Positions 1-64,000 of a stretch of 64,000 bases of DNA are shown piece after piece. The first letter of the stretch is position 1. The number at the start of each line of letters is the position of its first letter. Origin of the DNA: a virus. Taxonomy: Duplodnaviria; Caudoviricetes. A program made the translations under genes and the position numbers. The DNA lies in IMG/VR virus record IMGVR_UViG_3300010167_000010, positions 160,001-224,000 of that record. The stretch is one strand, 5' to 3'. The notes beneath the pieces were generated by a model. It had not been told where the DNA came from. It did no database searches and saw nothing but the letters and a program-made list of their open reading frames with translations.

Positions 1-230
1 TAGCATTTGAAACATTATTTTCTCATGAAGGGTTTGAACGATTTGATTTAGTTTATCAAATGGATGAACTTATGGATGGTCATAAAGATAGTGATAATTT
101 TCGTCTTACTATGGGAAAAATTTTAGATAATGAAAAATATTTTAATGAAATACTTGATTTACGGGAAGAAAATAGAGAATTGAAAAAAAGACTTATTGAA
201 CTTCAAAAGATGAGTGATTTATTAGACTAA
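1..230 (+). CDS. partial hypothetical protein (5' end outside window)
   Basis: Frame open from base 3 (AFETLFSHEGFERF...) to TAA at 228-230; converges on the next gene. Confidence 0.6.
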   Translation, partial: AFETLFSHEGFERFDLVYQMDELMDGHKDSDNFRLTMGKILDNEKYFNEILDLREENRELKKRLIELQKMSDLLD

Positions 231-790
231 TAACCTATAATACGCCTACGCCTTGCCATATCTGCAATAGTATTTATAATTTCATCTGGAAAAGTATCTG
301 TTGGAATTGTACATTTACATTTATTCATAATAATTTTCATAAAACCAAACGTGCCTAATAATTCTTGAACTTGAATTGGTATTATAATTGGAAACTTTTG
401 TTTTTCATCTAACATAATACGAAATAATAAATCACCAACATTTATATTAAACTCAAATGGAACTTGTAAAGTATAAAATTTTTCTTGAGCATCATCTTCA
501 AATGCAGATATTAAACTTGTTAATGACCAAGCATGGGTTTCGGCGTCAACATTAACTTTTCTATATGGTACATCTTCTAATGGAGGAAATACAGCTGAAA
601 CTACATCACACATTTCTACTATCCAAGATACATCATCCCCTTCATAAGTTTTTCTAGTTCGCATTCGTACAACATCAGTCGCGTGACTAATCCAAAAAAG
701 TGTATTATCAATACACTTACGTCGTAAATTATCTCCAATCATTGCATGACGAGCTTGAACTGTACTAATACGTGATCTACTTTGATTCAT
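227..790 (-). CDS. late virion-associated protein, possibly gp14-like neck/head-closure protein
   Basis: 187 aa; late motif ACTAATTATT abuts ATG; NVGDLLF resembles the GDLIY-type motif of head-closure proteins (weak). Confidence 0.35.
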   Translation of the reverse strand: MNQSRSRISTVQARHAMIGDNLRRKCIDNTLFWISHATDVVRMRTRKTYEGDDVSWIVEMCDVVSAVFPPLEDVPYRKVNVDAETHAWSLTSLISAFEDDAQEKFYTLQVPFEFNINVGDLLFRIMLDEKQKFPIIIPIQVQELLGTFGFMKIIMNKCKCTIPTDTFPDEIINTIADMARRRRIIGY

Positions 791-817
791 AATAATTAGT
801 TTTAAAAACTAAATAAT
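791..817. promoter_or_regulatory. back-to-back late promoters (ACTAATTATT-ATG on -, ACTAAATAAT-ATG on +)
   Basis: Two copies of the 10-nt motif at 791-800 (-) and 808-817 (+), each abutting a start codon. Confidence 0.75.
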
Positions 818-1261
818 ATGAACTTAGAACAGCTTAAACATAGAGAGATTGGATTATTAAATACTCATAAAACTAGATTTGAAGAATATGGTAAGGCATA
901 TCAAAAAATTAGAGAAATGTGCGAAGTATATGCTGGTCCAAGAGTTTCAGAAGAAATGCTTATATCTGATATGGCTTATAAGTATGTCGAAGAAGAAAAA
1001 CGATTATTTGATTTAACTAAAAATGAAAAATATAAATTACATATTAAAGCTGCATCTGAACTCTTTAGAAAAGAATGTGTATCATTTAAAGACATATTAA
1101 AAGTTTTAGAAAAATATAATAGAATTATAAATTACGAAGAGGCAAGAAATATTTTAAGAAATGAATCTTTTTATGCAAAAATAAATCCTGATACTTTAAT
1201 AGATGTTTTACATTTTATAGAAAAAAGAGAGAAAAATGAAATACCAGATAACAACACCTAA
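818..1261 (+). CDS. hypothetical protein
   Basis: 147-aa ORF behind late motif. Confidence 0.7.
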   Translation: MNLEQLKHREIGLLNTHKTRFEEYGKAYQKIREMCEVYAGPRVSEEMLISDMAYKYVEEEKRLFDLTKNEKYKLHIKAASELFRKECVSFKDILKVLEKYNRIINYEEARNILRNESFYAKINPDTLIDVLHFIEKREKNEIPDNNT

Positions 1262-1679
1262 TGATATAGAATTAAAATATTCACCAAGTTCTTTTACTCT
1301 AGTTTGGGAATATATTGGTCCTAATAGAACTCATGGTGACTGTTATTATAATGAAAATGAATATCTTTGGTATGAATGTTCTACTGAATTATGTGATTTG
1401 ATATATTCACATGGTAAAGTTGTAGCAATTTTATGTTTATCTGAAAATAAACACATGCCTAATTCATTTCACTTATCAGTACTTGAGGTTTTTAAAGAGT
1501 TTAGAAGTCAAGGAATTGGCTCTTTAATCTTAAAAGATATGGATGATATTGCTAAATCTTTAAAATATGAAATTATCACACTTTTCCCTAGAACTGAAGA
1601 ACTTAAGAAATTCTATGCAAATTTCAATTATCACGAGACAAATATCAACGGTTGCCCAATAATGCAGAAGTTCTTATAG
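1236..1679 (+). CDS. GNAT-family acetyltransferase
   Basis: LEVFKEFRSQGIGSLIL acetyl-CoA motif A and C-terminal KKFYANFNY. Confidence 0.8.
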   Translation: MKYQITTPNDIELKYSPSSFTLVWEYIGPNRTHGDCYYNENEYLWYECSTELCDLIYSHGKVVAILCLSENKHMPNSFHLSVLEVFKEFRSQGIGSLILKDMDDIAKSLKYEIITLFPRTEELKKFYANFNYHETNINGCPIMQKFL

Positions 1680-1681
1680 TT

Positions 1682-1724
1682 TTGAACACCTAATCTAACT
1701 TTCTTATATAATATATGTAAGGGA
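1682..1724 (+). promoter_or_regulatory. early-type promoter TTGAAC-N15-CTTATATAATATATGTAAGGGA
   Basis: Same motif and 15-nt spacing at 16269, 24983 and 60586. Confidence 0.75.
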
Positions 1725-1767
1725 AACAAAAACCCAAAAATAAAACACTTTTTATAGGAGAAAGAAA

Positions 1768-2181
1768 ATGACTAAGGAACTTAGAACAAGAGTAGAAAAG
1801 GCATTTGGAGCCCTGGAAGCGGCTGTAATCAAGAATCCCAGGATTGCTGGTGAGGCCATTGCTCTTATCCGTGACCTTCAGAAGGATTTTCGTGGGAATG
1901 CCCAGGAAGCTTATAGGGCCGGCGTTGCCATGAGAAAAGCGGATCGCGATGAAAAGCGTGCGACCAAGGCTAACGCAGTTGCTGAGGCGAAGAGGATGAA
2001 GGATGAAGCAAAAGCAAAGTTTGCTGCTGCACTCGCAATTCGTGTGAATGGTAAGGTTGCTGCTCGTCGGCCCAAGAAAGATCCGATTGATGCCGCTCTT
2101 GGTCAGGTAGATCCAACCAATGATCTCGAATCTTTGGTAGATCTTCCGGCTCTTGAAACCACAGAACCTGAAATCTTTTAA
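1768..2181 (+). CDS. Ala/Lys/Arg-rich early hypothetical protein
   Basis: AGGAG SD; visibly GC-richer than flanks; between early promoter and terminator. Confidence 0.8.
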   Translation: MTKELRTRVEKAFGALEAAVIKNPRIAGEAIALIRDLQKDFRGNAQEAYRAGVAMRKADRDEKRATKANAVAEAKRMKDEAKAKFAAALAIRVNGKVAARRPKKDPIDAALGQVDPTNDLESLVDLPALETTEPEIF

Positions 2182-2202
2182 TTAAAAATCTAGACAAAAA
2201 TT

Positions 2203-2227
2203 AAGCCCGCGCAATGCGGGCTTTTTT
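2203..2227 (+). terminator. intrinsic terminator, probably bidirectional
   Basis: AAGCCCGC-GCAAT-GCGGGCTT plus T-run between convergent genes. Confidence 0.85.
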
Positions 2228-2915
2228 ATTGTTCTTTTTTAATTCTTGTTTTTGGAGATAACCATTTTCCTCTAGGTTTTTTAATATATTCAGTCCAAGT
2301 TTCTCTATTGACTGATTCAATATCAACAATTTGTTTTTTAAGAATTTGTATCTTAGAATTTAATTCATTATCAATAGTAAATAATCCAATCGCTGGACCT
2401 GCTGCATTATTATCAACTTCATAATTAAAATAACCATCATAATCTAAATTTAATAATTCAAAAATTGCACTTCTAAATGGAATATTCCAATCTGGATAAT
2501 TAATTTTAAAATTATCTAAAGCATCAATCCAATCACGATCAGATAAATCATTTACAACATATCTAGCAATATAAGGAGCTTCTTTTTGAAGATAATCTTC
2601 TGGCATTTCATCTGTATTTAATTGCATTAATTTAACTGTAAGTCTTTTTTCTAAAAATCTGGCGTCCTTATCAGATCTAGCATTAAAAATATTGAGTGAT
2701 TTTTTTAATTTGATAAAATATATTGCTGTTTTGTTTACTAAACCACTTCTAGTATAATTTAAAGCATAATCAAATGACGGTGTAAGATAAAAAATATTCT
2801 TATCTTTTACTTTATTTTTTAAGTTTAAATTTATATCTTTAGATCCATGATAATATATTCTATTAGTATTATTATATTTTTGTTCTTTTAGAATTTCTTC
2901 GAATGTTCTAAGCAT
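2226..2915 (-). CDS. ADP-ribosyltransferase-like (ART-PolyVal type) putative internal head protein
   Basis: YYHGS...FYLTPSFDYALNY...LNIFN...DYDGY motifs; likely start ATG 2915 (MLRTFEEILKE) after GAGG. Confidence 0.55.
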   Translation of the reverse strand: MLRTFEEILKEQKYNNTNRIYYHGSKDINLNLKNKVKDKNIFYLTPSFDYALNYTRSGLVNKTAIYFIKLKKSLNIFNARSDKDARFLEKRLTVKLMQLNTDEMPEDYLQKEAPYIARYVVNDLSDRDWIDALDNFKINYPDWNIPFRSAIFELLNLDYDGYFNYEVDNNAAGPAIGLFTIDNELNSKIQILKKQIVDIESVNRETWTEYIKKPRGKWLSPKTRIKKEQ

Positions 2916-4188
2916 CCCATTCCTCTTTATATTCTGGATCTTCTTCATCCACTTTATCAATTATTCCATATTTTTTTATTAAACCACTTTCTAATTCTTC
3001 TATAGAATTATATTCTTCCCCTTGAAAAATAAATGGTGTTTGTTCTTTTTCTAATAAAAGAATGTCCATCAATTCATATAACATATGTTGTTTTAATTTT
3101 CCAGTTTCTTCATCAAAATAATTTATTAAAGAATATTGTTTTTGCTTATCTTGGGTTTTAATGCTTAAAAGATCATCAGTAACGTTTTTTAAATCTTTAA
3201 ATTCTTTTTTATTAAAAGCACCTTTTCTAGTAAAATTATCTGGAAAAGATCTAATCCTAGATTTAATTTCATCCCATTCTTGTGAAGTCCAACAACCCTT
3301 TTTTCCTAAATAAGAATCTAGCCTTAAAAGTTTTCTAGTATCTAATTCTTTATATATTTCATCATTTTTATTATCGTATGGAACGATTTTAATTAAAGAC
3401 GGATCAAATAACATTATATTACCAATATCATTTTCTTTAGAAACATACCCATCATATTCTAATCGTTTAATTATTTTAGTAACTTCCGGATTTTCCATAT
3501 AATTCCAATCATGACTAGAAAACATTAAGTCTAATTCTTTTTGAAGATTATTCATTACTGCTTTATATTGTCGTTTAGCATAATTTTCATAAAATTCTTC
3601 TGGGTTTTTTCTAACTTCTATTAAAAATTTTTCTCTATCTTTTCTATTTGAAGGGTTAAATATATTAGGTTGTTTAATAATTAAACATTTATAAACATAA
3701 AATTCATATTGATCAAATTTTGTACTTAAGTATGAATCTAAATAATGATGAATCATCGTTAAGTGTGGTGTTAAAAATACACCACCAAAAGTATCATCAC
3801 CTTTTCTAAAACTATTTCTTTTTTCAAACTGAGTAAATTTATTAGGTGATATATGATAATAAAATCTACGACTATTATAAGCCATTTCGTTTAAACGATA
3901 TATATCATCAAATGTTTTTTCTTTAAATGAACTTTTAGCATTTTCAAATCCTCTTTTATTCCCAGCTCTGAAAGCATTTGCTACCATTTTTCCAATTTCT
4001 TCATTTTTAAGATAACCATAACTATCTACAAAATTTGTAGTTTTTTGATATAAAATTGATCCATAATCATCTGGGTTTGGGCTTGTTTCCCATTCTCTTC
4101 CACCTTCTCTGGGATCCCAATTTTTTGGGAAATATTTATCTATGTCTTCTTCTGACATTGCTTCTAATATTTTTTCAAAAGATTTCAT
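2908..4188 (-). CDS. ADP-ribosyltransferase-like putative internal head protein
   Basis: MKSFEKILE N-terminus; YYHIS...GVFLTP...NIFN...EYDGY; ATGA overlap with the kinase gene. Confidence 0.55.
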   Translation of the reverse strand: MKSFEKILEAMSEEDIDKYFPKNWDPREGGREWETSPNPDDYGSILYQKTTNFVDSYGYLKNEEIGKMVANAFRAGNKRGFENAKSSFKEKTFDDIYRLNEMAYNSRRFYYHISPNKFTQFEKRNSFRKGDDTFGGVFLTPHLTMIHHYLDSYLSTKFDQYEFYVYKCLIIKQPNIFNPSNRKDREKFLIEVRKNPEEFYENYAKRQYKAVMNNLQKELDLMFSSHDWNYMENPEVTKIIKRLEYDGYVSKENDIGNIMLFDPSLIKIVPYDNKNDEIYKELDTRKLLRLDSYLGKKGCWTSQEWDEIKSRIRSFPDNFTRKGAFNKKEFKDLKNVTDDLLSIKTQDKQKQYSLINYFDEETGKLKQHMLYELMDILLLEKEQTPFIFQGEEYNSIEELESGLIKKYGIIDKVDEEDPEYKEEWDA

Positions 4189-6302
4189 TTATTTTTTCCT
4201 AAATAAAATTTTAATTTTTTAATAATTTTATTTATATCTAATGGTTTTCCAATATGATCATTCATACCAGCATCAATACAATCTTGAATATCACTACTTA
4301 AAACACTAGCTGTCATAGCTATAATTGGAATAGTTTTAGCATTATCTAAATTTAAATTTCTAATAGCCTTTGTTGCTTCTATTCCGTTCATTTCGGGCAT
4401 TTGAACATCCATAAAAATTATATTATATTTGTCGGGATTTTTAGTAAACATTTTTATTGCTTCTTTTCCATTAATTGCTACATCGATTTTTATATTTGTT
4501 GGTTCTAATAATGTAGTAATTATTTCCCTGTTTATCTCTATATCTTCTACCAGTAAAATAGTCATATCTTTTAAATCTACGTTTTCTTCATTATCATTTT
4601 TCATTGGAATTTTTTTAGTTGTTCCTTCTTTCATTTTAACTATAAAGATAAATGATGAACCCTTTTTATATTCAGATTCTACCCAAACTATACCATTCAT
4701 CATTTCAATAATATGTTTTGAAATAGATAAACCTAATCCAGTTCCGCCAAACTTTTTATAAGTATCTCTATCAGCTTGTTGAAATGATTTGAAAAGTTTA
4801 TCTTGTTGTTCTTGAGTTAAACCAATTCCAGTATCTATAATAGAAGTTTTAATAACACAGAAGTTACTTTCTCTAGAAAGTAATTTAGATACAATACTTA
4901 TTTTTCCATTTTCTGGAGTAAATTTAACAGCATTACTTAATAAGTTTATAATAACCTGTGCTAAACGTTGTTCATCTCCTACTAAAACTTGAGGAATATT
5001 TTTATCTATATCTAATTCTAATATTTGACTTCTTTCATTTATCTTTACACTATACAAATCTACAATATTTTGTATCATGTCTCTATAAACGAATTCTATA
5101 GAATTTAATTCTAATTTATTTGCTTCTATTTTTGATAAGTCTAAAATATCATTTATAATTCCCAATAAGTGTTCTGAAGCTTCATGTATTTTATTAAAAC
5201 AATATTCTTTCTTAGTTATATCTTCAGCACTTTTTCCAATTGAAGACATTCCAATAATAATATTTATTGGTGTACGTATTTCATGAGACATATTAGCTAA
5301 GAAAATACTTTTATATTCATTTTTTAAGTTAGCTTTAACTCTTTCTTTTTCAATTTTTATTAAAATTATAATTATAAATAACGAAAAGAATAAACTACAT
5401 ACTGATAAAACTATAACAAGATTATAAGAAGCTCTATAAAAATTCATTGTTGGAACTATTGTAGTTAAAAACCAATCATTTTCCATTCTCTTTATAAATA
5501 TAATACTCTTTTCATCTCTATAATTTATAAAATTATGATTATAAATTTCATCATATCTAATTGAAGCAAAACTAATTGCTGATAAAGATTCAATTTCTAT
5601 AAAAGATAAACCTATAAATTCTTTATTATGATGAATTAAAGTTCTAGAATCTCTGTAAACTAAAGTACTATAACCTACAGAATTAACTACAATAGAATTT
5701 AAAATTTCTTCTAAATCTGTTAAATCAACTCGTATTGCAACAACGCCTAACCAATCACCAAACTTATCATATATACTTCTAGAATAAATTACAACAAGAT
5801 TATGGGTTAAGATATCTGGGAAAGATAATGTTTCTATAATTTCATTATTATTTTTAGCATTTATAAACCAATCTCTAGTTGATGGCTCTATAGTATGTGG
5901 AATATTATCTATCCCAGCAAGATGATGGAATTTACCATCAATTAAAACATACCCAAAAAAACCATCTGGTTTAATATATTCTTTTCCATAAAATAAAAAT
6001 TGAGTATTTAAATATACCATATAATTTTCAATAGTTCTTATTACATCTTCTTCTTCATTTTCAAAAAAGTGATTATTTATTATATTTTCTATCGAAATTG
6101 CAAAACCGTCTAATACATATCTAGGACTTTTAAGTGTATATTCTACTTTTGCAACAGCAGTATTTAAAATTCCTTCGGCATTTGCTACTAAAAAATAGTT
6201 TATAGTTCTATTTATAAAATTAAAACTAATAAAAGCCATTAAAAAGAATGAAACTGCCACAATAAAAATCTGCAGAGTCAGAGTTTTAAAATTTTTCAAC
6301 AT
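4185..6302 (-). CDS. membrane hybrid sensor histidine kinase (Cache-HisKA-HATPase-REC)
   Basis: Two TM segments, FLANMSHEIRTP H-box, NLLSNAVKFT, DTGIG, GGTGLGL, receiver FMDVQMPEMNG and KP. Confidence 0.95.
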   Translation of the reverse strand: MLKNFKTLTLQIFIVAVSFFLMAFISFNFINRTINYFLVANAEGILNTAVAKVEYTLKSPRYVLDGFAISIENIINNHFFENEEEDVIRTIENYMVYLNTQFLFYGKEYIKPDGFFGYVLIDGKFHHLAGIDNIPHTIEPSTRDWFINAKNNNEIIETLSFPDILTHNLVVIYSRSIYDKFGDWLGVVAIRVDLTDLEEILNSIVVNSVGYSTLVYRDSRTLIHHNKEFIGLSFIEIESLSAISFASIRYDEIYNHNFINYRDEKSIIFIKRMENDWFLTTIVPTMNFYRASYNLVIVLSVCSLFFSLFIIIILIKIEKERVKANLKNEYKSIFLANMSHEIRTPINIIIGMSSIGKSAEDITKKEYCFNKIHEASEHLLGIINDILDLSKIEANKLELNSIEFVYRDMIQNIVDLYSVKINERSQILELDIDKNIPQVLVGDEQRLAQVIINLLSNAVKFTPENGKISIVSKLLSRESNFCVIKTSIIDTGIGLTQEQQDKLFKSFQQADRDTYKKFGGTGLGLSISKHIIEMMNGIVWVESEYKKGSSFIFIVKMKEGTTKKIPMKNDNEENVDLKDMTILLVEDIEINREIITTLLEPTNIKIDVAINGKEAIKMFTKNPDKYNIIFMDVQMPEMNGIEATKAIRNLNLDNAKTIPIIAMTASVLSSDIQDCIDAGMNDHIGKPLDINKIIKKLKFYLGKNK

Positions 6303-6345
6303 TTAATATCCTTTAATAGATAGTTTGAAAATTAGAAATATTCAT

Positions 6346-8844
6346 TTAGTCCTTTCTAATACGATTTTTTAACCAATCTTCATAATTATTAAAGTCATCG
6401 TATAAATAATTATATAATTCTCTTTTAACTAAAACTGGTTCTACACGTTGATGGGCTGATAATTCTAAATTATGTCTAATAAAAAATTCTTTAGTAATTT
6501 TTTCTACATAATAATCTATCAAAAATTTAATTATAGATCTATCCGAAGCTACACCATCTCTTTCTAAAATTTGTTTTTTCGCATCATCCCAACTTTTTGG
6601 TATTTCTTCAATCATTCTAATTTTAGCAGAATTTTCTGGTTTATCAGGTTTACCATAATAAAAATTTTTTAATTTTTCAGTAACCATTTCTGATAAATTG
6701 TTTTCATAAGTTTTATTTATTTTTTCTGGATCTATATTTAATATATTTTCTGCATAATAATTTATAGTATCATCAGATACATTACAATCAGTAAAAGTAA
6801 TAGTTCCTGTAATTTCTTTTGGTAAAAAATTAACATAATGTTTGTCAAATTCACATTCTTTAAAAATTACATTTCCTGTTAGTTTATTTGGGAAAAAATC
6901 TTCATTATAATTATATTCACTTATATTAGTTAAAATAAAATTTTTACAGATAATTTCTGATATAAGTGCTGGAAATTCCGCTGTACTTTCTAAACCCGTT
7001 ACTGGACTATTATATGCATCAGCTATAGATCTTTTAAATACATGTTTTAATAATATTGGTATTTCTCTTTTACCAAATACAATTCCGTGATTACTATCAT
7101 CATTTAAGAAAACAGTATCGTGGTCTCTTATAGTTAAAGTAAATGTTTGATTACCATTATATTTTAAATCAAAACCTCCTCCAAATTCAGCTTCTATTTC
7201 ATCTAAATCTTTTAAAAACCATTCGACTGCTCTTCCAAATGCTGGTCCATGATCTTCTTTCATATAATCTTTGTTACCAGTAACATCTATAACTCGTTGA
7301 TTTCCTTTTGGAGATTTTTTATTCATTTCTTCTTTTATATCTTTAAAAATTGGATATAAATCTACTTCTTCTAATTTACCATTTGTAGACATTAATTTTT
7401 GAATATAATCTAAATTCATATTATTTCCAATTTGTGTATCTTCTTGGTCCCAAACATTTGCAGTATTTTCTATTGGATTATATTCTATCATAAATTTTTT
7501 ATTTTCAGTTCTATCATATTGCATTAGAAATAAATGACGTTTATGTTGTGTGTAGTTTTTCCAGTGAGTACCTACAGGCCCATAAGCAGTATTTGTTGTA
7601 CCAATACACCACTTTGCTCCTATACCATGTGCATTAAAAGAATTCATAAATACCGCAGCTTTATAGGTAAATGGAGCAACAAATATTTGATCTGAATCAT
7701 GATAATAAACTTTTGTTCCAGGTACGTCTTTCCAAATTGCTGATAAATCTTCACCTGATTTAGATTTTTTTATATTTTTAGACTTAGTTTTTTCAGCTGA
7801 TTCCATTACATCTGAAAAATCAGAAAATTTTAAATTTTTTTTATTCCAATCTATTTTACTTTCTGCGTGTGGATTTTTATTAAAAAAAACTATTAATTTT
7901 TCTTTTTCTTCTTGATCTAAATTAGGTAATTTTTTAATTAGGTGATCTTTCTTTTCTTGTAAATGTTTTGGTAATTCGTAGACATGAGCATCAATAAAAT
8001 CGTATCCTTTTTCGCTAGCAATAGTAGCTCTATGATTTCCATCCATTACACAATATTGATCTTTAAAATGAAAAACATCTATTGGTTTAATATCAATTTT
8101 ACCGTTTCCATCTGAAATATTATCAAATTGTTCCCAATCATAATCATCTGTATCATCATCTTCAAATTCTTGCACTATTTTATTTAATGGTATAGTTTTT
8201 AACTTAGATTTACATTTAGCTTTTATACAATCAGCCCACCATCTATATCTATCATCAGGATCCATTTCTTCAATAGGAAATCCATCCCAATCCATTGATG
8301 GAAATTCAGTATATTTTGATTTTTCATATATTTGATTAAAACTTTCTGTTATACGTTCGTCTTCAATTGGCTCTTCTAATTCATCCATCTCAGCAGCTTT
8401 GGTTTCTTCTTCAACTTCGGTATTTTCTGGAAGTGAAGGTTCTTCAATTGGTGGCTCTACTTCTTCTGGTCCTTTTTGAGCTTTAGTTTCTGCTTCAATT
8501 GGTTTTGCATCAACGTTAGATGTATTCATTTTTGGTAAATCTAAAGTTTCAGCGTGTGATTGAATATCTTCAATATCAGCAGCAACAGTTTCTTCTGCAG
8601 CTTCTGATCTAATGCTATCTTCTGTTCTAGTTCCTTCAGATGGTGTTCCCGCTGGTGCTTCAGGTGCTTCAAGTGGTTCATCGGGTTGTGTTGTTGCTGT
8701 AGCTGTAGATTGTGTACTGCCCATCATTTTTAACATTTCTGGAATATCATTATCTAAGTGCTGTAAAACAGCCCAGATATGTTTACAAATTTGGGTTCCG
8801 GGATGTGATTCTTGTAATAATTCATACTGTTCTTGAAGTGTCAT
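6346..8844 (-). CDS. multidomain late protein: C-terminal half of SWIM Zn finger, acidic linker, ParB/Srx-like and PcfJ-like (KWCI) domains
   Basis: ICKHIWAVL near N-terminus; YCVMDGNHR; GAKWCIGT; late motif ACTAAATAAT abuts ATG. Confidence 0.65.
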   Translation of the reverse strand: MTLQEQYELLQESHPGTQICKHIWAVLQHLDNDIPEMLKMMGSTQSTATATTQPDEPLEAPEAPAGTPSEGTRTEDSIRSEAAEETVAADIEDIQSHAETLDLPKMNTSNVDAKPIEAETKAQKGPEEVEPPIEEPSLPENTEVEEETKAAEMDELEEPIEDERITESFNQIYEKSKYTEFPSMDWDGFPIEEMDPDDRYRWWADCIKAKCKSKLKTIPLNKIVQEFEDDDTDDYDWEQFDNISDGNGKIDIKPIDVFHFKDQYCVMDGNHRATIASEKGYDFIDAHVYELPKHLQEKKDHLIKKLPNLDQEEKEKLIVFFNKNPHAESKIDWNKKNLKFSDFSDVMESAEKTKSKNIKKSKSGEDLSAIWKDVPGTKVYYHDSDQIFVAPFTYKAAVFMNSFNAHGIGAKWCIGTTNTAYGPVGTHWKNYTQHKRHLFLMQYDRTENKKFMIEYNPIENTANVWDQEDTQIGNNMNLDYIQKLMSTNGKLEEVDLYPIFKDIKEEMNKKSPKGNQRVIDVTGNKDYMKEDHGPAFGRAVEWFLKDLDEIEAEFGGGFDLKYNGNQTFTLTIRDHDTVFLNDDSNHGIVFGKREIPILLKHVFKRSIADAYNSPVTGLESTAEFPALISEIICKNFILTNISEYNYNEDFFPNKLTGNVIFKECEFDKHYVNFLPKEITGTITFTDCNVSDDTINYYAENILNIDPEKINKTYENNLSEMVTEKLKNFYYGKPDKPENSAKIRMIEEIPKSWDDAKKQILERDGVASDRSIIKFLIDYYVEKITKEFFIRHNLELSAHQRVEPVLVKRELYNYLYDDFNNYEDWLKNRIRKD

Positions 8845-8912
8845 ATTATTTAGTTAATTTTTAAAACATATTTCTGTTTACATACTTGTTAACTTAAATA
8901 TAACTAAATAAT

Positions 8913-9494
8913 ATGAATATGTTAAAATGGAAAAAAGATCTAAATAAAGATTGGACTTGGCGAAATTTAGCTGTTAAATATTTTAATTTACAAAAAGGTG
9001 AAATAATTCACCATTTACGAGAAACTGAAGAGCAAAGAGATTTTAACGATAACCATTATGAAAGATGGGGATTTGATTTTGATAGTGAAATGAAATATGC
9101 AATTAAAATGACAGCTGAAGAACATAATAAATATCATTATCAAAATGAAGAAACTAAACAAAAAAGATTAAAAACTTTAAAACAAAATAATAAAAAATGG
9201 ATTATAACAGAAGAACATAGAAAAAAATTAAGCGCAGCTTCTAAAGGGAAATCAAAATCAAAAGATCATATTGAAAATAATAAAAAAGCAAGACAATGGT
9301 ATTTTAATCAAGGTCCTTCTAAAGAAACTAATAAAAAAAGAAGCGATACAATGAAACAAAAATATACTGATGGTGAACTTTTTTCAGAAGAACATAGAAA
9401 AAATTTAAGTATTGCAGCAAAAAAAAGAACACCAATGAGTGAAGAAACTAAAAATAAAATAAGAAATACTTTAAAAAATAAAATTAAACTTTAG
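8913..9494 (+). mobile_element. free-standing HNH homing endonuclease with NUMOD3-like repeats
   Basis: IIHH...EEHNKYH; repeats EEHRKKLSAASKGK, SEEHRKNLS, MSEETKNKI; antisense to flanking genes with its own late motif at 8903-8912. Confidence 0.8.
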
Positions 9495-9969
9495 TCCAAC
9501 CAGACGAGTCATGTCTATTTGCCCATATATCTTTTCCATGTTGACCAGTAAATGACGAATAAGTATTATCTTTTTCATCATCTTTTTCAAACATACCTTG
9601 CCAATAAAATGCGCCACAATCACATTGAACTTTTGCATCACACTTATCAAATACTTGTTGAATTATTTGTTGTTGACTACTGTAAGGTAAAGAATTAAAA
9701 TTAGGCGGAACTATATTTTGTAAGTCTTCAAATCTAATAAAAACTGCATAACCTTTATTTAATCCATGTAATGGTTGACCATTAACTGAAAAATGTGTTG
9801 GTCCGCTTTCTCCAGATGCTTCTACTTCATACAAAACAGTAAAAGAATTAGGATAATTTAATATAGTTTTTATTAGTTGGGCTCTTCCTGTTCCGCCTTT
9901 ATGTATTGCTTTATTAGTTATACCAGAAGTTACAAAATCTTTAAGAAGAGTTTCCCATAATGCATTCAT
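9484..9969 (-). CDS. N-terminal half of a SWIM zinc-finger protein
   Basis: VQCDCGAFYW (CxC) without the CxH half; motif variant ACTAACTAAT abuts ATG. Confidence 0.6.
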   Translation of the reverse strand: MNALWETLLKDFVTSGITNKAIHKGGTGRAQLIKTILNYPNSFTVLYEVEASGESGPTHFSVNGQPLHGLNKGYAVFIRFEDLQNIVPPNFNSLPYSSQQQIIQQVFDKCDAKVQCDCGAFYWQGMFEKDDEKDNTYSSFTGQHGKDIWANRHDSSGWTKV

Positions 9970-9993
9970 ATTAGTTAGTAAAACTTAAATAAC

Positions 9994-12243
9994 TTACTCT
10001 TTCTTATCTATTTCATCGTTAATCATATTATCTAAGTCTTCACGAAGTGGTTGTGAAAGCATAACATCTAAATTCATATTTTGTTTTTTAGTATCATTTA
10101 ACATATCAATAACTGTCATTTCTTTTAATCTAGATTTACCATTACTTAATGTACCTGTATCACTTTTATCTAATAATACTTGAAATGTTTCATATAATGG
10201 GTGTGATTCAGTAATTTTTGGTATAAGCATTTCATGTGCAATTCCTGGTCGTTGCCATTCTGTTAAATTTTGTTCTGCAAGCCAATTAAAATAAATATCA
10301 TTTTTACATTCTCTATATCGTTCACTTATTTCTTTTAATCGTCTTCGTGCTTCTTTTATACCATTTCGTTTAATCTTTTCTCGTAATAATTTTTTAGTTT
10401 TTAGATAATATTCACGATGTTCTTTATTCATAGACTCTGGTAATTCGCCGCCCTCTTCACCCATGTCTCCACCAGCGTCTCCACCTTCAGCAGCAATATC
10501 AATATCCATATCTCCACCACCCGCGTCATCACCGCCTTCTCCACTTTCTTCATCTGAAGTATCGGCCGCTTGAGCTGCCGCTTTTGCAATGGCGCTGATT
10601 CTAATCCATCGTTGTAAATCAGTTGGATCTAAGAATGTATATTTAGATAAAATATCAGCAACAACATCTTCTGGTAATGGTTCACCTTCTTCCATTCCGA
10701 GAACTCCTTGTAACATTTCAACAATACTATTTGCTAAATCAATTGCAGCAGTTCTAGCTTCTCTTTTATCTTGTCCCATATCTTCAGCTGGAAATCTCAT
10801 AGATAAAACAAATGGGACATTATAATCAAATTCTCCAGTAATAGCAAAATGTAATCTAATAAGCTGTCCTAAACATTCTAAAAATGATGATTGAATTGTA
10901 TAAACGTGTCTAGCAAATGGTTTATATTGTTCTGTTAATGCAATACCTGAATTACCAAAACCGCCAAATTCTTGATCTAAATAAGATTTTGGAACACCAC
11001 AAGCAATAGCAACTCTATCTTGAAACATTTCTAAATCACCAGTAAAATCCATATCAACTTTACTTTCTTTTACATCAAATTCTAATAAACCATCTGGAAC
11101 CCAAATTTTTGTATTTACAGTATATACTTCTAATGAATTACTCATTGGAGTTACACCAATATTTTCATAATCTTCTCTAACTGAATTAACTGTTTCAAAT
11201 GCTGTGGCAACACCAACACCTTCTGTTCCTTTTACTTTATATAATTGAACTGGAAATGATGATGCTCTAGCTAAACCTTGTAATGCCATGGTGCTATAAC
11301 ATTGTTTAAACGGTGCTAAGGCCATGAGTAATGGTGGTGTTCCGTATGGGAAAAATTCACTATTATCTGCTCTGTATCTAAAATGTGTAATAAGCCAAGG
11401 TGGTACAATTATTCCGTCTGCAAATTCAAATCCGAGTAATTTGGTATCGAACATATCAGCAAAATTTTCATCTAAATCGGCGAGATGATCAGTTCCTGCT
11501 CTTGTAGTTATTAAAGTAACTAATTTATTTATTTTAGACTGACGGTTTTTCATTATTTCATTTTCACCAGTCATTTGTGCAACTACTTCAGCCATGTGAG
11601 CAGCGCTGAATTCTAATCGTTCTCTTAATGATGGAACTTTTAATGGTATGATTCGTTCTACTCCACGTTCTGTAACTCTATGAGCCCAAAGTGCTTCACC
11701 ATATTGTTCGAGATCATAACATGCAGAACTAATACGCTGTTGTGTTAAACCCCATTGTGCAAATAATTCGTAACATTTATTTACAAAAGGAATAGATGGA
11801 GATTCAACTGATAATAATCTATTTTGATCATCTAATTGTGTAGCTTCATCTGAAACTAATTGACATACCCGAGATACAAATGGATCATTTAACACCATAA
11901 ATCTTAATTCATTTAATCTTTGTTGTCGTTCAGCTATATCAGAATAAACTAATGTAGTTTCATTTATATATGCATTAAAATATTTATTTAAAGAAGTTGC
12001 TAATGGTGCCGATTTAAAAACTGAACCTAAAGCAGCATGTTTAATTCTATAAACTTCATTACCTACGTCTACTTTTACAAATCGTAATCCATTAACTTTT
12101 TCAAATTCTGTTTCAGCTTTATTTTTTGTAACACCCTGCCACCCAAATATAGATGACATTCTTTTGGAAAAAGATGACTTAAATATTTCTGATTTAGGTT
12201 TATTTCCTGATGAATAAACCGTTTCTTGTAATTTATCTGCCAT
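9994..12243 (-). CDS. portal protein (T4 gp20-like)
   Basis: 749 aa; DPFVSRVCQLVSDEA, ITHFR...YGTPPL, DRVAIACGVPKSYL, FARHVYTIQ pattern of portal proteins; acidic Gly-rich tail; late motif. Confidence 0.85.
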   Translation of the reverse strand: MADKLQETVYSSGNKPKSEIFKSSFSKRMSSIFGWQGVTKNKAETEFEKVNGLRFVKVDVGNEVYRIKHAALGSVFKSAPLATSLNKYFNAYINETTLVYSDIAERQQRLNELRFMVLNDPFVSRVCQLVSDEATQLDDQNRLLSVESPSIPFVNKCYELFAQWGLTQQRISSACYDLEQYGEALWAHRVTERGVERIIPLKVPSLRERLEFSAAHMAEVVAQMTGENEIMKNRQSKINKLVTLITTRAGTDHLADLDENFADMFDTKLLGFEFADGIIVPPWLITHFRYRADNSEFFPYGTPPLLMALAPFKQCYSTMALQGLARASSFPVQLYKVKGTEGVGVATAFETVNSVREDYENIGVTPMSNSLEVYTVNTKIWVPDGLLEFDVKESKVDMDFTGDLEMFQDRVAIACGVPKSYLDQEFGGFGNSGIALTEQYKPFARHVYTIQSSFLECLGQLIRLHFAITGEFDYNVPFVLSMRFPAEDMGQDKREARTAAIDLANSIVEMLQGVLGMEEGEPLPEDVVADILSKYTFLDPTDLQRWIRISAIAKAAAQAADTSDEESGEGGDDAGGGDMDIDIAAEGGDAGGDMGEEGGELPESMNKEHREYYLKTKKLLREKIKRNGIKEARRRLKEISERYRECKNDIYFNWLAEQNLTEWQRPGIAHEMLIPKITESHPLYETFQVLLDKSDTGTLSNGKSRLKEMTVIDMLNDTKKQNMNLDVMLSQPLREDLDNMINDEIDKKE

Positions 12244-12267
12244 AATAATTAGTTTAAAGAGCTATTA

Positions 12268-12903
12268 TTAAATATCATTTAATAATTTAATTGCTTTTCC
12301 TTTTACCAACCATGCTACTCCGAAAAGTACCAACATAATTGCTTCTACGATCCAGATCCACATAACGTGAAAATTAAAATATACTCCGATTGCAGTTACA
12401 GCAAACATTCCTACGATGCCCCAACCACAAATCATATAAATTTTATTTCTTTCTCTTTTTTTATGATTTGAAGTATCACCTTTTGTGAATAACCATAATA
12501 TATTTAATGCTAAAAGCCCAAAAAATACTATAGCACATATATTATGCAACATTGAGGCTACAGGAATAGGTAATGAAAATAATCCAATATGTGTTACTTC
12601 AAGTCCTTTTGGAGATGTTGGAAACAATGCAATACCCATTGCTAAAATGCCAGCACTAATATTTACTAATTTATCTCTCCAATCATACCCAGTATATGTA
12701 ATTAAAAATACCCCTGTCATCATTAATACTGCAACAAAAATATCTCTTGCATTTGTAAAATATGTTGCTGACATACTCCCATACCAAGTACTTGTGGCTG
12801 CGGGATCTAACCACCCAAATAATAAACAAGCAAAAGGTAAAACAATACCTAATACTCCAAGTGTTTGTCTATGTATAAAAAATTGTTTATTTAAGTTCTT
12901 CAT
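12268..12903 (-). CDS. multi-pass membrane protein (DUF998-like)
   Basis: About six hydrophobic helices, SMSATY and HxxxA motifs; TAATG-coupled start at 12903. Confidence 0.6.
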   Translation of the reverse strand: MKNLNKQFFIHRQTLGVLGIVLPFACLLFGWLDPAATSTWYGSMSATYFTNARDIFVAVLMMTGVFLITYTGYDWRDKLVNISAGILAMGIALFPTSPKGLEVTHIGLFSLPIPVASMLHNICAIVFFGLLALNILWLFTKGDTSNHKKRERNKIYMICGWGIVGMFAVTAIGVYFNFHVMWIWIVEAIMLVLFGVAWLVKGKAIKLLNDI

Positions 12904-14027
12904 TAATTCCAATCTTCCCATTCATCGTCTTCGTATTTATCTTCTAAATCATCTAATGAAACCGCACCATCTGAATCATATTCTGATTCATAGCCACTTT
13001 CATAATCTTCGTCATCTTCAATATCATCTCGATAAACTATATTACCCATATCATCTAGACTATCATCGTCTAAACCAGCACCTTTCCAAATATCTTGTTG
13101 ATGTCTCGAAGCATTAATAGATCCCATAACACCTCCATCAACTTCTTCACCAGTAGAGTTTAATTCTCTTTCAACATCTTCAAGCTCCCAATGATAACAG
13201 AAAACTAAAATTTTCTTTGCTGTTTCTTCATCAATTTCTCCGTCTATTAGTGCTTCAAAAACAGTTTCATCGTATTCTGGTAATTCATTCCAATCAGTAA
13301 GTTGCTGCCAACATTGATCATCTAAATCATCATGTTCCATTCTAAAACGTTCTGTTTTTTGATTACCCCATTCAACATCGTCGTCGTCATCATCACTGCC
13401 TTCCATAGCTCGATACATCATATTTTCATTATTTTCCCAAGTATCATATTCGTAATCATCATCATCTTCTAAGTTTTCTCTAAAAACGCTTTCAAAAAGT
13501 TCTTCTTTTTTAGAATCTGATTTACTATTTTTTGGGGCTTTATAAAGTGTTTCTTTTTTATCCATTTTTTCCATACATGTATTATATATTTGTTTAGAAA
13601 TTCTTCCATATTTATAAAGTGTAGCAATAATTGCCCGCTTCATACTAATAGGACCTTTTTGACTAAAAAATTCTTTAAACTCCGGATCTTTAATAGCAAC
13701 TTCATCAATATAAGCTTTCCAATCATTAGGTGATTTTAATCCTTTATAACCAGAAGCTTTTTGCATCATATCATCTATAGCCTCATCTCTTAATCTAGCT
13801 TTTTTCTTTAATGGATATAATGCTTCTTCTTCATCTCGTAATTTTAAGTCTCTTTCTTTTTTAAATGTTGCAAATTCTTCTGGATATGATTTTTCCCAAT
13901 GTTTATCAGCCCAATTTTTTGCTTTTTTATTTGGTAAATTTTGTAAAAAACTAGCAGCAGTATCACCAGCTCCTTGAATAATATTATCTAATAAACTTTC
14001 TTCTAATATATTGTCAAATGTTTTCAT
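12903..14027 (-). CDS. acidic putative internal head protein
   Basis: MKTFDNILEES start at 14027; internal ELFESVFRE; very Asp/Glu-rich C-half. Confidence 0.6.
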   Translation of the reverse strand: MKTFDNILEESLLDNIIQGAGDTAASFLQNLPNKKAKNWADKHWEKSYPEEFATFKKERDLKLRDEEEALYPLKKKARLRDEAIDDMMQKASGYKGLKSPNDWKAYIDEVAIKDPEFKEFFSQKGPISMKRAIIATLYKYGRISKQIYNTCMEKMDKKETLYKAPKNSKSDSKKEELFESVFRENLEDDDDYEYDTWENNENMMYRAMEGSDDDDDDVEWGNQKTERFRMEHDDLDDQCWQQLTDWNELPEYDETVFEALIDGEIDEETAKKILVFCYHWELEDVERELNSTGEEVDGGVMGSINASRHQQDIWKGAGLDDDSLDDMGNIVYRDDIEDDEDYESGYESEYDSDGAVSLDDLEDKYEDDEWEDWN

Positions 14028-14032
14028 ATTTA

Positions 14033-14233
14033 TTACATCCAATCCACATCATCAGAACTTAAATTATCCATAATTTCTATAAAAATAACTTCCATTAAAT
14101 TATCTATATCGACTGGCAAAGTTTCAAAAATACTTTTTAAGGCAGTTTCACATTTAGATAAAGCTTCATCAACTTCGAGTTTAGTTGGGGCTGTTTCTTT
14201 TAATTTATAAATTTCTTCAAATAACTTTTCCAT
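14033..14233 (-). CDS. small putative internal head protein
   Basis: MEKLFEEIYKLKE N-terminus; AGGAG SD. Confidence 0.6.
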   Translation of the reverse strand: MEKLFEEIYKLKETAPTKLEVDEALSKCETALKSIFETLPVDIDNLMEVIFIEIMDNLSSDDVDWM

Positions 14234-14242
14234 TTTTATCTC

Positions 14243-14770
14243 CTATTTTAATTCCATATTTAAAGATTCAACAAATTCATCAAAAGAAGCATTAGCTAAG
14301 TTTAATCGTTTCCAAGAAGATAAAAATAATCGTACATCTTCTTGAGATATACGTAAATAAATATCTTTTTGTTTCATCGATTTATCTTTTGAGGTTTTAA
14401 TTTGAAGCATTCTTTCGTTATCTGTTTTTATATCGTTTAAATTATAAGCTTGTGGGACTGAAATAATACCTGGTAATATATGAGATTGTTGTGGTATCTC
14501 TTTAGAATATTTTGTAGTAATATCGGCACTTTCAGCTTGTAAATTTATAGAATCTACAATACATTCTTTATATATTTTTAAATTTTGAATTAAATGAGAT
14601 AATGTACCAATTGTTGATTCGATTGCTGTTATAGATGATTTAGAAATTGTTGCTAATATTGAAGCATCTTTTGGTGTTAAATTTTTAGGTGCATAGAATT
14701 CTTCTAATTTTTCTTCTTGTAATGGAGCAAGTGTTTCTTGTTCCTTTAAATCGTTAAAGTGAGTATTCAT
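14243..14770 (-). CDS. late hypothetical protein
   Basis: Late motif ACTAAATATT abuts ATG; LKE/LQE/LEE sites in first 25 aa. Confidence 0.7.
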   Translation of the reverse strand: MNTHFNDLKEQETLAPLQEEKLEEFYAPKNLTPKDASILATISKSSITAIESTIGTLSHLIQNLKIYKECIVDSINLQAESADITTKYSKEIPQQSHILPGIISVPQAYNLNDIKTDNERMLQIKTSKDKSMKQKDIYLRISQEDVRLFLSSWKRLNLANASFDEFVESLNMELK

Positions 14771-14798
14771 AATATTTAGTTACAATAAACTAATTATT
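14771..14798. promoter_or_regulatory. back-to-back late promoters
   Basis: ACTAAATATT-ATG (-, 14771-14780) and ACTAATTATT-ATG (+, 14789-14798). Confidence 0.75.
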
Positions 14799-16268
14799 AT
14801 GAAAGATATAGTCCTTGCAATGTTACAGCAAATACATGAAAAACTTAAAGAATATAGATTACGTGAAGGTTTTAAAACTGAAGCTGATTTTAAAGTTTCT
14901 AAAGTAGTTAATCCTGCTTCAATAAATCTTTGGTCAAATAAAACTAATAAACAACTTTTTAAAGCTGCACAAAAGGGAGATAAAACAGCTCTCGAATATT
15001 TATTTTATAAAATGGAACCAGCAATTCAAGGTGCATTCTGGAGAAGTTATTTAGGACCATCTAATAGTATTAGAAGTTATAGAATTAAACATGAAGATGC
15101 TTGGGAACAATGGTTAGGAATAGCTTGGATGGCAATGACAGAAGGATTTGCCGAACAATATAATGTTAAATATAGTGGTGGCGATGCGTATACTGGTGAA
15201 ATAGAAAAAGAATATAGAGCAAAAGGTGCTCTTAAAAGTTATGATGGAAAAATGGAATTTAATCCAGATAAACTCCCAGAAGAAAAATTAATGAACGTAT
15301 TCGCTGGCCGTTATAAACAAATACTTCATAATGCCGCAAAAAATGTTAACGTATCACAAAAATCTGGTGGAATATCAGGAAGAGAAGTTACTGGCGGAAG
15401 TGCTGGTGGAGATTCTGGTTTGTTATCAGTACATCAATATGAACCAACTTGGGTTGAAGGTAAAGATGATGCTGGTGATGATGAAATAGCTACTAGTAAA
15501 GGTCATAAAGATAATACATTTGAAGAAATGTATGAAGATGCTTTTAAAGATTCAGATGATAAAATGGAAAATGATAGCTTCTTAAAACGATGGAAAGAAT
15601 TTGCACAAGATCCAGCACTTAGACAAAATACTAAAGGTGTTACTGTTGCTGATGTTTTCTTTGAAGCTATAGATAATCCAAATGCTGAAATGAGAGCAAT
15701 GGGGACTAAATTAGGAATTGCTAGAAATTCTATTTCTACTCTTTTACATAAAGCACACGAAATATTAGGCACACATAATATTTCTGGAAGTGAATTAATG
15801 AATGCAATTAAATATAATGGTAATGACGTTGTTGCTTCTTATTTAAAATATGCTGATACAGATGTAGAAGATAAACCTGCAATGGATGATAATAGCCCAG
15901 CTGAAAAAACACAAAATGCAAATAATCCATCAACTAAACGAATACAAAAAAGTGTTCAAAATGCAGATTTTACAGAACAATTTAAACAAGCCTTTTATGA
16001 TAATAAAATGTGGGTACCTCACAAACAAGGTGCTGATGCTGCAAATTTAATTTTATGGTGGATAAATGATGATTATCCAACAAATAATGAATTAGCTTCT
16101 GAATATCAACTAAAACAAAAAGATGTAGATTATTGGATGAGAAGAGCTTGGGGCACACTTAAAAAATATGGTGTCTCAGAACAAGATATAAAAGATGCAG
16201 TAAATCAACATGGTAAAAAAGTGATAACAGATCTAATTGGAGAAGACGACCCAGATCACTGGACATAA
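14799..16268 (+). CDS. divergent sigma-70-family factor (SigH/ECF-like region 2, two region-4-like HTHs)
   Basis: KQLFKAAQKGDKTALEYLFYK, FNPDKL..NVFA, HTH-like RAMGTKLGIARNSISTLLHKAHEIL and NNELASEYQLKQKDVDYWMRRAWGTL. Confidence 0.6.
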   Translation: MKDIVLAMLQQIHEKLKEYRLREGFKTEADFKVSKVVNPASINLWSNKTNKQLFKAAQKGDKTALEYLFYKMEPAIQGAFWRSYLGPSNSIRSYRIKHEDAWEQWLGIAWMAMTEGFAEQYNVKYSGGDAYTGEIEKEYRAKGALKSYDGKMEFNPDKLPEEKLMNVFAGRYKQILHNAAKNVNVSQKSGGISGREVTGGSAGGDSGLLSVHQYEPTWVEGKDDAGDDEIATSKGHKDNTFEEMYEDAFKDSDDKMENDSFLKRWKEFAQDPALRQNTKGVTVADVFFEAIDNPNAEMRAMGTKLGIARNSISTLLHKAHEILGTHNISGSELMNAIKYNGNDVVASYLKYADTDVEDKPAMDDNSPAEKTQNANNPSTKRIQKSVQNADFTEQFKQAFYDNKMWVPHKQGADAANLILWWINDDYPTNNELASEYQLKQKDVDYWMRRAWGTLKKYGVSEQDIKDAVNQHGKKVITDLIGEDDPDHWT

Positions 16269-16300
16269 TTGAACTTTCTAATCATATTTCTTATATATTA
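16269..16300 (+). promoter_or_regulatory. early-type promoter TTGAAC-N15-CTTATATA
   Basis: Matches copies at 1682, 24983, 60586. Confidence 0.65.
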
Positions 16301-16325
16301 TTATAATAATTTGGAAGGAAGAACA

Positions 16326-16490
16326 ATGACTTTTATTGGTAATTACAAAGGTTATAATTTTTTTATCACTGACAATCCTAAATTCAATCCCGAAGCCGTT
16401 TGGCTCGCTAACGAAACCAGAACTGATGGCGGCTTTGATACCTGCCTCGGCAGCATTGAAGACGCTTACAATTTTGTTAACGGAGAATAA
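16326..16490 (+). CDS. small early hypothetical protein
   Basis: GAAGGA SD then ATG 16326 (MTFIGNYKG...). Confidence 0.65.
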   Translation: MTFIGNYKGYNFFITDNPKFNPEAVWLANETRTDGGFDTCLGSIEDAYNFVNGE

Positions 16491-16491
16491 T

Positions 16492-16752
16492 ATGAAACGG
16501 AAATATTCATTAGTTGGTGTAGATGGGAACGCATATTCTCTCATGGCCTATACTGCTAATGCAATGAAACGAGAAGGTTATTCACAAGACGATGTCAAAG
16601 CGATGTACGAACTTGCAAAATCTGGTGATTATAATAATCTAATATGTGTTTGTGATTCTTTTATTCAGCAATGTAATCAAGTGCCTGTCCGCGGGCAATA
16701 TGAATCTGAAGAAGATCATGGTAGAGCTGTTGCAGAATATTGGGAGGAATAA
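16492..16752 (+). CDS. phage hypothetical protein (GVDGNA motif)
   Basis: GGAG SD, ATG 16492; LVGVDGNAY...SGDYNNL. Confidence 0.75.
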   Translation: MKRKYSLVGVDGNAYSLMAYTANAMKREGYSQDDVKAMYELAKSGDYNNLICVCDSFIQQCNQVPVRGQYESEEDHGRAVAEYWEE

Positions 16753-16976
16753 TGAATTTACCTTGGGCTAGACCGAATAATTTTAAAGATTTTGAAATGA
16801 TTGAATCTGTTAAAAATGGTTCTCTTTCATTAACCAATTTTAAACATTATATAAAAAGTAGATTTGATAATCAACCCAGTTGGTTTGATTGTGATATAAT
16901 TGCTTATCACTGGGCATTTGGGGGACGGAATACTCTTTCAGCACAACATCATAAAAGAAAATATGGAGATAACTAA
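16752..16976 (+). CDS. hypothetical protein
   Basis: GGAGG SD and TAATG coupling at 16752. Confidence 0.65.
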   Translation: MNLPWARPNNFKDFEMIESVKNGSLSLTNFKHYIKSRFDNQPSWFDCDIIAYHWAFGGRNTLSAQHHKRKYGDN

Positions 16977-17849
16977 ATGAAAGTACAGTCGTTATCTGTA
17001 TGTGTTCCTGGAAATAATTGTATAAATAATTGTCGTTGTTGTGTTTCCAGAATGCATAATAATGATAAACTTTATAAAAATCAACTTGAAGAGAATATTG
17101 CATTTTATGATTTATACTTAAATGATTTTATGAAGAGATTACAATTTTGTAGAGATAATGGTTGTAATACTTTAATGTTAACTGGGACAGTTGAACCGCA
17201 ACAGAATATGTCTTTCTTAAAAGATTTTGGAATAATGATGCGATTAATGAATAATCCTTTCCCAATAATCGAAATGCAAACTACTGGAGTTACAATTGAT
17301 AATCCTAAACTTCGCTTTTTAAGAAATCATGTTGGTGTGAGCACAATATCTTTAAGTTTATTTTCTTTTAATGATAAAGAAAACCAAAATTGTAGAGATA
17401 GTAAATTAGAATTAAATATAAAAGAATTTTGTGATGCTATAAAACTATATGATTTTAATTTACGATTAAGTTTGAATTTAACTAAATATTTTGAAAGATT
17501 TACTCCAGAACAATTAATTATAAGCTGTAAAATTTTAGGTGCTGATCAAATAACTTTTAGAAGACTCTATGATACAAATGATGGAAGTGAACAATCTGAA
17601 TGGACTAAACAAAATAGAGCAACCGAAAATTTTGAAAAAGAACTTTTAAAGTTTTTTGAAAAACAAACTGTCTTAAGAAGATTAGAACATGGACCAATAG
17701 TTCGTTCTATTGATGGAATAAGCACTGTTTTTGATTTAGATTGCATGGCTAAAGAAGATAAACATGATGATAAATGGAAATATTTGATTGTTAGACCTAA
17801 TGGAAAATTATACAGTTCTTGGGATGATCCTGCAAGTTTAATATTTTAG
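16977..17849 (+). CDS. radical SAM protein
   Basis: CINNCRCC (CxxxCxxC), LTGTVEP, C-terminal RPNGKLY. Confidence 0.85.
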   Translation: MKVQSLSVCVPGNNCINNCRCCVSRMHNNDKLYKNQLEENIAFYDLYLNDFMKRLQFCRDNGCNTLMLTGTVEPQQNMSFLKDFGIMMRLMNNPFPIIEMQTTGVTIDNPKLRFLRNHVGVSTISLSLFSFNDKENQNCRDSKLELNIKEFCDAIKLYDFNLRLSLNLTKYFERFTPEQLIISCKILGADQITFRRLYDTNDGSEQSEWTKQNRATENFEKELLKFFEKQTVLRRLEHGPIVRSIDGISTVFDLDCMAKEDKHDDKWKYLIVRPNGKLYSSWDDPASLIF

Positions 17850-17864
17850 GTTAATTTATATTAT

Positions 17865-18058
17865 GGTTACGTAGTTTAAGGAAAATACTTATAATACCTT
17901 CGAGTGGGATAAGATTTAAGCCTGAAGTAGATAATACAAGAAGTAAGGTTCGCAAGTTAAATTTTTAGTATGATATGGTTTGGCGGCGCCGTTAATAAGC
18001 CACTCTGTAGAAATACGATCTTTTATAGGAGATGCTGGCTCGAGGCCAACCGTAATCA
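17865..18058 (+). ncRNA. tRNA-like RNA with 132 nt replacing the anticodon loop
   Basis: Acceptor GGTTACG/CGTAATC+A, U8A9, D-stem GTTT/AAAT with GG in loop, anticodon stem CTTAT/ATAGG, variable AGAT, T-arm GCTGG-CTCGAGG-CCAAC (one mismatch); no encoded CCA. Confidence 0.7.
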
Positions 18059-18060
18059 AA

Positions 18061-18330
18061 ATGAAAACAGTAGAAGAAATTTATTCTTATTTAGTTAACA
18101 TCAAAAATGAAGCATCAAAAATGAATGAAGATTCTTTCGATAAAACTAAAGCATTTAAATTTGTTTATAATCATATTCTAGATTTAATTGATGAACTAAA
18201 CTTTATTGATGAAGAAAATGAATTATTTGATGATGATAATTTTGATAGAAAACCAATAATAACTCAAAAGAAAAAAGAAGATAATGATTTATCTACTACT
18301 GGTAAAATAGATTTAGATGATCTTATTTAG
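18061..18330 (+). CDS. hypothetical protein
   Basis: ATG 18061 (MKTVEEIYSY) just after the tRNA-like RNA; the longer TTG start would run through the RNA. Confidence 0.65.
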   Translation: MKTVEEIYSYLVNIKNEASKMNEDSFDKTKAFKFVYNHILDLIDELNFIDEENELFDDDNFDRKPIITQKKKEDNDLSTTGKIDLDDLI

Positions 18331-19352
18331 GACAAATAGCTCTATTTTGAAAACCAAATTTAAAAGCTTTTTCAGCTGATGATATATGTCCCTTTACATA
18401 TTTTTCTGCTGTTTCATACGGAAAATTTTTAATCCAATTTAAAGATTTTTTATAAGTATCTTTTTCTCTTTCAATTCCAATAAAATTACGATTACTAATA
18501 ATAGAAGAAATACCACTTGCACCACTACCCATAAATGGATCTAATACAGTTTCCCCTTCATTCGAAGATATCATCATTAACATTGATAATAATAAAATTG
18601 GCTTTTGGCATGAGTGAATAGCAGAATCGAATTTATTATTATATGATGGGTTTACAAAAAATGTTACATCAGAAGGATAACCATCAAATTTGAGTGGAAG
18701 TCCAGATGCAATGTCACATACCGTTCCCTTCTTTTGGGCTGTTTCTTCAAATTGGCATTCACTAGAAAATGCCATGATATTACCTAATGAAGTAAATCGT
18801 AATGGTGTTTTCCCATCTTCTCCATAGTCCCACCCTCGTTTTATTCCGCCTTTCATTTTATATGGTGCAATAACTTTTCGAAGATATTCTACAGAATTCC
18901 AAATATAATTTTTAGAATCTTTAGTAAGATGAAATATATCTTCTCGTAATGACTTTAATTTTTTAGTAGTTCCTCTTCCAGATTCTCTAGCATAAATAGC
19001 CCAATTTTCTAAATGATTAGTAAAACCTGTCATTTTAATTGCAGAAAACATTTCGTGTATTCTTGTTGGTCCAAAAAATACCCAACAAGTTCCGGTTGGT
19101 GTTAAAACTCTATAGATTTCATGTAACCATTTCGCAGTAAAGTGAATAAAATCTTCCGATGTTTTAAAAGTGTCCCAATCTGTTTCATTCTTATTGTGAT
19201 ACTTATTATTGAATTTAATTCCGTATGGAACTCACCTAAGGAGGGTCGGCTATAACACAGCCGACCGAATTATCTGGAAACTGTTTAAGAAAATGAAAAC
19301 AATCTCCATTATATAATTTTATATTAGAAGTATATAGATTTAATTCATTCAT
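18323..19352 (-). CDS. beta-class N6A/N4C DNA methyltransferase interrupted by a 13-nt gap inside DPPY
   Basis: 5' part 19352-19239 MNELN...LYNGDCFHFLKQFPDNSVGCVIADPP-TAG; 3' part from 19228 PYGIKF...EIYRVLTPTG...HSCQKP...VLDPFMGSG...FIGIE in another frame. Confidence 0.85.
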
Positions 19353-19448
19353 AGTAATGAGTTTAAATCGTTATTTTTTAAAATCTTCTGACTATATTTA
19401 TAATTGAGGAATACTATTTTCTAGCCTCTTCCCAACAATGGAGAAAAA

Positions 19449-21269
19449 ATGAAAAAAAGAATAAGTCTATTAGTAAAAATTAATGGCATAACGTCTATAT
19501 TATTGTTAACTTCAATAATTATATTGTCAATCATAAATATACAATCATTAATTGATGCAAGCAAAGAAACATCAATAATGATGGGAGAGGATAAACTAGT
19601 AAGTTGTATGTATTCATTTGAATATAGATTAAATCAAGAATATGGAAAAATATTTTTATTGGATAATGATTTAATTTCTGAAAATGGAAATTCTATTTCA
19701 AATGATTTTGCTGTTATAGATGATATATCTAAAAATTTAGGTATTCGTGCAACTATTTATATTCGAGAAAATAATGATTTTAGAAGAATAAATACTAGTA
19801 AAATTGATTTACAAGGAAATAGACCAATAAATACAAGATTAGGAGAAAGAGAAATAATTAATTCTATTTTATCTGGAAATTCTTATATTGGTTATACTAC
19901 TATTTTTGGTAATAATTATTTAGCATTTTATAAACCTTTATTTGAATACGGAACTCAAAACGTAATTGGAATAGCTTTTGCTGGTTCTGAACTAGCTGAT
20001 ATAGAAAATTTCATTGATTCTATTATAAAAAATAAAATAATTTTATTAATTTTTAAAACTTTAGCTATTTTATTTGTATCAGTAATAGCAAATATATTAT
20101 TTTGTAGATTTATTTTACTCAAACCAATAAAAGAAACAAACAAAATTTTAAAACACATTGGTGAAGGTGATCTTACTAAAAAAATGGAAGTTAAAAATAA
20201 TGATGAAATTGGTGAAATGCAAGAATATATTAATACAACAATTCAAAATATAAAACATTTAGTAAATACTATAAAACAAGAAGTAAATAAATCTGAAGAA
20301 ATTGGTCATGATTTATCTGCAAATTTAACTCAGACTGCAGCAGCTGTAAATGAAATATCTGCTAATATGCAAAGTATTAAAGAAAGAATTATTAGTCAAG
20401 CTGCTTCTGTAACAGAAACAAAAGCAACTATGGAACAAATTGTTACTAATATTGATAAATTAGACGATAGTATTGAACACCAAGCAAACTCAGTTTCACA
20501 GTCATCTTCTGCTATAGAACAGATGCTTGCCAATATTCAATCAGTAACACAAACACTTGTGAAAAATGGTGATAACGTTAAAGCACTCTTAACTGCTTCA
20601 GATATTGGTCATAAAGGATTACAAAATGTTTCTGAAACAGTAAATGAAGTTACAAAAGAATCAGAACAATTATTAGAAATAAATAAAATTATTCAAGATA
20701 TTGCATCTCAAACTAATCTTTTATCTATGAATGCAGCTATCGAAGCTGCACATGCTGGAGATGCAGGAAAAGGATTCGCGGTTGTAGCAGAAGAAATTAG
20801 AAAATTAGCAGATAGCTCGTCGCAACAATCTAATGTAATTAAACAAGTACTAAAAAAAATTATGGGTGACATAGAATCAGCTACTAAACTTGTTGCAGAT
20901 GTTTTAACAAAATTTGATTTAGTAGATGAGAATGTAAAAACGGTTGCCGAACAAGAAGATAGTATCCGTTGTTCTATGGAAGAACAATCAGTTGGTAGTA
21001 AACAAATTCTTGAATCTATAAGTAAAGTTAATGAAGTATCTCAACAAGTTAAACATGGTTCTAAAGAGATGTTAGAAGGTTCATCTGAAGTAATACGAGA
21101 AAGTAAAGATTTAGAAAGAGTTACTCAAGAAATATCTAGTAATATAAATGAGATGGCAGCAGGCGTCGACCAAATAAATATTGCTGTTCATCAAATAAGT
21201 GAGTTAGGTACTAAAAATAAAGAACAAACTAGAATATTATTAGAAGAAATTAGTAAATTTACTGTTTAG
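19449..21269 (+). CDS. methyl-accepting chemotaxis protein (Cache-HAMP-MCP signal)
   Basis: Two TMs, GDLT...NDEIGEM HAMP, QTNLLSMNAAIEAAHAGDAGKGFAVVAEEIRKLA tip; GGAG SD. Confidence 0.95.
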   Translation: MKKRISLLVKINGITSILLLTSIIILSIINIQSLIDASKETSIMMGEDKLVSCMYSFEYRLNQEYGKIFLLDNDLISENGNSISNDFAVIDDISKNLGIRATIYIRENNDFRRINTSKIDLQGNRPINTRLGEREIINSILSGNSYIGYTTIFGNNYLAFYKPLFEYGTQNVIGIAFAGSELADIENFIDSIIKNKIILLIFKTLAILFVSVIANILFCRFILLKPIKETNKILKHIGEGDLTKKMEVKNNDEIGEMQEYINTTIQNIKHLVNTIKQEVNKSEEIGHDLSANLTQTAAAVNEISANMQSIKERIISQAASVTETKATMEQIVTNIDKLDDSIEHQANSVSQSSSAIEQMLANIQSVTQTLVKNGDNVKALLTASDIGHKGLQNVSETVNEVTKESEQLLEINKIIQDIASQTNLLSMNAAIEAAHAGDAGKGFAVVAEEIRKLADSSSQQSNVIKQVLKKIMGDIESATKLVADVLTKFDLVDENVKTVAEQEDSIRCSMEEQSVGSKQILESISKVNEVSQQVKHGSKEMLEGSSEVIRESKDLERVTQEISSNINEMAAGVDQINIAVHQISELGTKNKEQTRILLEEISKFTV

Positions 21270-22231
21270 CTTTTCCCAAAAAATTGTTTAAACGGTATTC
21301 CGTAGATTGATTTATGTATCATATCATTTATAGTTTTATTTTCTGGGTTACTATGAATATATGGTTCTAAATTTTTTTCTGATAGAGAAGACCTTATTAC
21401 CCTAATATTTGTATATAATTTTTCTAATATTGGTGTTTTAAGATCTACTATTGCTAAAGTTAAATATAAAATATCAAAAGCTGTTTTATCAGTTTTCTTA
21501 TTTAATTGTTGAAAGTTAGCTGTTTTAAATTGTTGTATTGCTTCATTTAAAGTTATTTCACTTTTAGATAATTCTTGTAAATAATTACGGCACAATATTT
21601 TTATATTTGTATTAAATTTTACTTTTTTCATAAAACAGGCGCCAACAATATTATCAGATTGATCTCCCAATAATGCTTTATACATTGTATTAGCTGCAAT
21701 GGTTGGACTAAATTGAAATAATTTTTCAAATTGTTCTTTGGTAAATATTTTATCAAAGCCCTCATTAATCATATGAACATTAAAATTTATATATCTAGCG
21801 AAGTCGAGATCATTAGAAATAAGAGCTATTTTTTTATCTTTAAATTGTTCTAATAATGGTTCTATATAATCATCAGCTTCATGTTCATCTGAATATATTA
21901 ATTTTATTTTATCCCCTCTATATAAATAATATTTTCGTAATAGTTCTATAGTTTCTAAATATAACGGTGAATAAGTTCTATTAGCTTTGTAATCTGTTAA
22001 TATTTTTTTTCTTTCATTAAGAGAAAAATAAAAATTTTTAGATTCACCTAAATCTGAATAACTAATTGGATCAAATAAAATATAAATTTCACCTTCTTCT
22101 TTTAAATGACCTTTAATATCTCCCTCTATATAATTTATAATTTTTTTAATAATTTCTAATGATGTTCTTAAACTCTTTTTTAATTTATAAAATAGATTAG
22201 CTGAATCAATTACTATTACATCATATGTCAA
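21266..22231 (-). CDS. 5'-3' exonuclease / flap endonuclease (T4 RNase H-like)
   Basis: IDSAN, YKANR, EADD, SNDLD, LLGDQSDNIVG; AAGGAG SD then TTG at 22231. Confidence 0.9.
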   Translation of the reverse strand: MTYDVIVIDSANLFYKLKKSLRTSLEIIKKIINYIEGDIKGHLKEEGEIYILFDPISYSDLGESKNFYFSLNERKKILTDYKANRTYSPLYLETIELLRKYYLYRGDKIKLIYSDEHEADDYIEPLLEQFKDKKIALISNDLDFARYINFNVHMINEGFDKIFTKEQFEKLFQFSPTIAANTMYKALLGDQSDNIVGACFMKKVKFNTNIKILCRNYLQELSKSEITLNEAIQQFKTANFQQLNKKTDKTAFDILYLTLAIVDLKTPILEKLYTNIRVIRSSLSEKNLEPYIHSNPENKTINDMIHKSIYGIPFKQFFGKS

Positions 22232-22257
22232 AATTGTAGCTCCTTTAAAACGACAAT

Positions 22258-22278
22258 AGTGCACATCTATTGTGCACT
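22258..22278 (-). promoter_or_regulatory. hairpin in 5' leader of the exonuclease gene
   Basis: AGTGCACA-N5-TGTGCACT between a GTTAATAT motif (22294-22301) and the SD. Confidence 0.45.
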
Positions 22279-22312
22279 GCTATCTTTGAGTATATATTAA
22301 CTTAAACTTTTA

Positions 22313-22516
22313 TTATCCGCGGATTTTGTTTAAAATAGTTGCCTTATCACCTTGATCATTAACTCTTATATCTTGTCGTTCTTTGAGTTGATCAACTTCT
22401 TGTCTTGTCATTTGAGATTTTTGGCCACTATTAGTTACCTCAACTAATCGTTCTTGTGTATGTTGTGGCTCCGGGCTCTTATTTTCTTGTCCTTCAATTT
22501 CTATAAGTCTTTGCAT
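22313..22516 (-). CDS. small hypothetical protein
   Basis: AGGAG SD; repeated RLIE/RLVE. Confidence 0.7.
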   Translation of the reverse strand: MQRLIEIEGQENKSPEPQHTQERLVEVTNSGQKSQMTRQEVDQLKERQDIRVNDQGDKATILNKIRG

Positions 22517-22534
22517 ATCGTTTTCTCCTAATAT

Positions 22535-23038
22535 TTAATTAGTAATATCTTTTTTAAATTTTTGACGTTCTTTTATTACGTTAGGATCTGCCTCACCATA
22601 AATAAGTCTTAAAAGCCTATTCATATCAGTTCTAGGATCTTCTTCAATTGGCTCATCAAACTCATTATAACCAAAATAAGCCTGGTCATTTTCTGCAATA
22701 GCATCAAACATACATCTTAAATCAGTACAGTCTTGATCATCAAAATCACCAATAAGAGCACCTTTTTTCCATTGACCATTTTCTTGATAACGATATATAA
22801 CTGCAGGAGCCGATGTAATTCCTAAGTTAGAAAATATTTTTGCTGCTATAGTTTCACCTGGTTTAAATGTATACCAACCTACTGTATCTAACATATTTCC
22901 AAATGCTTTTTCTGCATTTCTTTTTAATTGTTCACAACGAATACAATTAGGTGTTTTTATTACTATAAAGTATACTTTTTCTTCAATATTTCCACCTTCT
23001 GACCAAACTTCTAGTTGTGGTGTTGTAATTTCTTTCAT
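22535..23038 (-). CDS. thioredoxin-fold protein
   Basis: TPNCIRCEQL CxxC and GITSAP cis-Pro-type motif. Confidence 0.7.
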   Translation of the reverse strand: MKEITTPQLEVWSEGGNIEEKVYFIVIKTPNCIRCEQLKRNAEKAFGNMLDTVGWYTFKPGETIAAKIFSNLGITSAPAVIYRYQENGQWKKGALIGDFDDQDCTDLRCMFDAIAENDQAYFGYNEFDEPIEEDPRTDMNRLLRLIYGEADPNVIKERQKFKKDITN

Positions 23039-23547
23039 TTTTCAATCCTTAATTTTAATGTTTCTAATTCGTTTTTTATATCTACAATCTCACCTTTAAG
23101 ATGAGTATTTACTCTTTCATCAGTAATTCCGTCATATTCAGATTTATCCCAATTAGTTCCAGTTTTCCAACCTCGAATATAACCACTTTTATAAGCTTTA
23201 TCAACAAACTCTTTAGCTTGATCTTTAAAAATTAAATTATTAGTTTGCATTTGTAAAATTTCTTCTCTTCCTCGTTTAATACCTTCTTCTAAACCACGTT
23301 CATATAAAATTTCTTCTGCTTCGTCTTTACCATTTTGGTAACCTTCTTCGACACCAGATTCTTTTGCTTCGTCTATTTCATATTCATGATCTTTTATAAA
23401 TTCGTCATTGACGTCTTCTTTAAAAGACGTCAAAATTCCAATAATAATATCGTGTACTTCATCTACATTTGGGATTTGATATTTTTTACAAAACAAATCA
23501 ATCTCGTACATCCCTGAAGTAGGGATGTCGTGCCAAGTTATTCTCAT
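23035..23547 (-). CDS. hypothetical protein with GxxxG repeats
   Basis: SGVEEGYQNG, RGLEEGIKRG, SGYIRG; ATGA coupling. Confidence 0.65.
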   Translation of the reverse strand: MRITWHDIPTSGMYEIDLFCKKYQIPNVDEVHDIIIGILTSFKEDVNDEFIKDHEYEIDEAKESGVEEGYQNGKDEAEEILYERGLEEGIKRGREEILQMQTNNLIFKDQAKEFVDKAYKSGYIRGWKTGTNWDKSEYDGITDERVNTHLKGEIVDIKNELETLKLRIEK

Positions 23548-23738
23548 TTTTTAAAGTATTTTTTATATAAAACCATCGAACTAACAAATGCAGAAAATGC
23601 ACCGCTTACACAAGCTGTTATAATATTTCCCTGCACAATATCTGCTGGATTACCAAATAATAAACCAACAACCAAAAACGTGAAGATGCCGCTCATGAGC
23701 AAACTCATGAATGTGTTCATAAATATATCTTTTTTCAT
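23544..23738 (-). CDS. small two-TM membrane protein
   Basis: Two hydrophobic stretches; GTTAATATAAATTAT precedes ATG 23738. Confidence 0.6.
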   Translation of the reverse strand: MKKDIFMNTFMSLLMSGIFTFLVVGLLFGNPADIVQGNIITACVSGAFSAFVSSMVLYKKYFKK

Positions 23739-23754
23739 ATAATTTATATTAACC

Positions 23755-24963
23755 TTAATTTCCACCACCACGCATAATTGCAAGTTGACCTGTAATTCCG
23801 ATAGATTTAATGATTCCTTGAACTTGTTCTTCTAATTTGTCAGCTCTATTTTGTAATACAGTTGGATCTAATTGACCAGCAATATCTTGTTTAACTAAAC
23901 TTCTAATCATTGCAAAATTGTTTAATACTTCAACTCTAGCCATTGGTCTAGCAATAGTTTCTAAATCTTCAAATTTTATATCGTCCCAATTTCTAGATGC
24001 TTTTAACCATTTAAAATTAAGATTACCGCCAATAGTGCTAAAACCATAAGCGTATAATTTACCGTCTATTTTCTTACGACTACATTTTTCTCTTCTGAAA
24101 AAATTCAAAAATCCTTGATTAGCTGCTAAAGCATCTACTACTGTATTTCTCCATTCTAAACCAACAAACCCTGGAACTTGTTTTCCTCTATATCGTACGC
24201 CTCTACCAAATCTTCCACCACCAATACCACCAGCATGCATTCCGCCCATCATCATTTGTTCATTATAAAATGCAAAAGGGCTTCCTGAGTTTCCACCAAA
24301 ACCTGCTCCACTTCCCGGAACTGTATAATATGGTACACAAGCATAAGCATCTATTGGATAAGGAACCATAAATTCAGCTCCCCTAGAAACTTGTATTCCA
24401 GATTGTTCTTCAATTATTGGTCTAAAAGTAAAATAACGTTGCATAGCTGGTTTAATACAATATTTAATTATTTCATTTTTTGCTAATTCATTATCAGCAA
24501 ATGTTACAAATGGGAAACCAATTGCAGTTAAAATAGTTTCTAATTCATCATCATCAATATTTATACAACCATTATCAATGGTAATTTGGTGATTATTAAA
24601 TGGAATAAAGTTTTTATCAGGCATAAAATTAGCACGCCATTTCGCAGGTAATACTACAAAAAATGGAACCATTATTCCTTCGATAGCTGTATATTGTCCA
24701 GTTATATCATCAATTTGCATAATTGACCAATCAATTGGAAAACGACTAACATTATCAACAACATAATTATGAGCTACATAAATAAAATTATTATGCAATG
24801 GAGATTTAGATAACCAATCACCATCTGAAGCATCAACTCTAACAACGCTATCTTTAGCATAAAATTTTGTGTCTTTATTTACTGTAACTTGGCCCATCGA
24901 CCACCATGTTTGAAAAAGTTCATTTTCATCACATTGCATCAAATATGTGTGTGCATCTTTCAT
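23755..24963 (-). CDS. neck / head-tail adaptor protein (T4 gp13-like) with N-terminal extension
   Basis: ILTAIGFPFV...CIKPAMQRYF recalls the gp13 N-terminal LGxP...ALxxY pattern; late motif 13 nt before ATG 24963. Confidence 0.55.
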   Translation of the reverse strand: MKDAHTYLMQCDENELFQTWWSMGQVTVNKDTKFYAKDSVVRVDASDGDWLSKSPLHNNFIYVAHNYVVDNVSRFPIDWSIMQIDDITGQYTAIEGIMVPFFVVLPAKWRANFMPDKNFIPFNNHQITIDNGCINIDDDELETILTAIGFPFVTFADNELAKNEIIKYCIKPAMQRYFTFRPIIEEQSGIQVSRGAEFMVPYPIDAYACVPYYTVPGSGAGFGGNSGSPFAFYNEQMMMGGMHAGGIGGGRFGRGVRYRGKQVPGFVGLEWRNTVVDALAANQGFLNFFRREKCSRKKIDGKLYAYGFSTIGGNLNFKWLKASRNWDDIKFEDLETIARPMARVEVLNNFAMIRSLVKQDIAGQLDPTVLQNRADKLEEQVQGIIKSIGITGQLAIMRGGGN

Positions 24964-24982
24964 CTTATTATTTAGTTCTATT

Positions 24983-25026
24983 TTGAACATATCTTACTTA
25001 AATCTTATATAATATTTGTAAGGGAG
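24983..25026 (+). promoter_or_regulatory. early-type promoter TTGAAC-N15-CTTATATAATATTTGTAAGGGA
   Basis: Near-identical to 1682 and 60586 copies. Confidence 0.75.
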
Positions 25027-25034
25027 ATTACACA

Positions 25035-25439
25035 ATGAGAATGATAGAAAGCGATATTAAATTATTTCGTAATGAATTCGCCAGCGCAATGAGGGCTCTC
25101 GAAAAGAGATTTAATATTTCTGTAAATATTGGAAATATTTCATATAATTCTGCTGGCTTTAATTCGAAGTTAACTGTAAAATGTATCGATTCAAATGGTG
25201 AAACAATGACAGACCCACGTGCTGAAGCTAATGCAAAATGGGCTGTAAGAGGAAAAGGAATTGATCCCTGTACTTCCAATGTTATTGGAGAATTTTGGGT
25301 GACCCGTTCTGGCGAGACAGTAAAAGTTATCGATTATAAAACTAAAAATAGTCGTTATCCTCTCATTTATGTTAAAGATTCAGAACACGATAATCGTCAG
25401 TTTAAGGCGCCCGTATCTGTTTTAGTAAGGAGAGCATAA
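25035..25439 (+). CDS. early hypothetical protein
   Basis: 134-aa ORF behind early promoter and GGGAG SD. Confidence 0.75.
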   Translation: MRMIESDIKLFRNEFASAMRALEKRFNISVNIGNISYNSAGFNSKLTVKCIDSNGETMTDPRAEANAKWAVRGKGIDPCTSNVIGEFWVTRSGETVKVIDYKTKNSRYPLIYVKDSEHDNRQFKAPVSVLVRRA

Positions 25440-25663
25440 TGGCTGAAAAATCTGGGTCCTTAATTACAATTAAGGCTGGTGGGCTAGGAACAATTATATT
25501 TGTTATATTTCTAATTTTGAAATTGACAGATAATGCCCCAGAATGGTTAACTTGGTTTTGGGTATTTTTCCCACTTTGGATTGGTTTTGCAATTGGATTT
25601 GGTATATTTATTTTATTTTTAGTAATAGCTGCAATTACTTTAATTATTTCAGAGAGGCTTTAA
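25439..25663 (+). CDS. small phage membrane protein (W-x-W-V-x-x-P-L-W type)
   Basis: IFLILKLT...WFWVFFPLWI. Confidence 0.75.
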   Translation: MAEKSGSLITIKAGGLGTIIFVIFLILKLTDNAPEWLTWFWVFFPLWIGFAIGFGIFILFLVIAAITLIISERL

Positions 25664-25664
25664 A

Positions 25665-25973
25665 ATGAAAGATGTAAAAGTCGGAGATATATTGGCAGGT
25701 TCTTGGGGATATTCAATGCGATTGTACACATTCGCCGAAGTTGAAAAGGTAACACCCAAACAGGTTGTGCTTCGTGAATTGGACAGAGAAACTGTTGGCG
25801 GAGAAATGTGGAATTTACATGTGCGACCAATAATGGGATCAACTGGAAATCATCTTGGAACTATAAGAGTAAAGAATCAACTTGATAAGGATTATGTTTG
25901 GATTCCAAAAATTAGATGTTTGATGTATAGATATAATCCAGATGAGAAATACACAGAAGACCACATGGATTGA
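25665..25973 (+). CDS. early hypothetical protein
   Basis: KVGDILAGSWGYSM; GAGG SD. Confidence 0.75.
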   Translation: MKDVKVGDILAGSWGYSMRLYTFAEVEKVTPKQVVLRELDRETVGGEMWNLHVRPIMGSTGNHLGTIRVKNQLDKDYVWIPKIRCLMYRYNPDEKYTEDHMD

Positions 25974-25993
25974 AAAATAATTTAAGAAAAAAT

Positions 25994-26018
25994 AAGCCCC
26001 TCAACGAGGGGCTTTTTT
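25994..26018 (+). terminator. intrinsic terminator, probably bidirectional
   Basis: AAGCCCCTC-AAC-GAGGGGCTT plus T-run between convergent genes. Confidence 0.85.
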
Positions 26019-26026
26019 ATTTTAAA

Positions 26027-27010
26027 TTATGGTCTTCTATGGTCTTCTTTTTCCCAAGGTTGATGGCTTCCGTGGAAACCTACCCATCTTAATGACATTG
26101 TTTCATTTGTAACTAATCCAAATGGATTATTTATAGTTATTGCTTTTACATATGCATTAAAACCAATTGCTGTTGGTGTTAATGTTAAAGTCATTACTGG
26201 TGGAACTCCTTCGCCTGTTCCTTGAATAATTGTTTTATCTGTTTCTAATACGATGTCAACTTCACCATCATTATCAGTTATTGATTCGATAGTAAAATGC
26301 CAATCTGGGAAAAGTTGTTTAGAATAAAGAACTACTTTTCCTGCAAATGATGCCCAACCATCAAATTTGAAATCAAAATACCAACCTCTTCCGAGTTCAA
26401 GGTATCTACCATTTCTTAAAGTTGGATCAAATTCAAATCTTGCTGTATAAAAAATTAATGATGTAAATGGATCATATACTTCTATTGTAGTAACTTTTTG
26501 TGTAGAAAGTAATTGTTCTCCTTTAAACCATCCGACAAATTTCCACCCAAATGGCTCATGTGCTGTAAATATTACAGAAGTTCCATTTCTTACATCTGCT
26601 TGTGCAGGTACTGCGTAAGCTCCAGATTCAGCGGCGCCGGGTGGATCTATATGTACTTGAAAGCCTGTCATTCTAACTGGTGCTGATACAGCTATTTTTC
26701 CCTTAACAAATTTAATTGTTGTTGGTTCATCTGTGTCTTCACCAAAAACTCCTGGCATTGTTAAAATTTTAGATGCTTCTGCAATAGAATTAGCAACTAC
26801 AGATACTGGAAAATCTCCTTCTGGTGTTGAAAAATATCCTGTATATTGATTAAGATGTTCTACTTGAGTTTTTTGTTTTGGTCTTCTTTGTAACATATTT
26901 GGGTCTTCGATTGGTTCAGTTGGAATATGAAATCCTGGAGGTCCTGGAAATTTTGGACCTCCTGACATATTACCTGGATGACCTCTCGATACTGGTGTTT
27001 TATGACTCAT
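26027..27010 (-). CDS. putative virion surface protein with an InlB-B/bacterial-repeat-like domain
   Basis: GTSVIFTAHEPFGWKFVGWF; late motif at 27026-27035 and AAGGAG SD. Confidence 0.55.
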   Translation of the reverse strand: MSHKTPVSRGHPGNMSGGPKFPGPPGFHIPTEPIEDPNMLQRRPKQKTQVEHLNQYTGYFSTPEGDFPVSVVANSIAEASKILTMPGVFGEDTDEPTTIKFVKGKIAVSAPVRMTGFQVHIDPPGAAESGAYAVPAQADVRNGTSVIFTAHEPFGWKFVGWFKGEQLLSTQKVTTIEVYDPFTSLIFYTARFEFDPTLRNGRYLELGRGWYFDFKFDGWASFAGKVVLYSKQLFPDWHFTIESITDNDGEVDIVLETDKTIIQGTGEGVPPVMTLTLTPTAIGFNAYVKAITINNPFGLVTNETMSLRWVGFHGSHQPWEKEDHRRP

Positions 27011-27037
27011 CTTTTTATCTCCTTATTTATTTAGTTA

Positions 27038-27118
27038 TTTACAATAAGAGAAGTATATTCTTTTAAAGTTAAAAGAATTCTTATTGTAAAAAAATATAAG
27101 ATTTTAACTTATTGTAAA
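27038..27118. repeat. nested palindrome plus third copy of CTTATTGTAAA
   Basis: TTTACAATAAGA (27038-49)/TCTTATTGTAAA (27079-90) enclosing ATTCTTTTAA-AG-TTAAAAGAAT; direct copy at 27108-27118. Confidence 0.8.
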
Positions 27119-27136
27119 AAATACTAAATTAATGTA

Positions 27137-27421
27137 ATGAAAAATAGAAGAAGAAATGAAATAATAGATCTTAATACAGGAGAACGATATATTAATGAAT
27201 CTTTTGTTGAAAAGACTTTAAGTGTTTCTAGATATTATATTCATAAGAGTTTAAAAGAACAAATACCAGTAAAAGGTGATAATATGTTTGCTTATTACTA
27301 TTATGGAATAAATATCGAAGAAATAAAAAACATCTATATGGCAAATTACACAAATAAAATTACAAGGAGCAATAAATGGAAAATACTAGAGAAGAAATTG
27401 GGCCAACAAACCCTAATTTAA
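27137..27421 (+). CDS. small NUMOD1/IENR1-like DNA-binding protein
   Basis: IIDLNTGERY...VEKTLSVSRYYIHKSLK pattern. Confidence 0.5.
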   Translation: MKNRRRNEIIDLNTGERYINESFVEKTLSVSRYYIHKSLKEQIPVKGDNMFAYYYYGINIEEIKNIYMANYTNKITRSNKWKILEKKLGQQTLI

Positions 27422-28491
27422 CAAAGTTAGAAAAAGCTAGAAAAGAATATGAAAACAAGCAAGCAATTCCAGACGGTTATATTGAAGTAGAATTATCAAC
27501 TCGAGGTTTTATTGGTGCACCCGAAAGGTTCTATATTAGAAACTTTAGTCCAGAAGATTTAATGAACTTAGGATTAGCTGATAGAGAAGATATTCCATTA
27601 AAATTAATTAAAGTTTTAGATAGTTTAATTTTTAATCCAAATCATGATCCAGTTTTATCTATTAAAAACTTTCATGAAAAAGAAGTTATAGAATTATTAT
27701 TATTACTTTATGAAACATTTTATACAACTGTATTCCCTAATCAAGAATGGATTCCAACAGAAGAAGATTGGGAATTCTTAAAGGAACAATGTGGTGGACA
27801 AGAGAGTGAAGAATTTAGAGCAAAAGAAAGAGCTCTTAAAAATAAAACTTGGAAGCCAGTATTTGATATTGATATTTCTAAATTAGAATTTCATGAAATA
27901 CCAAACGACGGAATAAAAACTAAAGCTAAAGTTGATAGAAAATATGGTGATAAACATTTTAGTGCTGTATTTACTTTACCAAAATTTGGTGATTTTATTA
28001 CTTTAAAACATTTTATTGATAGTATTTATAGAGAAGAAGACAAACGATATGCTCGTATTGCTGAAACTATTAAATTTAGAAAAGAAATGGAAGAAAAATT
28101 ACAACGTGGTGAAAATATAAATATGGCTTCAATTCCAAATGTCCCAAAAGCTGAATACGATAAGTATAAAGAATATGAAGTAGATAAATCATTATTTTCT
28201 ATTACAGCTTCAAAAGCATTATATTTAGCAGAAATTGATGGTCAAGATGTTTCTAAATGGAAATTAGAAGATAAACTTGAAATGGCCAAAGATGCTAGAT
28301 TAGATTATAGTGTATTCAAAATGGTTCAAGATCATTTTGATAAGTTAGAGTTCGGGCTAAAGGAGGAAATAACTGTTCGCGACCCCATAATAGATAAAGT
28401 CGTGCAACGGAAATATACGTTTCAACTCATTGATCTACTTACCGCCATTAGAGATACAGGAACTTCTCAAACTACTATATCTTTTGTCTAG
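27376..28491 (+). CDS. tail assembly chaperone / baseplate-hub-assembly-like protein
   Basis: AAGGAG SD; VELSTRG...FYIRNFSPED, FTLPKFGD pattern; followed by short overlapping +1-frame ORF. Confidence 0.5.
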   Translation: MENTREEIGPTNPNLTKLEKARKEYENKQAIPDGYIEVELSTRGFIGAPERFYIRNFSPEDLMNLGLADREDIPLKLIKVLDSLIFNPNHDPVLSIKNFHEKEVIELLLLLYETFYTTVFPNQEWIPTEEDWEFLKEQCGGQESEEFRAKERALKNKTWKPVFDIDISKLEFHEIPNDGIKTKAKVDRKYGDKHFSAVFTLPKFGDFITLKHFIDSIYREEDKRYARIAETIKFRKEMEEKLQRGENINMASIPNVPKAEYDKYKEYEVDKSLFSITASKALYLAEIDGQDVSKWKLEDKLEMAKDARLDYSVFKMVQDHFDKLEFGLKEEITVRDPIIDKVVQRKYTFQLIDLLTAIRDTGTSQTTISFV

Positions 28492-28723
28492 AGATTGCGG
28501 TTTTGGTTATGCCGAAATGATGGCAATGCCAACACATATTTTATTAGGATTATGGAGTGCAAAAAGAGGAGTGCTTGAAGAAGAAGCTGAAGAACAAAAG
28601 AAACAGCAACAAAGTCAATCAGCTGGAGGACAGCAGGCGCCTTCAATGAGCAGCATGATGTCACAAGCAAAAGGTATGATGCCAAAAACTCCAAGTATGC
28701 CTTCTGTTAGAATGCCAGGATAA
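28421..28723 (+). CDS. second tail-chaperone ORF (gpT/gp51-like), probably reached by +1 frameshift
   Basis: LLYLLSRDCGFGYAEMMAMP...EEEAEEQKK; +1 frame open from 28394, no ATG before the conserved-looking part; TTT-C at 28420-28423. Confidence 0.55.
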   Translation, partial: FNSLIYLPPLEIQELLKLLYLLSRDCGFGYAEMMAMPTHILLGLWSAKRGVLEEEAEEQKKQQQSQSAGGQQAPSMSSMMSQAKGMMPKTPSMPSVRMPG

Positions 28724-28737
28724 ATTTAATGGGGAGA

Positions 28738-29949
28738 CTAATTTAGTCTCTTCATTAAATAATCTATTTTATTTTTTAACCAATTATTATTCCATTCAGG
28801 TGTATTTACTTCATAAATATTTTTATCCATATCTTCATAAAAATAATTATTATCATCACATATTTTTCTTAATTCGGTGTCTTTAAATGGTAATACTTGA
28901 TCTATATAAATATTATCGTAATCCCACTCTTGTCTAAGATTTTCATAAGAATCTATTTCTTCTTTTGTTTCTCCAGGATAACCAATTAAAATTTTTATTA
29001 CTACAGTAAATTTATATTGTTTTAATAAACTTATAACTTTTTTAATTTTTTTAAAATCGCCTCTTTTATGAACTATTTCTTTATAAACTCGCTCACAACC
29101 AGCATCTGGGTTTAAATTTATTGAACTATCTACATAAATCTTTTTTAGTAACATTATTTGTTCTTCAAATAAAGAATTCCATTGTAAATTTTGAATCATT
29201 ATTTTATACTTTTTTTCTACCATATATTCTAAAATTGGTTTATAAAAACTCCAATCAGTAAATGGATCATCATCGACTAAATAAAAATATTTAGAAAAAG
29301 AATTAGCATAAAAATCTAATTCCTTTTTAATTGTATCTAAAGTTTTAGTTTTAGTTTTAGTATGAATTTGTGAAACAGTACAAAAAGTACAACAACCATT
29401 ACAACCTTCTTGCAACAATAAAGTAGTCATCATAACTTTTTGTTTATATAAATAAAAATTTAAATAAGGAATATCATTTAATTCTTCTTCACTTAATTCT
29501 GAGAATATGATTTCTTTATTTATAGTTTTTGGAGTTTTCCAACTTTGATGATTTTCCATAAATTTAATTGCTTCTTCTTTATTTATTTTTAATGATTTAA
29601 GTAATTCTAAAAAAGGTTTTTCTCCTGGACCATAACAAATACCATTTATAACATTATTTTTTAATAATTTTTCATCAAAAAATTTCATCATCGGCCCACC
29701 ACCAACTAAGAGTTTACAATAATTTTTTAAATAAAGACATAAATTTTTAAATTCATTATAATCAAAAAAACAATTAGATAATGCAATTAAATCATATTGT
29801 TCATAAATTTTTGGTAATTCTATATCTATAATTTCTATATCCCAACTCATATCAATTTTATTTCTACAATATGCTTCTAAATATAATGGTGCTAATTGAT
29901 AAAATTCTAATTTTTCGTTATCTTTAAATACTAAAAATAATATTTTCAT
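28738..29949 (-). CDS. cobalamin-binding (class B-like) radical SAM protein
   Basis: N-terminal B12-binding-like LVGGGP...GPGE, GCNGCCTFC, DDDPF, IGYPGET; ATGA-coupled start 29949. Confidence 0.85.
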   Translation of the reverse strand: MKILFLVFKDNEKLEFYQLAPLYLEAYCRNKIDMSWDIEIIDIELPKIYEQYDLIALSNCFFDYNEFKNLCLYLKNYCKLLVGGGPMMKFFDEKLLKNNVINGICYGPGEKPFLELLKSLKINKEEAIKFMENHQSWKTPKTINKEIIFSELSEEELNDIPYLNFYLYKQKVMMTTLLLQEGCNGCCTFCTVSQIHTKTKTKTLDTIKKELDFYANSFSKYFYLVDDDPFTDWSFYKPILEYMVEKKYKIMIQNLQWNSLFEEQIMLLKKIYVDSSINLNPDAGCERVYKEIVHKRGDFKKIKKVISLLKQYKFTVVIKILIGYPGETKEEIDSYENLRQEWDYDNIYIDQVLPFKDTELRKICDDNNYFYEDMDKNIYEVNTPEWNNNWLKNKIDYLMKRLN

Positions 29950-30857
29950 GGGTATTCCTTTAAACAAGTATAAGCATTATTGTTTTTACAAAAATCATAA
30001 AAACTATTATAATGACCAGGTGGAGTTTTAATTAAATTAGTTTTTCTTCTTTTTAAAATATCTTCGACTGGGTCATCACCAAATTGAGTTATATGACCTA
30101 ATATATCTTTTTCAGAATCTCCAGAGCCGCAATCTGCAGATAAAATTCCATTAGGGTGTACAGCAATAGAAAAATCGCAACCAATAATATGGCGAGGCCA
30201 AATCATATATGGTATGTCGTTTTCTAAATTTTTACCCCGTCCTCCAGCTATAAGCGGTAATTGAAATTTAAAAAAATTTCTATTTAATTTAGATTCTAAT
30301 TCTGGAAAATCATTTGGATCATAAGGCGGCCAACCATCATTTTTTATAAACTTAGTATATACATCAATTTTAGAACTATCAATTATTGCAGTAGAAAAAG
30401 TTTTAATAGGTGTATCTAAAAATTCTTCCATAAGTTGATTTACTATATCAAAACTAGGTATTTGTTCTAATAAATATTTATTTAATGATACGCATAAAAA
30501 ATCTGGTTTTATTTCTTCTTTTACTAATTTAATTAAATCTTTATTTTTTGATAGTAATAATCCATTAGTAAATATACAAAAAGGTTTATTATATTTTCTA
30601 CATCGGTGACTATAATTTAACATTCTTTCTGGATATAAAGTTGGTTCACCACCTTGAAAATGTACATATTTTATATGTTTAGATTTTAAACATAAATCTA
30701 ATAATTCTGGATCTAAATCTTCTTTTTCTTCTATATAATTTTCAGTGGGTACATAACAATGTCTACATTTTAAATTACATTTATTAGTAATTCTAATTTT
30801 TAAATGCCAAAACATACTTTTAAAAGCATTAGTAAAATCTTCATTTTGTGCTAACAT
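29946..30857 (-). CDS. radical SAM protein (EpeE/YydG-like, type A)
   Basis: CNLKCRHC, GGEP, TNG, GRGK, C...HPNG..ADC. Confidence 0.85.
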   Translation of the reverse strand: MLAQNEDFTNAFKSMFWHLKIRITNKCNLKCRHCYVPTENYIEEKEDLDPELLDLCLKSKHIKYVHFQGGEPTLYPERMLNYSHRCRKYNKPFCIFTNGLLLSKNKDLIKLVKEEIKPDFLCVSLNKYLLEQIPSFDIVNQLMEEFLDTPIKTFSTAIIDSSKIDVYTKFIKNDGWPPYDPNDFPELESKLNRNFFKFQLPLIAGGRGKNLENDIPYMIWPRHIIGCDFSIAVHPNGILSADCGSGDSEKDILGHITQFGDDPVEDILKRRKTNLIKTPPGHYNSFYDFCKNNNAYTCLKEYP

Positions 30858-30879
30858 ATTATTTAGTCTACTAAATATT
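30858..30879. promoter_or_regulatory. back-to-back late promoters driving both arms of the radical SAM array
   Basis: CAT-ATTATTTAGT-CT-ACTAAATATT-ATG. Confidence 0.75.
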
Positions 30880-31866
30880 ATGCGAGCGAGACCGGCTGAT
30901 TTTGTTTCTACTTTTGCAAAAACCCTTTATTATAATAAAAATATTATTATAGCTATGACAGATGAATGTAATTTTGCTTGTAAACATTGTCAACAAGGCC
31001 AAGGATATGATTGTGTTATTTCTAAAGGAATTATGTCTTATGAAATGATAGATTTAATTTTAGATAATATATATGATAAAGATTTTTTTATCTGTATTTG
31101 TGGTGGTGAAGCCTTATTATATCCAGAAATAGTAGAATATATAATTACTAGATCTCATCAAATTGGGACGCCAATTATTTTAGGTACAAATGGCTTTTGG
31201 TATAATAATAAAGAAATTATAGATATGATAAAAAGAGTTAAACCAACTTTTATTAGATTATCAGTAGATAAATATCATCAAGACTATGTTTCTTTAGATA
31301 ATTTACAAGAACTTATAGATAATTTAGAAGATTCAGAAGTTAAAATTTTCGGTGGTTCTATTTATAATCATGAATGTCATCCAGGGGATGAAGAAAAATT
31401 TGATAGTTTAAAATTGTTACAAGAAGTTACTCCCTGTGTTTATAAAGGAAATGGAGAAGATTTTTTATATGAAAATAGAGAAATTCTTAAATCTAATCAA
31501 TACGTATTTTGTAGGGCAAGTGGGATAGTTATTATACCAAATGGTGATATTTACATGGAATGTGAAATGGAAACTCACGGATGTTATTTAGGAAATATAA
31601 GAGAAGTAAAATTTATTGATCTAATTCCTAAATTAAAATGTGGACGGCCTTATTATTATATAAACCCAGGAGAACGTATAAATAATATTTATGAAATTTG
31701 TAAAAGAGATAAACATCATTTATTAGATGATAAGTGGCAGGGTAGTAAAATATCTTTTAATGTTATGGGAAACTCAGTATATGAAAAAGCTTTGCAGTCT
31801 AATATTTATAAATATACTTTAAAAGAAATAAGAGATTATTATGATCCTTTTTATGAGGAACATTAA
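30880..31866 (+). CDS. radical SAM protein (EpeE/YydG-like, type A)
   Basis: CNFACKHC, GGEA, TNGFW, LSVDKYHQ, C...PNGDIYMEC. Confidence 0.85.
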   Translation: MRARPADFVSTFAKTLYYNKNIIIAMTDECNFACKHCQQGQGYDCVISKGIMSYEMIDLILDNIYDKDFFICICGGEALLYPEIVEYIITRSHQIGTPIILGTNGFWYNNKEIIDMIKRVKPTFIRLSVDKYHQDYVSLDNLQELIDNLEDSEVKIFGGSIYNHECHPGDEEKFDSLKLLQEVTPCVYKGNGEDFLYENREILKSNQYVFCRASGIVIIPNGDIYMECEMETHGCYLGNIREVKFIDLIPKLKCGRPYYYINPGERINNIYEICKRDKHHLLDDKWQGSKISFNVMGNSVYEKALQSNIYKYTLKEIRDYYDPFYEEH

Positions 31867-32693
31867 TGTTTGGGACGTTTGAAGATATTGGAAATATATT
31901 TTGTCATAATAGTTTTGGAATATTTACAGCTTTTGGATTACAATATAATTTAGGTTGTAATGCAAAATGCGCTTGTTGTTATGATTTAGATGCGCCAACA
32001 CATAATTATTTGAATAATGAAGATTGTGAAAGATGGATAAAAGAATGCGGGGAAAGAAAAATTGGTGTATTTATTGCTACTGGTGAACCTTTTCTTTATT
32101 GGGATTGGTTAAAAGATTTTTTTATTCCATTATGTAATAAACATAACGTTATATATTTAATATCAACGAACGGTTATTGGGGATTTGATGAAAAAATTCT
32201 TCAAGAAATTATAGATTATAAAGTAACAAATATTACACTTTCTGTAGATTATTGGCATCAACAATTTATTCCATTATCTACAATATATAATATATTAAAA
32301 GTTTATAAAGATACTAAATGGCCAAAAATTTTTATTTCAGTAACTTGGGATAAAGAACATCCAAAAGAAGAAGTATATTTACCACCATTTGAAAGAAATT
32401 TAACTATCATAGATTTTATTAGAGTAGTAGATAGATGGGATAATGATAAAAATATTTTTACTCACGATTTTAATGGAAATATATATTTTCATAAAGATAA
32501 AGTTGGGACATCTATATATGATGTCAATTTTACATTAGATAAAGATAAAGCACAATTTGGAAAGGGCCCACAAGAATATTTTTACGATTTTTATAAACGT
32601 AATGATATAAAGAGGAAGTTAATTTATTATAACCAAAACAAATGTTTTGTAGATAGGAGTATAATAGAAAAATGCATAGCACAGGTGATTTAA
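31866..32693 (+). CDS. radical SAM protein (short type B)
   Basis: CNAKCACC, GEPF, STNGYWG, SVDYWHQ. Confidence 0.85.
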   Translation: MFGTFEDIGNIFCHNSFGIFTAFGLQYNLGCNAKCACCYDLDAPTHNYLNNEDCERWIKECGERKIGVFIATGEPFLYWDWLKDFFIPLCNKHNVIYLISTNGYWGFDEKILQEIIDYKVTNITLSVDYWHQQFIPLSTIYNILKVYKDTKWPKIFISVTWDKEHPKEEVYLPPFERNLTIIDFIRVVDRWDNDKNIFTHDFNGNIYFHKDKVGTSIYDVNFTLDKDKAQFGKGPQEYFYDFYKRNDIKRKLIYYNQNKCFVDRSIIEKCIAQVI

Positions 32694-33433
32694 TTAAAGA
32701 TTTGTATAATAAATATTTTAGTACAAATAAAATGGTGGTATTCAAAGTTACTAATAAATGTAATATTGAATGTGAACATTGTAGAGAAAACTCTGGCCCG
32801 GATAGAAATGATTTACTTTCATCAGATCATATTAAAAAGGTTTTTGATCAAATTGATGATTCTTGGATAATAACTTTACAAGGTGGAGAACCTTCGCTTT
32901 ATTTAGATAAGTGTAAGGAGATTATAGATATAGCTAAATCTAAAAATATTCAGACAGTTTTTTATTCTAATGGTTGGTGGGCAAACAATGAAGACATGTG
33001 TAATAAAATATTTAATCTAGATACAGATATAATAGTCATATCTATAAATAAATGGACTTCAAAAATTATTCCAATAGAAAATGCCAATACTATTGCTGAT
33101 AAAATAAAAGACTTAAAACAAACCCTTATTTATAGTGAATGTTATGAATTTAATCCAGTGTCTAAACAATACTTAAATAATGATAGTTTTGTTATTGAAT
33201 ATGAAATAGATTATAGCGGGAGAGCTAAAATGTTTACTGGTACAAGACTAGTAAGATCTCTTTGCAAAAGATCTGGTTTTACTTTAGAAACAGATGGAGA
33301 AGTTTATGGTAATTGTTGTTTTTCTAGTAATGGTTGTCATTTTGGTCATATTGATAACATAAATATAAACAATTTTTTAGAAAGAAGAAACTTAGGTGGA
33401 TCAATTAAATGTTTGGGACAAGAGAAGAATTAA
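32672..33433 (+). CDS. radical SAM protein (EpeE/YydG-like, type A)
   Basis: CNIECEHC, GGEP, SNGWWA, SGRAK, C...DGEVYGNCC. Confidence 0.85.
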   Translation: MHSTGDLIKDLYNKYFSTNKMVVFKVTNKCNIECEHCRENSGPDRNDLLSSDHIKKVFDQIDDSWIITLQGGEPSLYLDKCKEIIDIAKSKNIQTVFYSNGWWANNEDMCNKIFNLDTDIIVISINKWTSKIIPIENANTIADKIKDLKQTLIYSECYEFNPVSKQYLNNDSFVIEYEIDYSGRAKMFTGTRLVRSLCKRSGFTLETDGEVYGNCCFSSNGCHFGHIDNININNFLERRNLGGSIKCLGQEKN

Positions 33434-34056
33434 CTGATCTTTTTAATTTTAATACTTCAAATAATAAATTTTGTTGTATTCTTCAAATTTCTAATAAATG
33501 TAACATAAGATGTTCTTGTTGTTATAACGAATTTTTAAGAAATTTATCTAACGCTGATGAAATTTTAAGGCCGGAGGTTTTAGAAAAAATTATTAAAACT
33601 TGCGTTGAAAGAGATATTCCTATGTACACAGGTGTAGGTGAACCGTTTGCTTGGTGGGAATATACTAGAGATATTTTAATACCAATGTTAAATAAATATA
33701 ATTCTAAATATATAATTTCTACTAACGGTCTTTGGGGAAATGATAAACAAATTATTCAAGAGGCTTTAACTTCTAATATAAAAAATATGTTTATTTCACA
33801 TGATTGGTGGCATAATCAATCTGTTCCTGTTGAATATATCAATAATATTTTAGAGGCTTTTAAAGACTCTTCTACAAAAGTTTATATAGCTTCTATTTGG
33901 AATAAAGCTCATCCTAAAGGAGAATATACTTATAAATATCATGACCAAATAGAATTTATTTGGTATGATTATGGAAATCAAGTTAATGGTAATACTATTT
34001 TGTCTCATGATAGGGAGGGTAATGTTAAAGATTATAATTTAAGAGGATTAGTTTAA
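33409..34056 (+). CDS. radical SAM protein (short type B)
   Basis: CNIRCSCC, GEPF, STNGLWG, SHDWWHN; clear paralogue of 31866..32693. Confidence 0.85.
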   Translation: MFGTREELTDLFNFNTSNNKFCCILQISNKCNIRCSCCYNEFLRNLSNADEILRPEVLEKIIKTCVERDIPMYTGVGEPFAWWEYTRDILIPMLNKYNSKYIISTNGLWGNDKQIIQEALTSNIKNMFISHDWWHNQSVPVEYINNILEAFKDSSTKVYIASIWNKAHPKGEYTYKYHDQIEFIWYDYGNQVNGNTILSHDREGNVKDYNLRGLV

Positions 34057-34913
34057 TGGCTTTTTTAAGCAAAGAAGATTCTTTTAAAATTTATAATAAA
34101 TATGTTTTAGATAGAAGAAACATTTATATAGTTGTTTCATTAAAATGTAATTTAAGTTGCAAACATTGTAGTATGGAATCTAATTCAGATTTAACAATTA
34201 TGCCAGATAATTATATAGAAAAAATAATTAATCAAATAAATAATAAGTGGTCGGTTTGTCCTTTTGGTGGAGAACCTTTTTTATTTCCAGAAAAAATGGA
34301 AAAAATTGCAAATTTATGTTATGAAAAAAATATTTTTTTCCATTTAAATACTAACGCATTTTGGGCCTTTAATAATGATATCTTAAATCTTATTTCTAAA
34401 TTAAAACAAGTTTGTATTGGGTTATCTATTGATGAGTTTCATGAAATACCTATAGAAAATTATATACAAATTTTAGATTATTTTAAAAATAATAAAAATA
34501 TAACTTTTTGGTTAGAAACAGTAAAAAATCATGAAAATGAAGAACGTTTAGATGTTTTAAAAGAAAAAGGAATAGAATATGTTTATTTGGTAGAAAATAT
34601 AAATCCAGTTGGTTATGCAAAAAAGAATTTTAAATTTGAAAATAAAATAAGAAATATTAAAACTTGTAATAATAGAGGATTTGAAATACGACCAGATGGT
34701 CAAATTTACATTTTATGTAATTATCATAAAAATTGCAAAGTTGGCCATATTGACAACGATATTTTTGAAAATTTAAGAAATAAATATTTTCGTAGAATGC
34801 CCAAATTTTTAACATCTAAACAAATAGAATTATGTTGCTTACCTGATGAAATTCATAATAAAAAATGGGATGATCGTTTTTATATTGAAGTACTTTCTGA
34901 TTCAGTTACTTGA
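34056..34913 (+). CDS. radical SAM protein (EpeE/YydG-like, type A)
   Basis: CNLSCKHC, GGEPF, TNAFWA, SIDEFH, PVGYAK, C...PDGQIYILC. Confidence 0.85.
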   Translation: MAFLSKEDSFKIYNKYVLDRRNIYIVVSLKCNLSCKHCSMESNSDLTIMPDNYIEKIINQINNKWSVCPFGGEPFLFPEKMEKIANLCYEKNIFFHLNTNAFWAFNNDILNLISKLKQVCIGLSIDEFHEIPIENYIQILDYFKNNKNITFWLETVKNHENEERLDVLKEKGIEYVYLVENINPVGYAKKNFKFENKIRNIKTCNNRGFEIRPDGQIYILCNYHKNCKVGHIDNDIFENLRNKYFRRMPKFLTSKQIELCCLPDEIHNKKWDDRFYIEVLSDSVT

Positions 34914-35356
34914 ATTTGCTCTTTTACCTGTAATTTATGAAGTAAATTCATCAAAGTATTTAATCCAACTAAAACATCTGTACTTGCAGTAGTGTTTACT
35001 TCTCTTATGTTAGTTTGCATGTATTGTGGTGATAATTCGCGTTGTTTTTGAGCTAATTCATTTTGTTGTGCAGCTGTAAGTAATTGCATTGTTGGTGCAA
35101 CAAGTTTAGATATTAAATCATTTTTATTAGTTGCAGCTGAAGTTGTTAAAGCAATGAGTTCGGTATTCTTAAAATCTGGTAATCTTTTTCTTACTTCATT
35201 TTTAAGATCTTTTTGATAATCATCTTCATCAATAGCCATTTGAAACGTATTATTAAGAAAACTGGCAAGAGTACTTTCTATAAGTTTTACAGGTGTTGAT
35301 TTTTCTGCTATTGCATGTATTTGTTCTTCTGTTACAATTAGTTCATTATCTGCCAT
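34880..35356 (-). CDS. late hypothetical protein
   Basis: 158 aa; ACTAAATATTAT precedes ATG. Confidence 0.75.
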   Translation of the reverse strand: MADNELIVTEEQIHAIAEKSTPVKLIESTLASFLNNTFQMAIDEDDYQKDLKNEVRKRLPDFKNTELIALTTSAATNKNDLISKLVAPTMQLLTAAQQNELAQKQRELSPQYMQTNIREVNTTASTDVLVGLNTLMNLLHKLQVKEQIQVTESESTSI

Positions 35357-35380
35357 ATAATATTTAGTTAATCTAAATAT

Positions 35381-35677
35381 ATGATAGATATGGTCAAAAA
35401 AGAGTTCAATTTTATTGCAGATAAATTAGCATTAAATATGGATTGTTCTAAAGAAATCGATGAAACTTTACAAATTATAGTTCTCATGGCTTCCGATAAT
35501 ATAGTTGGACAATTAAATAATACAGAAACAGAAAACAAAATTAAAAATTTTATGACATATATTGTAGATATATTTAATAACACTTGTGGAAATTTTCTAG
35601 GTTCTAGATTAGAAGTTGGGATATCTAGAGACATTATGGGAAATATTAGTATATCGTTCCTTTCTATTAAGAAATAA
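35381..35677 (+). CDS. hypothetical protein
   Basis: 98 aa; variant TCTAAATAT before ATG. Confidence 0.6.
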   Translation: MIDMVKKEFNFIADKLALNMDCSKEIDETLQIIVLMASDNIVGQLNNTETENKIKNFMTYIVDIFNNTCGNFLGSRLEVGISRDIMGNISISFLSIKK

Positions 35678-35708
35678 TCCGACCTTTCATAACTTTAACT
35701 AATTATTT

Positions 35709-38700
35709 ATGGAACTATTTACTCCTAATTCAAAATACTATCAAAAGGTATTAGATTCTTATACTTCTTCAGATGAATTTATAGCTAACAAAAGAGTTCA
35801 TTTTAATAACGAAATTCCTCCTATAGATTTATATGATATGGTTCACTCTATGATGAGAAATGACCTTTGGAAGTGGTTTTTAGGCTCTTCGTATCTATCT
35901 TATGATATAAATTATAATGAAGCTACAAATGGTTCTGAAATTTTTGATAAAGAGGGAATGATTATGGAAGCCTCTATATCAAAACTTATGAATGGTATCA
36001 GATCTCAAGATTACGGACCAATACCTTATTACAGCCACACTAAAAATGGAACATCTCTTATAAATCCAGAATATCATAGATTAGAAATTAATGGTGTATT
36101 TTTACCTGAAGTAGATTTTATGCTTCATGAAGGATATAGATATCTTAATGTGTTATATCCAGATCATCCAGATTTTATAAATATTTTAACTACAAATGAA
36201 ATAAATGATGAAATAACTCAGGCAGCTGCATTAGTTCATTATAATCCAAATTGTATATTTTTTGATTGGCTAGCTACGGAATTAAATTTTGAATTAGATG
36301 ATTTAGATTTACCTCGTGCTGGTAGAGAAGAAGCAACTAAACTTAAAATTCGTAACTTAAAAAACAATGCTTTTAGAAGAAAACTTTATGGGGCAAAATC
36401 TGGTTATTGGCAATTTGGTAGTGAGATATTCCAACATATAACTATACATCCAGTAGCAGAATATCTTCCATTTAAACCTGTTATAAGAGAAATGTTTGCT
36501 AGATCTTTTCATGTACCTTCTAGACATATAAAATGGTTTAGTAAAATCTATAAAAAACCAGATGAATTTGTTGATAGATCTATAAATAAATTTAATTTAC
36601 TTTATAAAAAATTATTTAGACTTATAGATTGGAATAATGTTAGTTATGATTATTTAAACGAATATGTTCCACCGGAAAAAATATGGGGAACTGCATATCC
36701 AACACCTTATTCATTATATGATGTATACGAATATCCAGCTGAACGAAATGCTTATATGTCGCTATCTATTCAGAATGATTTTTATGTTGGTCAAAAAATT
36801 ACTATAAATGGAAACCCAGCCTTTATAAATGGAATGTGGTCTGAAGATTCTTATCGAGTTAAAGTTAGATTAGTTTATGAAAATGATGAACTTGTAGATC
36901 AACGTTCTTCTTGTATTCAACAAACTTTACATGAATCATTAACTAAAATTCATCTAGATAGTCCAGCATACCCAATTTATATTCCTTTTCAAGTTTATAG
37001 GGGAACTGAGTATACTTTAAATAAAATTTTAGAAATTAAAAATGAAATTAGACAAGAAAATAAAGTTATAAAAGAAAAAAATAAAGAGATAGATAATGAA
37101 GAAGAGCATTATCCATTATTAGAACGATTAGATTTAACTGATTATGAAAATGCTTTATTATCTACAAGTAACCCTTTAACTAGATCTATAAAAGAATTAT
37201 ATAAACTTCTTCCAGACCATACTATTTGTAATTTTGCTCTTAACCCATATCAAGATGGAAACTTATATTTACCTGCATCTCAATTTTTAACTTTATATCC
37301 AGAATGGTTAAATATAACTACAAATAGAGATGATATTCATAATCCATATTTAGTTTATGGTGCAACCCCAATGTCAGAAGATGGTTTTGTAAAGAAAGAA
37401 GATTTAATTATAAATGATTTAATTTATAATACTTATGTTTCTGAAATAGTTGGAATAGAACCTGGTCTTATAAAAATGAGAGTAGAGAAAGCTGAACGTC
37501 TTACTAAAACACAAACTGATATTATTGATGAGATAAATAATTTAGAAAATGCTAAATTTGGTATTATAATTCAATTTGATATTGGGAATGATTTAGTTAG
37601 AAATAAAAAAGTAGTTTTATTTGGAAAACCAAAATTTGATTATATTGCATTAGAAGGAAGAGATGATGGTTTATTTCAAATTACTTATATAACTTTTAAT
37701 ATTGTTGCTATCCCAAAAATTAAATCTCATAATTTATTAAAAGCACTTTATAGAGATTATGAAAACCAAGCTTTACATAAATTTAAAAACTTAGAAATAC
37801 TTTTTGGTGAAGAAGATGGTGAAGCAAGTGAAATATTTAAGAAAAATCATCGAAAATATAAAAACATAACTGATAATTTTGAAAATCTTAATTTTATAAG
37901 AGAAGATTATCAAACAAAGTTTAAAAATTTTAATGATAACATTTTAAGATTAAACAATAGATTTAAAAGCGAAATTTTTAGAAATGTAGAAGTAAGTGAT
38001 GGGCCGATTAGATCATTACAAACTAATTTACGTTCTTTATTAAGTAGTTTTATAAATGTTAGTAATGAATATATTACATCTAATATTGGTAATTTAGAAA
38101 ATGTTAGCTATTTTTGTGAAAGAATAAGAGTCTTAATTCAAAACTTTACATTTAATGACGCTATAACAAATGATATGGCTTTATTATATGAAGATTTAGC
38201 AAAATTAGACATAGAAATAAAAAATTTAGAAAAAGAAAATGAAACTTTAGGTGATTTAAATCAGATTATAGCTAATGCTTATGAAAATAGAAAAATAATT
38301 GAACAAATTATAGAAAAAAGAGAAATTATAATCTTATTTTTACAAGAAAAAATAAAATTAGATAACAATTTTGTATCATTTATTTCTGTTATAGATAGTT
38401 TAAATTATAATGACAATATATTTAATTTTATAGAAGAATGTAAAAAACAAGTTACTATTATAGAAACTTTTATAAATGAGTTCGAATCTAATTTCTTATT
38501 TGAACAACCACAACTTTTTAATTATTATAATGGTTTAATAACTCTTTTAAAAGACAAAATATCTTCATATGATAATCATATTATATATCTTAATGAAACT
38601 TTTAGTAATATAAAAGATTTAATTACCATAATTATAGATAATTATTATCTATCGGAAAATAAACAAAATCTCTTAAAACTTTATTTAGAAAAATTTGTTA

Positions 38701-41700
38701 AAAATGTAAATGATAATGATTTATTATTTAAAAATGTTTTATTTATAGAAGCATACAATAATTTATTATCAATAATTGAAGAATACAATAGTTATTATCT
38801 CCCATGGCTTTTCTGTGAAATTGCAATAGACTTAGACAGGGATTATTATTTAAACTTAGATTCTAATAGATTAAGTAATGAAAAGAGAATAGCTCTTAAT
38901 AATATAAATAGAATTGATTTAATTTTAGATGAATACTTACCAAATAGAGGATTTTTACTTAACCCATTACCATCTGATATTTATATGCGAACAACTGATG
39001 ATGAATTATCTTCTTATTCTTTATTGAATCATCAAGACAGATTTATTGGTACATTATCTATATCATTAGATAAATTTAATGAATTTTTAGAATATAAAAT
39101 TGAAGAATTATACGGAACAGAAGGAGTTATAGAAGATTATACTTTTGGTTCATTAAATACAGCTTCTATTGTAAATAATAATTTAGATATTATTAAACCA
39201 TCAGGAGATTTTTTCGAATCAATAGACACATCAGATAATTCTAATATTTTAGAATTATCTAATTATATTAAAAAATATGAATTGGAAAAATATCATTATT
39301 TAACTTTAAATAAAGATATTATAAAAATTGTAGATAGAACTAATAACAGAAGATTTTCTTTTGCTGTTGCTGGTTTCTTAGAATTATTTTTACCATACGA
39401 AAAAAGAAATAATTTTAGAGGCGAAGCATTTGTTCATAATAGAATAGAGATAAGAGGAATAACTACAGCTGGATCAAAAATTATAGATTTTATTGATGAT
39501 GAGTCTAGATTTAGAATGGCAGCATTATCAACAGGTGATGAAGTTATAGGACCAACAATAGAAAATGACATATTTATTGAAGCTATAAATAACGTTAGAC
39601 ATTTTATTACAGTAAGTGAACCATTAAATGTAACTGGAGATTTTGTTTTAACTTTCTTAACTAAAATGAATTTACATGCTAAAGATATAAGTAAAAACTT
39701 TTTTAGATACAGAAGAGAATTGTCTCGAAATGAACTTATAGATACTGGTTCTATATTAGATCATTATGCTTATGGTGCTGAAGGGTCAAAATATCCATTT
39801 ATATCTAGTGGTTTTGTAAATAGTGTTGTAGATACTTCAAAATATAAAGAAATAACTTTAAAGCATTTAAGAGAACAATCAGTATATAGACGTTTTTTTG
39901 AACAACACGTTTGGGATTTACACAATTTTGGTGAAGATTCAATGACACATTATACTATACCATCTGTAATAAATTCTAGTGGAGATTTATTTTTAGAAGT
40001 TGGTGCTTATAAAACTTATAAAGAATTAAATAGAGATAAACAGAATTATTTAACAGACGGAAATGGAACTTTTAAATTTACAAAAGATCGAGAATATATA
40101 ATGAAAAAAGAAATTCTAGATTATTTCCAAGATTATTTACTAGAACTTTCTAGAGCTTCTGATAAAATAAATATTGGTGTAAATATAAATGCATTTACAC
40201 ATTCAAACGGTACAATATCTCAAATTCCAGATGCAAAATATTCTGATCCAAATATTGACTTAAGATTTTTTACTTATGGTTGGACAGATCAAACAATGCC
40301 TTATTATGTTGATATTGGTATTGGAAAATTAGACGAGTTTTCTAGAACAGGACCAGTTGATGCACAAGCTAAAACATATGAACCTAGATCTTTTTGGAAT
40401 CATGATGTATATGATAATACTTATTTAACAAAATATAAAGATTTAAAATATCAATCTGAAAAAGGAGCATTATCTTATCAAGAATTAAAAGAACAGGGAA
40501 TTGATTTAAGAAAAGCTGATAGATCATTATGGGGAAAGAAAACATTTGAAATAAATAATGAAGCTGATGTTGATCCAATTTATAGTATTCATAGACCAAT
40601 AATGAGAGTTTATCTTGGCGAATATGAAGTTCAAAAATCTATAACATTTGATAATCATTTAACTAGAAGATATACAACTGTTCAATTTTCAGTTATAAAA
40701 CAAGTATTTAAAAATCTTGTTAAAATGAATGAAGAAAAATTAAAAATAGTAAATAAAAAGTTTTTTGAATTAAATATTTTTAGAAATATTTCTTTAAATA
40801 ATTTGAGAACAGTAGATGAAAATGGTGATGATTTACATGTAATTGTTGAAGGACAATATCTTAATTTTAAATATGAGGGTGTTTGGGTGCCAAGAGCTCA
40901 ATTTTATGAAAATAGAAATCAATATTATATACAATACCCACCTCCTCCAACAGATGCTAATAACATTTATTATTATTCTATTGCAGAAAGAATTCAATTA
41001 GTAGCTGTTATAGATGATCAAAATTATGGTGAAAATTCTGATATATACGAAACTACTGAAAGAACTTTTGAAACTGGAACTATTATAGTTTATGAAGATG
41101 AAAAATGGGTTGTAAAAGATTTTATATTCTCAGGTGTTTATGGTGATCAGGTCGCATTAGAAAATATTATGGTAAAGCCAGAAGGTGAAGAAGCCAGAGC
41201 AATAATTGCTAATGCTTATCCAGTATCTAATAATGATGGTTTCTTTACTAATCCAAAAATTACTACTAATAATGATGGTATTGAAGTTTCTACTATTGTA
41301 GAAGAATTAACTCTTAAACATAGATTACTTTTAAAATTACTTATAAATTTAGGTTTATTTACTGGATCAATAGCTAGAACACAATGTTATTCAGTAAAAG
41401 AATTATTAAGTATATATAATACTATCTTCACCCATAAAGAAGATTTAGAAATTATAACTGAAAAATTAAAAGAAGAAATTTTATTAAGAGTAAGAGAAGA
41501 ATTAGAATTAGAAGCACCAGATTTAACTGAAGAAGAATTTGAAGAAGAAATAATTAAAAGATTTGAAATAGAAATTGCTAAAGAAGAATTTGATTTAGAA
41601 ATACAGAGAAGATTTAGAGAAAAAGTTTTAGGAACTGATTATAATATAAACGATACTCAAATAGTAATGTTTCCTAGATCGTTCTCTAATGAATTTACTA

Positions 41701-44700
41701 ATGTTATTTCTAAAAATAATGTTTATTGGTTTAATTATGCTTTTGGGTTTGATTTATTACACGATTGTTTAATAACTCCTGGACAAAATATAGCATTAAT
41801 TTATTTAGAAAACGATTTTAAAATTATTTTATTAAATGAAAATAAATTTACATTTTTAATAGATTCAGCAAGAAAAATAAGAATTAATGAATACGAATAT
41901 TTCTTCTTTATTGGAAAATATGGTTATACAAGTTATCAAAGTGGAAATAATTTAATAACTAAGGATATATTCTTATTTGAAAAAATAGAAAAATATACTA
42001 ATGTTATAGATTTAAAATATAAAAACTTACTTAAAGGTTCAGTAGATATTAAAGTAGCGGTAATTCCACATTTTACAGTAGAGGGTTATCCTTATGATGA
42101 AAATAATGAATTAAAGTATGATGAAAATAATAATCTTGTTGAAGATATTTATGATATAACTCAAGATAATATTTATTATGATAATTTTAACGATAAACTT
42201 TATTCTTTTAATACTATTCATAATGAAAGAATAAAATTTGCTATTAAGCAAGAAGATAATTTATATTTTAAAAATTTATTATTTATATATGGCCAATATC
42301 AAAAATTAGGTGCAACCGTTGGTGGTCAGTTTGTAAATCAAGGTGTTATAACTCCAATTACTGGAATTAGATTTGATGCTGATACAGCTAGTTTATTTGA
42401 TAGAATATTAGAATTAGAACAAATAAATATTCGTTCCCAATTTAATGTAAACTTAGAATCTACTTTATTTTCTTCATATTGTAATATTGAAGGGATAATG
42501 AAAGGCATTTATATTAAAGATAGAAATGCTATAGATGATACTGATGTTTATATTAGCGTAAATTATAGAGACGATAGAGAACCAATTATTACTTCTAATA
42601 AATTAAGATTTTCTACTGAAATACAAAAATTAATGCCAGTCAGAACTTATAATAATGTAACTCAAAATTTCCCAGAATCTATAATAGATTTTGCTGATGC
42701 TAAATGGCCAGATGAACAAAAAATATATCCACCTATTATTCAGTGGGTTGATGTTACAAAATCTATATCAACTGATACAGACTCAATGGCTTTTAAATAT
42801 TTCAAAAATATGTTAGTATTAGAAGGTGAAATAAATATTTATCAACCTAATACTATAAATTTTGGAAAAAATACTAAATTAGCTGATTCATTAAATAATG
42901 TAAAAATAAGTGACGTTATAAATTCTATAGTTGGTATTTCTAATGTAAATACTACATCATATAATAATTATACTTTAACCAATTCTAGTTTTAATATTAA
43001 GTTTATAGATTTTAATAAAAATATAATGATCTTTGTAGCTGATAACGCTATTGGATTAAAATATGTAAAATCGTTACAAGGTTTAGAAAAAGAAGTAGAA
43101 TTAGATGTGCAGTTTGCTGTTCCTAATTTTACAACCGGAACAACTGTGGACTCTTTAACTTGGGATGAAAATATAGATAAATGGGTTATTAGTGTTTCTA
43201 ATCCAAACGGTACTTCTGAAATGTATTCTATTACAGTTTCATCTGAAAATAATTTAACTATAACTCATTCAGATTATTTTATTGAAGAAATATATAATGA
43301 AAAAGGTATTGATATAAATACTTATCAATTTGTAACTATAAAAGATAAAGATTTTGGTGATAATAGATGGGATAATCATAAAACAGTTTTAGCAAGAGAT
43401 GTTTCATTTATTTCAGTACCGATAAGAGATGTACAAAAAGAAACTTTCTTTGCCCCAGAAAATTTTTCTACTTCAAGTAATTTACAATTAAGTAATTCAT
43501 TAGGAAATCCATTAGGTTGGCCTGGTTTAAGAATTTCTGGTAATAGTGGTGTTATTCAAAGTAGAACAAGAATTAATGTTCCTGCAAATGATTATAAAGT
43601 ATTAAGTTTTTCTGTTAAAAAATTAGAAGGAACTGCTGGTGCTCTTATGTCAGCTAATTCTATATCTATCGGTATTCAGACACCTTCATTTAATACTCCA
43701 GCTGATATAGATCAAATTTGGGTATACGATAAAGTTATTCAACGATGGGTTGTTACTGATAATACTCAAGATTTTTATAATTTTATTTCAAATTATAATT
43801 CTACTGAAATTGCAAATGTAGTTACTTATTTAGTCGGCCATGAGTTTGGTAGATATTATGATGTTACAAATAGAGATAGTATTTTTGGTGGACAATTTTT
43901 ATGGAGATTACCAAGACCAGATGTTAATGAAAATATAATAGTTGCTGCTGTAGTTTGTAGACAAAATATAACTAATGTAACTTTAGAAATAACAGTAAAT
44001 AATGATGGAACTACTGGAATAGGACAATTTGATATATTAAATATGTTTGTTTCTACAAAGAAAGAAGTTATAACACATAATAGAACTATAACTAAACAAA
44101 TCTTTGGTGGGTTTCCGCAAGAAGGTATTTCAGAAGAAAACTTTCCCGGAACTATAACGGAGGCCGCGCCATTCTTTATTGGTGAAAGACCAGCTAATGA
44201 TATTTATAACGATAATATTTATGAAGAGGGCCCTTATAATCCTTTAATTAGAAGTGATGATACTTCTATAGAATATCTTTATGAAAAATTTAGAGCTAGA
44301 AGATGGGTAGATTATAATATATTTGATAATCAAGTTATTATTATTGGTTCAACTATATTCTTTTATACTCCAACAAATTATTATTCTCCAATAGCAAATG
44401 GGGAAGAACACTTAAATCTCGATTTAATAACTTCAGAAGGAAGAGACGTATTAGTACCAACTGGAGTAACAGAAGAAAATCATTGGAAGCGCGCTGAATT
44501 ACCTTCTGTATTTAATGGTACATATCAATTATTTAATGAGATGACATTAGATGAAGCATATACTTTAGTTAATGATCAAAGAGATATTACTTTAGCTCAA
44601 ATAACAGCAATTGCAAACGCGGCAAGAGAGGGAATGGATGCTGATTCTCAAAACGCCATCAGTATAGTTTATAAAGCTATTTCTGATTGGATAACTGCAC

Positions 44701-47700
44701 ATCCAGTACAATATTATCCAACAGATGAACTATGTCCAATAGATATTATTGAAAATGATATTACTTTTATTTATAATGAAAAAGGTAAAATACCTAGATT
44801 CTTTGAAAATAATAGTGGTTATCATGAAAAATGGAGATCATCTCAAGAAGTAAAATTTGAATTAGGTTTAACTACTTCTGTTTATTTAACTCGACAAAAT
44901 TATTTAAGATACTTAGCAGATTATTTTTCAGTAATTTGTGGTGCACAAAGATACATTTATTATTTTGAGCCAGGTGGAATAAAAGATGTTAAATTAACTA
45001 ATGCTCAACTTATTATACAAAATATTTATGATGATATTATTTCATTCCCATTAAATAAAGCAACTTGTAGAGATGAAATTGAAAATTATAATAACTGGCA
45101 TATTAGTAATATGGCGCCAGAATATGTATTTAATTCTACAGAAACTTCTTTTGAAACTAGAACGGTAATGGTTGGAAATGATACATTTACTATTGATTCA
45201 TTCCCAGTTCAAAAACCTCGAAAAGCTTTTGAAATAATGGGTAAATACATAAATAATAATGTTCAAATATATGCCGGCTATGTAATGGCTAATGAAGATG
45301 TATTAAATGTTTATAATAAATTTGGGGCCCAGGGACCTAATCCAGATTGGTCACAATTAGAACATATTATTAGATTATTCCCAAATAGAATTAAATTAAA
45401 TGGTGAATTTAATAATCCAAGTACTTCATTTATAGTATTTGGAAAAAAATATCCAGCAATATTTTATAGTGATAATAATGGACAATCATTTAATCAAGTT
45501 AGAATACCAACAAATGCTATTACTAAAAGCTCACATGACTATGAAAATAATGCGTCAGCTGATCCCCCAGATATTTGGTGTGATTCAGTTTATAAAATTG
45601 GAAATAAAATAAATGTAATATATAAATCTCCTTCTTCATCTGCTAGTGCTAATATTTTAGGTTATACTACATTTACTATAAATGAACAGGAAACAAATTC
45701 TTTAATGGCTTTTGATGGGGAAAATTTTATTTATACAGCAACTGATTTAGAAAATATTACTATAAATAATTTAGCGAATTCTTGGAAAAACTTTAATATT
45801 AATTTCTTAAATGGTGTTTTAGTAGCAAGAGACCATGTATTTCCACATTATATTGCTAATCCTGGACATAGATTTTTATTAGAAGATCAGTATAATCTAA
45901 TGCCATTATCTGGAGAACAACGAATTATAGAAATTGGTGATGATTTTATCAGATACACTAATGCAGTTGATCCAGCTGATAATGAAGAAATATTAAGAGT
46001 ATTAGTATCAATAGACCAAACTGAACTTATAGAAAATCCAACAATCTATCTCGATTATAAAGAAGAATATTTAGATTCTAATGGTTATCTTTTAGTTAAT
46101 CATATTAAAGAAGTTGATGATCCTACACAAGCTAATAGATTATATTCTCCTCGTGAAGCTATGGTTTTAAGACACCCAAGTGATGCTGATTTAAGTAATG
46201 TTTATCAACGAGAAGTTTTACCAATAAGAGGTATTCCAGCTATTTCAGAAGATGCTGGGAGATCTATTTACAGATATCATGATCCAATTGTAGATTCAAA
46301 AGGTAATGAAATATATAAATATATTGAAGCAATAAACTTTAATAATCAAACAATTTATTTATGTCAAGCTAATGGGAATTATCTCGTATTCAGAGACTCT
46401 TCTTCTAATCATAATTATTTTACATTAGAAACATTAATAAAGGAAAATATAGATTATCAAACTTTAGTTCCTGCGCCTGTTTTAGTTCCAGGTTTTAAAG
46501 CTGAGGAACATGACATATTTGGTGATTTATTAAATGATTTAGATAATAAACAAATTCAATTTTTAGATTTTGATGGTTCTAATCCAAAATTATTTATTAG
46601 TTTACCAGATATTAAAACAGTAATAGATTATCTTGTTAGTGAAGAAGATGACGAAAAACGATTATTATATAAATGGGCTTATAATTCAGACCCATCTTGG
46701 GTAGGAACACCTGTCGGTTATGTATTAGATATAAATAAAGTAGATGACGAAGGTAGAACACAATCATTTATATTAAATCCATTTAGAATTGGTGAAGATT
46801 TTATTAGAGCTGTAGATTCTGTAGAACAATTTGAAGGACCTTTTGGACCAATTTATGGTAAAAGATTATCTTCAAGATTTGCTCCATTTAGATGGAAAGA
46901 TGAATATTATGTTTACGATTTAGTAACTTCAACATTATTATTAAAAGAAAATAATAATTTCTATATGAATATTTCTATGCCATATCAATTTGCAAACGGA
47001 CAAATATCTTATGATAATATAACTTTTGAATGGGCTAATCATAAACGAAGAAGTGATGATACTGAATTCGAATATATAGAACCAATCGAAGATTTACAAC
47101 AATTTAACGGTATTTATATAAAACCTCGTGGTTATGGTGGGTCAATGCATAATGAAAACTTTATTTATGAAAGACCAGAACTTATAGATTATAGAGCATT
47201 TGAAAGAAAACTTGTAGAAAATAAATTTGAAGAATATATTTATTTAAATGATAGAAATGGAAATAAATATAATTCTAAAAATGGATTATTCTGGTTATCA
47301 ACTAATAACGATGTTAAAATAAATTATAATAATCTTATCAATAAAGTAAATAAAGTTAAATTTTATCCAGATGCAATTGGTTATGAAGGTAATGAAACCC
47401 ATCCAGATGGATTATATACTGAATATAATGTTTTCAAATTAGAGCAAGCACCAATAGAAGTATATACACCAAAAAATACTATTTGGTTTAATTCACCAAC
47501 TATTAGACAACCCGTAACAACGCAATCAGATTCTGGCCCAGAAATTTTACATTCTTCTGGAAGACATCAAATATTATTAACTTTATTTAGAATAATAAAA
47601 GCTGGTTTAACTGTAAACGAATCCTTAATTTCTGAATACGAAATTGAAATAAGAGATTATAGAAATAGACCAATTAGATTACCAGAAGGAACTTCTATTA

Positions 47701-49724
47701 TTTACGAAAATGGTAGATTATTATTTTTATATGATGATACGTTTATATATTCAGAAGAAAATCTTCCAGTATTTGACCACGATTTAATTAGAGTATTTAT
47801 TAAAGATGAGAATGGTCAAACATTTAATTATGATTTAAATGTTGCTCCAAAAGAAGAAACAGAAATTGGAAAAATATTAAATATAAATAGAATAGAGTTC
47901 GATAAAGAAGAATTATATCACTTAAATACTATTACAATAAATTTTGATGGTAGATCATTAAAATTTAGAGATAATAATGAACCTTCTTATTTTATATCTA
48001 TAGATTATACAACTAGAGAATTTATTAGATGGGAAAATAATGCTAATCAATTATTAGATTTTGAAGTTCAACTTATTGCAATAGATTATGAACAAGCAAC
48101 TAGATTTATGACTATAAATTCTCATTACGAATTTAAATTAGATGTTAGAAACTTTCATCTAGAATTATTACTAAATAGATCTTGGGCAACTACTATTAGT
48201 AACTTAAATGAAGTTCAATGTAGAATATATTCTAAAGATCAGCTTGTTTATAACCCAAATAGTACTACAAATTATTTAACAGGTCAATTACATTTTGAAT
48301 TTGATAGACAAAGAATTAGATTTGTATCTAATTATGTTAACTTAATAGAAAGTATTAAAGTTATAAATGAAATATTTGTAGATAATATAAATTTAGAAAA
48401 ATGGGTATATGTTGTAGATCAAAACGGCGAATATGAATTTAAACATACATCATTAATTATTGTTGATGGTCTTTATGGAAATATTTTATTAAATAAACCA
48501 GCATATAGAAACTTTAGAGATTTAGTAGACAAGTTAGATAATATAATTGAATATAAAGAAAGAAGAATTATTGAAACTTTTAATGGAAGAGTATTTAATG
48601 AAATTGTAAGTATTGCACCTAATTTTTCTAATATGAAATTAGGTAATTTAATAAATTACGATAAAGTAGATTTAAATACTGGTGATATTTTCTTTATTAA
48701 AATGAAATTACTCCCATTAAACACAATATATCCTCAATTAAAAACTTTAAATCATCCTGATTATATTTATCCAGTAAGTACGGTTGAAGCTAGACTTTAT
48801 GGTTTTGATAGAATATTTATTAATGAAAATTCATACGTTCCACCACCAATTACTATAAATAATATAATGTATAATTCTGAATCTTTACCATTATATTATA
48901 CAAATAATTGGCTTAACAAAGATGGTTTTATGATTTATTTAGCTGATAATGAAGGAAGATTTACTAGACCAACTGTTAGAAATAGAAGAGTAGAGTTTGA
49001 TGTATTAGGAAATGAATTAGGTGATTGTAGGGCTGATATTTATGGTAATATAGATCCTAGATTTAATCCATTAGAACCATTATATAAATCTTCAATAGAT
49101 TGGTTCAAATCAGAATTCTATATTGAAGGAAAAGAAATTAATCCATTTATTGTAAATATAAATATAAAAGATGTTTATGATGAAAAATTAAAAGACTTTG
49201 TACCTTCTGTAAATTTAACATCTCCAACAAAATTTGGTAATGATTTTATTCAACAAGAAGTAAGTAAATCTTATTTAACTAAAGTTGATAATTCTTTATT
49301 ATATCGTTATTGTAGAATAGAAGACGATTTAATTCAAAATTCTAAATTAGATATTATAGAACACAATAATGGTTTAATAAATTTAATTGTACAAGGTCCT
49401 TATGATACTTATCAATTTGAACAACATAAGTTTTTGTTTGGAATAAAATATTTTAATACGTTCTCAAGTATTGGTCCTTATAGATCAATATGGACTTCAA
49501 CTGTAGAACTTGAAAATAAAATAGATTTATCTTTTTATCTAAATACTAGAGAAAATATATTAGATAAGAATAATAGAGATTTTGGTGTTGTAGATATTAC
49601 TGAAATGGGATTATTTAATCAACGTGGTGAATTAGTTGCTTATATGACACACCCAATTGCTCAGTATCGCTCAGATACGCAGCATATTAGTTATAACTTA
49701 ATTGTAGAAGAAGTAGGTGCATAA
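35709..49724 (+). CDS. giant (4671 aa) baseplate wedge / tail structural protein
   Basis: Uninterrupted 14-kb ORF; late motif; RRKLYGAKSGY near N-terminus (wedge-like), Asp-box-like YSDNNGQSF, C-terminal ITEMGLFNQRGELVAY typical of tail/baseplate attachment domains. Confidence 0.65.
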   Translation: MELFTPNSKYYQKVLDSYTSSDEFIANKRVHFNNEIPPIDLYDMVHSMMRNDLWKWFLGSSYLSYDINYNEATNGSEIFDKEGMIMEASISKLMNGIRSQDYGPIPYYSHTKNGTSLINPEYHRLEINGVFLPEVDFMLHEGYRYLNVLYPDHPDFINILTTNEINDEITQAAALVHYNPNCIFFDWLATELNFELDDLDLPRAGREEATKLKIRNLKNNAFRRKLYGAKSGYWQFGSEIFQHITIHPVAEYLPFKPVIREMFARSFHVPSRHIKWFSKIYKKPDEFVDRSINKFNLLYKKLFRLIDWNNVSYDYLNEYVPPEKIWGTAYPTPYSLYDVYEYPAERNAYMSLSIQNDFYVGQKITINGNPAFINGMWSEDSYRVKVRLVYENDELVDQRSSCIQQTLHESLTKIHLDSPAYPIYIPFQVYRGTEYTLNKILEIKNEIRQENKVIKEKNKEIDNEEEHYPLLERLDLTDYENALLSTSNPLTRSIKELYKLLPDHTICNFALNPYQDGNLYLPASQFLTLYPEWLNITTNRDDIHNPYLVYGATPMSEDGFVKKEDLIINDLIYNTYVSEIVGIEPGLIKMRVEKAERLTKTQTDIIDEINNLENAKFGIIIQFDIGNDLVRNKKVVLFGKPKFDYIALEGRDDGLFQITYITFNIVAIPKIKSHNLLKALYRDYENQALHKFKNLEILFGEEDGEASEIFKKNHRKYKNITDNFENLNFIREDYQTKFKNFNDNILRLNNRFKSEIFRNVEVSDGPIRSLQTNLRSLLSSFINVSNEYITSNIGNLENVSYFCERIRVLIQNFTFNDAITNDMALLYEDLAKLDIEIKNLEKENETLGDLNQIIANAYENRKIIEQIIEKREIIILFLQEKIKLDNNFVSFISVIDSLNYNDNIFNFIEECKKQVTIIETFINEFESNFLFEQPQLFNYYNGLITLLKDKISSYDNHIIYLNETFSNIKDLITIIIDNYYLSENKQNLLKLYLEKFVKNVNDNDLLFKNVLFIEAYNNLLSIIEEYNSYYLPWLFCEIAIDLDRDYYLNLDSNRLSNEKRIALNNINRIDLILDEYLPNRGFLLNPLPSDIYMRTTDDELSSYSLLNHQDRFIGTLSISLDKFNEFLEYKIEELYGTEGVIEDYTFGSLNTASIVNNNLDIIKPSGDFFESIDTSDNSNILELSNYIKKYELEKYHYLTLNKDIIKIVDRTNNRRFSFAVAGFLELFLPYEKRNNFRGEAFVHNRIEIRGITTAGSKIIDFIDDESRFRMAALSTGDEVIGPTIENDIFIEAINNVRHFITVSEPLNVTGDFVLTFLTKMNLHAKDISKNFFRYRRELSRNELIDTGSILDHYAYGAEGSKYPFISSGFVNSVVDTSKYKEITLKHLREQSVYRRFFEQHVWDLHNFGEDSMTHYTIPSVINSSGDLFLEVGAYKTYKELNRDKQNYLTDGNGTFKFTKDREYIMKKEILDYFQDYLLELSRASDKINIGVNINAFTHSNGTISQIPDAKYSDPNIDLRFFTYGWTDQTMPYYVDIGIGKLDEFSRTGPVDAQAKTYEPRSFWNHDVYDNTYLTKYKDLKYQSEKGALSYQELKEQGIDLRKADRSLWGKKTFEINNEADVDPIYSIHRPIMRVYLGEYEVQKSITFDNHLTRRYTTVQFSVIKQVFKNLVKMNEEKLKIVNKKFFELNIFRNISLNNLRTVDENGDDLHVIVEGQYLNFKYEGVWVPRAQFYENRNQYYIQYPPPPTDANNIYYYSIAERIQLVAVIDDQNYGENSDIYETTERTFETGTIIVYEDEKWVVKDFIFSGVYGDQVALENIMVKPEGEEARAIIANAYPVSNNDGFFTNPKITTNNDGIEVSTIVEELTLKHRLLLKLLINLGLFTGSIARTQCYSVKELLSIYNTIFTHKEDLEIITEKLKEEILLRVREELELEAPDLTEEEFEEEIIKRFEIEIAKEEFDLEIQRRFREKVLGTDYNINDTQIVMFPRSFSNEFTNVISKNNVYWFNYAFGFDLLHDCLITPGQNIALIYLENDFKIILLNENKFTFLIDSARKIRINEYEYFFFIGKYGYTSYQSGNNLITKDIFLFEKIEKYTNVIDLKYKNLLKGSVDIKVAVIPHFTVEGYPYDENNELKYDENNNLVEDIYDITQDNIYYDNFNDKLYSFNTIHNERIKFAIKQEDNLYFKNLLFIYGQYQKLGATVGGQFVNQGVITPITGIRFDADTASLFDRILELEQINIRSQFNVNLESTLFSSYCNIEGIMKGIYIKDRNAIDDTDVYISVNYRDDREPIITSNKLRFSTEIQKLMPVRTYNNVTQNFPESIIDFADAKWPDEQKIYPPIIQWVDVTKSISTDTDSMAFKYFKNMLVLEGEINIYQPNTINFGKNTKLADSLNNVKISDVINSIVGISNVNTTSYNNYTLTNSSFNIKFIDFNKNIMIFVADNAIGLKYVKSLQGLEKEVELDVQFAVPNFTTGTTVDSLTWDENIDKWVISVSNPNGTSEMYSITVSSENNLTITHSDYFIEEIYNEKGIDINTYQFVTIKDKDFGDNRWDNHKTVLARDVSFISVPIRDVQKETFFAPENFSTSSNLQLSNSLGNPLGWPGLRISGNSGVIQSRTRINVPANDYKVLSFSVKKLEGTAGALMSANSISIGIQTPSFNTPADIDQIWVYDKVIQRWVVTDNTQDFYNFISNYNSTEIANVVTYLVGHEFGRYYDVTNRDSIFGGQFLWRLPRPDVNENIIVAAVVCRQNITNVTLEITVNNDGTTGIGQFDILNMFVSTKKEVITHNRTITKQIFGGFPQEGISEENFPGTITEAAPFFIGERPANDIYNDNIYEEGPYNPLIRSDDTSIEYLYEKFRARRWVDYNIFDNQVIIIGSTIFFYTPTNYYSPIANGEEHLNLDLITSEGRDVLVPTGVTEENHWKRAELPSVFNGTYQLFNEMTLDEAYTLVNDQRDITLAQITAIANAAREGMDADSQNAISIVYKAISDWITAHPVQYYPTDELCPIDIIENDITFIYNEKGKIPRFFENNSGYHEKWRSSQEVKFELGLTTSVYLTRQNYLRYLADYFSVICGAQRYIYYFEPGGIKDVKLTNAQLIIQNIYDDIISFPLNKATCRDEIENYNNWHISNMAPEYVFNSTETSFETRTVMVGNDTFTIDSFPVQKPRKAFEIMGKYINNNVQIYAGYVMANEDVLNVYNKFGAQGPNPDWSQLEHIIRLFPNRIKLNGEFNNPSTSFIVFGKKYPAIFYSDNNGQSFNQVRIPTNAITKSSHDYENNASADPPDIWCDSVYKIGNKINVIYKSPSSSASANILGYTTFTINEQETNSLMAFDGENFIYTATDLENITINNLANSWKNFNINFLNGVLVARDHVFPHYIANPGHRFLLEDQYNLMPLSGEQRIIEIGDDFIRYTNAVDPADNEEILRVLVSIDQTELIENPTIYLDYKEEYLDSNGYLLVNHIKEVDDPTQANRLYSPREAMVLRHPSDADLSNVYQREVLPIRGIPAISEDAGRSIYRYHDPIVDSKGNEIYKYIEAINFNNQTIYLCQANGNYLVFRDSSSNHNYFTLETLIKENIDYQTLVPAPVLVPGFKAEEHDIFGDLLNDLDNKQIQFLDFDGSNPKLFISLPDIKTVIDYLVSEEDDEKRLLYKWAYNSDPSWVGTPVGYVLDINKVDDEGRTQSFILNPFRIGEDFIRAVDSVEQFEGPFGPIYGKRLSSRFAPFRWKDEYYVYDLVTSTLLLKENNNFYMNISMPYQFANGQISYDNITFEWANHKRRSDDTEFEYIEPIEDLQQFNGIYIKPRGYGGSMHNENFIYERPELIDYRAFERKLVENKFEEYIYLNDRNGNKYNSKNGLFWLSTNNDVKINYNNLINKVNKVKFYPDAIGYEGNETHPDGLYTEYNVFKLEQAPIEVYTPKNTIWFNSPTIRQPVTTQSDSGPEILHSSGRHQILLTLFRIIKAGLTVNESLISEYEIEIRDYRNRPIRLPEGTSIIYENGRLLFLYDDTFIYSEENLPVFDHDLIRVFIKDENGQTFNYDLNVAPKEETEIGKILNINRIEFDKEELYHLNTITINFDGRSLKFRDNNEPSYFISIDYTTREFIRWENNANQLLDFEVQLIAIDYEQATRFMTINSHYEFKLDVRNFHLELLLNRSWATTISNLNEVQCRIYSKDQLVYNPNSTTNYLTGQLHFEFDRQRIRFVSNYVNLIESIKVINEIFVDNINLEKWVYVVDQNGEYEFKHTSLIIVDGLYGNILLNKPAYRNFRDLVDKLDNIIEYKERRIIETFNGRVFNEIVSIAPNFSNMKLGNLINYDKVDLNTGDIFFIKMKLLPLNTIYPQLKTLNHPDYIYPVSTVEARLYGFDRIFINENSYVPPPITINNIMYNSESLPLYYTNNWLNKDGFMIYLADNEGRFTRPTVRNRRVEFDVLGNELGDCRADIYGNIDPRFNPLEPLYKSSIDWFKSEFYIEGKEINPFIVNINIKDVYDEKLKDFVPSVNLTSPTKFGNDFIQQEVSKSYLTKVDNSLLYRYCRIEDDLIQNSKLDIIEHNNGLINLIVQGPYDTYQFEQHKFLFGIKYFNTFSSIGPYRSIWTSTVELENKIDLSFYLNTRENILDKNNRDFGVVDITEMGLFNQRGELVAYMTHPIAQYRSDTQHISYNLIVEEVGA

Positions 49725-51085
49725 TGGAAAAAAATATTGGACAAGAAATAGCAATTAAAAGTTATTATCAATCAGTTCGTGATGCTAATATTATTGACAC
49801 TAATCTTTGTTGTAAGTTTGGTATGGAATTTTTCTTATCACAACTTTTATTTAAAGGCGATTTATCTAAAGTAGTTTATTCTAAAGAAGATATTGCTTTT
49901 AGAAGAAGAGTAGAGACTTTAGGAAGAGGTGATATTAAAAATGATACTTATAATTATATAAATCTAGATTTACCTTATGCTTGCTATTCTCAAGAAGGTC
50001 CTTATGAAGAAGATGATAGGGGCTCAACTCAAAATGCTGGTCAAATAGTTTTGGGACAAATACAACCTGATAGTGGGATAATTCTTAAAGCAGCTGCCGT
50101 TAAAACTACATATAATATGACAGCATTTTTTGCTAGAAGAGATGATGTAAATATTGCTAGTCAATTATTATATTGGGAAAAAACACCAAAATTTCCAGTT
50201 TATTTTATAGTACAACACGTATTATGTGGCTATCCTATTGATATTCCAGTTTTTATAACTTTGGAATCCATAGATAGTAATGTAAATTATGCTGAAAAAG
50301 AATGGTTAGAAAAATCTAAAATATTTCCAGTTAAATGTGAATTTACTATTAGGTCTTATCAAACTTTAATAGAAAGTATTGATGATGGAATAAAATTGCC
50401 AATGAGATTTAGCGGCCTTTATGGTTATAATGATCAAAAAATTGTTTATACTCAAAAAACATCTTTAATTTGGGCTGATAGTAAATGGACGCCTAATGAA
50501 TTTAATAAATTTATGTCTAGAAAACCTCAAGTTGATAGTATGGGTAATGTTATTCATTTACCACAAGATTTTGATCCATATTATAAAGAAACATGGGATG
50601 ATAGTGTTGAGAGTACTTTTAGTCTCGAATTAAAAAATAATGGACAATTTTTTGAGAGTCCAATTTTAGTTGAAGAAGATAATGAAATTAATGTTGTAGT
50701 TGCTGATGCTGTAGCTGGTTATTTTCAAGAAGAAAGAGATTGTGTTTTAGATGAATATCATCAATGTGACGATAAAACTACTGAAACTTCATTATTTATA
50801 GAATGGAAAATAAAAGAAGCTGATTTAATTCATTTTGATAATATTTCTCTTTATATTCCAGGTATATTAAGAACTCAAATAAATGATATTCATATAAATA
50901 CATTTGAGCTCACTAACTTATATCCAGGGTCTGAATACGATTGTACTTTAGTTGTAACATCTAAAAATTTTACAAAATTAACTTATAAACTAACTTTAAA
51001 GACTAAAGGTGAACCAGTATTAGGTAAAAAATTAAGTGATAACTTAGTTGGCCGCACTTTTAGTAATCAAGTTTTGGATAACTAA
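49724..51085 (+). CDS. probable tail terminator (gp15-like) with C-terminal FN3 domain
   Basis: LDLPYACY...VKTTYNMTAF; FELTNLYPGSEYDCTL FN3 signature; TAATG coupling. Confidence 0.45.
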   Translation: MEKNIGQEIAIKSYYQSVRDANIIDTNLCCKFGMEFFLSQLLFKGDLSKVVYSKEDIAFRRRVETLGRGDIKNDTYNYINLDLPYACYSQEGPYEEDDRGSTQNAGQIVLGQIQPDSGIILKAAAVKTTYNMTAFFARRDDVNIASQLLYWEKTPKFPVYFIVQHVLCGYPIDIPVFITLESIDSNVNYAEKEWLEKSKIFPVKCEFTIRSYQTLIESIDDGIKLPMRFSGLYGYNDQKIVYTQKTSLIWADSKWTPNEFNKFMSRKPQVDSMGNVIHLPQDFDPYYKETWDDSVESTFSLELKNNGQFFESPILVEEDNEINVVVADAVAGYFQEERDCVLDEYHQCDDKTTETSLFIEWKIKEADLIHFDNISLYIPGILRTQINDIHINTFELTNLYPGSEYDCTLVVTSKNFTKLTYKLTLKTKGEPVLGKKLSDNLVGRTFSNQVLDN

Positions 51086-51091
51086 ATAATT

Positions 51092-51643
51092 ATGGCAGAT
51101 AAAAACGAAGAAGAACAAAAACCTTTTAATCCTCATCCAATAGATGATAATAATCAACCAAAACTCACAGACGAGCAGTTAACCCCAGTAAGAGATGGGG
51201 CCGTACCACAAAATGCAGAAGGAATTGCTTCTGGTCAATTTGATGCTTTAGATCCAGTTGGGAATGCTGAAATAAAATTTAACCAGGGTAATTATCAAAC
51301 TATAATGGGATTACCAAAAGTAGCTGCGGATAAAGTAGCTCAATTAGTTCAAACTTTAGTTCCTCTTTTAGAAATATCTATGATAGAATTATTAGGTGCT
51401 AATAATTTATATCAAAGAGCATTAGGTCAATGTATGCCATCATTCGATAGTCAAGGGAAAATGGGAATAGAGTTTACTTTTCAATATATAGTAGAACAGT
51501 GGATAGGTCAAGATATAGATCAGCAAGCTATTCAACATGATGCTAATTATGTATTAGAAAGAATTAAACCTGTCAAAGCTAATATCACAAAATGTGAAAT
51601 TAATGTCGGAGAAGGAACCCTTATCGTTATGGGCTCGATATAG
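51092..51643 (+). CDS. late hypothetical protein
   Basis: ACTAAATAATT precedes ATG; upstream of capsid gene. Confidence 0.75.
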   Translation: MADKNEEEQKPFNPHPIDDNNQPKLTDEQLTPVRDGAVPQNAEGIASGQFDALDPVGNAEIKFNQGNYQTIMGLPKVAADKVAQLVQTLVPLLEISMIELLGANNLYQRALGQCMPSFDSQGKMGIEFTFQYIVEQWIGQDIDQQAIQHDANYVLERIKPVKANITKCEINVGEGTLIVMGSI

Positions 51644-51678
51644 AAAATAATAAAAGTGTAGTCATTTAAAATAAAATA

Positions 51679-51688
51679 ACTAAATAAT
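51679..51688 (+). promoter_or_regulatory. late promoter for major capsid gene (leadered)
   Basis: ACTAAATAAT about 150 nt upstream of ATG 51837, which has an AGGAG SD. Confidence 0.55.
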
Positions 51689-51836
51689 CATAAAGGTAAG
51701 AAAGAAGTTATACTAATATGCAAATTTTTAAGTTTAATATGCTTATAATGATTTTTAATATGATCGCAATAAAGTTCAAAAACTAATTTCTTCTAAATAA
51801 TTTCGAGAACAAAAACATTTTTATAGGAGAAAAACG

Positions 51837-53798
51837 ATGTCTTTAAAAGAAAGAATTGCACAAAAAGAAACAGACAATAGACTCCGCGAAAGTGCAGCAA
51901 TGCAACTTTACAAGGAAGATAAAAAGTTTCGTGCAGATAGATTAGTTGAAGCATGGTCAAGAATTCCAGAAATTGGAGCAGGCCTCAAGCAAATGCCAAT
52001 TTCTGATGCCAGAAACGTAGCTATCAACTTAGATAGACAAACTGCTTTCATGCAGGGTCTTCGTGAGTCACAACTCGCAACAGCGCTTAATGATTTCACA
52101 CCAGAAAATATGTTAAGACTTGTTAGATTAGCAATGCCTAACATAATTAGAAATAAAGTTTTCACAGAGTTCGCTCTTGAAACAACAAAAGATAGTATTA
52201 AATACATCAGACCATTCTTCAGCAAAACTGCAAGTGGACATCCACAATTAGACAGATCAGCTGATTATGATGGTTTCAATGACAGAGACGCTGCTGGTCA
52301 ACCACAAGATTATGATCCATGGGGATACAGCCTCGGTGGTGAATTTAATGGTGACGATTTTAGAAAAGCTCTTTATGAAGATACAAGAGACAGACATAAC
52401 ATGGAACTTGCAAATGCTATCGTAGTAAATGCCGATGGTCTTACAGGTCCTGCACCAGCTCTTGGTGACGATACAATTGAATATGGTCTTATTTTCAAGA
52501 GAGTTACATCAGCTGATATTTCTGGCATTTCTGACGAAACAGCTTTCCAATCAGGAAAGTGGGGCGTTGACGGTGCATTATTCATGGATGGATATACAAA
52601 CTTATACGGCTTTAATCCTGGCGATAAACCAGAAAGAGCAGAACAACAAGTAATTGCTGTTCAAGATAAGGGAAGCGGACAATTCTTTGCAGCACCTGGA
52701 TTTAAGGTAACAATTCTTAAATCAGCACAAGTAAGAGATAAGTTCTTAGTAGCACCTCCAAAAATTGGTCCAGGTAATAGCGCACATTGGGATGATCCAG
52801 TTGGAACTAGAGATATGACTATCCCTGGAGTTACTCCACCTGTAGCAAGTGCAAATTTAGCACCTGTTCTTGCATCAACTGGTACATTTATTATTAAAAT
52901 TGAAATTGAAGGCCAAACACCATCATGGTTCGAAGCTGGTAAAACTCAATTAAGAGCTTTCGGTAGATTTAATTCAGAAAGCGATTTCGAAGGAAATTAC
53001 TTAGGTGAAGTAGAACTCAGAATGGATGAATATATGTTTAGACCAAGTCCTACAACAATCGGTGTTTCTTGGAGTCAATTAACTGAAATCACATTAGATA
53101 CAAGCTTTAACATCAGTGCAGAAGAATATCTTGTTAGCTATGCTTCACAAGAAATCAGAAGTGCTCTTGACTATCGTGCAATTAGATTAGCATACGCAGT
53201 AGCAAAGACAAATGCAAAACATAATCCTAATTACTACTATGTATTCGATGCTGCATATAACACAACAAATGCTGGCGAAGGAGTACCTCCAACAAATCCA
53301 GTAACTAATGGAACAAAAGATGGTTATAGAGACAATGCTCAAACATTCGTTAATGCTATTGATGCTATCGGCGATATTATCTACGATGAACTCAATAGAG
53401 GAGGCGTAAGCAGACTCGTAGCTGGTCCATCAGCTTGTTCATACATGCACTTAAATGCAGGTTATAGTCCAAAAGGTAAACAAAATCAAACTGGTTCACA
53501 CCAATTTGGTGAACTCGACGGAATTCCACTTTTCAAAGTACCAAGTAATATTATTCCAACAAATGAATTACTTTGTGTATGGAAAAACGACCAAGTAGAA
53601 AATGACGTAAGTATCGCTTTCGGTACTCTCATACCATTCTTCTCAACAGGTATTATCCAAAGAAAGAACTTCTACAAAGAAGCAGGAATTGCAACTTATG
53701 GTGACTGGGCAGTCCTTAACAGAAGATATCTTGCTATTATTGCAATTGATAATCTTAAGGATCACAATCAAAGAGCAGGTAATAGAGCTCGTCCATAA
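51837..53798 (+). CDS. major capsid protein (T4 gp23-like)
   Basis: LRLVRLAMPNII, WSQLTEITL...AEEYLVSYASQEIRSALDYRAI, FGELDG, GIATYG; high-expression codon bias; LRE-S candidate maturation sites. Confidence 0.9.
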   Translation: MSLKERIAQKETDNRLRESAAMQLYKEDKKFRADRLVEAWSRIPEIGAGLKQMPISDARNVAINLDRQTAFMQGLRESQLATALNDFTPENMLRLVRLAMPNIIRNKVFTEFALETTKDSIKYIRPFFSKTASGHPQLDRSADYDGFNDRDAAGQPQDYDPWGYSLGGEFNGDDFRKALYEDTRDRHNMELANAIVVNADGLTGPAPALGDDTIEYGLIFKRVTSADISGISDETAFQSGKWGVDGALFMDGYTNLYGFNPGDKPERAEQQVIAVQDKGSGQFFAAPGFKVTILKSAQVRDKFLVAPPKIGPGNSAHWDDPVGTRDMTIPGVTPPVASANLAPVLASTGTFIIKIEIEGQTPSWFEAGKTQLRAFGRFNSESDFEGNYLGEVELRMDEYMFRPSPTTIGVSWSQLTEITLDTSFNISAEEYLVSYASQEIRSALDYRAIRLAYAVAKTNAKHNPNYYYVFDAAYNTTNAGEGVPPTNPVTNGTKDGYRDNAQTFVNAIDAIGDIIYDELNRGGVSRLVAGPSACSYMHLNAGYSPKGKQNQTGSHQFGELDGIPLFKVPSNIIPTNELLCVWKNDQVENDVSIAFGTLIPFFSTGIIQRKNFYKEAGIATYGDWAVLNRRYLAIIAIDNLKDHNQRAGNRARP

Positions 53799-53813
53799 TC
53801 TTAGATTAAATAT

Positions 53814-53842
53814 AATCCCGCCATTCGGCGGGATTTTTTTTT
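53814..53842 (+). terminator. intrinsic terminator after capsid gene
   Basis: AATCCCGCC-ATTC-GGCGGGATT then T-run. Confidence 0.9.
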
Positions 53843-53858
53843 GTTAATATAAATAATA

Positions 53859-54056
53859 ATGATAAACTCTTTAGAATCAGTACGAGAAGAATTAGAAGAT
53901 GTTTTCGATTTTGAAAGCATTTGGAAAAGAAATGAAGCAACTGATAATAATATTGCAGAACTTCAATCTATATTAGATAATATAAGTAAAGAATTATATT
54001 TTATAAAAGATGAAATACAAAAATTAAAAAAAGAACAAAATTTTTTATTGGATTAA
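53859..54056 (+). CDS. small coiled-coil protein
   Basis: GTTAATAT motif 16 nt upstream; C-terminus resembles next ORF (LKKEQNFLLD vs LKKNSNLLFD). Confidence 0.65.
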   Translation: MINSLESVREELEDVFDFESIWKRNEATDNNIAELQSILDNISKELYFIKDEIQKLKKEQNFLLD

Positions 54057-54060
54057 AATT

Positions 54061-54306
54061 ATGGGAACATATAATATAGCTGAAGGTGGAATCGGTAAAA
54101 TTGTTGGTGTTCAAGGAATGTCAGGACCGGGCCCAATTTCTATTGATACAGGTATGGGTACATCAAGTTATTTTGATGATATAATACATAAAATAACAAA
54201 CTTTGAAGAACAACTTCAAGAAATGGCTGAACTTAAACATAGAATATCTAGATTAGAAAAAGAACTTTTACTTTTAAAGAAAAATAGTAATTTATTATTC
54301 GATTGA
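54061..54306 (+). CDS. small coiled-coil protein
   Basis: 81-aa ORF. Confidence 0.65.
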   Translation: MGTYNIAEGGIGKIVGVQGMSGPGPISIDTGMGTSSYFDDIIHKITNFEEQLQEMAELKHRISRLEKELLLLKKNSNLLFD

Positions 54307-54822
54307 TTCATTATAAATATCTTCAAAAGATTCAGCATAACGTATTTTCTTTTGAATCCATTTAATGTCAGGAATTATTTTAATTTGTTCTGATTTACTT
54401 TGTATTTTTAAATTTAAAAAATTTATAATTTCATTTATTTCAAAAATCATTTTATCTATAGTTTCTTTTACATTATCTAAAGTTTTTCCTGGAATTTTTT
54501 TATTCCAATATTCTTGAGTTATTCGTCTAGCTGCATGAGCTGAAGTTTTATGAGTATCTTCTGAAATTAATCTAAAAAATTTTAAATATCTATTCTGAAT
54601 AAATCTGGTAGCAAATATATCTTTAATAAAATGATGAGCTATTCTTAATATCTTTTTTAAATTTTTAAGTAGTGGTAATGATTCAAAATCTCTAATGATT
54701 ACAGAAGCTTTATTTCCATTTATTTCTATTTCTTCTTGAATTTTATTTTGTTCAAATTCTTTTATAAGACTATCGAAAGAATTTATTGTGTCATCTAGTC
54801 TATTTATAATATTAGGTCTCAT
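54295..54822 (-). CDS. putative internal head protein
   Basis: Last gene of the 59028-54295 operon; targeting-like ESFEDIYNES at C-terminus. Confidence 0.6.
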   Translation of the reverse strand: MRPNIINRLDDTINSFDSLIKEFEQNKIQEEIEINGNKASVIIRDFESLPLLKNLKKILRIAHHFIKDIFATRFIQNRYLKFFRLISEDTHKTSAHAARRITQEYWNKKIPGKTLDNVKETIDKMIFEINEIINFLNLKIQSKSEQIKIIPDIKWIQKKIRYAESFEDIYNESIE

Positions 54823-55363
54823 TTAAGTTATCCTTAAGATTTTTTCTTGTCACTGTATAAAGAGTTGTAGAATCTGGTCCTTTTTCTATTTTTCCGCCCC
54901 ATTTACTGACTAATTTATTATAAGCTTCTTTAATTGGATTTTCATATAATACTGACCATTCTAATTTACCGTTTTGTTTAATTTTTAATTTCATTAAGTT
55001 TATAATATCTTTTATAAATGTTATATTATTTTGTTGAAATGCAACTGTATATATATCTCCTCGTGTTTTAAGAAGAGAATTACCTGATTTAAATCTTATA
55101 TGACCAATTGGTATTTCACCATCATTTGATAATATTAAATAACATTCATTATTCCCAAATAAAGAATCTTCTACTAATTCTAAAGCATTATTATAATTTC
55201 TTTTTGGATCAAATAATTTCCAATTAGATTTTCTTTTTATTTTAAATAATTTTTCATTTAATTCATCAGAAATTTTTTCTTGGCCAATCATTAAAACTTC
55301 ATTTTCTTTTTTTATAGAAAGAGATTTTTCATTTAAAAGATATATTTCATTAAATGTTTTCAC
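54812..55363 (-). CDS. putative internal head protein, possibly GNAT-like fold
   Basis: MKTFNEIYLLNE; PIGHI...WSVLYENPIKEAYNKL. Confidence 0.55.
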   Translation of the reverse strand: MKTFNEIYLLNEKSLSIKKENEVLMIGQEKISDELNEKLFKIKRKSNWKLFDPKRNYNNALELVEDSLFGNNECYLILSNDGEIPIGHIRFKSGNSLLKTRGDIYTVAFQQNNITFIKDIINLMKLKIKQNGKLEWSVLYENPIKEAYNKLVSKWGGKIEKGPDSTTLYTVTRKNLKDNLNET

Positions 55364-55759
55364 TTAATCGTCTCCAAGTAAATATTTATAACCGTTTTCT
55401 ATATCTTCTTTTTCTAAACTAATATAAGCTTTAGTTAAAATGTCTACAGTATCACTTAAAGAATAACCAGAATGGGCCATGCGTCTTAACATTGGTATAT
55501 AATTTACTGTTCTAAAAGAATCTGGACTAAATCTTGGAACTAATGGAGAATCTGTATATCCGGTACCTGTTGGCAATCTTCTAGTATCATTTGGATTTTC
55601 TGCTTCTCTAACATAATTAACCCAATCAGCTAAATGAGATTCTTTCCATTTCATAAAAGGAGTATCTTTCCAATGTTTTTCTTTTCCCCAAGTTGATAAA
55701 CCCTTTAATAAAGTTTTTCGTGGATCTTTACTTTCATATATTTGTTTAAATGTTTTCAT
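55364..55759 (-). CDS. putative internal head protein
   Basis: MKTFKQIYES; ATGA coupling. Confidence 0.65.
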   Translation of the reverse strand: MKTFKQIYESKDPRKTLLKGLSTWGKEKHWKDTPFMKWKESHLADWVNYVREAENPNDTRRLPTGTGYTDSPLVPRFSPDSFRTVNYIPMLRRMAHSGYSLSDTVDILTKAYISLEKEDIENGYKYLLGDD

Positions 55760-56475
55760 TTATTTACCCTTTGTATTTTTTCAACATCAATTATTTTAAC
55801 ATCTTCAGCATTAAAAATACCAAGATTCTCATCACCACCTTCTCGTAATACTACACCATCGTATCCTAATTTTTTAACTATTTTTAATACGTCTGGTTTT
55901 TCTATATCTAAATAAGTATTACCAAATTCTTTAAGAGCCCAAGCTCTTCCTCTTGATAATTTCTTTTTAGTTTTTTCATACTCTTTTTTCCAAAATAAAT
56001 ATTGACGTTCAGCATCCCAATGTTTATTTTTTTTCATTTTTTCTTCCCAATTATTCATTATTTTTAAGTAATTTTCTTGTAAATAATTTTCACACCACTT
56101 TTCATAATCTTCATCATTTCTTAAAAAATTATAACCTTCTAAAGATTTAGGAATTTTAATACCAGATGATAATAAATTATCCCAGTCATCTATATCTAAT
56201 AAATCGAATAAATTTAAATTTCTAGTTAACTTTACTTTATAAACATATTTTCCATTTTTTCTTTTTCCATAATATTCAGCAAATTTTTTATTAGTTGCTA
56301 AAAATATCATTTTAATTTGTTTGTCTGCGTCTTTATCAGCAGCTTTTATTTGTGAACTAGGTGAATAAAAATTATCTTTAATATAATCACCCCTAGCTTC
56401 AAGTGTTTTAAATTTTGTATCTGAACCATGATAATATGTTTTACTTGATTTAAACACTCGTTCAAATAATTTCAT
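55756..56475 (-). CDS. ADP-ribosyltransferase-like putative internal head protein
   Basis: MKLFERVFKS; YYHGS, IFLATNKKFAEYY, LNLFD, LGYDGVV. Confidence 0.6.
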   Translation of the reverse strand: MKLFERVFKSSKTYYHGSDTKFKTLEARGDYIKDNFYSPSSQIKAADKDADKQIKMIFLATNKKFAEYYGKRKNGKYVYKVKLTRNLNLFDLLDIDDWDNLLSSGIKIPKSLEGYNFLRNDEDYEKWCENYLQENYLKIMNNWEEKMKKNKHWDAERQYLFWKKEYEKTKKKLSRGRAWALKEFGNTYLDIEKPDVLKIVKKLGYDGVVLREGGDENLGIFNAEDVKIIDVEKIQRVNK

Positions 56476-56909
56476 CTTTCTCTACCAATTTCTTCTATTT
56501 CTTCATCAGTTATTCTATTACTTTGTCGATCTTCATAAGAATCCATTGCCCAAGAACCAAAATCATACTTATCACATGGATCACCATAATTTTGTTTGTG
56601 AAAATCATTTAAATATTTTTTGAATTTTTCTCTAACTTGATCTAAAGATAATTTATCTTCTTTGCTTTGTAAAAAGTTTTTAAGAAGTCTTCTCATACCT
56701 CTAACAAAATGTGAAAAACGAGTATTTATTTTATCTTCTCTTTTAAATCTGGCTGGTTCGTCTCCTATGAAATTTCGTGGAGGATGATATCCAGGTTCTC
56801 CTTTTTTTCGATAACATTCATAACCTAAGAAATTTAAATGCGAAGTATAAATATCTTCTAATTTATATTTATTTTTTGCTTCTTTTAATATTTCATTAAA
56901 TGTTTTCAT
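56472..56909 (-). CDS. putative internal head protein
   Basis: MKTFNEILKE from ATG 56909 (ATGA coupling). Confidence 0.65.
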   Translation of the reverse strand: MKTFNEILKEAKNKYKLEDIYTSHLNFLGYECYRKKGEPGYHPPRNFIGDEPARFKREDKINTRFSHFVRGMRRLLKNFLQSKEDKLSLDQVREKFKKYLNDFHKQNYGDPCDKYDFGSWAMDSYEDRQSNRITDEEIEEIGRER

Positions 56910-57109
56910 AATTTTGCCCAAAACTCCTTTAATTCACCGTATATTTCACCTAATCTATTCCATTCATCTAAATGGTCTTCTTCTAAATTTTTAATTTCTT
57001 GTGCAGCTGATCCAATATATTCTAATGCATCCCCTAATAATGATCGAGCTCTTGGTAATCCAGATTGATAATCAGCTATTGATTCAAATATTTGTTCAAA
57101 TGTTTTCAT
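56906..57109 (-). CDS. small putative internal head protein
   Basis: MKTFEQIFES; ATGA coupling. Confidence 0.65.
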   Translation of the reverse strand: MKTFEQIFESIADYQSGLPRARSLLGDALEYIGSAAQEIKNLEEDHLDEWNRLGEIYGELKEFWAKL

Positions 57110-59028
57110 GTAACTCTTCCTATTTTTGGTTGTTTTATTTCTCTTTTAAATATTGGTATATGTCTATGCCATTGTCGTCTAGATTTTTTATTATATGGAT
57201 TGCATAAATCAGCATAGGTGTATAAAGTATCTTTACTTTTAATTGGCTCATCCGGCATCATATCATAAAATGAATCATATTTTTCTCTATCTCTAATTTC
57301 TCTATTTCTAGTAGCGTCCCAATCTATCTCATCATCTTCATCCCAATAATATTCATTATCTTCAAATGTTTCGTGATGTTTAAATTGATTTATTGGTTTT
57401 TCAGATTCTTTTATTTTTTTCATTCTAATATAATCATTAATTTTTCCATCATCAAGACAATCTTGACATTGAGGTTCTCCTGATTCTAAATAATCATCAT
57501 TTTTTATTTCTTCATAAGTAATTCGTTTTCCGCATGTCCAACACCAAGTTCCACCATCTTTAATCCAATCTTCAGAAGATTCTTTTATCCCCTTACTCAT
57601 TTTTAATATTTTTTCAAAATCATCTTCATCATATCCTAATTCTATACAAAGTTGTTTTGCTTCATCTAAAGAAATATCACCTTTTCTAATTTGTTGTGCT
57701 AAACATTTATCCCAATAAGGTAAATTTTCTTTTAAATTTTTCTTTTCATCACATCTTTTTGCCCAACATACATCGCAATATCCATCGCGAACTTCATTTC
57801 CAGGTTTTTCTCCATCTTTTAATCCGCAAACTTTACAAATATTTTTCTCTAAAGAACTTATATAAGGTTTTTCGCATCCAAAAGTTGGGTAACTAGATGC
57901 TGTAATAGGTGGATTCCAATGTTCATTTAATCTATTTTTTACAATATCTACAAAAGCCATAATGCATTCAGTAAGATTACCTTTCTTCTCTTCATAAATA
58001 TATTCAGCTTCTTGAGGGTCAATTTCATATTCTACAACTAGATAATCTAATAATTCATCATTTGGTCCGTTATAATTATCAATAGTTTTTTCAAAATCAT
58101 CTTCAACTTCATCTGGTTCTATACATTCGCGTGGTTCAATATCTGTTTCATCTAAAAATTTTTCCATCGCACAAACAGCAAATTCTTCAGCATCTTCATC
58201 AGATAATTCATAATTGCTTTTTAAAGTTTCAGCAATGTTGTCTACATCATCATGTATAAAGCCCAATGCCCTATTTATAATTTCATCTTTTAGAGTTGGA
58301 TCTATATCTAAATAATTTTCATCTTCATAATTTTCCATTTCATATTCTATATCATTTATTTCAGCATTGTCACCTAGAGATCTTAATTCATCAAATGTAA
58401 CAATACGAGGATCTTGAACTTTTCTTCCCAATTCTCTTAATTCATCTTCCATAAAAAGTCGTTCAGTTAATTTATTTTCTCGTAAATATGGCTGTAAAAT
58501 CGGATGAAGTTCTAATAAAGAATTTTTTATTTTTTCTTCTAATATTTTATCTTTTACATCTTCAAATTCTTCTCTAGCTTCTGCAGCTTTAGCTTGATCT
58601 CCAATATTATCTGATTGATTTATTGCATTTGCAGCTGCAATCTGATCTGTTGCTTGTTGTTCAGCTTGATCTTCCTTTGGAGTTTCTAATCCAGCTTTTT
58701 CTGCCATGTCCATTGCTGAATTAGTGAAATCTTTTAAAGTTTTTGAGTCTACTTTTGATGGATCTATTTTTTTATCTTTTAATGCATTATTTACTAAATC
58801 ACTAAAATTATCAATATCAGGAAGTAGACTTTCTTCTTCATATAAGAGTACTCCAGTTCTTTTAACACTTTCTAAATCTGATAATTTTTTCCAAGATTTA
58901 TTTTCATTTAAAACTACTTTAGTGCCATCTGAACGAATTATTATCTTACCTTCCCAAATTTTGTTAGAATTTTTTATAAAAGCAGAGACTTCTTGACCCT
59001 CTGGAAACATTTTATTGTAATCTTTCAT
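57106..59028 (-). CDS. acidic prohead core-like polyprotein with many (L/I)xE sites and CxxC pairs
   Basis: Late motif abuts ATG; LRE, LTE, LNE, LKE, IKE repeats; CKVC/CDVC and CWTC/CQDC. Confidence 0.55.
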   Translation of the reverse strand: MKDYNKMFPEGQEVSAFIKNSNKIWEGKIIIRSDGTKVVLNENKSWKKLSDLESVKRTGVLLYEEESLLPDIDNFSDLVNNALKDKKIDPSKVDSKTLKDFTNSAMDMAEKAGLETPKEDQAEQQATDQIAAANAINQSDNIGDQAKAAEAREEFEDVKDKILEEKIKNSLLELHPILQPYLRENKLTERLFMEDELRELGRKVQDPRIVTFDELRSLGDNAEINDIEYEMENYEDENYLDIDPTLKDEIINRALGFIHDDVDNIAETLKSNYELSDEDAEEFAVCAMEKFLDETDIEPRECIEPDEVEDDFEKTIDNYNGPNDELLDYLVVEYEIDPQEAEYIYEEKKGNLTECIMAFVDIVKNRLNEHWNPPITASSYPTFGCEKPYISSLEKNICKVCGLKDGEKPGNEVRDGYCDVCWAKRCDEKKNLKENLPYWDKCLAQQIRKGDISLDEAKQLCIELGYDEDDFEKILKMSKGIKESSEDWIKDGGTWCWTCGKRITYEEIKNDDYLESGEPQCQDCLDDGKINDYIRMKKIKESEKPINQFKHHETFEDNEYYWDEDDEIDWDATRNREIRDREKYDSFYDMMPDEPIKSKDTLYTYADLCNPYNKKSRRQWHRHIPIFKREIKQPKIGRVT

Positions 59029-59064
59029 AATAATTAGTTTACAATATGAGAAATACTAATTATT
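59029..59064. promoter_or_regulatory. back-to-back late promoters
   Basis: ACTAATTATT-ATG on both strands (59029-59038 -, 59055-59064 +). Confidence 0.75.
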
Positions 59065-59364
59065 ATGAAGAAAGAATTAAACTTAAAAACTAAATATAAA
59101 ACAAATAACGGTGAACTTACAGGAGAACAAATTTTACAAGAAGTTTGTGGTCCTTCTTGGGCAGGAAGGGAAGTAAAGAATGGTGATAAAGTTAAACTTC
59201 TTCCTTCACGACTTTTTATAGATGATGAAGGCTATACTTTACGACAATCTATAAGTACTGGTCAATGGTGGTGGGTAAAAGCTAAAAGAGATTTTGGCTA
59301 TCAAGTTAATTATAATCAGAATAATAAATACGCTCACAACAAATGGTATCGTAATTATCATTAA
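59065..59364 (+). CDS. late hypothetical protein
   Basis: 99 aa behind late motif. Confidence 0.7.
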   Translation: MKKELNLKTKYKTNNGELTGEQILQEVCGPSWAGREVKNGDKVKLLPSRLFIDDEGYTLRQSISTGQWWWVKAKRDFGYQVNYNQNNKYAHNKWYRNYH

Positions 59365-59974
59365 AAATAGACCAACTTAGCATCATAGCATGTGGTTTAA
59401 AATTATCAGGATAATCTAAATAAAAAATAACATAATCAGCCTTAGAATTTTTTATAAAGTCTATAGTATGTCTAATTGGCAGATAAGTAAATTTATGTAA
59501 TTTATCAAAATCTTCTTTTTCTATTTTATAATAAATTCGATCTAAATTAGAATTTTTAGTTCTATAAATTATACTTAATTCTATATCATTAAAATATATT
59601 ATATCTTTTAAAAAATAAATATGTTCAATTTTTTTATCTATTAAATTAAAAGAAGCATACGGAATATGATTTTTATAACAAGTAAAACTATTGACTTTAT
59701 CTTTTATATTTGGCATAAATTTTTTAAATGACCAATCTTTATCAATAGAGGGATATATCTCTAATAAATTACCATTCTTATCTACTTTTATATGTGGATT
59801 ATACTGTTCTCCAATTTTCTTTATTTGTAAGTATAAATTATCTTTTTCTTCAATTTTATCTAAGATAGAGTATTGAATATCTATTGATGATGTAAGTTGA
59901 TTATCATTCATACAAACTTTAAAATCTGGGATATGTTCTTGTAATTGTTTATTTACGTAACTAATATCTATCAC
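59306..59974 (-). CDS. hypothetical protein
   Basis: 222 aa, GTG start 14 nt after GTTAATAT motif. Confidence 0.7.
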   Translation of the reverse strand: MIDISYVNKQLQEHIPDFKVCMNDNQLTSSIDIQYSILDKIEEKDNLYLQIKKIGEQYNPHIKVDKNGNLLEIYPSIDKDWSFKKFMPNIKDKVNSFTCYKNHIPYASFNLIDKKIEHIYFLKDIIYFNDIELSIIYRTKNSNLDRIYYKIEKEDFDKLHKFTYLPIRHTIDFIKNSKADYVIFYLDYPDNFKPHAMMLSWSIFNDNYDTICCERIYYSDYN

Positions 59975-60007
59975 ATAAATATATTAACTTTTATGTATAA
60001 TATCATC

Positions 60008-60067
60008 GATCTCAGGAATCCTTTCCTTTTTAAAGATAAATTTAAAAAGGAAACAAAATCAGAGATC
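60008..60067. repeat. inverted repeat / long hairpin
   Basis: TTTCCTTTTTAAA-GATAAA-TTTAAAAAGGAAA (60022-60053) enclosed by GATCTC/GAGATC. Confidence 0.8.
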
Positions 60068-60095
60068 AGAGTTAATATCTAATTAAGGAGAATAA

Positions 60096-60581
60096 ATGAA
60101 AAAATATGTTTTAATTATTTTTTTGGTTTTTCTAACTAGCTTTATTTCAGCACAAGAATGGAGTATAGGTGGAAATTTTGAAATGGATTTAAATCCAGAA
60201 GATAAAACTTTTTCTGGTGAAATATCTGTAAGTTACGATTTTACAGATCGATTATGGGCATCTACAGGTTTTGGAATAGTTTATGAAGATCGTGTAGAAA
60301 AACTTATTCCTAGTTTAACCGTTGGTTATGGAGTTGCAAATATTGGTCCAATGGGAGTCAGTATTTTTGCTGGTGGGTATTATTCTATTTTATTACACGA
60401 AAAAGATGCTCATAATTATGGTTTTTATTTAGGTTTTGGGTCACTCTTTCAATTATCTGAAAGAGTCTTTTTTGGTGTTACTTTAATGAGTGTTACATTT
60501 GATATTTATGATAACGATTTAAGTATATTTGCTTCAGTTTTTCCAATGAATCCCAGTTTTAGTTTAAGTTTCTATTTCTAA
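60096..60581 (+). CDS. small outer-membrane beta-barrel protein
   Basis: Signal peptide MKKYVLIIFLVFLTSFISA-Q, alternating amphipathic strands, C-terminal FSLSFYF; AAGGAG SD. Confidence 0.75.
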   Translation: MKKYVLIIFLVFLTSFISAQEWSIGGNFEMDLNPEDKTFSGEISVSYDFTDRLWASTGFGIVYEDRVEKLIPSLTVGYGVANIGPMGVSIFAGGYYSILLHEKDAHNYGFYLGFGSLFQLSERVFFGVTLMSVTFDIYDNDLSIFASVFPMNPSFSLSFYF

Positions 60582-60585
60582 GGTT

Positions 60586-60629
60586 TTGAACAAATAATCT
60601 ACCCTTCTTATATAATATATGTAAGGGAG
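60586..60629 (+). promoter_or_regulatory. early-type promoter TTGAAC-N15-CTTATATAATATATGTAAGGGA
   Basis: Near-identical to 1682 copy; heads the 60636-64000 run of small genes. Confidence 0.75.
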
Positions 60630-60635
60630 ATTATT

Positions 60636-61109
60636 ATGAACGATTTAGAATTAAGAGAAAAGTTTAATACAGATTATAAATGGTTATTCAGAGGCGTTTT
60701 AGCAGTTAACATGCAACAAACAGCTGATGAAAGACTTCAAGAAACAGTAAAATTTCATAATAATCGAGGATTTACTCCTGCCGATGCAAAGTTTCTTTGC
60801 TCAATAGCAAAACAGATTTTAAAGGGTTATGGTCTCTCTGAAAAACAGCTTTATGTAACTCGTAAAAAAATGCATAAATATGCCGGTCAATGTTTACGTT
60901 TGGCAAAGGCCGGGATAAAAGTTGAAAATGTTGGAAAACTTGAAGACGCAATTCATTGGACTATTTCAAAAAATAATATAGCAATAGGTGTAAAATTAGG
61001 GCCTTCTCCTTCTGAAGTAATTGCTGAGGCCAGAAGGCAAGATAATGCCATTGCAAATTATTTTTCCAGAAATTTTGATGCTGATGGTAGAGTGAAGGAT
61101 TTTTCATGA
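60636..61109 (+). CDS. early phage hypothetical protein
   Basis: QTADE...HNNRGFTPADA...LSEKQ...KYAGQ. Confidence 0.8.
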   Translation: MNDLELREKFNTDYKWLFRGVLAVNMQQTADERLQETVKFHNNRGFTPADAKFLCSIAKQILKGYGLSEKQLYVTRKKMHKYAGQCLRLAKAGIKVENVGKLEDAIHWTISKNNIAIGVKLGPSPSEVIAEARRQDNAIANYFSRNFDADGRVKDFS

Positions 61110-61198
61110 ACTTTGTAGAAATTGTTGGTTGTTTAACTATATCATTTTTTATTGGCGGAGGCGCATTTTTAATCTGTGCCTTTAAGGATTGGATATGA
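61106..61198 (+). CDS. 30-aa single-TM peptide
   Basis: MNFVEIVGCLTISFFIGGGAFLICAFKDWI; ATGA coupling, AAGGA SD. Confidence 0.6.
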   Translation: MNFVEIVGCLTISFFIGGGAFLICAFKDWI

Positions 61199-61287
61199 TT
61201 ATCGAGAAAATTCTTTTAACTGGAATTATTATGTGTTTTCTTATGTATTTTGTCCCGTGGGCATATACAAAATTAAGGAGTAGATAA
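61195..61287 (+). CDS. 30-aa single-TM peptide
   Basis: MIIEKILLTGIIMCFLMYFVPWAYTKLRSR; coupled at both ends. Confidence 0.6.
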   Translation: MIIEKILLTGIIMCFLMYFVPWAYTKLRSR

Positions 61288-61532
61288 TGAAATTTGTTCT
61301 AAGCGATAATGCACAAAAACAACTAAACAATATGATGGAAAGAAAAGGCGTCAATACTGATTGTGATGATGTCATTGTCGTTGAACTCACTTCGTATGGA
61401 AAATATGACGATACTGGAATGATGAGCGGACCCTCCTTTTGCGGTGATAAAATTACTAGCCCAAAAGTTATTGCTACTACACATATTCAGTTCAGTTTTG
61501 ATGTTGGCCCAGATTATGGAAGGGATAGTTAA
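61287..61532 (+). CDS. early hypothetical protein
   Basis: AAGGAG SD. Confidence 0.7.
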   Translation: MKFVLSDNAQKQLNNMMERKGVNTDCDDVIVVELTSYGKYDDTGMMSGPSFCGDKITSPKVIATTHIQFSFDVGPDYGRDS

Positions 61533-61787
61533 ATGAATGATTTTGATATGAATATTGAAGATTTTTTTAATTTAGCCGGAAAAAATGCGGCTGGTGATTT
61601 ACTTTATCAAATAAGCAAAAGCAAAAATGTTGATGAGCAAATTGAAACTGTTAGGCAGTTTCTTTTAGATACTACATTGCGAGCAGAGGCTTGGGGAAAA
61701 ATTCAGGCCATCGAGCATGCTGTTAGCATGTATGAAGAAGCCCTCAAAGATAGGGTTTTGAATTTTAAGGAAAGAGGAATAGAATAA
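61533..61787 (+). CDS. early hypothetical protein
   Basis: Abuts neighbours in operon. Confidence 0.7.
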   Translation: MNDFDMNIEDFFNLAGKNAAGDLLYQISKSKNVDEQIETVRQFLLDTTLRAEAWGKIQAIEHAVSMYEEALKDRVLNFKERGIE

Positions 61788-62224
61788 TGCCTACAATTAA
61801 TGAAATTTTAAGTGCAAGCGGAAACCCAGAAGGAATTGAAAAGAGAATGGAAGATATGCCTGAAAATATCCAGCATATTCTTTCACGTGGAAATCGTTTA
61901 ATGCGGAATTGGTGGGATGCTTATTTTCCCCTTGCTCAAGCTAATGATGATCGAAATTTCGGTCGTAGGAATCCAAATAACAATAATTTTAAGCGCAGAT
62001 CACTTCGTGGGAAAATGATAAAAGCTAGGGAAGCAATCGAAGCTGCCGGTTATGAACCGCGTGGTGGGGAAGGAAGTGGTCCAAAGTGTGTTATCAAGCG
62101 CATTGAAAATACTACAGAACTTTTTCCAGAATATACTGTTATTGTAATTGGTCAATTTAATGCAGATTTTGGAAATTGGGATAATGAAGGACATTTTCAA
62201 AAAACATTTTCAGTAAAGTTTTAA
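61787..62224 (+). CDS. early hypothetical protein
   Basis: GAGG SD, TAATG coupling. Confidence 0.75.
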   Translation: MPTINEILSASGNPEGIEKRMEDMPENIQHILSRGNRLMRNWWDAYFPLAQANDDRNFGRRNPNNNNFKRRSLRGKMIKAREAIEAAGYEPRGGEGSGPKCVIKRIENTTELFPEYTVIVIGQFNADFGNWDNEGHFQKTFSVKF

Positions 62225-62235
62225 GGGAAATTAAA

Positions 62236-62631
62236 ATGATTATTAGAAGTGGACGTGTAAAAGAAATTATTGAAGAAAGGTTTGATCAGTTATTCAGTAA
62301 TTGGGAAAATTTAAGCTTAAATGATAATTTTGATTTATCAGTATTTTCAGAAGATGAATTTAAAATTATAAAAGAAAAAATAATGCTAACTGTTATTTAT
62401 AGTGTTTCTTTTGGTGAAGTTAGAAAAATCCATGAAAGTATTATTCTTGAAAGATTCAGAAGTCATTTTAAATTAATGTCAGATGAATTTTTTGAAAAGA
62501 TAGAATTAAGTTATAAAAGTTTTGCACCAAAAATTAGAACTCTTATTAGATATACAGTAGAAAGTATTTTATCAGAAAAAATATTTGACTTAAATCTTTT
62601 AGTATTTCCAGATAAGTGGGAGAATATATAA
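62236..62631 (+). CDS. hypothetical protein
   Basis: 131 aa in operon. Confidence 0.7.
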   Translation: MIIRSGRVKEIIEERFDQLFSNWENLSLNDNFDLSVFSEDEFKIIKEKIMLTVIYSVSFGEVRKIHESIILERFRSHFKLMSDEFFEKIELSYKSFAPKIRTLIRYTVESILSEKIFDLNLLVFPDKWENI

Positions 62632-62888
62632 TGGCAGTTGATCTTTATGGAAATGAAGTCCAAATTGGAGATTATATTATAGTAACTCCACCTCATTATA
62701 GAGATATACCTTTTATCACAAAAGCTATAAATGTTGGTCCAATTGCAATTACAATAGAATTTTGTTATCATGAAATCTTTGGTAAGAATGCATGTAAGAA
62801 AATTAGAAAATCAGTAAGAAAAGGGTTTGTTAGAATAACAGAAGAAATGGCTAAAAATATAATGGGCGATAAATTTAATCTTATATAA
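62631..62888 (+). CDS. hypothetical protein
   Basis: GGAG SD, TAATG-coupled ATG 62631; DLYGNEVQIGD phage-type N-terminus. Confidence 0.7.
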   Translation: MAVDLYGNEVQIGDYIIVTPPHYRDIPFITKAINVGPIAITIEFCYHEIFGKNACKKIRKSVRKGFVRITEEMAKNIMGDKFNLI

Positions 62889-62892
62889 TAAT

Positions 62893-63165
62893 ATGTTAAA
62901 GCGTGAGTATAATTTAACACAAGTTGTAAAAGCAATAAATAATAAAGAAGCAATTGCAATTTATAACGAAATAGAATATCATAATGCTGAATATGAAAAT
63001 AAAATGATTTCTTTATATAATGAAGGATTTTTGATAGTTTCAATTCCATTAGAAAAATTTAATCTTATAGAAATAAAATTTTGGGATGAAGATTTTCGTG
63101 AAAATATTTATGCCGGTACTTTAGATGAAGCAATTCAATATAAAATGGACGGGAGTATTAGATGA
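62893..63165 (+). CDS. hypothetical protein
   Basis: 90 aa in operon. Confidence 0.7.
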   Translation: MLKREYNLTQVVKAINNKEAIAIYNEIEYHNAEYENKMISLYNEGFLIVSIPLEKFNLIEIKFWDEDFRENIYAGTLDEAIQYKMDGSIR

Positions 63166-63626
63166 GTTTACTTATGAAATTAGTAGATAAATCAGATCTT
63201 TTTAAATTAAATGCATATCAAATTAAAAACTGGCTAGAAGATGGTTTAACTGAAGAAGAAGTTATAGGTAGAATGTTTTTAAGACAACTTTCTAATTTTA
63301 TTTGGAATAAACATAATGAAGGTAATTTAGTTGATGAATTATATTTTAAAGAAGTAAAACAAGAATTAGAAAATTATAGAATTACTTATGTATCTTATAA
63401 TAATGAAACACAAAAATTTATATTAAAATCAGCTAGACCTGGTGTTATAATTGGAGTTAGAGGTTCTAATATAGATAAAATAGATAAACATCTTTTTAAT
63501 TGGGCTAAAGAAGAAAAAATTCCATATTCTGGAATTGCTCTTAAGGAAGATAGAAATCCACTTGAAAATGATATTAATTATTCTTTGAATATGTTTAGTT
63601 TGTTACATTCAGATCCAGATTTTTAA
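63162..63626 (+). CDS. protein with ribosomal protein uS3-like type II KH domain
   Basis: SARPGVIIGVRGSNIDKI matches the uS3 KH motif (T/S)ARPGxxIGxxGxxIxKL. Confidence 0.7.
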   Translation: MSLLMKLVDKSDLFKLNAYQIKNWLEDGLTEEEVIGRMFLRQLSNFIWNKHNEGNLVDELYFKEVKQELENYRITYVSYNNETQKFILKSARPGVIIGVRGSNIDKIDKHLFNWAKEEKIPYSGIALKEDRNPLENDINYSLNMFSLLHSDPDF

Positions 63627-63635
63627 GGAGTAAAT

Positions 63636-64000
63636 ATGAATTTTAATGAAAATGTAGAGCTGTATTTTGAAGATGAAGTAGCAAGAATTCATAGGTTTAT
63701 GAATGAAAAAAGACACACAGGAATTGCAAGAAATATTTTTGGAGAAGATTATCATGAGATAATGAATGTAATAAAAAATACAGCAAAAGAATGTTTAATA
63801 AATGATGAAATTTATAAAATGCATGTAGATATTGTTGGAGATAAAATAGAAAAAAATCTTCCAAAAAAATATAGCGAAATATATGCAGCAGAAAGAAAAG
63901 ATAAAAAATATGTCCCATATAAATGGGATTGTGTTTATAATATTATTAAGACGTCTGTAGAGTCTATAATTAGGAATACAGCAGCAAATGAATTTACATT
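63636..64000 (+). CDS. partial hypothetical protein (3' end outside window)
   Basis: AAGGAG SD, ATG 63636, frame open to window end. Confidence 0.65.
   Translation, partial: MNFNENVELYFEDEVARIHRFMNEKRHTGIARNIFGEDYHEIMNVIKNTAKECLINDEIYKMHVDIVGDKIEKNLPKKYSEIYAAERKDKKYVPYKWDCVYNIIKTSVESIIRNTAANEFT

Follow-up and report, generated by a model that had tools for sequence, protein, structure and literature searches.

A conserved tRNA-like RNA element with a folded domain in place of the anticodon loop in a termite-gut jumbo phage

Genes and helices at the locus

The window analysed here, a stretch of 64,000 nucleotides, corresponds to bases 160001-224000 of a 329,018-bp jumbo phage genome with direct terminal repeats and a G+C content of 28%. 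Contigs identical or related to this genome were obtained from termite-gut samples. A 211-nt spacer between two genes of the window harbours a single-copy element of 196 nt on the + strand (17864-18059), which is flanked by protein genes and located far from the phage tRNA cluster. The preliminary description of this locus, made from the letters alone, had proposed a tRNA-shaped RNA in which a 132-nt insert (17893-18024) replaces the anticodon loop.

The gene upstream of the spacer codes for a radical-SAM protein, for which we collected homologues (n = 1414); the best 120 of these 1414 proteins are mostly 285-296 residues long. The downstream ORF codes for an 89-residue protein to which Pfam, NCBIfam and PHROGs searches assigned no function. 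Its ATG, at 18061, is found 2 nt past the tRNA-like structure and lacks a Shine-Dalgarno sequence. Nine helices were derived by comparing the copy of the window with that of a related lineage represented by L003, L004 and L008 (hereafter called the L003 lineage). The overall fold is a tRNA-like four-way junction, with a 132-nt two-hairpin domain occupying the place of the anticodon loop. The features of the locus are as follows.

16977-17849, + strand: upstream radical-SAM gene, complete, 290 residues (Pfam PF04055)
17850-17858, + strand: promoter-type motif GTTAATTTA, kept in L003
17864-17871, + strand: 5' strand of P1, the acceptor-like closing stem; partner 18051-18058; 7 bp conserved, 8 in the window
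17874-17886, + strand: D-arm analogue, GTTT/AAAT (17874-77 with 17883-86) with a 5-nt loop, AAGGA
17888-17894, + strand: 5' strand of the 7-bp P3, analogous to an anticodon stem; partner 18023-18029
17895-17910, + strand: junction strand, conserved GAGTG followed by the GAT of P3b; conserved in L003
17911-17965, + strand: insert domain A, with P4, P4b, a 22-nt loop and a mini-hairpin
17968-18016, + strand: insert domain B, with P5, a GA/GAA internal loop, P5b and a variable tip
18023-18033, + strand: 3' strand of P3 and the 4-nt variable loop AGAT (18030-33)
18034-18050, + strand: T-arm analogue, GCTGG / CTCGAGG / CCAAC, with one C.A mismatch
18051-18059, + strand: 3' strand of P1 and discriminator A18059; no encoded CCA
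18061-18330, + strand: downstream 89-residue ORF without assigned function; homologues in L002, L003 and L089

As previously described, the acceptor, D, anticodon and T stems all pair in the window, the T arm with its single C.A mismatch. P1 is conserved in the register 17864-70 with 18052-58, the eighth pair being present in the window only; in L003 all 7 bp persist, one of them switched from C-G to G-C and two changed on one side. The TA between P1 and the D arm matches U8 and A9 of tRNAs. The D stem is also found in L003, there with a 6-nt loop. P3 is composed of CTTAT/ATAGG (17888-92 with 18025-29) and of two further pairs up to 17894 with 18023, where the AA and TT flanks of the insert pair and extend the helix; it harbours two double-sided changes in L003 (T-A to C-G and A-T to G-C). 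The next helix, P3b (17908-10 with 18018-20), is invariant, and covariation therefore neither supports nor contradicts it.

In domain A, P4 (8 bp, 17911-18 with 17958-65) shows three one-sided changes in L003 and P4b (3 bp, 17921-23 with 17946-48) one double change. The loop of this domain (17924-45) is conserved, 22 nt long and purine-rich, with two GAAGTA repeats, and the tetraloop of a one-pair C(GNRA)G mini-hairpin (17951-56) reads GCAA in the window but GAGA in L003. Domain B contains P5 (17968-71 with 18013-16), with one double change in L003, and P5b (17974-78 with 18005-09), with one double and one one-sided change. Its GA/GAA internal loop is conserved in L003, and its GC-rich, palindromic tip (17979-18004) varies there in both sequence and length. 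Two motif readings of domain B were rejected, a hammerhead-like reading of AUGA...GAA, whose core bases are needed by P5 and on which Rfam is silent, and a kink-turn reading of the GA/GAA loop, whose strand pattern does not fit. Two pairings singled out in the preliminary description turned out to be particular to the window: the GTA-GAAA-TAC hairpin reads GTT-GAAA-TAA in L003, and its bases sit in the covariation-supported P5 and P5b, while the GAGTGG/CCACTC pairing reads GAGTGT/GCAGTTC in L003, and its base 18005 belongs to the P5b helix.

On the 3' side of the element, an invariant block, GGAGATGCT (18028-18036), identical in L003, runs through the variable loop into the T stem and resembles the phage Shine-Dalgarno consensus AAGGAGA. 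We recognised no known motif in this block or in the loops and hairpins of domains A and B. The T arms of the two copies differ, with 5 bp including the C.A mismatch and the loop CTCGAGG in the window versus 7 bp and the 6-nt loop TCGAAT in L003, where the hand alignment gives one double-sided change. Read on the opposite strand, the G.U pairs of P1, P3, P4 and P5b would turn into A.C, which places the RNA on the + strand.

Conservation and distribution of the element

The L003 lineage, whose radical-SAM protein is 68% identical to that of the window, has the same gene junction with a 212-nt spacer, and the two spacers aligned end to end. The preliminary description had named pairing in homologues as a check, and its outcome was favourable. 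In this comparison of one sequence pair (two lineages), from which the structure itself was derived, 37 of the 37 pairs tested are standard in both sequences, with six double-sided and six one-sided changes; these pairs belong to the seven helices cleanly aligned by MAFFT, the D and T arms having been aligned by hand. In slid controls, in which the partners were shifted by 1-3 columns, 36-54% of the cells pair, with zero to one double changes. When the D and T arms are included, 48 of 48 pairs of the L003 version are standard, and all four stems of the cloverleaf (acceptor, D, anticodon and T) are kept. The tRNA-shaped RNA with its 132-nt insert is thus borne out by stems that persist in L003 and by controls that do not reproduce the pairing.

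The element of the window is 67% identical to that of L003 at the nucleotide level (76% in paired and 62% in unpaired columns), whereas the radical-SAM gene is 59% identical, with 51-55% at third codon positions. The element is therefore more conserved than the neighbouring coding DNA, indicating purifying selection. By RNAfold, the fold of the window has a z-score of 0, and in both the window and L003 the conserved fold is ~10 kcal/mol less stable than the predicted minimum-energy one.

We then looked at relatives of the phage. L002/L007, the closest of them (radical-SAM protein 83% identical), has no spacer, and its two genes are joined by a TAATG stop/start overlap. A further radical-SAM protein, P0002, is 76% identical and stayed outside the spacer comparison. 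L089, a more distant relative present as a 261-kb viral contig, has neither the radical-SAM gene nor the spacer, and a 328-kb genome carrying P0122, whose DNA was not read, was counted as devoid of both. Since L003 is the outgroup to the window and L002, the simplest history is that of an old element lost in L002; two independent gains represent a possible alternative. The lack of the element in L002 and L089 also indicates that the downstream gene does not need it.

Searches for further copies delimited this distribution. No match was obtained by blastn against phages, and a scan of viral contigs with a single radical-SAM sequence yielded none either. Scanning metagenome contigs with a radical-SAM alignment gave 80 loci, with the element in the L003 lineage only. 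DNA patterns, run three times on viral contigs and once on genome contigs, returned nothing or chance coding matches, and no further copy was found by nhmmer and covariance model R1 in the phage's own genome and in the 261-kb relative G001. A genome-wide scan for a 'T arm plus acceptor' module was too noisy, and its match at 224855-225123 looks coding.

These data bear on the reading that the spacer is a decaying tRNA pseudogene or intergenic remnant, kept only as a promoter-bearing spacer and giving a functionless RNA. Such a relic would be in line with the lack of the element in the closest relative, with its single copy and the lack of homologues beyond the L003 lineage in our scans, and with the z-score of 0 of the window fold. 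It is, however, highly improbable, given that conservation of the element exceeds that of the coding DNA next to it, that 12 of 12 changed pairs still pair, including those of the insert helices, and that the GNRA sequence of the mini-hairpin is replaced by another GNRA sequence.

Resemblance to tRNA and lack of an anticodon loop

The preliminary description had called for ARAGORN and Rfam searches. Zero tRNA or tmRNA genes were found by ARAGORN across the window, and its intron and tmRNA modes gave nothing at default on the segment 17700-18200, so that the native element went undetected. Rfam gave nothing at gathering score over the whole window, and at E-values up to 10 on 17700-18200 the element remained empty, the two matches obtained being chance snoRNA hits inside the radical-SAM gene; no known family of this collection explains the element. 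On detectors and fold z-score alone, it would look like chance.

After replacement of 17893-18024 in silico by a generic 7-nt loop, the resulting 71-nt body of the window was called a tRNA by ARAGORN at its default threshold. The body of L003 with a replaced loop was not called, even at lowered thresholds, because of its 7-bp T arm with a 6-nt loop. In the window, U8, A14, G18, G19, A21, G53, U55, C56, G57, A58 and C61 are in place. The linkers of the junction measure 2 nt (TA after the acceptor stem), 1 nt (A before P3), 4-5 nt (variable loop, 4 nt in the window) and 0-1 nt. The acceptor strand starts with TGG..., as in many of the phage's own tRNAs, none of which stands out as particularly similar to the body. 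CCA is encoded neither in the element nor in 22 of the 22 phage tRNA genes called by ARAGORN.

Eight 7-nt loops can be drawn from the flanks of the insert, none of which is a conserved U33 loop in both lineages. That an anticodon loop cannot be rebuilt, as claimed in the preliminary description, held in both lineages, and the element is non-decoding. It has the cloverleaf of a tRNA (RF00005); it lacks the 7-nt U33 anticodon loop, and its native sequence escapes detection. A role as a decoy for anticodon nucleases, suggested earlier, is unlikely for an RNA devoid of an anticodon loop.

One may also consider that the locus is an interrupted tRNA gene, in which the 132 nt, or part of them, would be an undescribed intron whose removal yields a decoding tRNA. 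The body of the window passes ARAGORN after loop replacement, and the phage has two ORFs of the PF09414 RNA-ligase family. ARAGORN found 22 phage tRNAs and none for Val, Gly, Trp or Tyr, gaps that may be filled by the further tRNAs that a more sensitive Rfam scan added. Lak phages have been reported with tRNA introns (PMC6784885). At an 80% threshold, ARAGORN proposed for the window a Val(cac) tRNA bearing a long variable arm and a 105-nt intron; we rejected this candidate, which relies on another stem and did not recur in L003. Excision does not give a 7-nt U33 loop in either lineage, and the AA.../...TT flanks are paired. As to a protein-spliced (bulge-helix-bulge) intron, neither a splicing endonuclease (PF01974) nor RtcB (PF01139) was found in the phage genome. 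ARAGORN in intron mode was empty at default, and there was no group I (RF00028) or group II match at E-values up to 10. The catalytic core of group I introns, P3-P9, takes ~200 nt or more, and 132 nt comprising two hairpin domains only are too short for it. The metatranscriptome contigs, which do not cover the element, contain no spliced joint. Since no anticodon loop can be rebuilt, the element is not an interrupted decoder, and we consider an undescribed intron very unlikely.

The topology of the element matches that of tmRNA, with the two ends forming the acceptor stem, a T arm on the 3' side and a large insert replacing the anticodon arm. It could thus be envisaged that a miniature tmRNA-like rescue RNA is charged and enters stalled ribosomes, the insert templating a short tag. 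The window has G2-C71, G3.U70 and A73, and ...P-E-V-D can be read in one frame in both lineages. The preliminary description had seen no G3-U70 pair, but the conserved register pairs 17866 G with 18056 T in the window; the corresponding pair of L003 is A3-U70. The short open frame it had noted is broken by indels in L003: after PEVD, a stop follows at once in L003 and 12 codons on in the window. The tmRNA mode of ARAGORN and the tmRNA models of Rfam (RF00023 and relatives) found nothing, and the element has a D stem, unlike tmRNA. In addition, no SmpB gene was found in the phage genome, which already has a separate tmRNA of its own in the tRNA cluster (L204:1953-2334). A rescue function of this type is extremely improbable.

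Taken as a whole, the earlier interpretation stands in part. A tRNA-mimic non-coding RNA fits the conserved tRNA-like body, the lack of an anticodon loop and the conserved folded insert, but membership of the tmRNA family is not supported, with detectors silent, tag ORF and G3.U70 unconserved, no SmpB and a separate tmRNA, and the reading as a tRNA with an intron is not sustained. The element lies outside the described RNA families tested, lacking what defines a tRNA, a tmRNA, a group I intron or a YrlA RNA.

Proposed expression of the element and comparison with known systems

The sequence GTTAAT[ACT]TA has 80 occurrences in the genome, nearly all of them on the + strand. In 26-27 phage genes, some located right after terminator hairpins, the ATG follows 14-15 nt after the first G of the motif, confirming the motif-to-start spacing pointed out in the preliminary description. 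Given this spacing, the motif behaves as a promoter for leaderless mRNAs, and dozens of phage genes seem to yield mRNAs of this kind. An equal offset of 14-15 nt from 17850 corresponds to 17864/17865, the first two bases of P1, and the equal offset in L003 to the second and third bases of P1. A second motif class, ACTAAWTAWT-ATG, marks 51 genes. We rejected a late promoter of this type (ACTAAWTAWT) in the 3' strand of P1, which has 6 of 10 matches and misses the invariant ACTAA core in both lineages. No terminator was found between the element and the gene for the 89-residue protein.

The tRNA cluster of the phage also contains an ORF-free, GC-rich RNA candidate (G000:39696-39840) with tRNA-like ends and a GTTAAT motif at offset 16.

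Our best reading is that the element is an RNA gene, comprising a promoter and a 196-nt RNA without terminator and placed between genes that are otherwise translationally coupled, and that its product is a stable non-coding RNA cut from the head of the mRNA for the 89-residue protein. In the full model, a non-decoding, tRNA-scaffolded RNA would start at its first base, be released by tRNA 3'-end processing and receive CCA, leaving the next gene on a near-leaderless mRNA. We put this model forward tentatively, with a probability a little short of even.

Transcription would be started by the GTTAAT-type promoter on one of the two bases that open the acceptor-like stem (17864/17865), and such a start would make 5' trimming unneeded. 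The RNA would then fold as a tRNA-like L, the extended anticodon arm of which carries the two hairpins as a 'cargo'. A host RNase Z-type enzyme is predicted to cut after discriminator A18059, and the phage's own CCA-adding enzyme (ORF at G000:57598) may add CCA to the stable RNA so released. The same 3' cut would leave the gene for the 89-residue protein as an almost leaderless mRNA (A-AUG). The cargo, in which the GAAGUA-repeat loop, the GNRA loop and the GA/GAA internal loop are the notable features, would act in trans on a protein or RNA partner.

RNA data are available from one termite-gut metatranscriptome, which contained 24% of the words sampled. Metatranscriptome contigs cover 18058-18278 and 18387-18566 only, and no conclusion can be drawn from their absence over the element and the radical-SAM gene. 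The start of the first contig at 18058, on the 3' border of the structure, hints weakly at an mRNA 5' end; the predicted RNase Z product begins 2 nt further downstream. Several points count against the scaffold model: the T arm of L003 is non-canonical and its body is not called by ARAGORN, the predicted minimum-energy fold differs from the conserved one and the z-score of the window is 0, no RNase Z-type metallo-beta-lactamase gene was found in the phage genome, no partner for the cargo came to light, and the contig start is 2 nt early.

Alternatively, the element might be a cis-acting 5' leader that controls translation of the mRNA for the 89-residue protein, as a riboswitch or by binding a protein, with P1 and P3 alternately hiding or exposing the start region and the conserved GGAGAU. 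Looping out the T hairpin would bring GGAGAU to ~12 nt from the ATG and create a split ribosome-binding site. Split ribosome-binding sites are known for genes 25 and 38 of T4. The layout of the locus agrees with this possibility, as no terminator precedes the ATG and P1 ends 2 nt upstream of it. The block GGAGATGCT is invariant and Shine-Dalgarno-like, and if GGAGAU does serve as a Shine-Dalgarno sequence, this would favour a cis-acting leader. Conserved alternative pairings, of TACTY with GAGTG and of ATCTTT with GGAGAT, and predicted minimum-energy folds that differ from the conserved fold point in the same direction. However, relatives have the same gene without the element, by way of a stop/start overlap; the alternative pairings show zero double changes versus two in the competing P3; it is hard to see what the tRNA-like tertiary positions would do in a leader; and the RNA contig stops short of the element, which is a weak argument. 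Both control by such a leader and the switching of P1 and P3 appear unlikely to us.

Returning to the scaffold model, a broader proposal is that jumbo phages use natural 'tRNA scaffolds', transcribed from their first base and then matured and CCA-tailed by tRNA enzymes, that 3' excision of these scaffolds yields leaderless mRNA, as a viral equivalent of the tRNA punctuation of mitochondria, and that the cargo belongs to a new class of trans-acting RNAs, which would for example titrate a host or phage factor. We regard this generalization as rather improbable. Should the proposed synthesis and processing of the RNA be true, phages would graft functional RNA domains on tRNA bodies and borrow the maturation and stability of tRNAs, and the element would be a compact, covariation-supported RNA (196 nt, nine helices) of an uncultured termite-gut jumbo phage. 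The same genome encodes a tmRNA, a gene resembling RNase P RNA (a 210-nt match to its class A) and odd tRNAs, which make it a rich system for phage RNA biology. Should the element prove to be no more than a cis leader or a relic, its interest would be local.

Several known systems offer points of comparison. In YrlA, the ends of the RNA sit in the Ro-binding stem, and some YrlA-type RNAs are encoded by phages. Like these bacterial Y RNAs, the element is a non-coding RNA that mimics a tRNA body, but its own ends form the acceptor stem, it gave no YrlA or Y RNA match, and no TROVE/Ro60 gene was found in the phage genome. In mitochondria, the excision of tRNAs creates the 5' ends of mRNAs, a scheme known as tRNA punctuation. 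Here too, a tRNA shape adjoins a start codon in a system with leaderless mRNAs, but at one site rather than genome-wide, and the cleavage is predicted. If true, this would be a second natural case, besides organelles, of tRNA-shaped punctuation that yields leaderless mRNAs.

RNAC and RNAD of T4 have tRNA-like ends and are matured together with tRNAs. They are described as stable phage RNAs of unknown function (PMC9697503). Likened by description only, the element is similarly a non-coding RNA of a tRNA-encoding phage; it is located between protein genes and far from the tRNA cluster, unlike RNAC and RNAD, which are near tRNA genes. The tRNA genes of Lak megaphages harbour introns qualified as 'enigmatic' (Devoto et al. 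2019, PMC6784885). The resemblance lies in a huge, AT-rich gut phage with an unexplained conserved insert in the anticodon region and no Rfam class. The Lak inserts, however, interrupt tRNAs with an assignable anticodon, whereas none can be rebuilt in the element.

With tmRNA, the element shares ends that form an acceptor stem on a T arm, a long helix leading to a structured domain and the lack of an anticodon. It differs from tmRNA in its size of ~196 nt, in having no recognisable pseudoknots, in its real D stem and in the lack of a conserved tag frame; of the tmRNA identity elements, G3.U70 and A73 occur together in the window only, G3.U70 being replaced by A-U in L003. Chimeras built on the body of a tRNA are processed and stabilised like a tRNA. 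In the engineered 'tRNA scaffold', a cargo RNA is grafted on the anticodon stem of a tRNA (Ponchon and Dardel; PMC3753655). The element similarly has a cargo on the anticodon stem of a tRNA body, and the working principle proposed for it is the same. Unlike the man-made scaffold, it is natural, has its own phage promoter at +1 and adjoins a gene start, with processing that is only predicted. If the model is true, the element would be a natural counterpart of the 'tRNA scaffold' invented by biotechnologists. By analogy, then, its proposed way of working would be most like that of the tRNA-like domain of tmRNA or of the engineered tRNA scaffold.

Start-codon motifs and the mini-ORF

Many genes of this phage seem, from the position of their upstream motifs, to be expressed from promoters of two classes as mRNAs that lack a leader. 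Across the whole phage genome (G000), GTTAAT[ACT]TA is found 14-15 nt ahead of the ATG in 26-27 genes and ACTAAWTAWT immediately 5' of the ATG in 51 genes, both so near the start codon that there is no space for a leader. Approximately one-third of the phage genes carry AAGGAGA instead. The start-codon-abutting motif is exemplified within the window at:

Window 35367 (G000:195367), motif abutting a start codon

A mini-ORF, ATG GTT ACG TAG (window 17863-17874), lies at the 5' edge of the tRNA-shaped element and begins 13 nt after the promoter motif. Its counterpart in L003, a second phage lineage, has 5 codons (L003:2381-2398) and begins 12 nt after the motif. In both, the ATG is 1-2 nt nearer to the motif than that of leaderless genes, and the predicted transcription start would therefore cut into it. 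The mini-ORF may be the remnant of an earlier leaderless gene start.

A second candidate tRNA-ended RNA

L204, the stretch of the genome holding the tRNA cluster, harbours a GC-rich, 145-nt candidate RNA devoid of an ORF (G000:39696-39840, L204:14897-15041), flanked by tRNA-Ala and tRNA-Asp genes. The motif GTTAATTTA is located 16 nt upstream. Its ends pair (GGGCAAG/CTGGTCC, including G3.U70), its T arm reads CTTGG-TGCAAAC-CCAAG, and an Rfam search with E values up to 0.1 returned no match. Judging from these sequence features, it is a candidate for this phage's second tRNA-ended RNA with an insert.

RNA-processing functions

Genes of three proteins related to tRNA maturation and RNA ligation are located at other loci of the phage genome:

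G000:57598-57960 (locus L211), CCA-adding enzyme family protein, 479-aa ORF
G000:124726-125187 (locus L213), RNA-ligase-family protein
G000:226673-227170 (locus L214), RNA-ligase-family protein

None of the 22 tRNA genes called by ARAGORN in the phage encodes CCA. Outside the window, Rfam reported a 210-nt match to class A (bacterial) RNase P RNA (L204:5398-5607, G000:30197-30406), immediately adjoined by a tRNA gene. This match covers the full 367-position model; its score of 69.5 bits (E = 1.6e-19) falls short of the gathering score, which is 100. It may correspond to a strongly reduced RNase P RNA encoded by the phage. The tRNA cluster also includes a tmRNA (L204:1953-2334, G000:26752-27133; 47.3 bits, at the Rfam gathering score). 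The phage genome lacks an SmpB gene.

Unusual tRNAs of the cluster

ARAGORN in intron mode identified a tRNA-Cys(gca) with a 35-nt anticodon-loop insert (G000:27747-27861), also scored as a tRNA by Rfam over 113 nt and adjoined by a tRNA-Ser. Three tRNAs of L204 combine a 6-bp anticodon stem with a long variable arm:

G000:28097-28182, anticodon UUU (Lys), 8-bp acceptor stem
G000:35892-35974, anticodon GUG (His), 7-bp acceptor stem
G000:27658-27743, anticodon UGA (Ser), 8-bp acceptor stem

Their shape is reminiscent of serine-type tRNAs or allo-tRNAs.

Follow-up and report, generated by a model that had tools for sequence, protein, structure and literature searches.

Natural ribosomal bypassing has been described for only a handful of genes: gene 60 of phage T4 with its homologues, the terminase gene of phage phiHau3 and the byps in the mitochondria of one yeast. 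In the Streptomyces phage phiHau3, two 10-nt inserts in the terminase gene are bypassed (Smith et al. 2013, cited in and tested by PMC10732093), and the junction peptide has been identified by mass spectrometry (PMC10732093). Homologues of gene 60 accept take-off and landing codons that are mismatched at the wobble base, and they carry a mini-Shine-Dalgarno (SD) sequence 5–6 nt before landing (bioRxiv 10.1101/2022.08.31.505936), and pairing of the exiting mRNA has been proposed as the forward driver (bioRxiv 10.1101/2024.12.09.627546). A literature search for bypassing or coding gaps in methylase genes found nothing relevant.

Here we describe a candidate bypass in a DNA methylase gene of a jumbo phage. 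The window, the 64,000-nucleotide stretch that was analysed, comprises bases 160001–224000 of a 329,018-bp IMG/VR virus record that has direct terminal repeats and is rated complete; the genome, 329 kb in size, has about 28% G+C, and the public runs that contain the stretch are termite-gut metagenomes. Genetic code table 11 fits, with long open reading frames (ORFs) making up 90% of the genome. An alternative code was rejected: reading TGA as Trp or TAG as Gln did not lengthen the longest ORFs, and no recoding restored the methylase frame. No suppressor tRNA was found in the phage genome. An AGGAG or AAGGA 5-mer lies upstream of 33% of phage genes versus 4% of random positions, which indicates that the host–phage system uses SD pairing.

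The methylase gene lies on the minus strand in two pieces. ORF1 (19239–19352; codons 1–38, M...CVIADPP) starts at the ATG at 19352–19350, ends with a TAG (19238–19236) directly after Asp-Pro-Pro and matches residues 1–38 of full-length relatives. ORF2 (18323–19225; codons 39–338, YGIKF...ICPK, plus the stop) is an open frame of 300 codons running from the TAC at 19225–19223 down to 18323; it matches PF01555 (E = 9e-31) and has its earliest ATG, GTG or TTG at 19051. Across the junction the minus strand reads GCC GAC CCT CCT TAG GTGAGTT CCA TAC GGA. An in-frame TGA (19234–19232) closes the ORF2 frame downstream of the 0-frame TAG, so a single +1 or −1 frameshift cannot join the two frames and was ruled out as an explanation. 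The gene encodes a beta-class N6/N4 DNA methyltransferase, in which motif IV (DPPY) near the N-terminus is formed only after joining both pieces and the motif I region (DPFMGSGAS) near the C-terminus is present in ORF2. The nearest solved structures, reached via the relative P0002, are MboIIA, CcrM and RsrI. This gene holds the only PF01555 copy in the phage genome and is syntenic in related jumbo phages. Next to it lie a gene resembling that for the major capsid protein (MCP) and several small ORFs, among which Pfam and PHROGs revealed no member of a nuclease family, and an extra 178-aa ORF found in relatives could be assigned to no family.

The closest relatives of the enzyme are uninterrupted, 336–340 aa long and 76–82% identical to it (82% for ORF2), and one of them, on a 328-kb contig, represents a sister jumbo phage; over all relatives that lack the gap and the hairpin, amino acid identity is 73–82%. 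Relative to L004/L005 and five further relatives, six in all (72–77% nucleotide identity), the window gene has exactly 13 nt extra. Once these are removed, DPP and YGIKF abut with no residue lost or gained in either protein or DNA alignments, confirming the claim of an earlier note on this DNA that skipping 19238–19226 restores DPPYGIKF. The positions that it gave for the 38-codon ORF, the TAG, the closing TGA, the AGGTGA and the hairpin at 19266–19244 likewise hold in the sequence. Neither gap nor hairpin was found in the DNA of the six relatives, and the best 120 protein homologues and 8 metagenome loci included no split form, all of them being contiguous. Three truncated-looking homologues (P0030, P0041 and P0092) proved to be contiguous genes with mis-called starts, and two-piece tblastn matches in GenBank phages were tandem, separate methylases. 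A protein search of IMG/VR returned no relatives, and when 44 N-terminal residues were used to look for short ORFs that end in DPP, one weak and uninformative match resulted. With neither the gap nor the hairpin in any relative, the comparative test set out in the earlier note, conservation of both with compensatory changes, fails.

Apart from the 13 nt, the gene is intact. The joined gene has a dN/dS of 0.08–0.19 (about 0.11) against relatives at dS >1, compared with 0.07–0.23 among the relatives themselves; of the 47 alignment columns without variation among 27 full-length relatives, the joined protein keeps every one, and no further stop or frameshift occurs in the joined gene. This agrees with the impression from the first reading that both halves otherwise look intact. 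The same reading had proposed that a recent pseudogene would be indicated by homologues without the gap together with relaxed selection in the 3′ part: the homologues do lack the gap, but relaxed selection was not seen. Extra lesions were likewise absent from the joined gene, a result that is compatible with a very recent lesion. With the family under purifying selection, any lesion would have to be recent relative to the long branch on which it falls.

The insert itself is real. ENA assembly ERZ27257297 (L002, 329,032 bp), which also contains an intact relative of the phage, and Logan assembly SRR5215140 (L003) both carry the 13 nt unchanged and show 100% identity to the window over 5–6.7 kb, and a 151-nt contig of run X4, from a further study, spans 19161–19311 without a difference. 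These identical copies rule out an assembly error, the check that the earlier note had put first. A 242-aa ORF called from the 3′ part is present on seven contigs, two of them from other samples, and the insert-bearing genotype was seen in at least four assemblies or runs from different samples. The gap is confined to one clonal lineage of the 329-kb jumbo phage; since all gap-bearing assemblies are 100% identical, neither maintenance under selection nor compensatory change is measurable. A metatranscriptome run (X5) contributed a 180-nt contig on 18387–18566, off the junction, which is compatible with transcription of the gene.

Immediately upstream of the gap lies a predicted hairpin (19244–19266, minus strand; arms GGTCGGCTGT and ATAGCCGACC, loop GTT), which ends 2 nt ahead of the proposed take-off codon. 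Its stem has 10 bp, including one G-U pair, and its loop 3 nt. The hairpin is exceptional and lineage-specific. At −16.7 kcal/mol in a 28-nt window it ranks seventh among local hairpins on both strands of the 329-kb genome, where nearly all hairpins of comparable strength are intergenic terminators and only about three as strong as this lie within genes on the sense strand in roughly 300 kb of coding DNA. The fold of the 111-nt region gives z = −3.2 against dinucleotide shuffles; the hairpin is well outside what chance would produce, in line with its earlier description as unusual. The equivalent 42 nt in the six relatives reach −2 to −6.3 kcal/mol and lack the hairpin. It has no T-run, is not a terminator and matches no Rfam family. 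The stem is built from five rare codons: TCG accounts for 3.1% of its codon family, GTC for 3.8%, GGC for 7.7%, GCC for 5.6% and GAC for 11.5% (family usage 0.03–0.12; product about 6e-7). The 3′ arm is near the ancestral ATA GCN GAY C, and within a six-base stretch of the 5′ arm four positions have changed relative to the nearest relative, each of them raising complementarity. The hairpin is therefore no outcome of drift; it was either selected or made in one step by a template-switch mutation.

The 13-nt coding gap, TAGGTGAGTTCCA (19226–19238, minus strand), contains in order the TAG, an SD-like AGGTGA (19232–19237, minus strand) and the proposed landing codon CCA (19226–19228, minus strand), which immediately precedes the resume codon TAC. 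The AGGTGA is a 6-nt complement of the 16S rRNA 3′ tail, overlaps the AG of the TAG and is spaced 3 nt from CCA (6 nt for its AGG). The proposed take-off codon, CCT (Pro38; 19239–19241, minus strand), is the last sense codon ahead of the TAG, which places UAG in the A site directly after Pro-Pro. Take-off CCU and landing CCA differ at the wobble base and could be paired by one tRNA, and the gap has no other CCN; the phage encodes a tRNA-Pro(UGG) (genome positions 119551–119623) cognate to the landing codon, and CCT and CCA make up 30% and 61% of its Pro codons. Random 13-mers from the phage genome start with a stop in 7.5% of cases, finish with CCN in 2.5% and have a 6-nt complement of the 16S tail in their first ten bases in 0.5%; all three properties coincide in 1.4e-5. 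Neither nearby nor elsewhere in the genome was there a direct or inverted sequence that could have templated the 13 nt, which makes the insert unusual as a spontaneous small insertion. Eighteen nucleotides match an Aquimarina genome exactly, in an unrelated gene, and this was put down to chance. The gap has no internal stem-loop; a weak second hairpin (GTTCC-ATAC-GGAAT; 19218–19231, minus strand) contains the landing codon and appears in both the minimum free energy (MFE) and centroid folds. A genome-wide scan for other hop candidates, based on junctions of a stop with a frame switch and on long start-less leads, found only the methylase convincing.

We propose that the 13 nt form a short translational coding gap that some ribosomes hop and that is tolerated or selected, a reading to which we assign a probability of about 0.5. 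The steps that follow, the efficiency of the hop and its status as selected or merely tolerated are what we infer from the arrangement of signals. A ribosome translating ORF1 would stall with peptidyl-tRNA-Pro on a P-site CCU and with the A site occupied by UAG, and slow termination after the C-terminal Pro-Pro, a context known to impair termination (PMC3834316), would prolong the stall. The peptidyl-tRNA-Pro may then unpair from CCU while the mRNA slides by 13 nt, a movement that could be aided as the 3′ arm emerges from the mRNA channel and pairs progressively with the 5′ arm, so that the hairpin re-forms behind the ribosome. Pairing of AGGUGA with the 16S rRNA tail would capture the slid state with CCA in the P site, where the same tRNA-Pro could re-pair and decoding continue at UAC. 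The expected product is a normal DPPYGIKF methyltransferase. The junction peptide predicted by the hop is QFPDNSVGCVIADPPYGIK (...CVIADPPYGIK).

The bypass reading of the earlier note is partly supported: the architecture of the site, the phage tRNA, the SD spacing, the rare-codon hairpin, the lack of decay, the presence of the insert in independent samples and the existence of analogous gaps in other phage methylases fit it, but no homologue shares the gap. The earlier note also proposed that such a hop would throttle methylase output. By sequence and prediction, the locus combines a gap whose removal restores the frame, matched codons, a slow A-site codon and RNA structure with an SD-like element; preservation of the gap and its signals in diverged relatives was not found. 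Purifying selection on the gene favours the hop through a survivorship argument, since an insertion would be likelier to persist where its context allows bypass. Also in favour of the hop are an architecture that has all its parts and is improbable in numerical terms, and the occurrence of such devices in phages, including at almost the same site in this enzyme class.

Among the closest parallels is phiHau3, where a frame-disrupting insert of about 10 nt in a phage gene is also absent from homologues, a slow A-site codon is involved, and recoding is proposed to be stimulated by an internal SD and a stem-loop close by (PMC10732093). An engineered +1-frame UGA in the phiHau3 gap doubled recoding, and the window gap has a natural +1-frame UGA. 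The phiHau3 A-site codon is the rare sense codon UUA, with a stop only substituted experimentally, whereas that of the window is UAG; the phiHau3 inserts occur in an essential gene and in three related (pro)phage genes, whereas that of the window occurs in an accessory gene of a single lineage. The phiHau3 junction peptide has been observed by mass spectrometry; that of the window gene is a prediction.

T4 gene 60 and its homologues in Topo2L genes (bioRxiv 10.1101/2022.08.31.505936; PMC5462505) likewise have matched codons for one tRNA, UAG directly after take-off (for the group as a whole, a stop or a hungry codon), a mini-SD about 6 nt before landing (the AGG in the window), a 5′ stem-loop as proposed forward driver and an insertion that falls in an invariant catalytic motif. 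The gene 60 gap is 50 nt long with a take-off stem-loop, in contrast to 13 nt without an internal stem-loop here. Unlike gene 60, the window locus has no MobA or other nuclease cassette, with neither a homing endonuclease (MobA-type) nor a remnant of one found beside the gap, and it shows no conservation. Its take-off is at Pro rather than Gly or Asp, with no nascent-peptide signal known beyond Pro-Pro. The mitochondrial byps of Magnusiomyces capitatus (cited in PMC10732093 and the Manning and Atkins preprint) resemble the window gap as short non-coding inserts with matched codons and tolerated wobble differences. They differ in being 27–55 nt long, mobile, present in many copies per genome and free of an SD; by comparison, the genome-wide scan of the phage gave no second candidate.

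Gaps in other phage methylases provide a further point of reference. Scanning IMG/VR with the pattern GAT CCN CCN TAY GGN TAG gave 28 matches, five of them in genuine methylase genes, which revealed four distinct phage methylase genes in which DPPYG is followed by TAG, a gap of 7–15 nt and resumption after GGN. The gaps are TAGTGGC in L040/L049 (GGA to GGC), TAGCTAGGA in L051 (GGT to GGA), TAGTCACTCTAAGGT in L044 (GGT to GGT) and TAGTACCACGGC in L055 (GGA to GGC), and the downstream frame is intact in each (185–410 aa). L040 and L051 both belong to PF01555 and are 55% identical in amino acid sequence, while L044 and L055 are homologous to each other (47–67% identity), with L044 matching PF01555 only below the cut-off and L055 not at all; an HNH gene lies directly downstream of L044. 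Within both homologous pairs the two gaps share their site but not their sequence, and the pairing of matched Gly codons is preserved, which lends comparative support to decoding across Gly-to-Gly gaps. These genes resemble the window gene in enzyme class, in the nearly identical site, in a TAG directly after take-off, in a short gap with a synonymous landing codon before the resume point and in an intact downstream frame. Their gaps lie two codons further on and recur in homologues, whereas that of the window is Pro-to-Pro inside DPPY and unique, with a much stronger 5′ hairpin. IMG/VR scans for a second Pro-to-Pro case (DPP, stop, 4–16 nt, CCN TAY GG) and for the hairpin-plus-stop layout returned only chance matches outside methylases.

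The main alternative to a hop, to which we give substantial weight though less than an even chance, is that the 13-nt insertion destroyed a methylase that the phage can do without, and that the sampled clone expanded soon afterwards. The leading stop, the microhomology at CC, the hexamer resembling an SD and the adjacent hairpin would then be coincidence or by-products of one complex replication error, such as template switching or microhomology-mediated repair, and any hopping would be at most a functionless trace. Such a dead allele agrees with the restriction of gap and hairpin to a single clonal genotype whose relatives have uninterrupted genes, with the absence of a second Pro-to-Pro case from the IMG/VR scans and with the presence of other DNA-modification genes in the phage, among them one for a C5 methylase. 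Methylases are accessory genes and are often lost by phages. With dS to the nearest relative above 1, an insertion confined to the final few percent of a long branch would leave dN/dS just as normal. The 5′ arm could be a one-step template-switch copy of the 3′ arm, made without selection: studies of T4 rII established that quasi-palindrome template switching makes a perfect arm in one event. A singleton clone, an accessory gene, a plausible neutral, one-step origin of the hairpin arm and the fact that the features were noticed post hoc, in a very large scan, weigh against the hop. However, a 13-nt insertion without a template would be an unusual spontaneous mutation, the joint chance of a first-position stop, a final CCN and a 6-nt anti-SD match is 1.4e-5, and a hairpin of a strength met about three times in the sense-strand coding DNA is neither extended nor explained by the insert. 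The gene is also otherwise perfectly intact, and the family is under strong purifying selection in all relatives.

Other ways of producing an intact enzyme appear far less probable. Removal of the 13 nt from the RNA before translation, by a micro-intron or by endonuclease cleavage and RNA ligation, is suggested by the resemblance of AG/GTGAGT (cut after AG) to a eukaryotic 5′ splice site and by two RNA-ligase family proteins in the phage. However, no group I or II intron or other Rfam family was detected at 17700–19600, RtcB is absent from the phage and the hairpin places neither junction in a loop or bulge, so the micro-intron alternative raised in the earlier note gained no support; to our knowledge, no bacterial or phage splicing system handles a 13-nt insert, and we regard this route as exceedingly improbable. 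It is nearly as improbable that a subpopulation without the 13 nt, arising by phase variation or polymorphism, expresses an intact gene: the evidence does consist of contigs, which drop rare variants, but all assemblies and contigs spanning the site contain the 13 nt, and the flanking direct repeat available for precise excision is no longer than CC. Split enzymes exist in phages, and a 38-aa N-terminal peptide could in principle assemble with an internally started C-terminal protein into an active methylase. Yet the break falls inside a four-residue catalytic motif, the resume frame has no ATG, GTG or TTG for 59 codons, the start at 19051 would delete conserved residues and no start or SD is positioned for the resume frame, making a two-piece enzyme exceedingly improbable as well.

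If ribosomes do hop the gap, the locus may represent something more specific, which we put forward tentatively and with less confidence than the hop itself. The 13-nt Pro-to-Pro hop in DPPY would be a minimal, self-contained device that combines a Pro-Pro/UAG stall, zipping of a 10-bp hairpin and SD-like capture and dispenses with a gap stem-loop and a nuclease cassette. Its lineage-specific hairpin would be a compensatory rescue of a frameshift, that is, recoding at its evolutionary birth, and the whole would form part of a wider, unpublished habit of hop gaps at DPPY in phage methylases. A true hop here would be among the shortest natural cases of bypassing and would have no reported precedent in a methyltransferase or at a Pro-Pro termination stall, and it would offer a compact 60-nt cassette for probing whether mRNA refolding behind the ribosome drives sliding. 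Taken with the conserved Gly-to-Gly gaps after DPPYG in unrelated phage methylases, a working hop would suggest that gene prediction systematically mistakes such genes for broken ones and that short hops in phages are commoner than the literature indicates. If the allele is dead, the locus amounts to a pseudogene of the usual kind, remarkable for the number of coincidences around it.

A conserved leader motif, TTTAAACTCATTA (19355–19367, minus strand), lies 2 nt before the ATG of ORF1, which has no Shine-Dalgarno sequence there. The same motif precedes the C5-methylase gene of the phage and the methylase ATG of the relatives L004/L005 and L018. The sequence ACTCATTACT upstream of the methylase ATG had been described at first reading as a putative variant of a 'late' motif, and AAACTCATTA occurs in only five copies in the whole genome.

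Gaps that open with a stop codon were also found in methylase genes of other phages in IMG/VR, where they measure 7, 9, 15 and 12 nt and lie immediately 3′ of the DPPYG codons (locus L040, 8032-8053, and also L049; L051, 4096-4119, minus strand; L044, 7112-7141; and L055, 2995-3021). Take-off and landing codons at these gaps are matched Gly codons, and the frames 3′ of the gaps are intact. Within the homologous pairs L040 and L051 (55% amino acid identity) and L044 and L055 (47-67%), the site of the gap is kept and its sequence is not. The DPPYG gaps appear to form a family of short hop sites not yet described in print. In L044 (7142-8374 and 8391-9374), the methylase with the gap additionally contains a long insertion, beginning CLSADTEILT, that looks intein-like, and the gene immediately 3′ of this methylase encodes an HNH_3 plus Vsr-like endonuclease.

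Both DNA methylase genes of the termite-gut phage carry the 13-nt motif TTTAAACTCATTA 2-4 nt 5′ of the ATG, at window 19355-19367 (minus strand) for the N6/N4 gene and at genome 82879-82891 (plus strand; L017, 1193-1205) for the C5 gene. The same motif precedes, likewise by 2-4 nt, the ATG of methylase genes in relatives (L004, about 2985-3000; L018, about 1362-1376), and methylase starts that bear it lack a Shine-Dalgarno sequence. Only five copies of AAACTCATTA occur in the genome. The motif TTTAAACTCATTA may be a common regulatory or translational signal of methylase genes. A 180-nt contig from a termite-gut metatranscriptome run matches window 18387-18566, the 3′ part of the N6/N4 methylase gene, with one mismatch, which is compatible with transcription of the gene without proving it.

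Divergent from this methylase gene, and kept in relatives, is a gene for a 606-aa methyl-accepting chemotaxis-like protein with Cache, HAMP and MCPsignal domains (window 19449-21269, plus strand). Relatives also have an extra 178-aa ORF overlapping the methylase stop (L004, 4005-4541; also L009), which is missing from the window phage and matched no Pfam family and, weakly, only a PHROG of unknown function.

Elsewhere in the genome, beyond the window, two long open frames of 343 and 284 codons (131714-132745 and 133319-134173, plus strand) are separated by 574 nt; ATG, GTG and TTG are absent for 147 codons of the former and throughout the latter, and together the frames may represent an intron-split or otherwise recoded gene. 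The phage also encodes two RNA-ligase family (PF09414) genes (genome 124726-125187 and 226673-227170, plus strand) and a set of 22 tRNA genes, one of which, located at genome 119551-119623, is that for tRNA-Pro(UGG).
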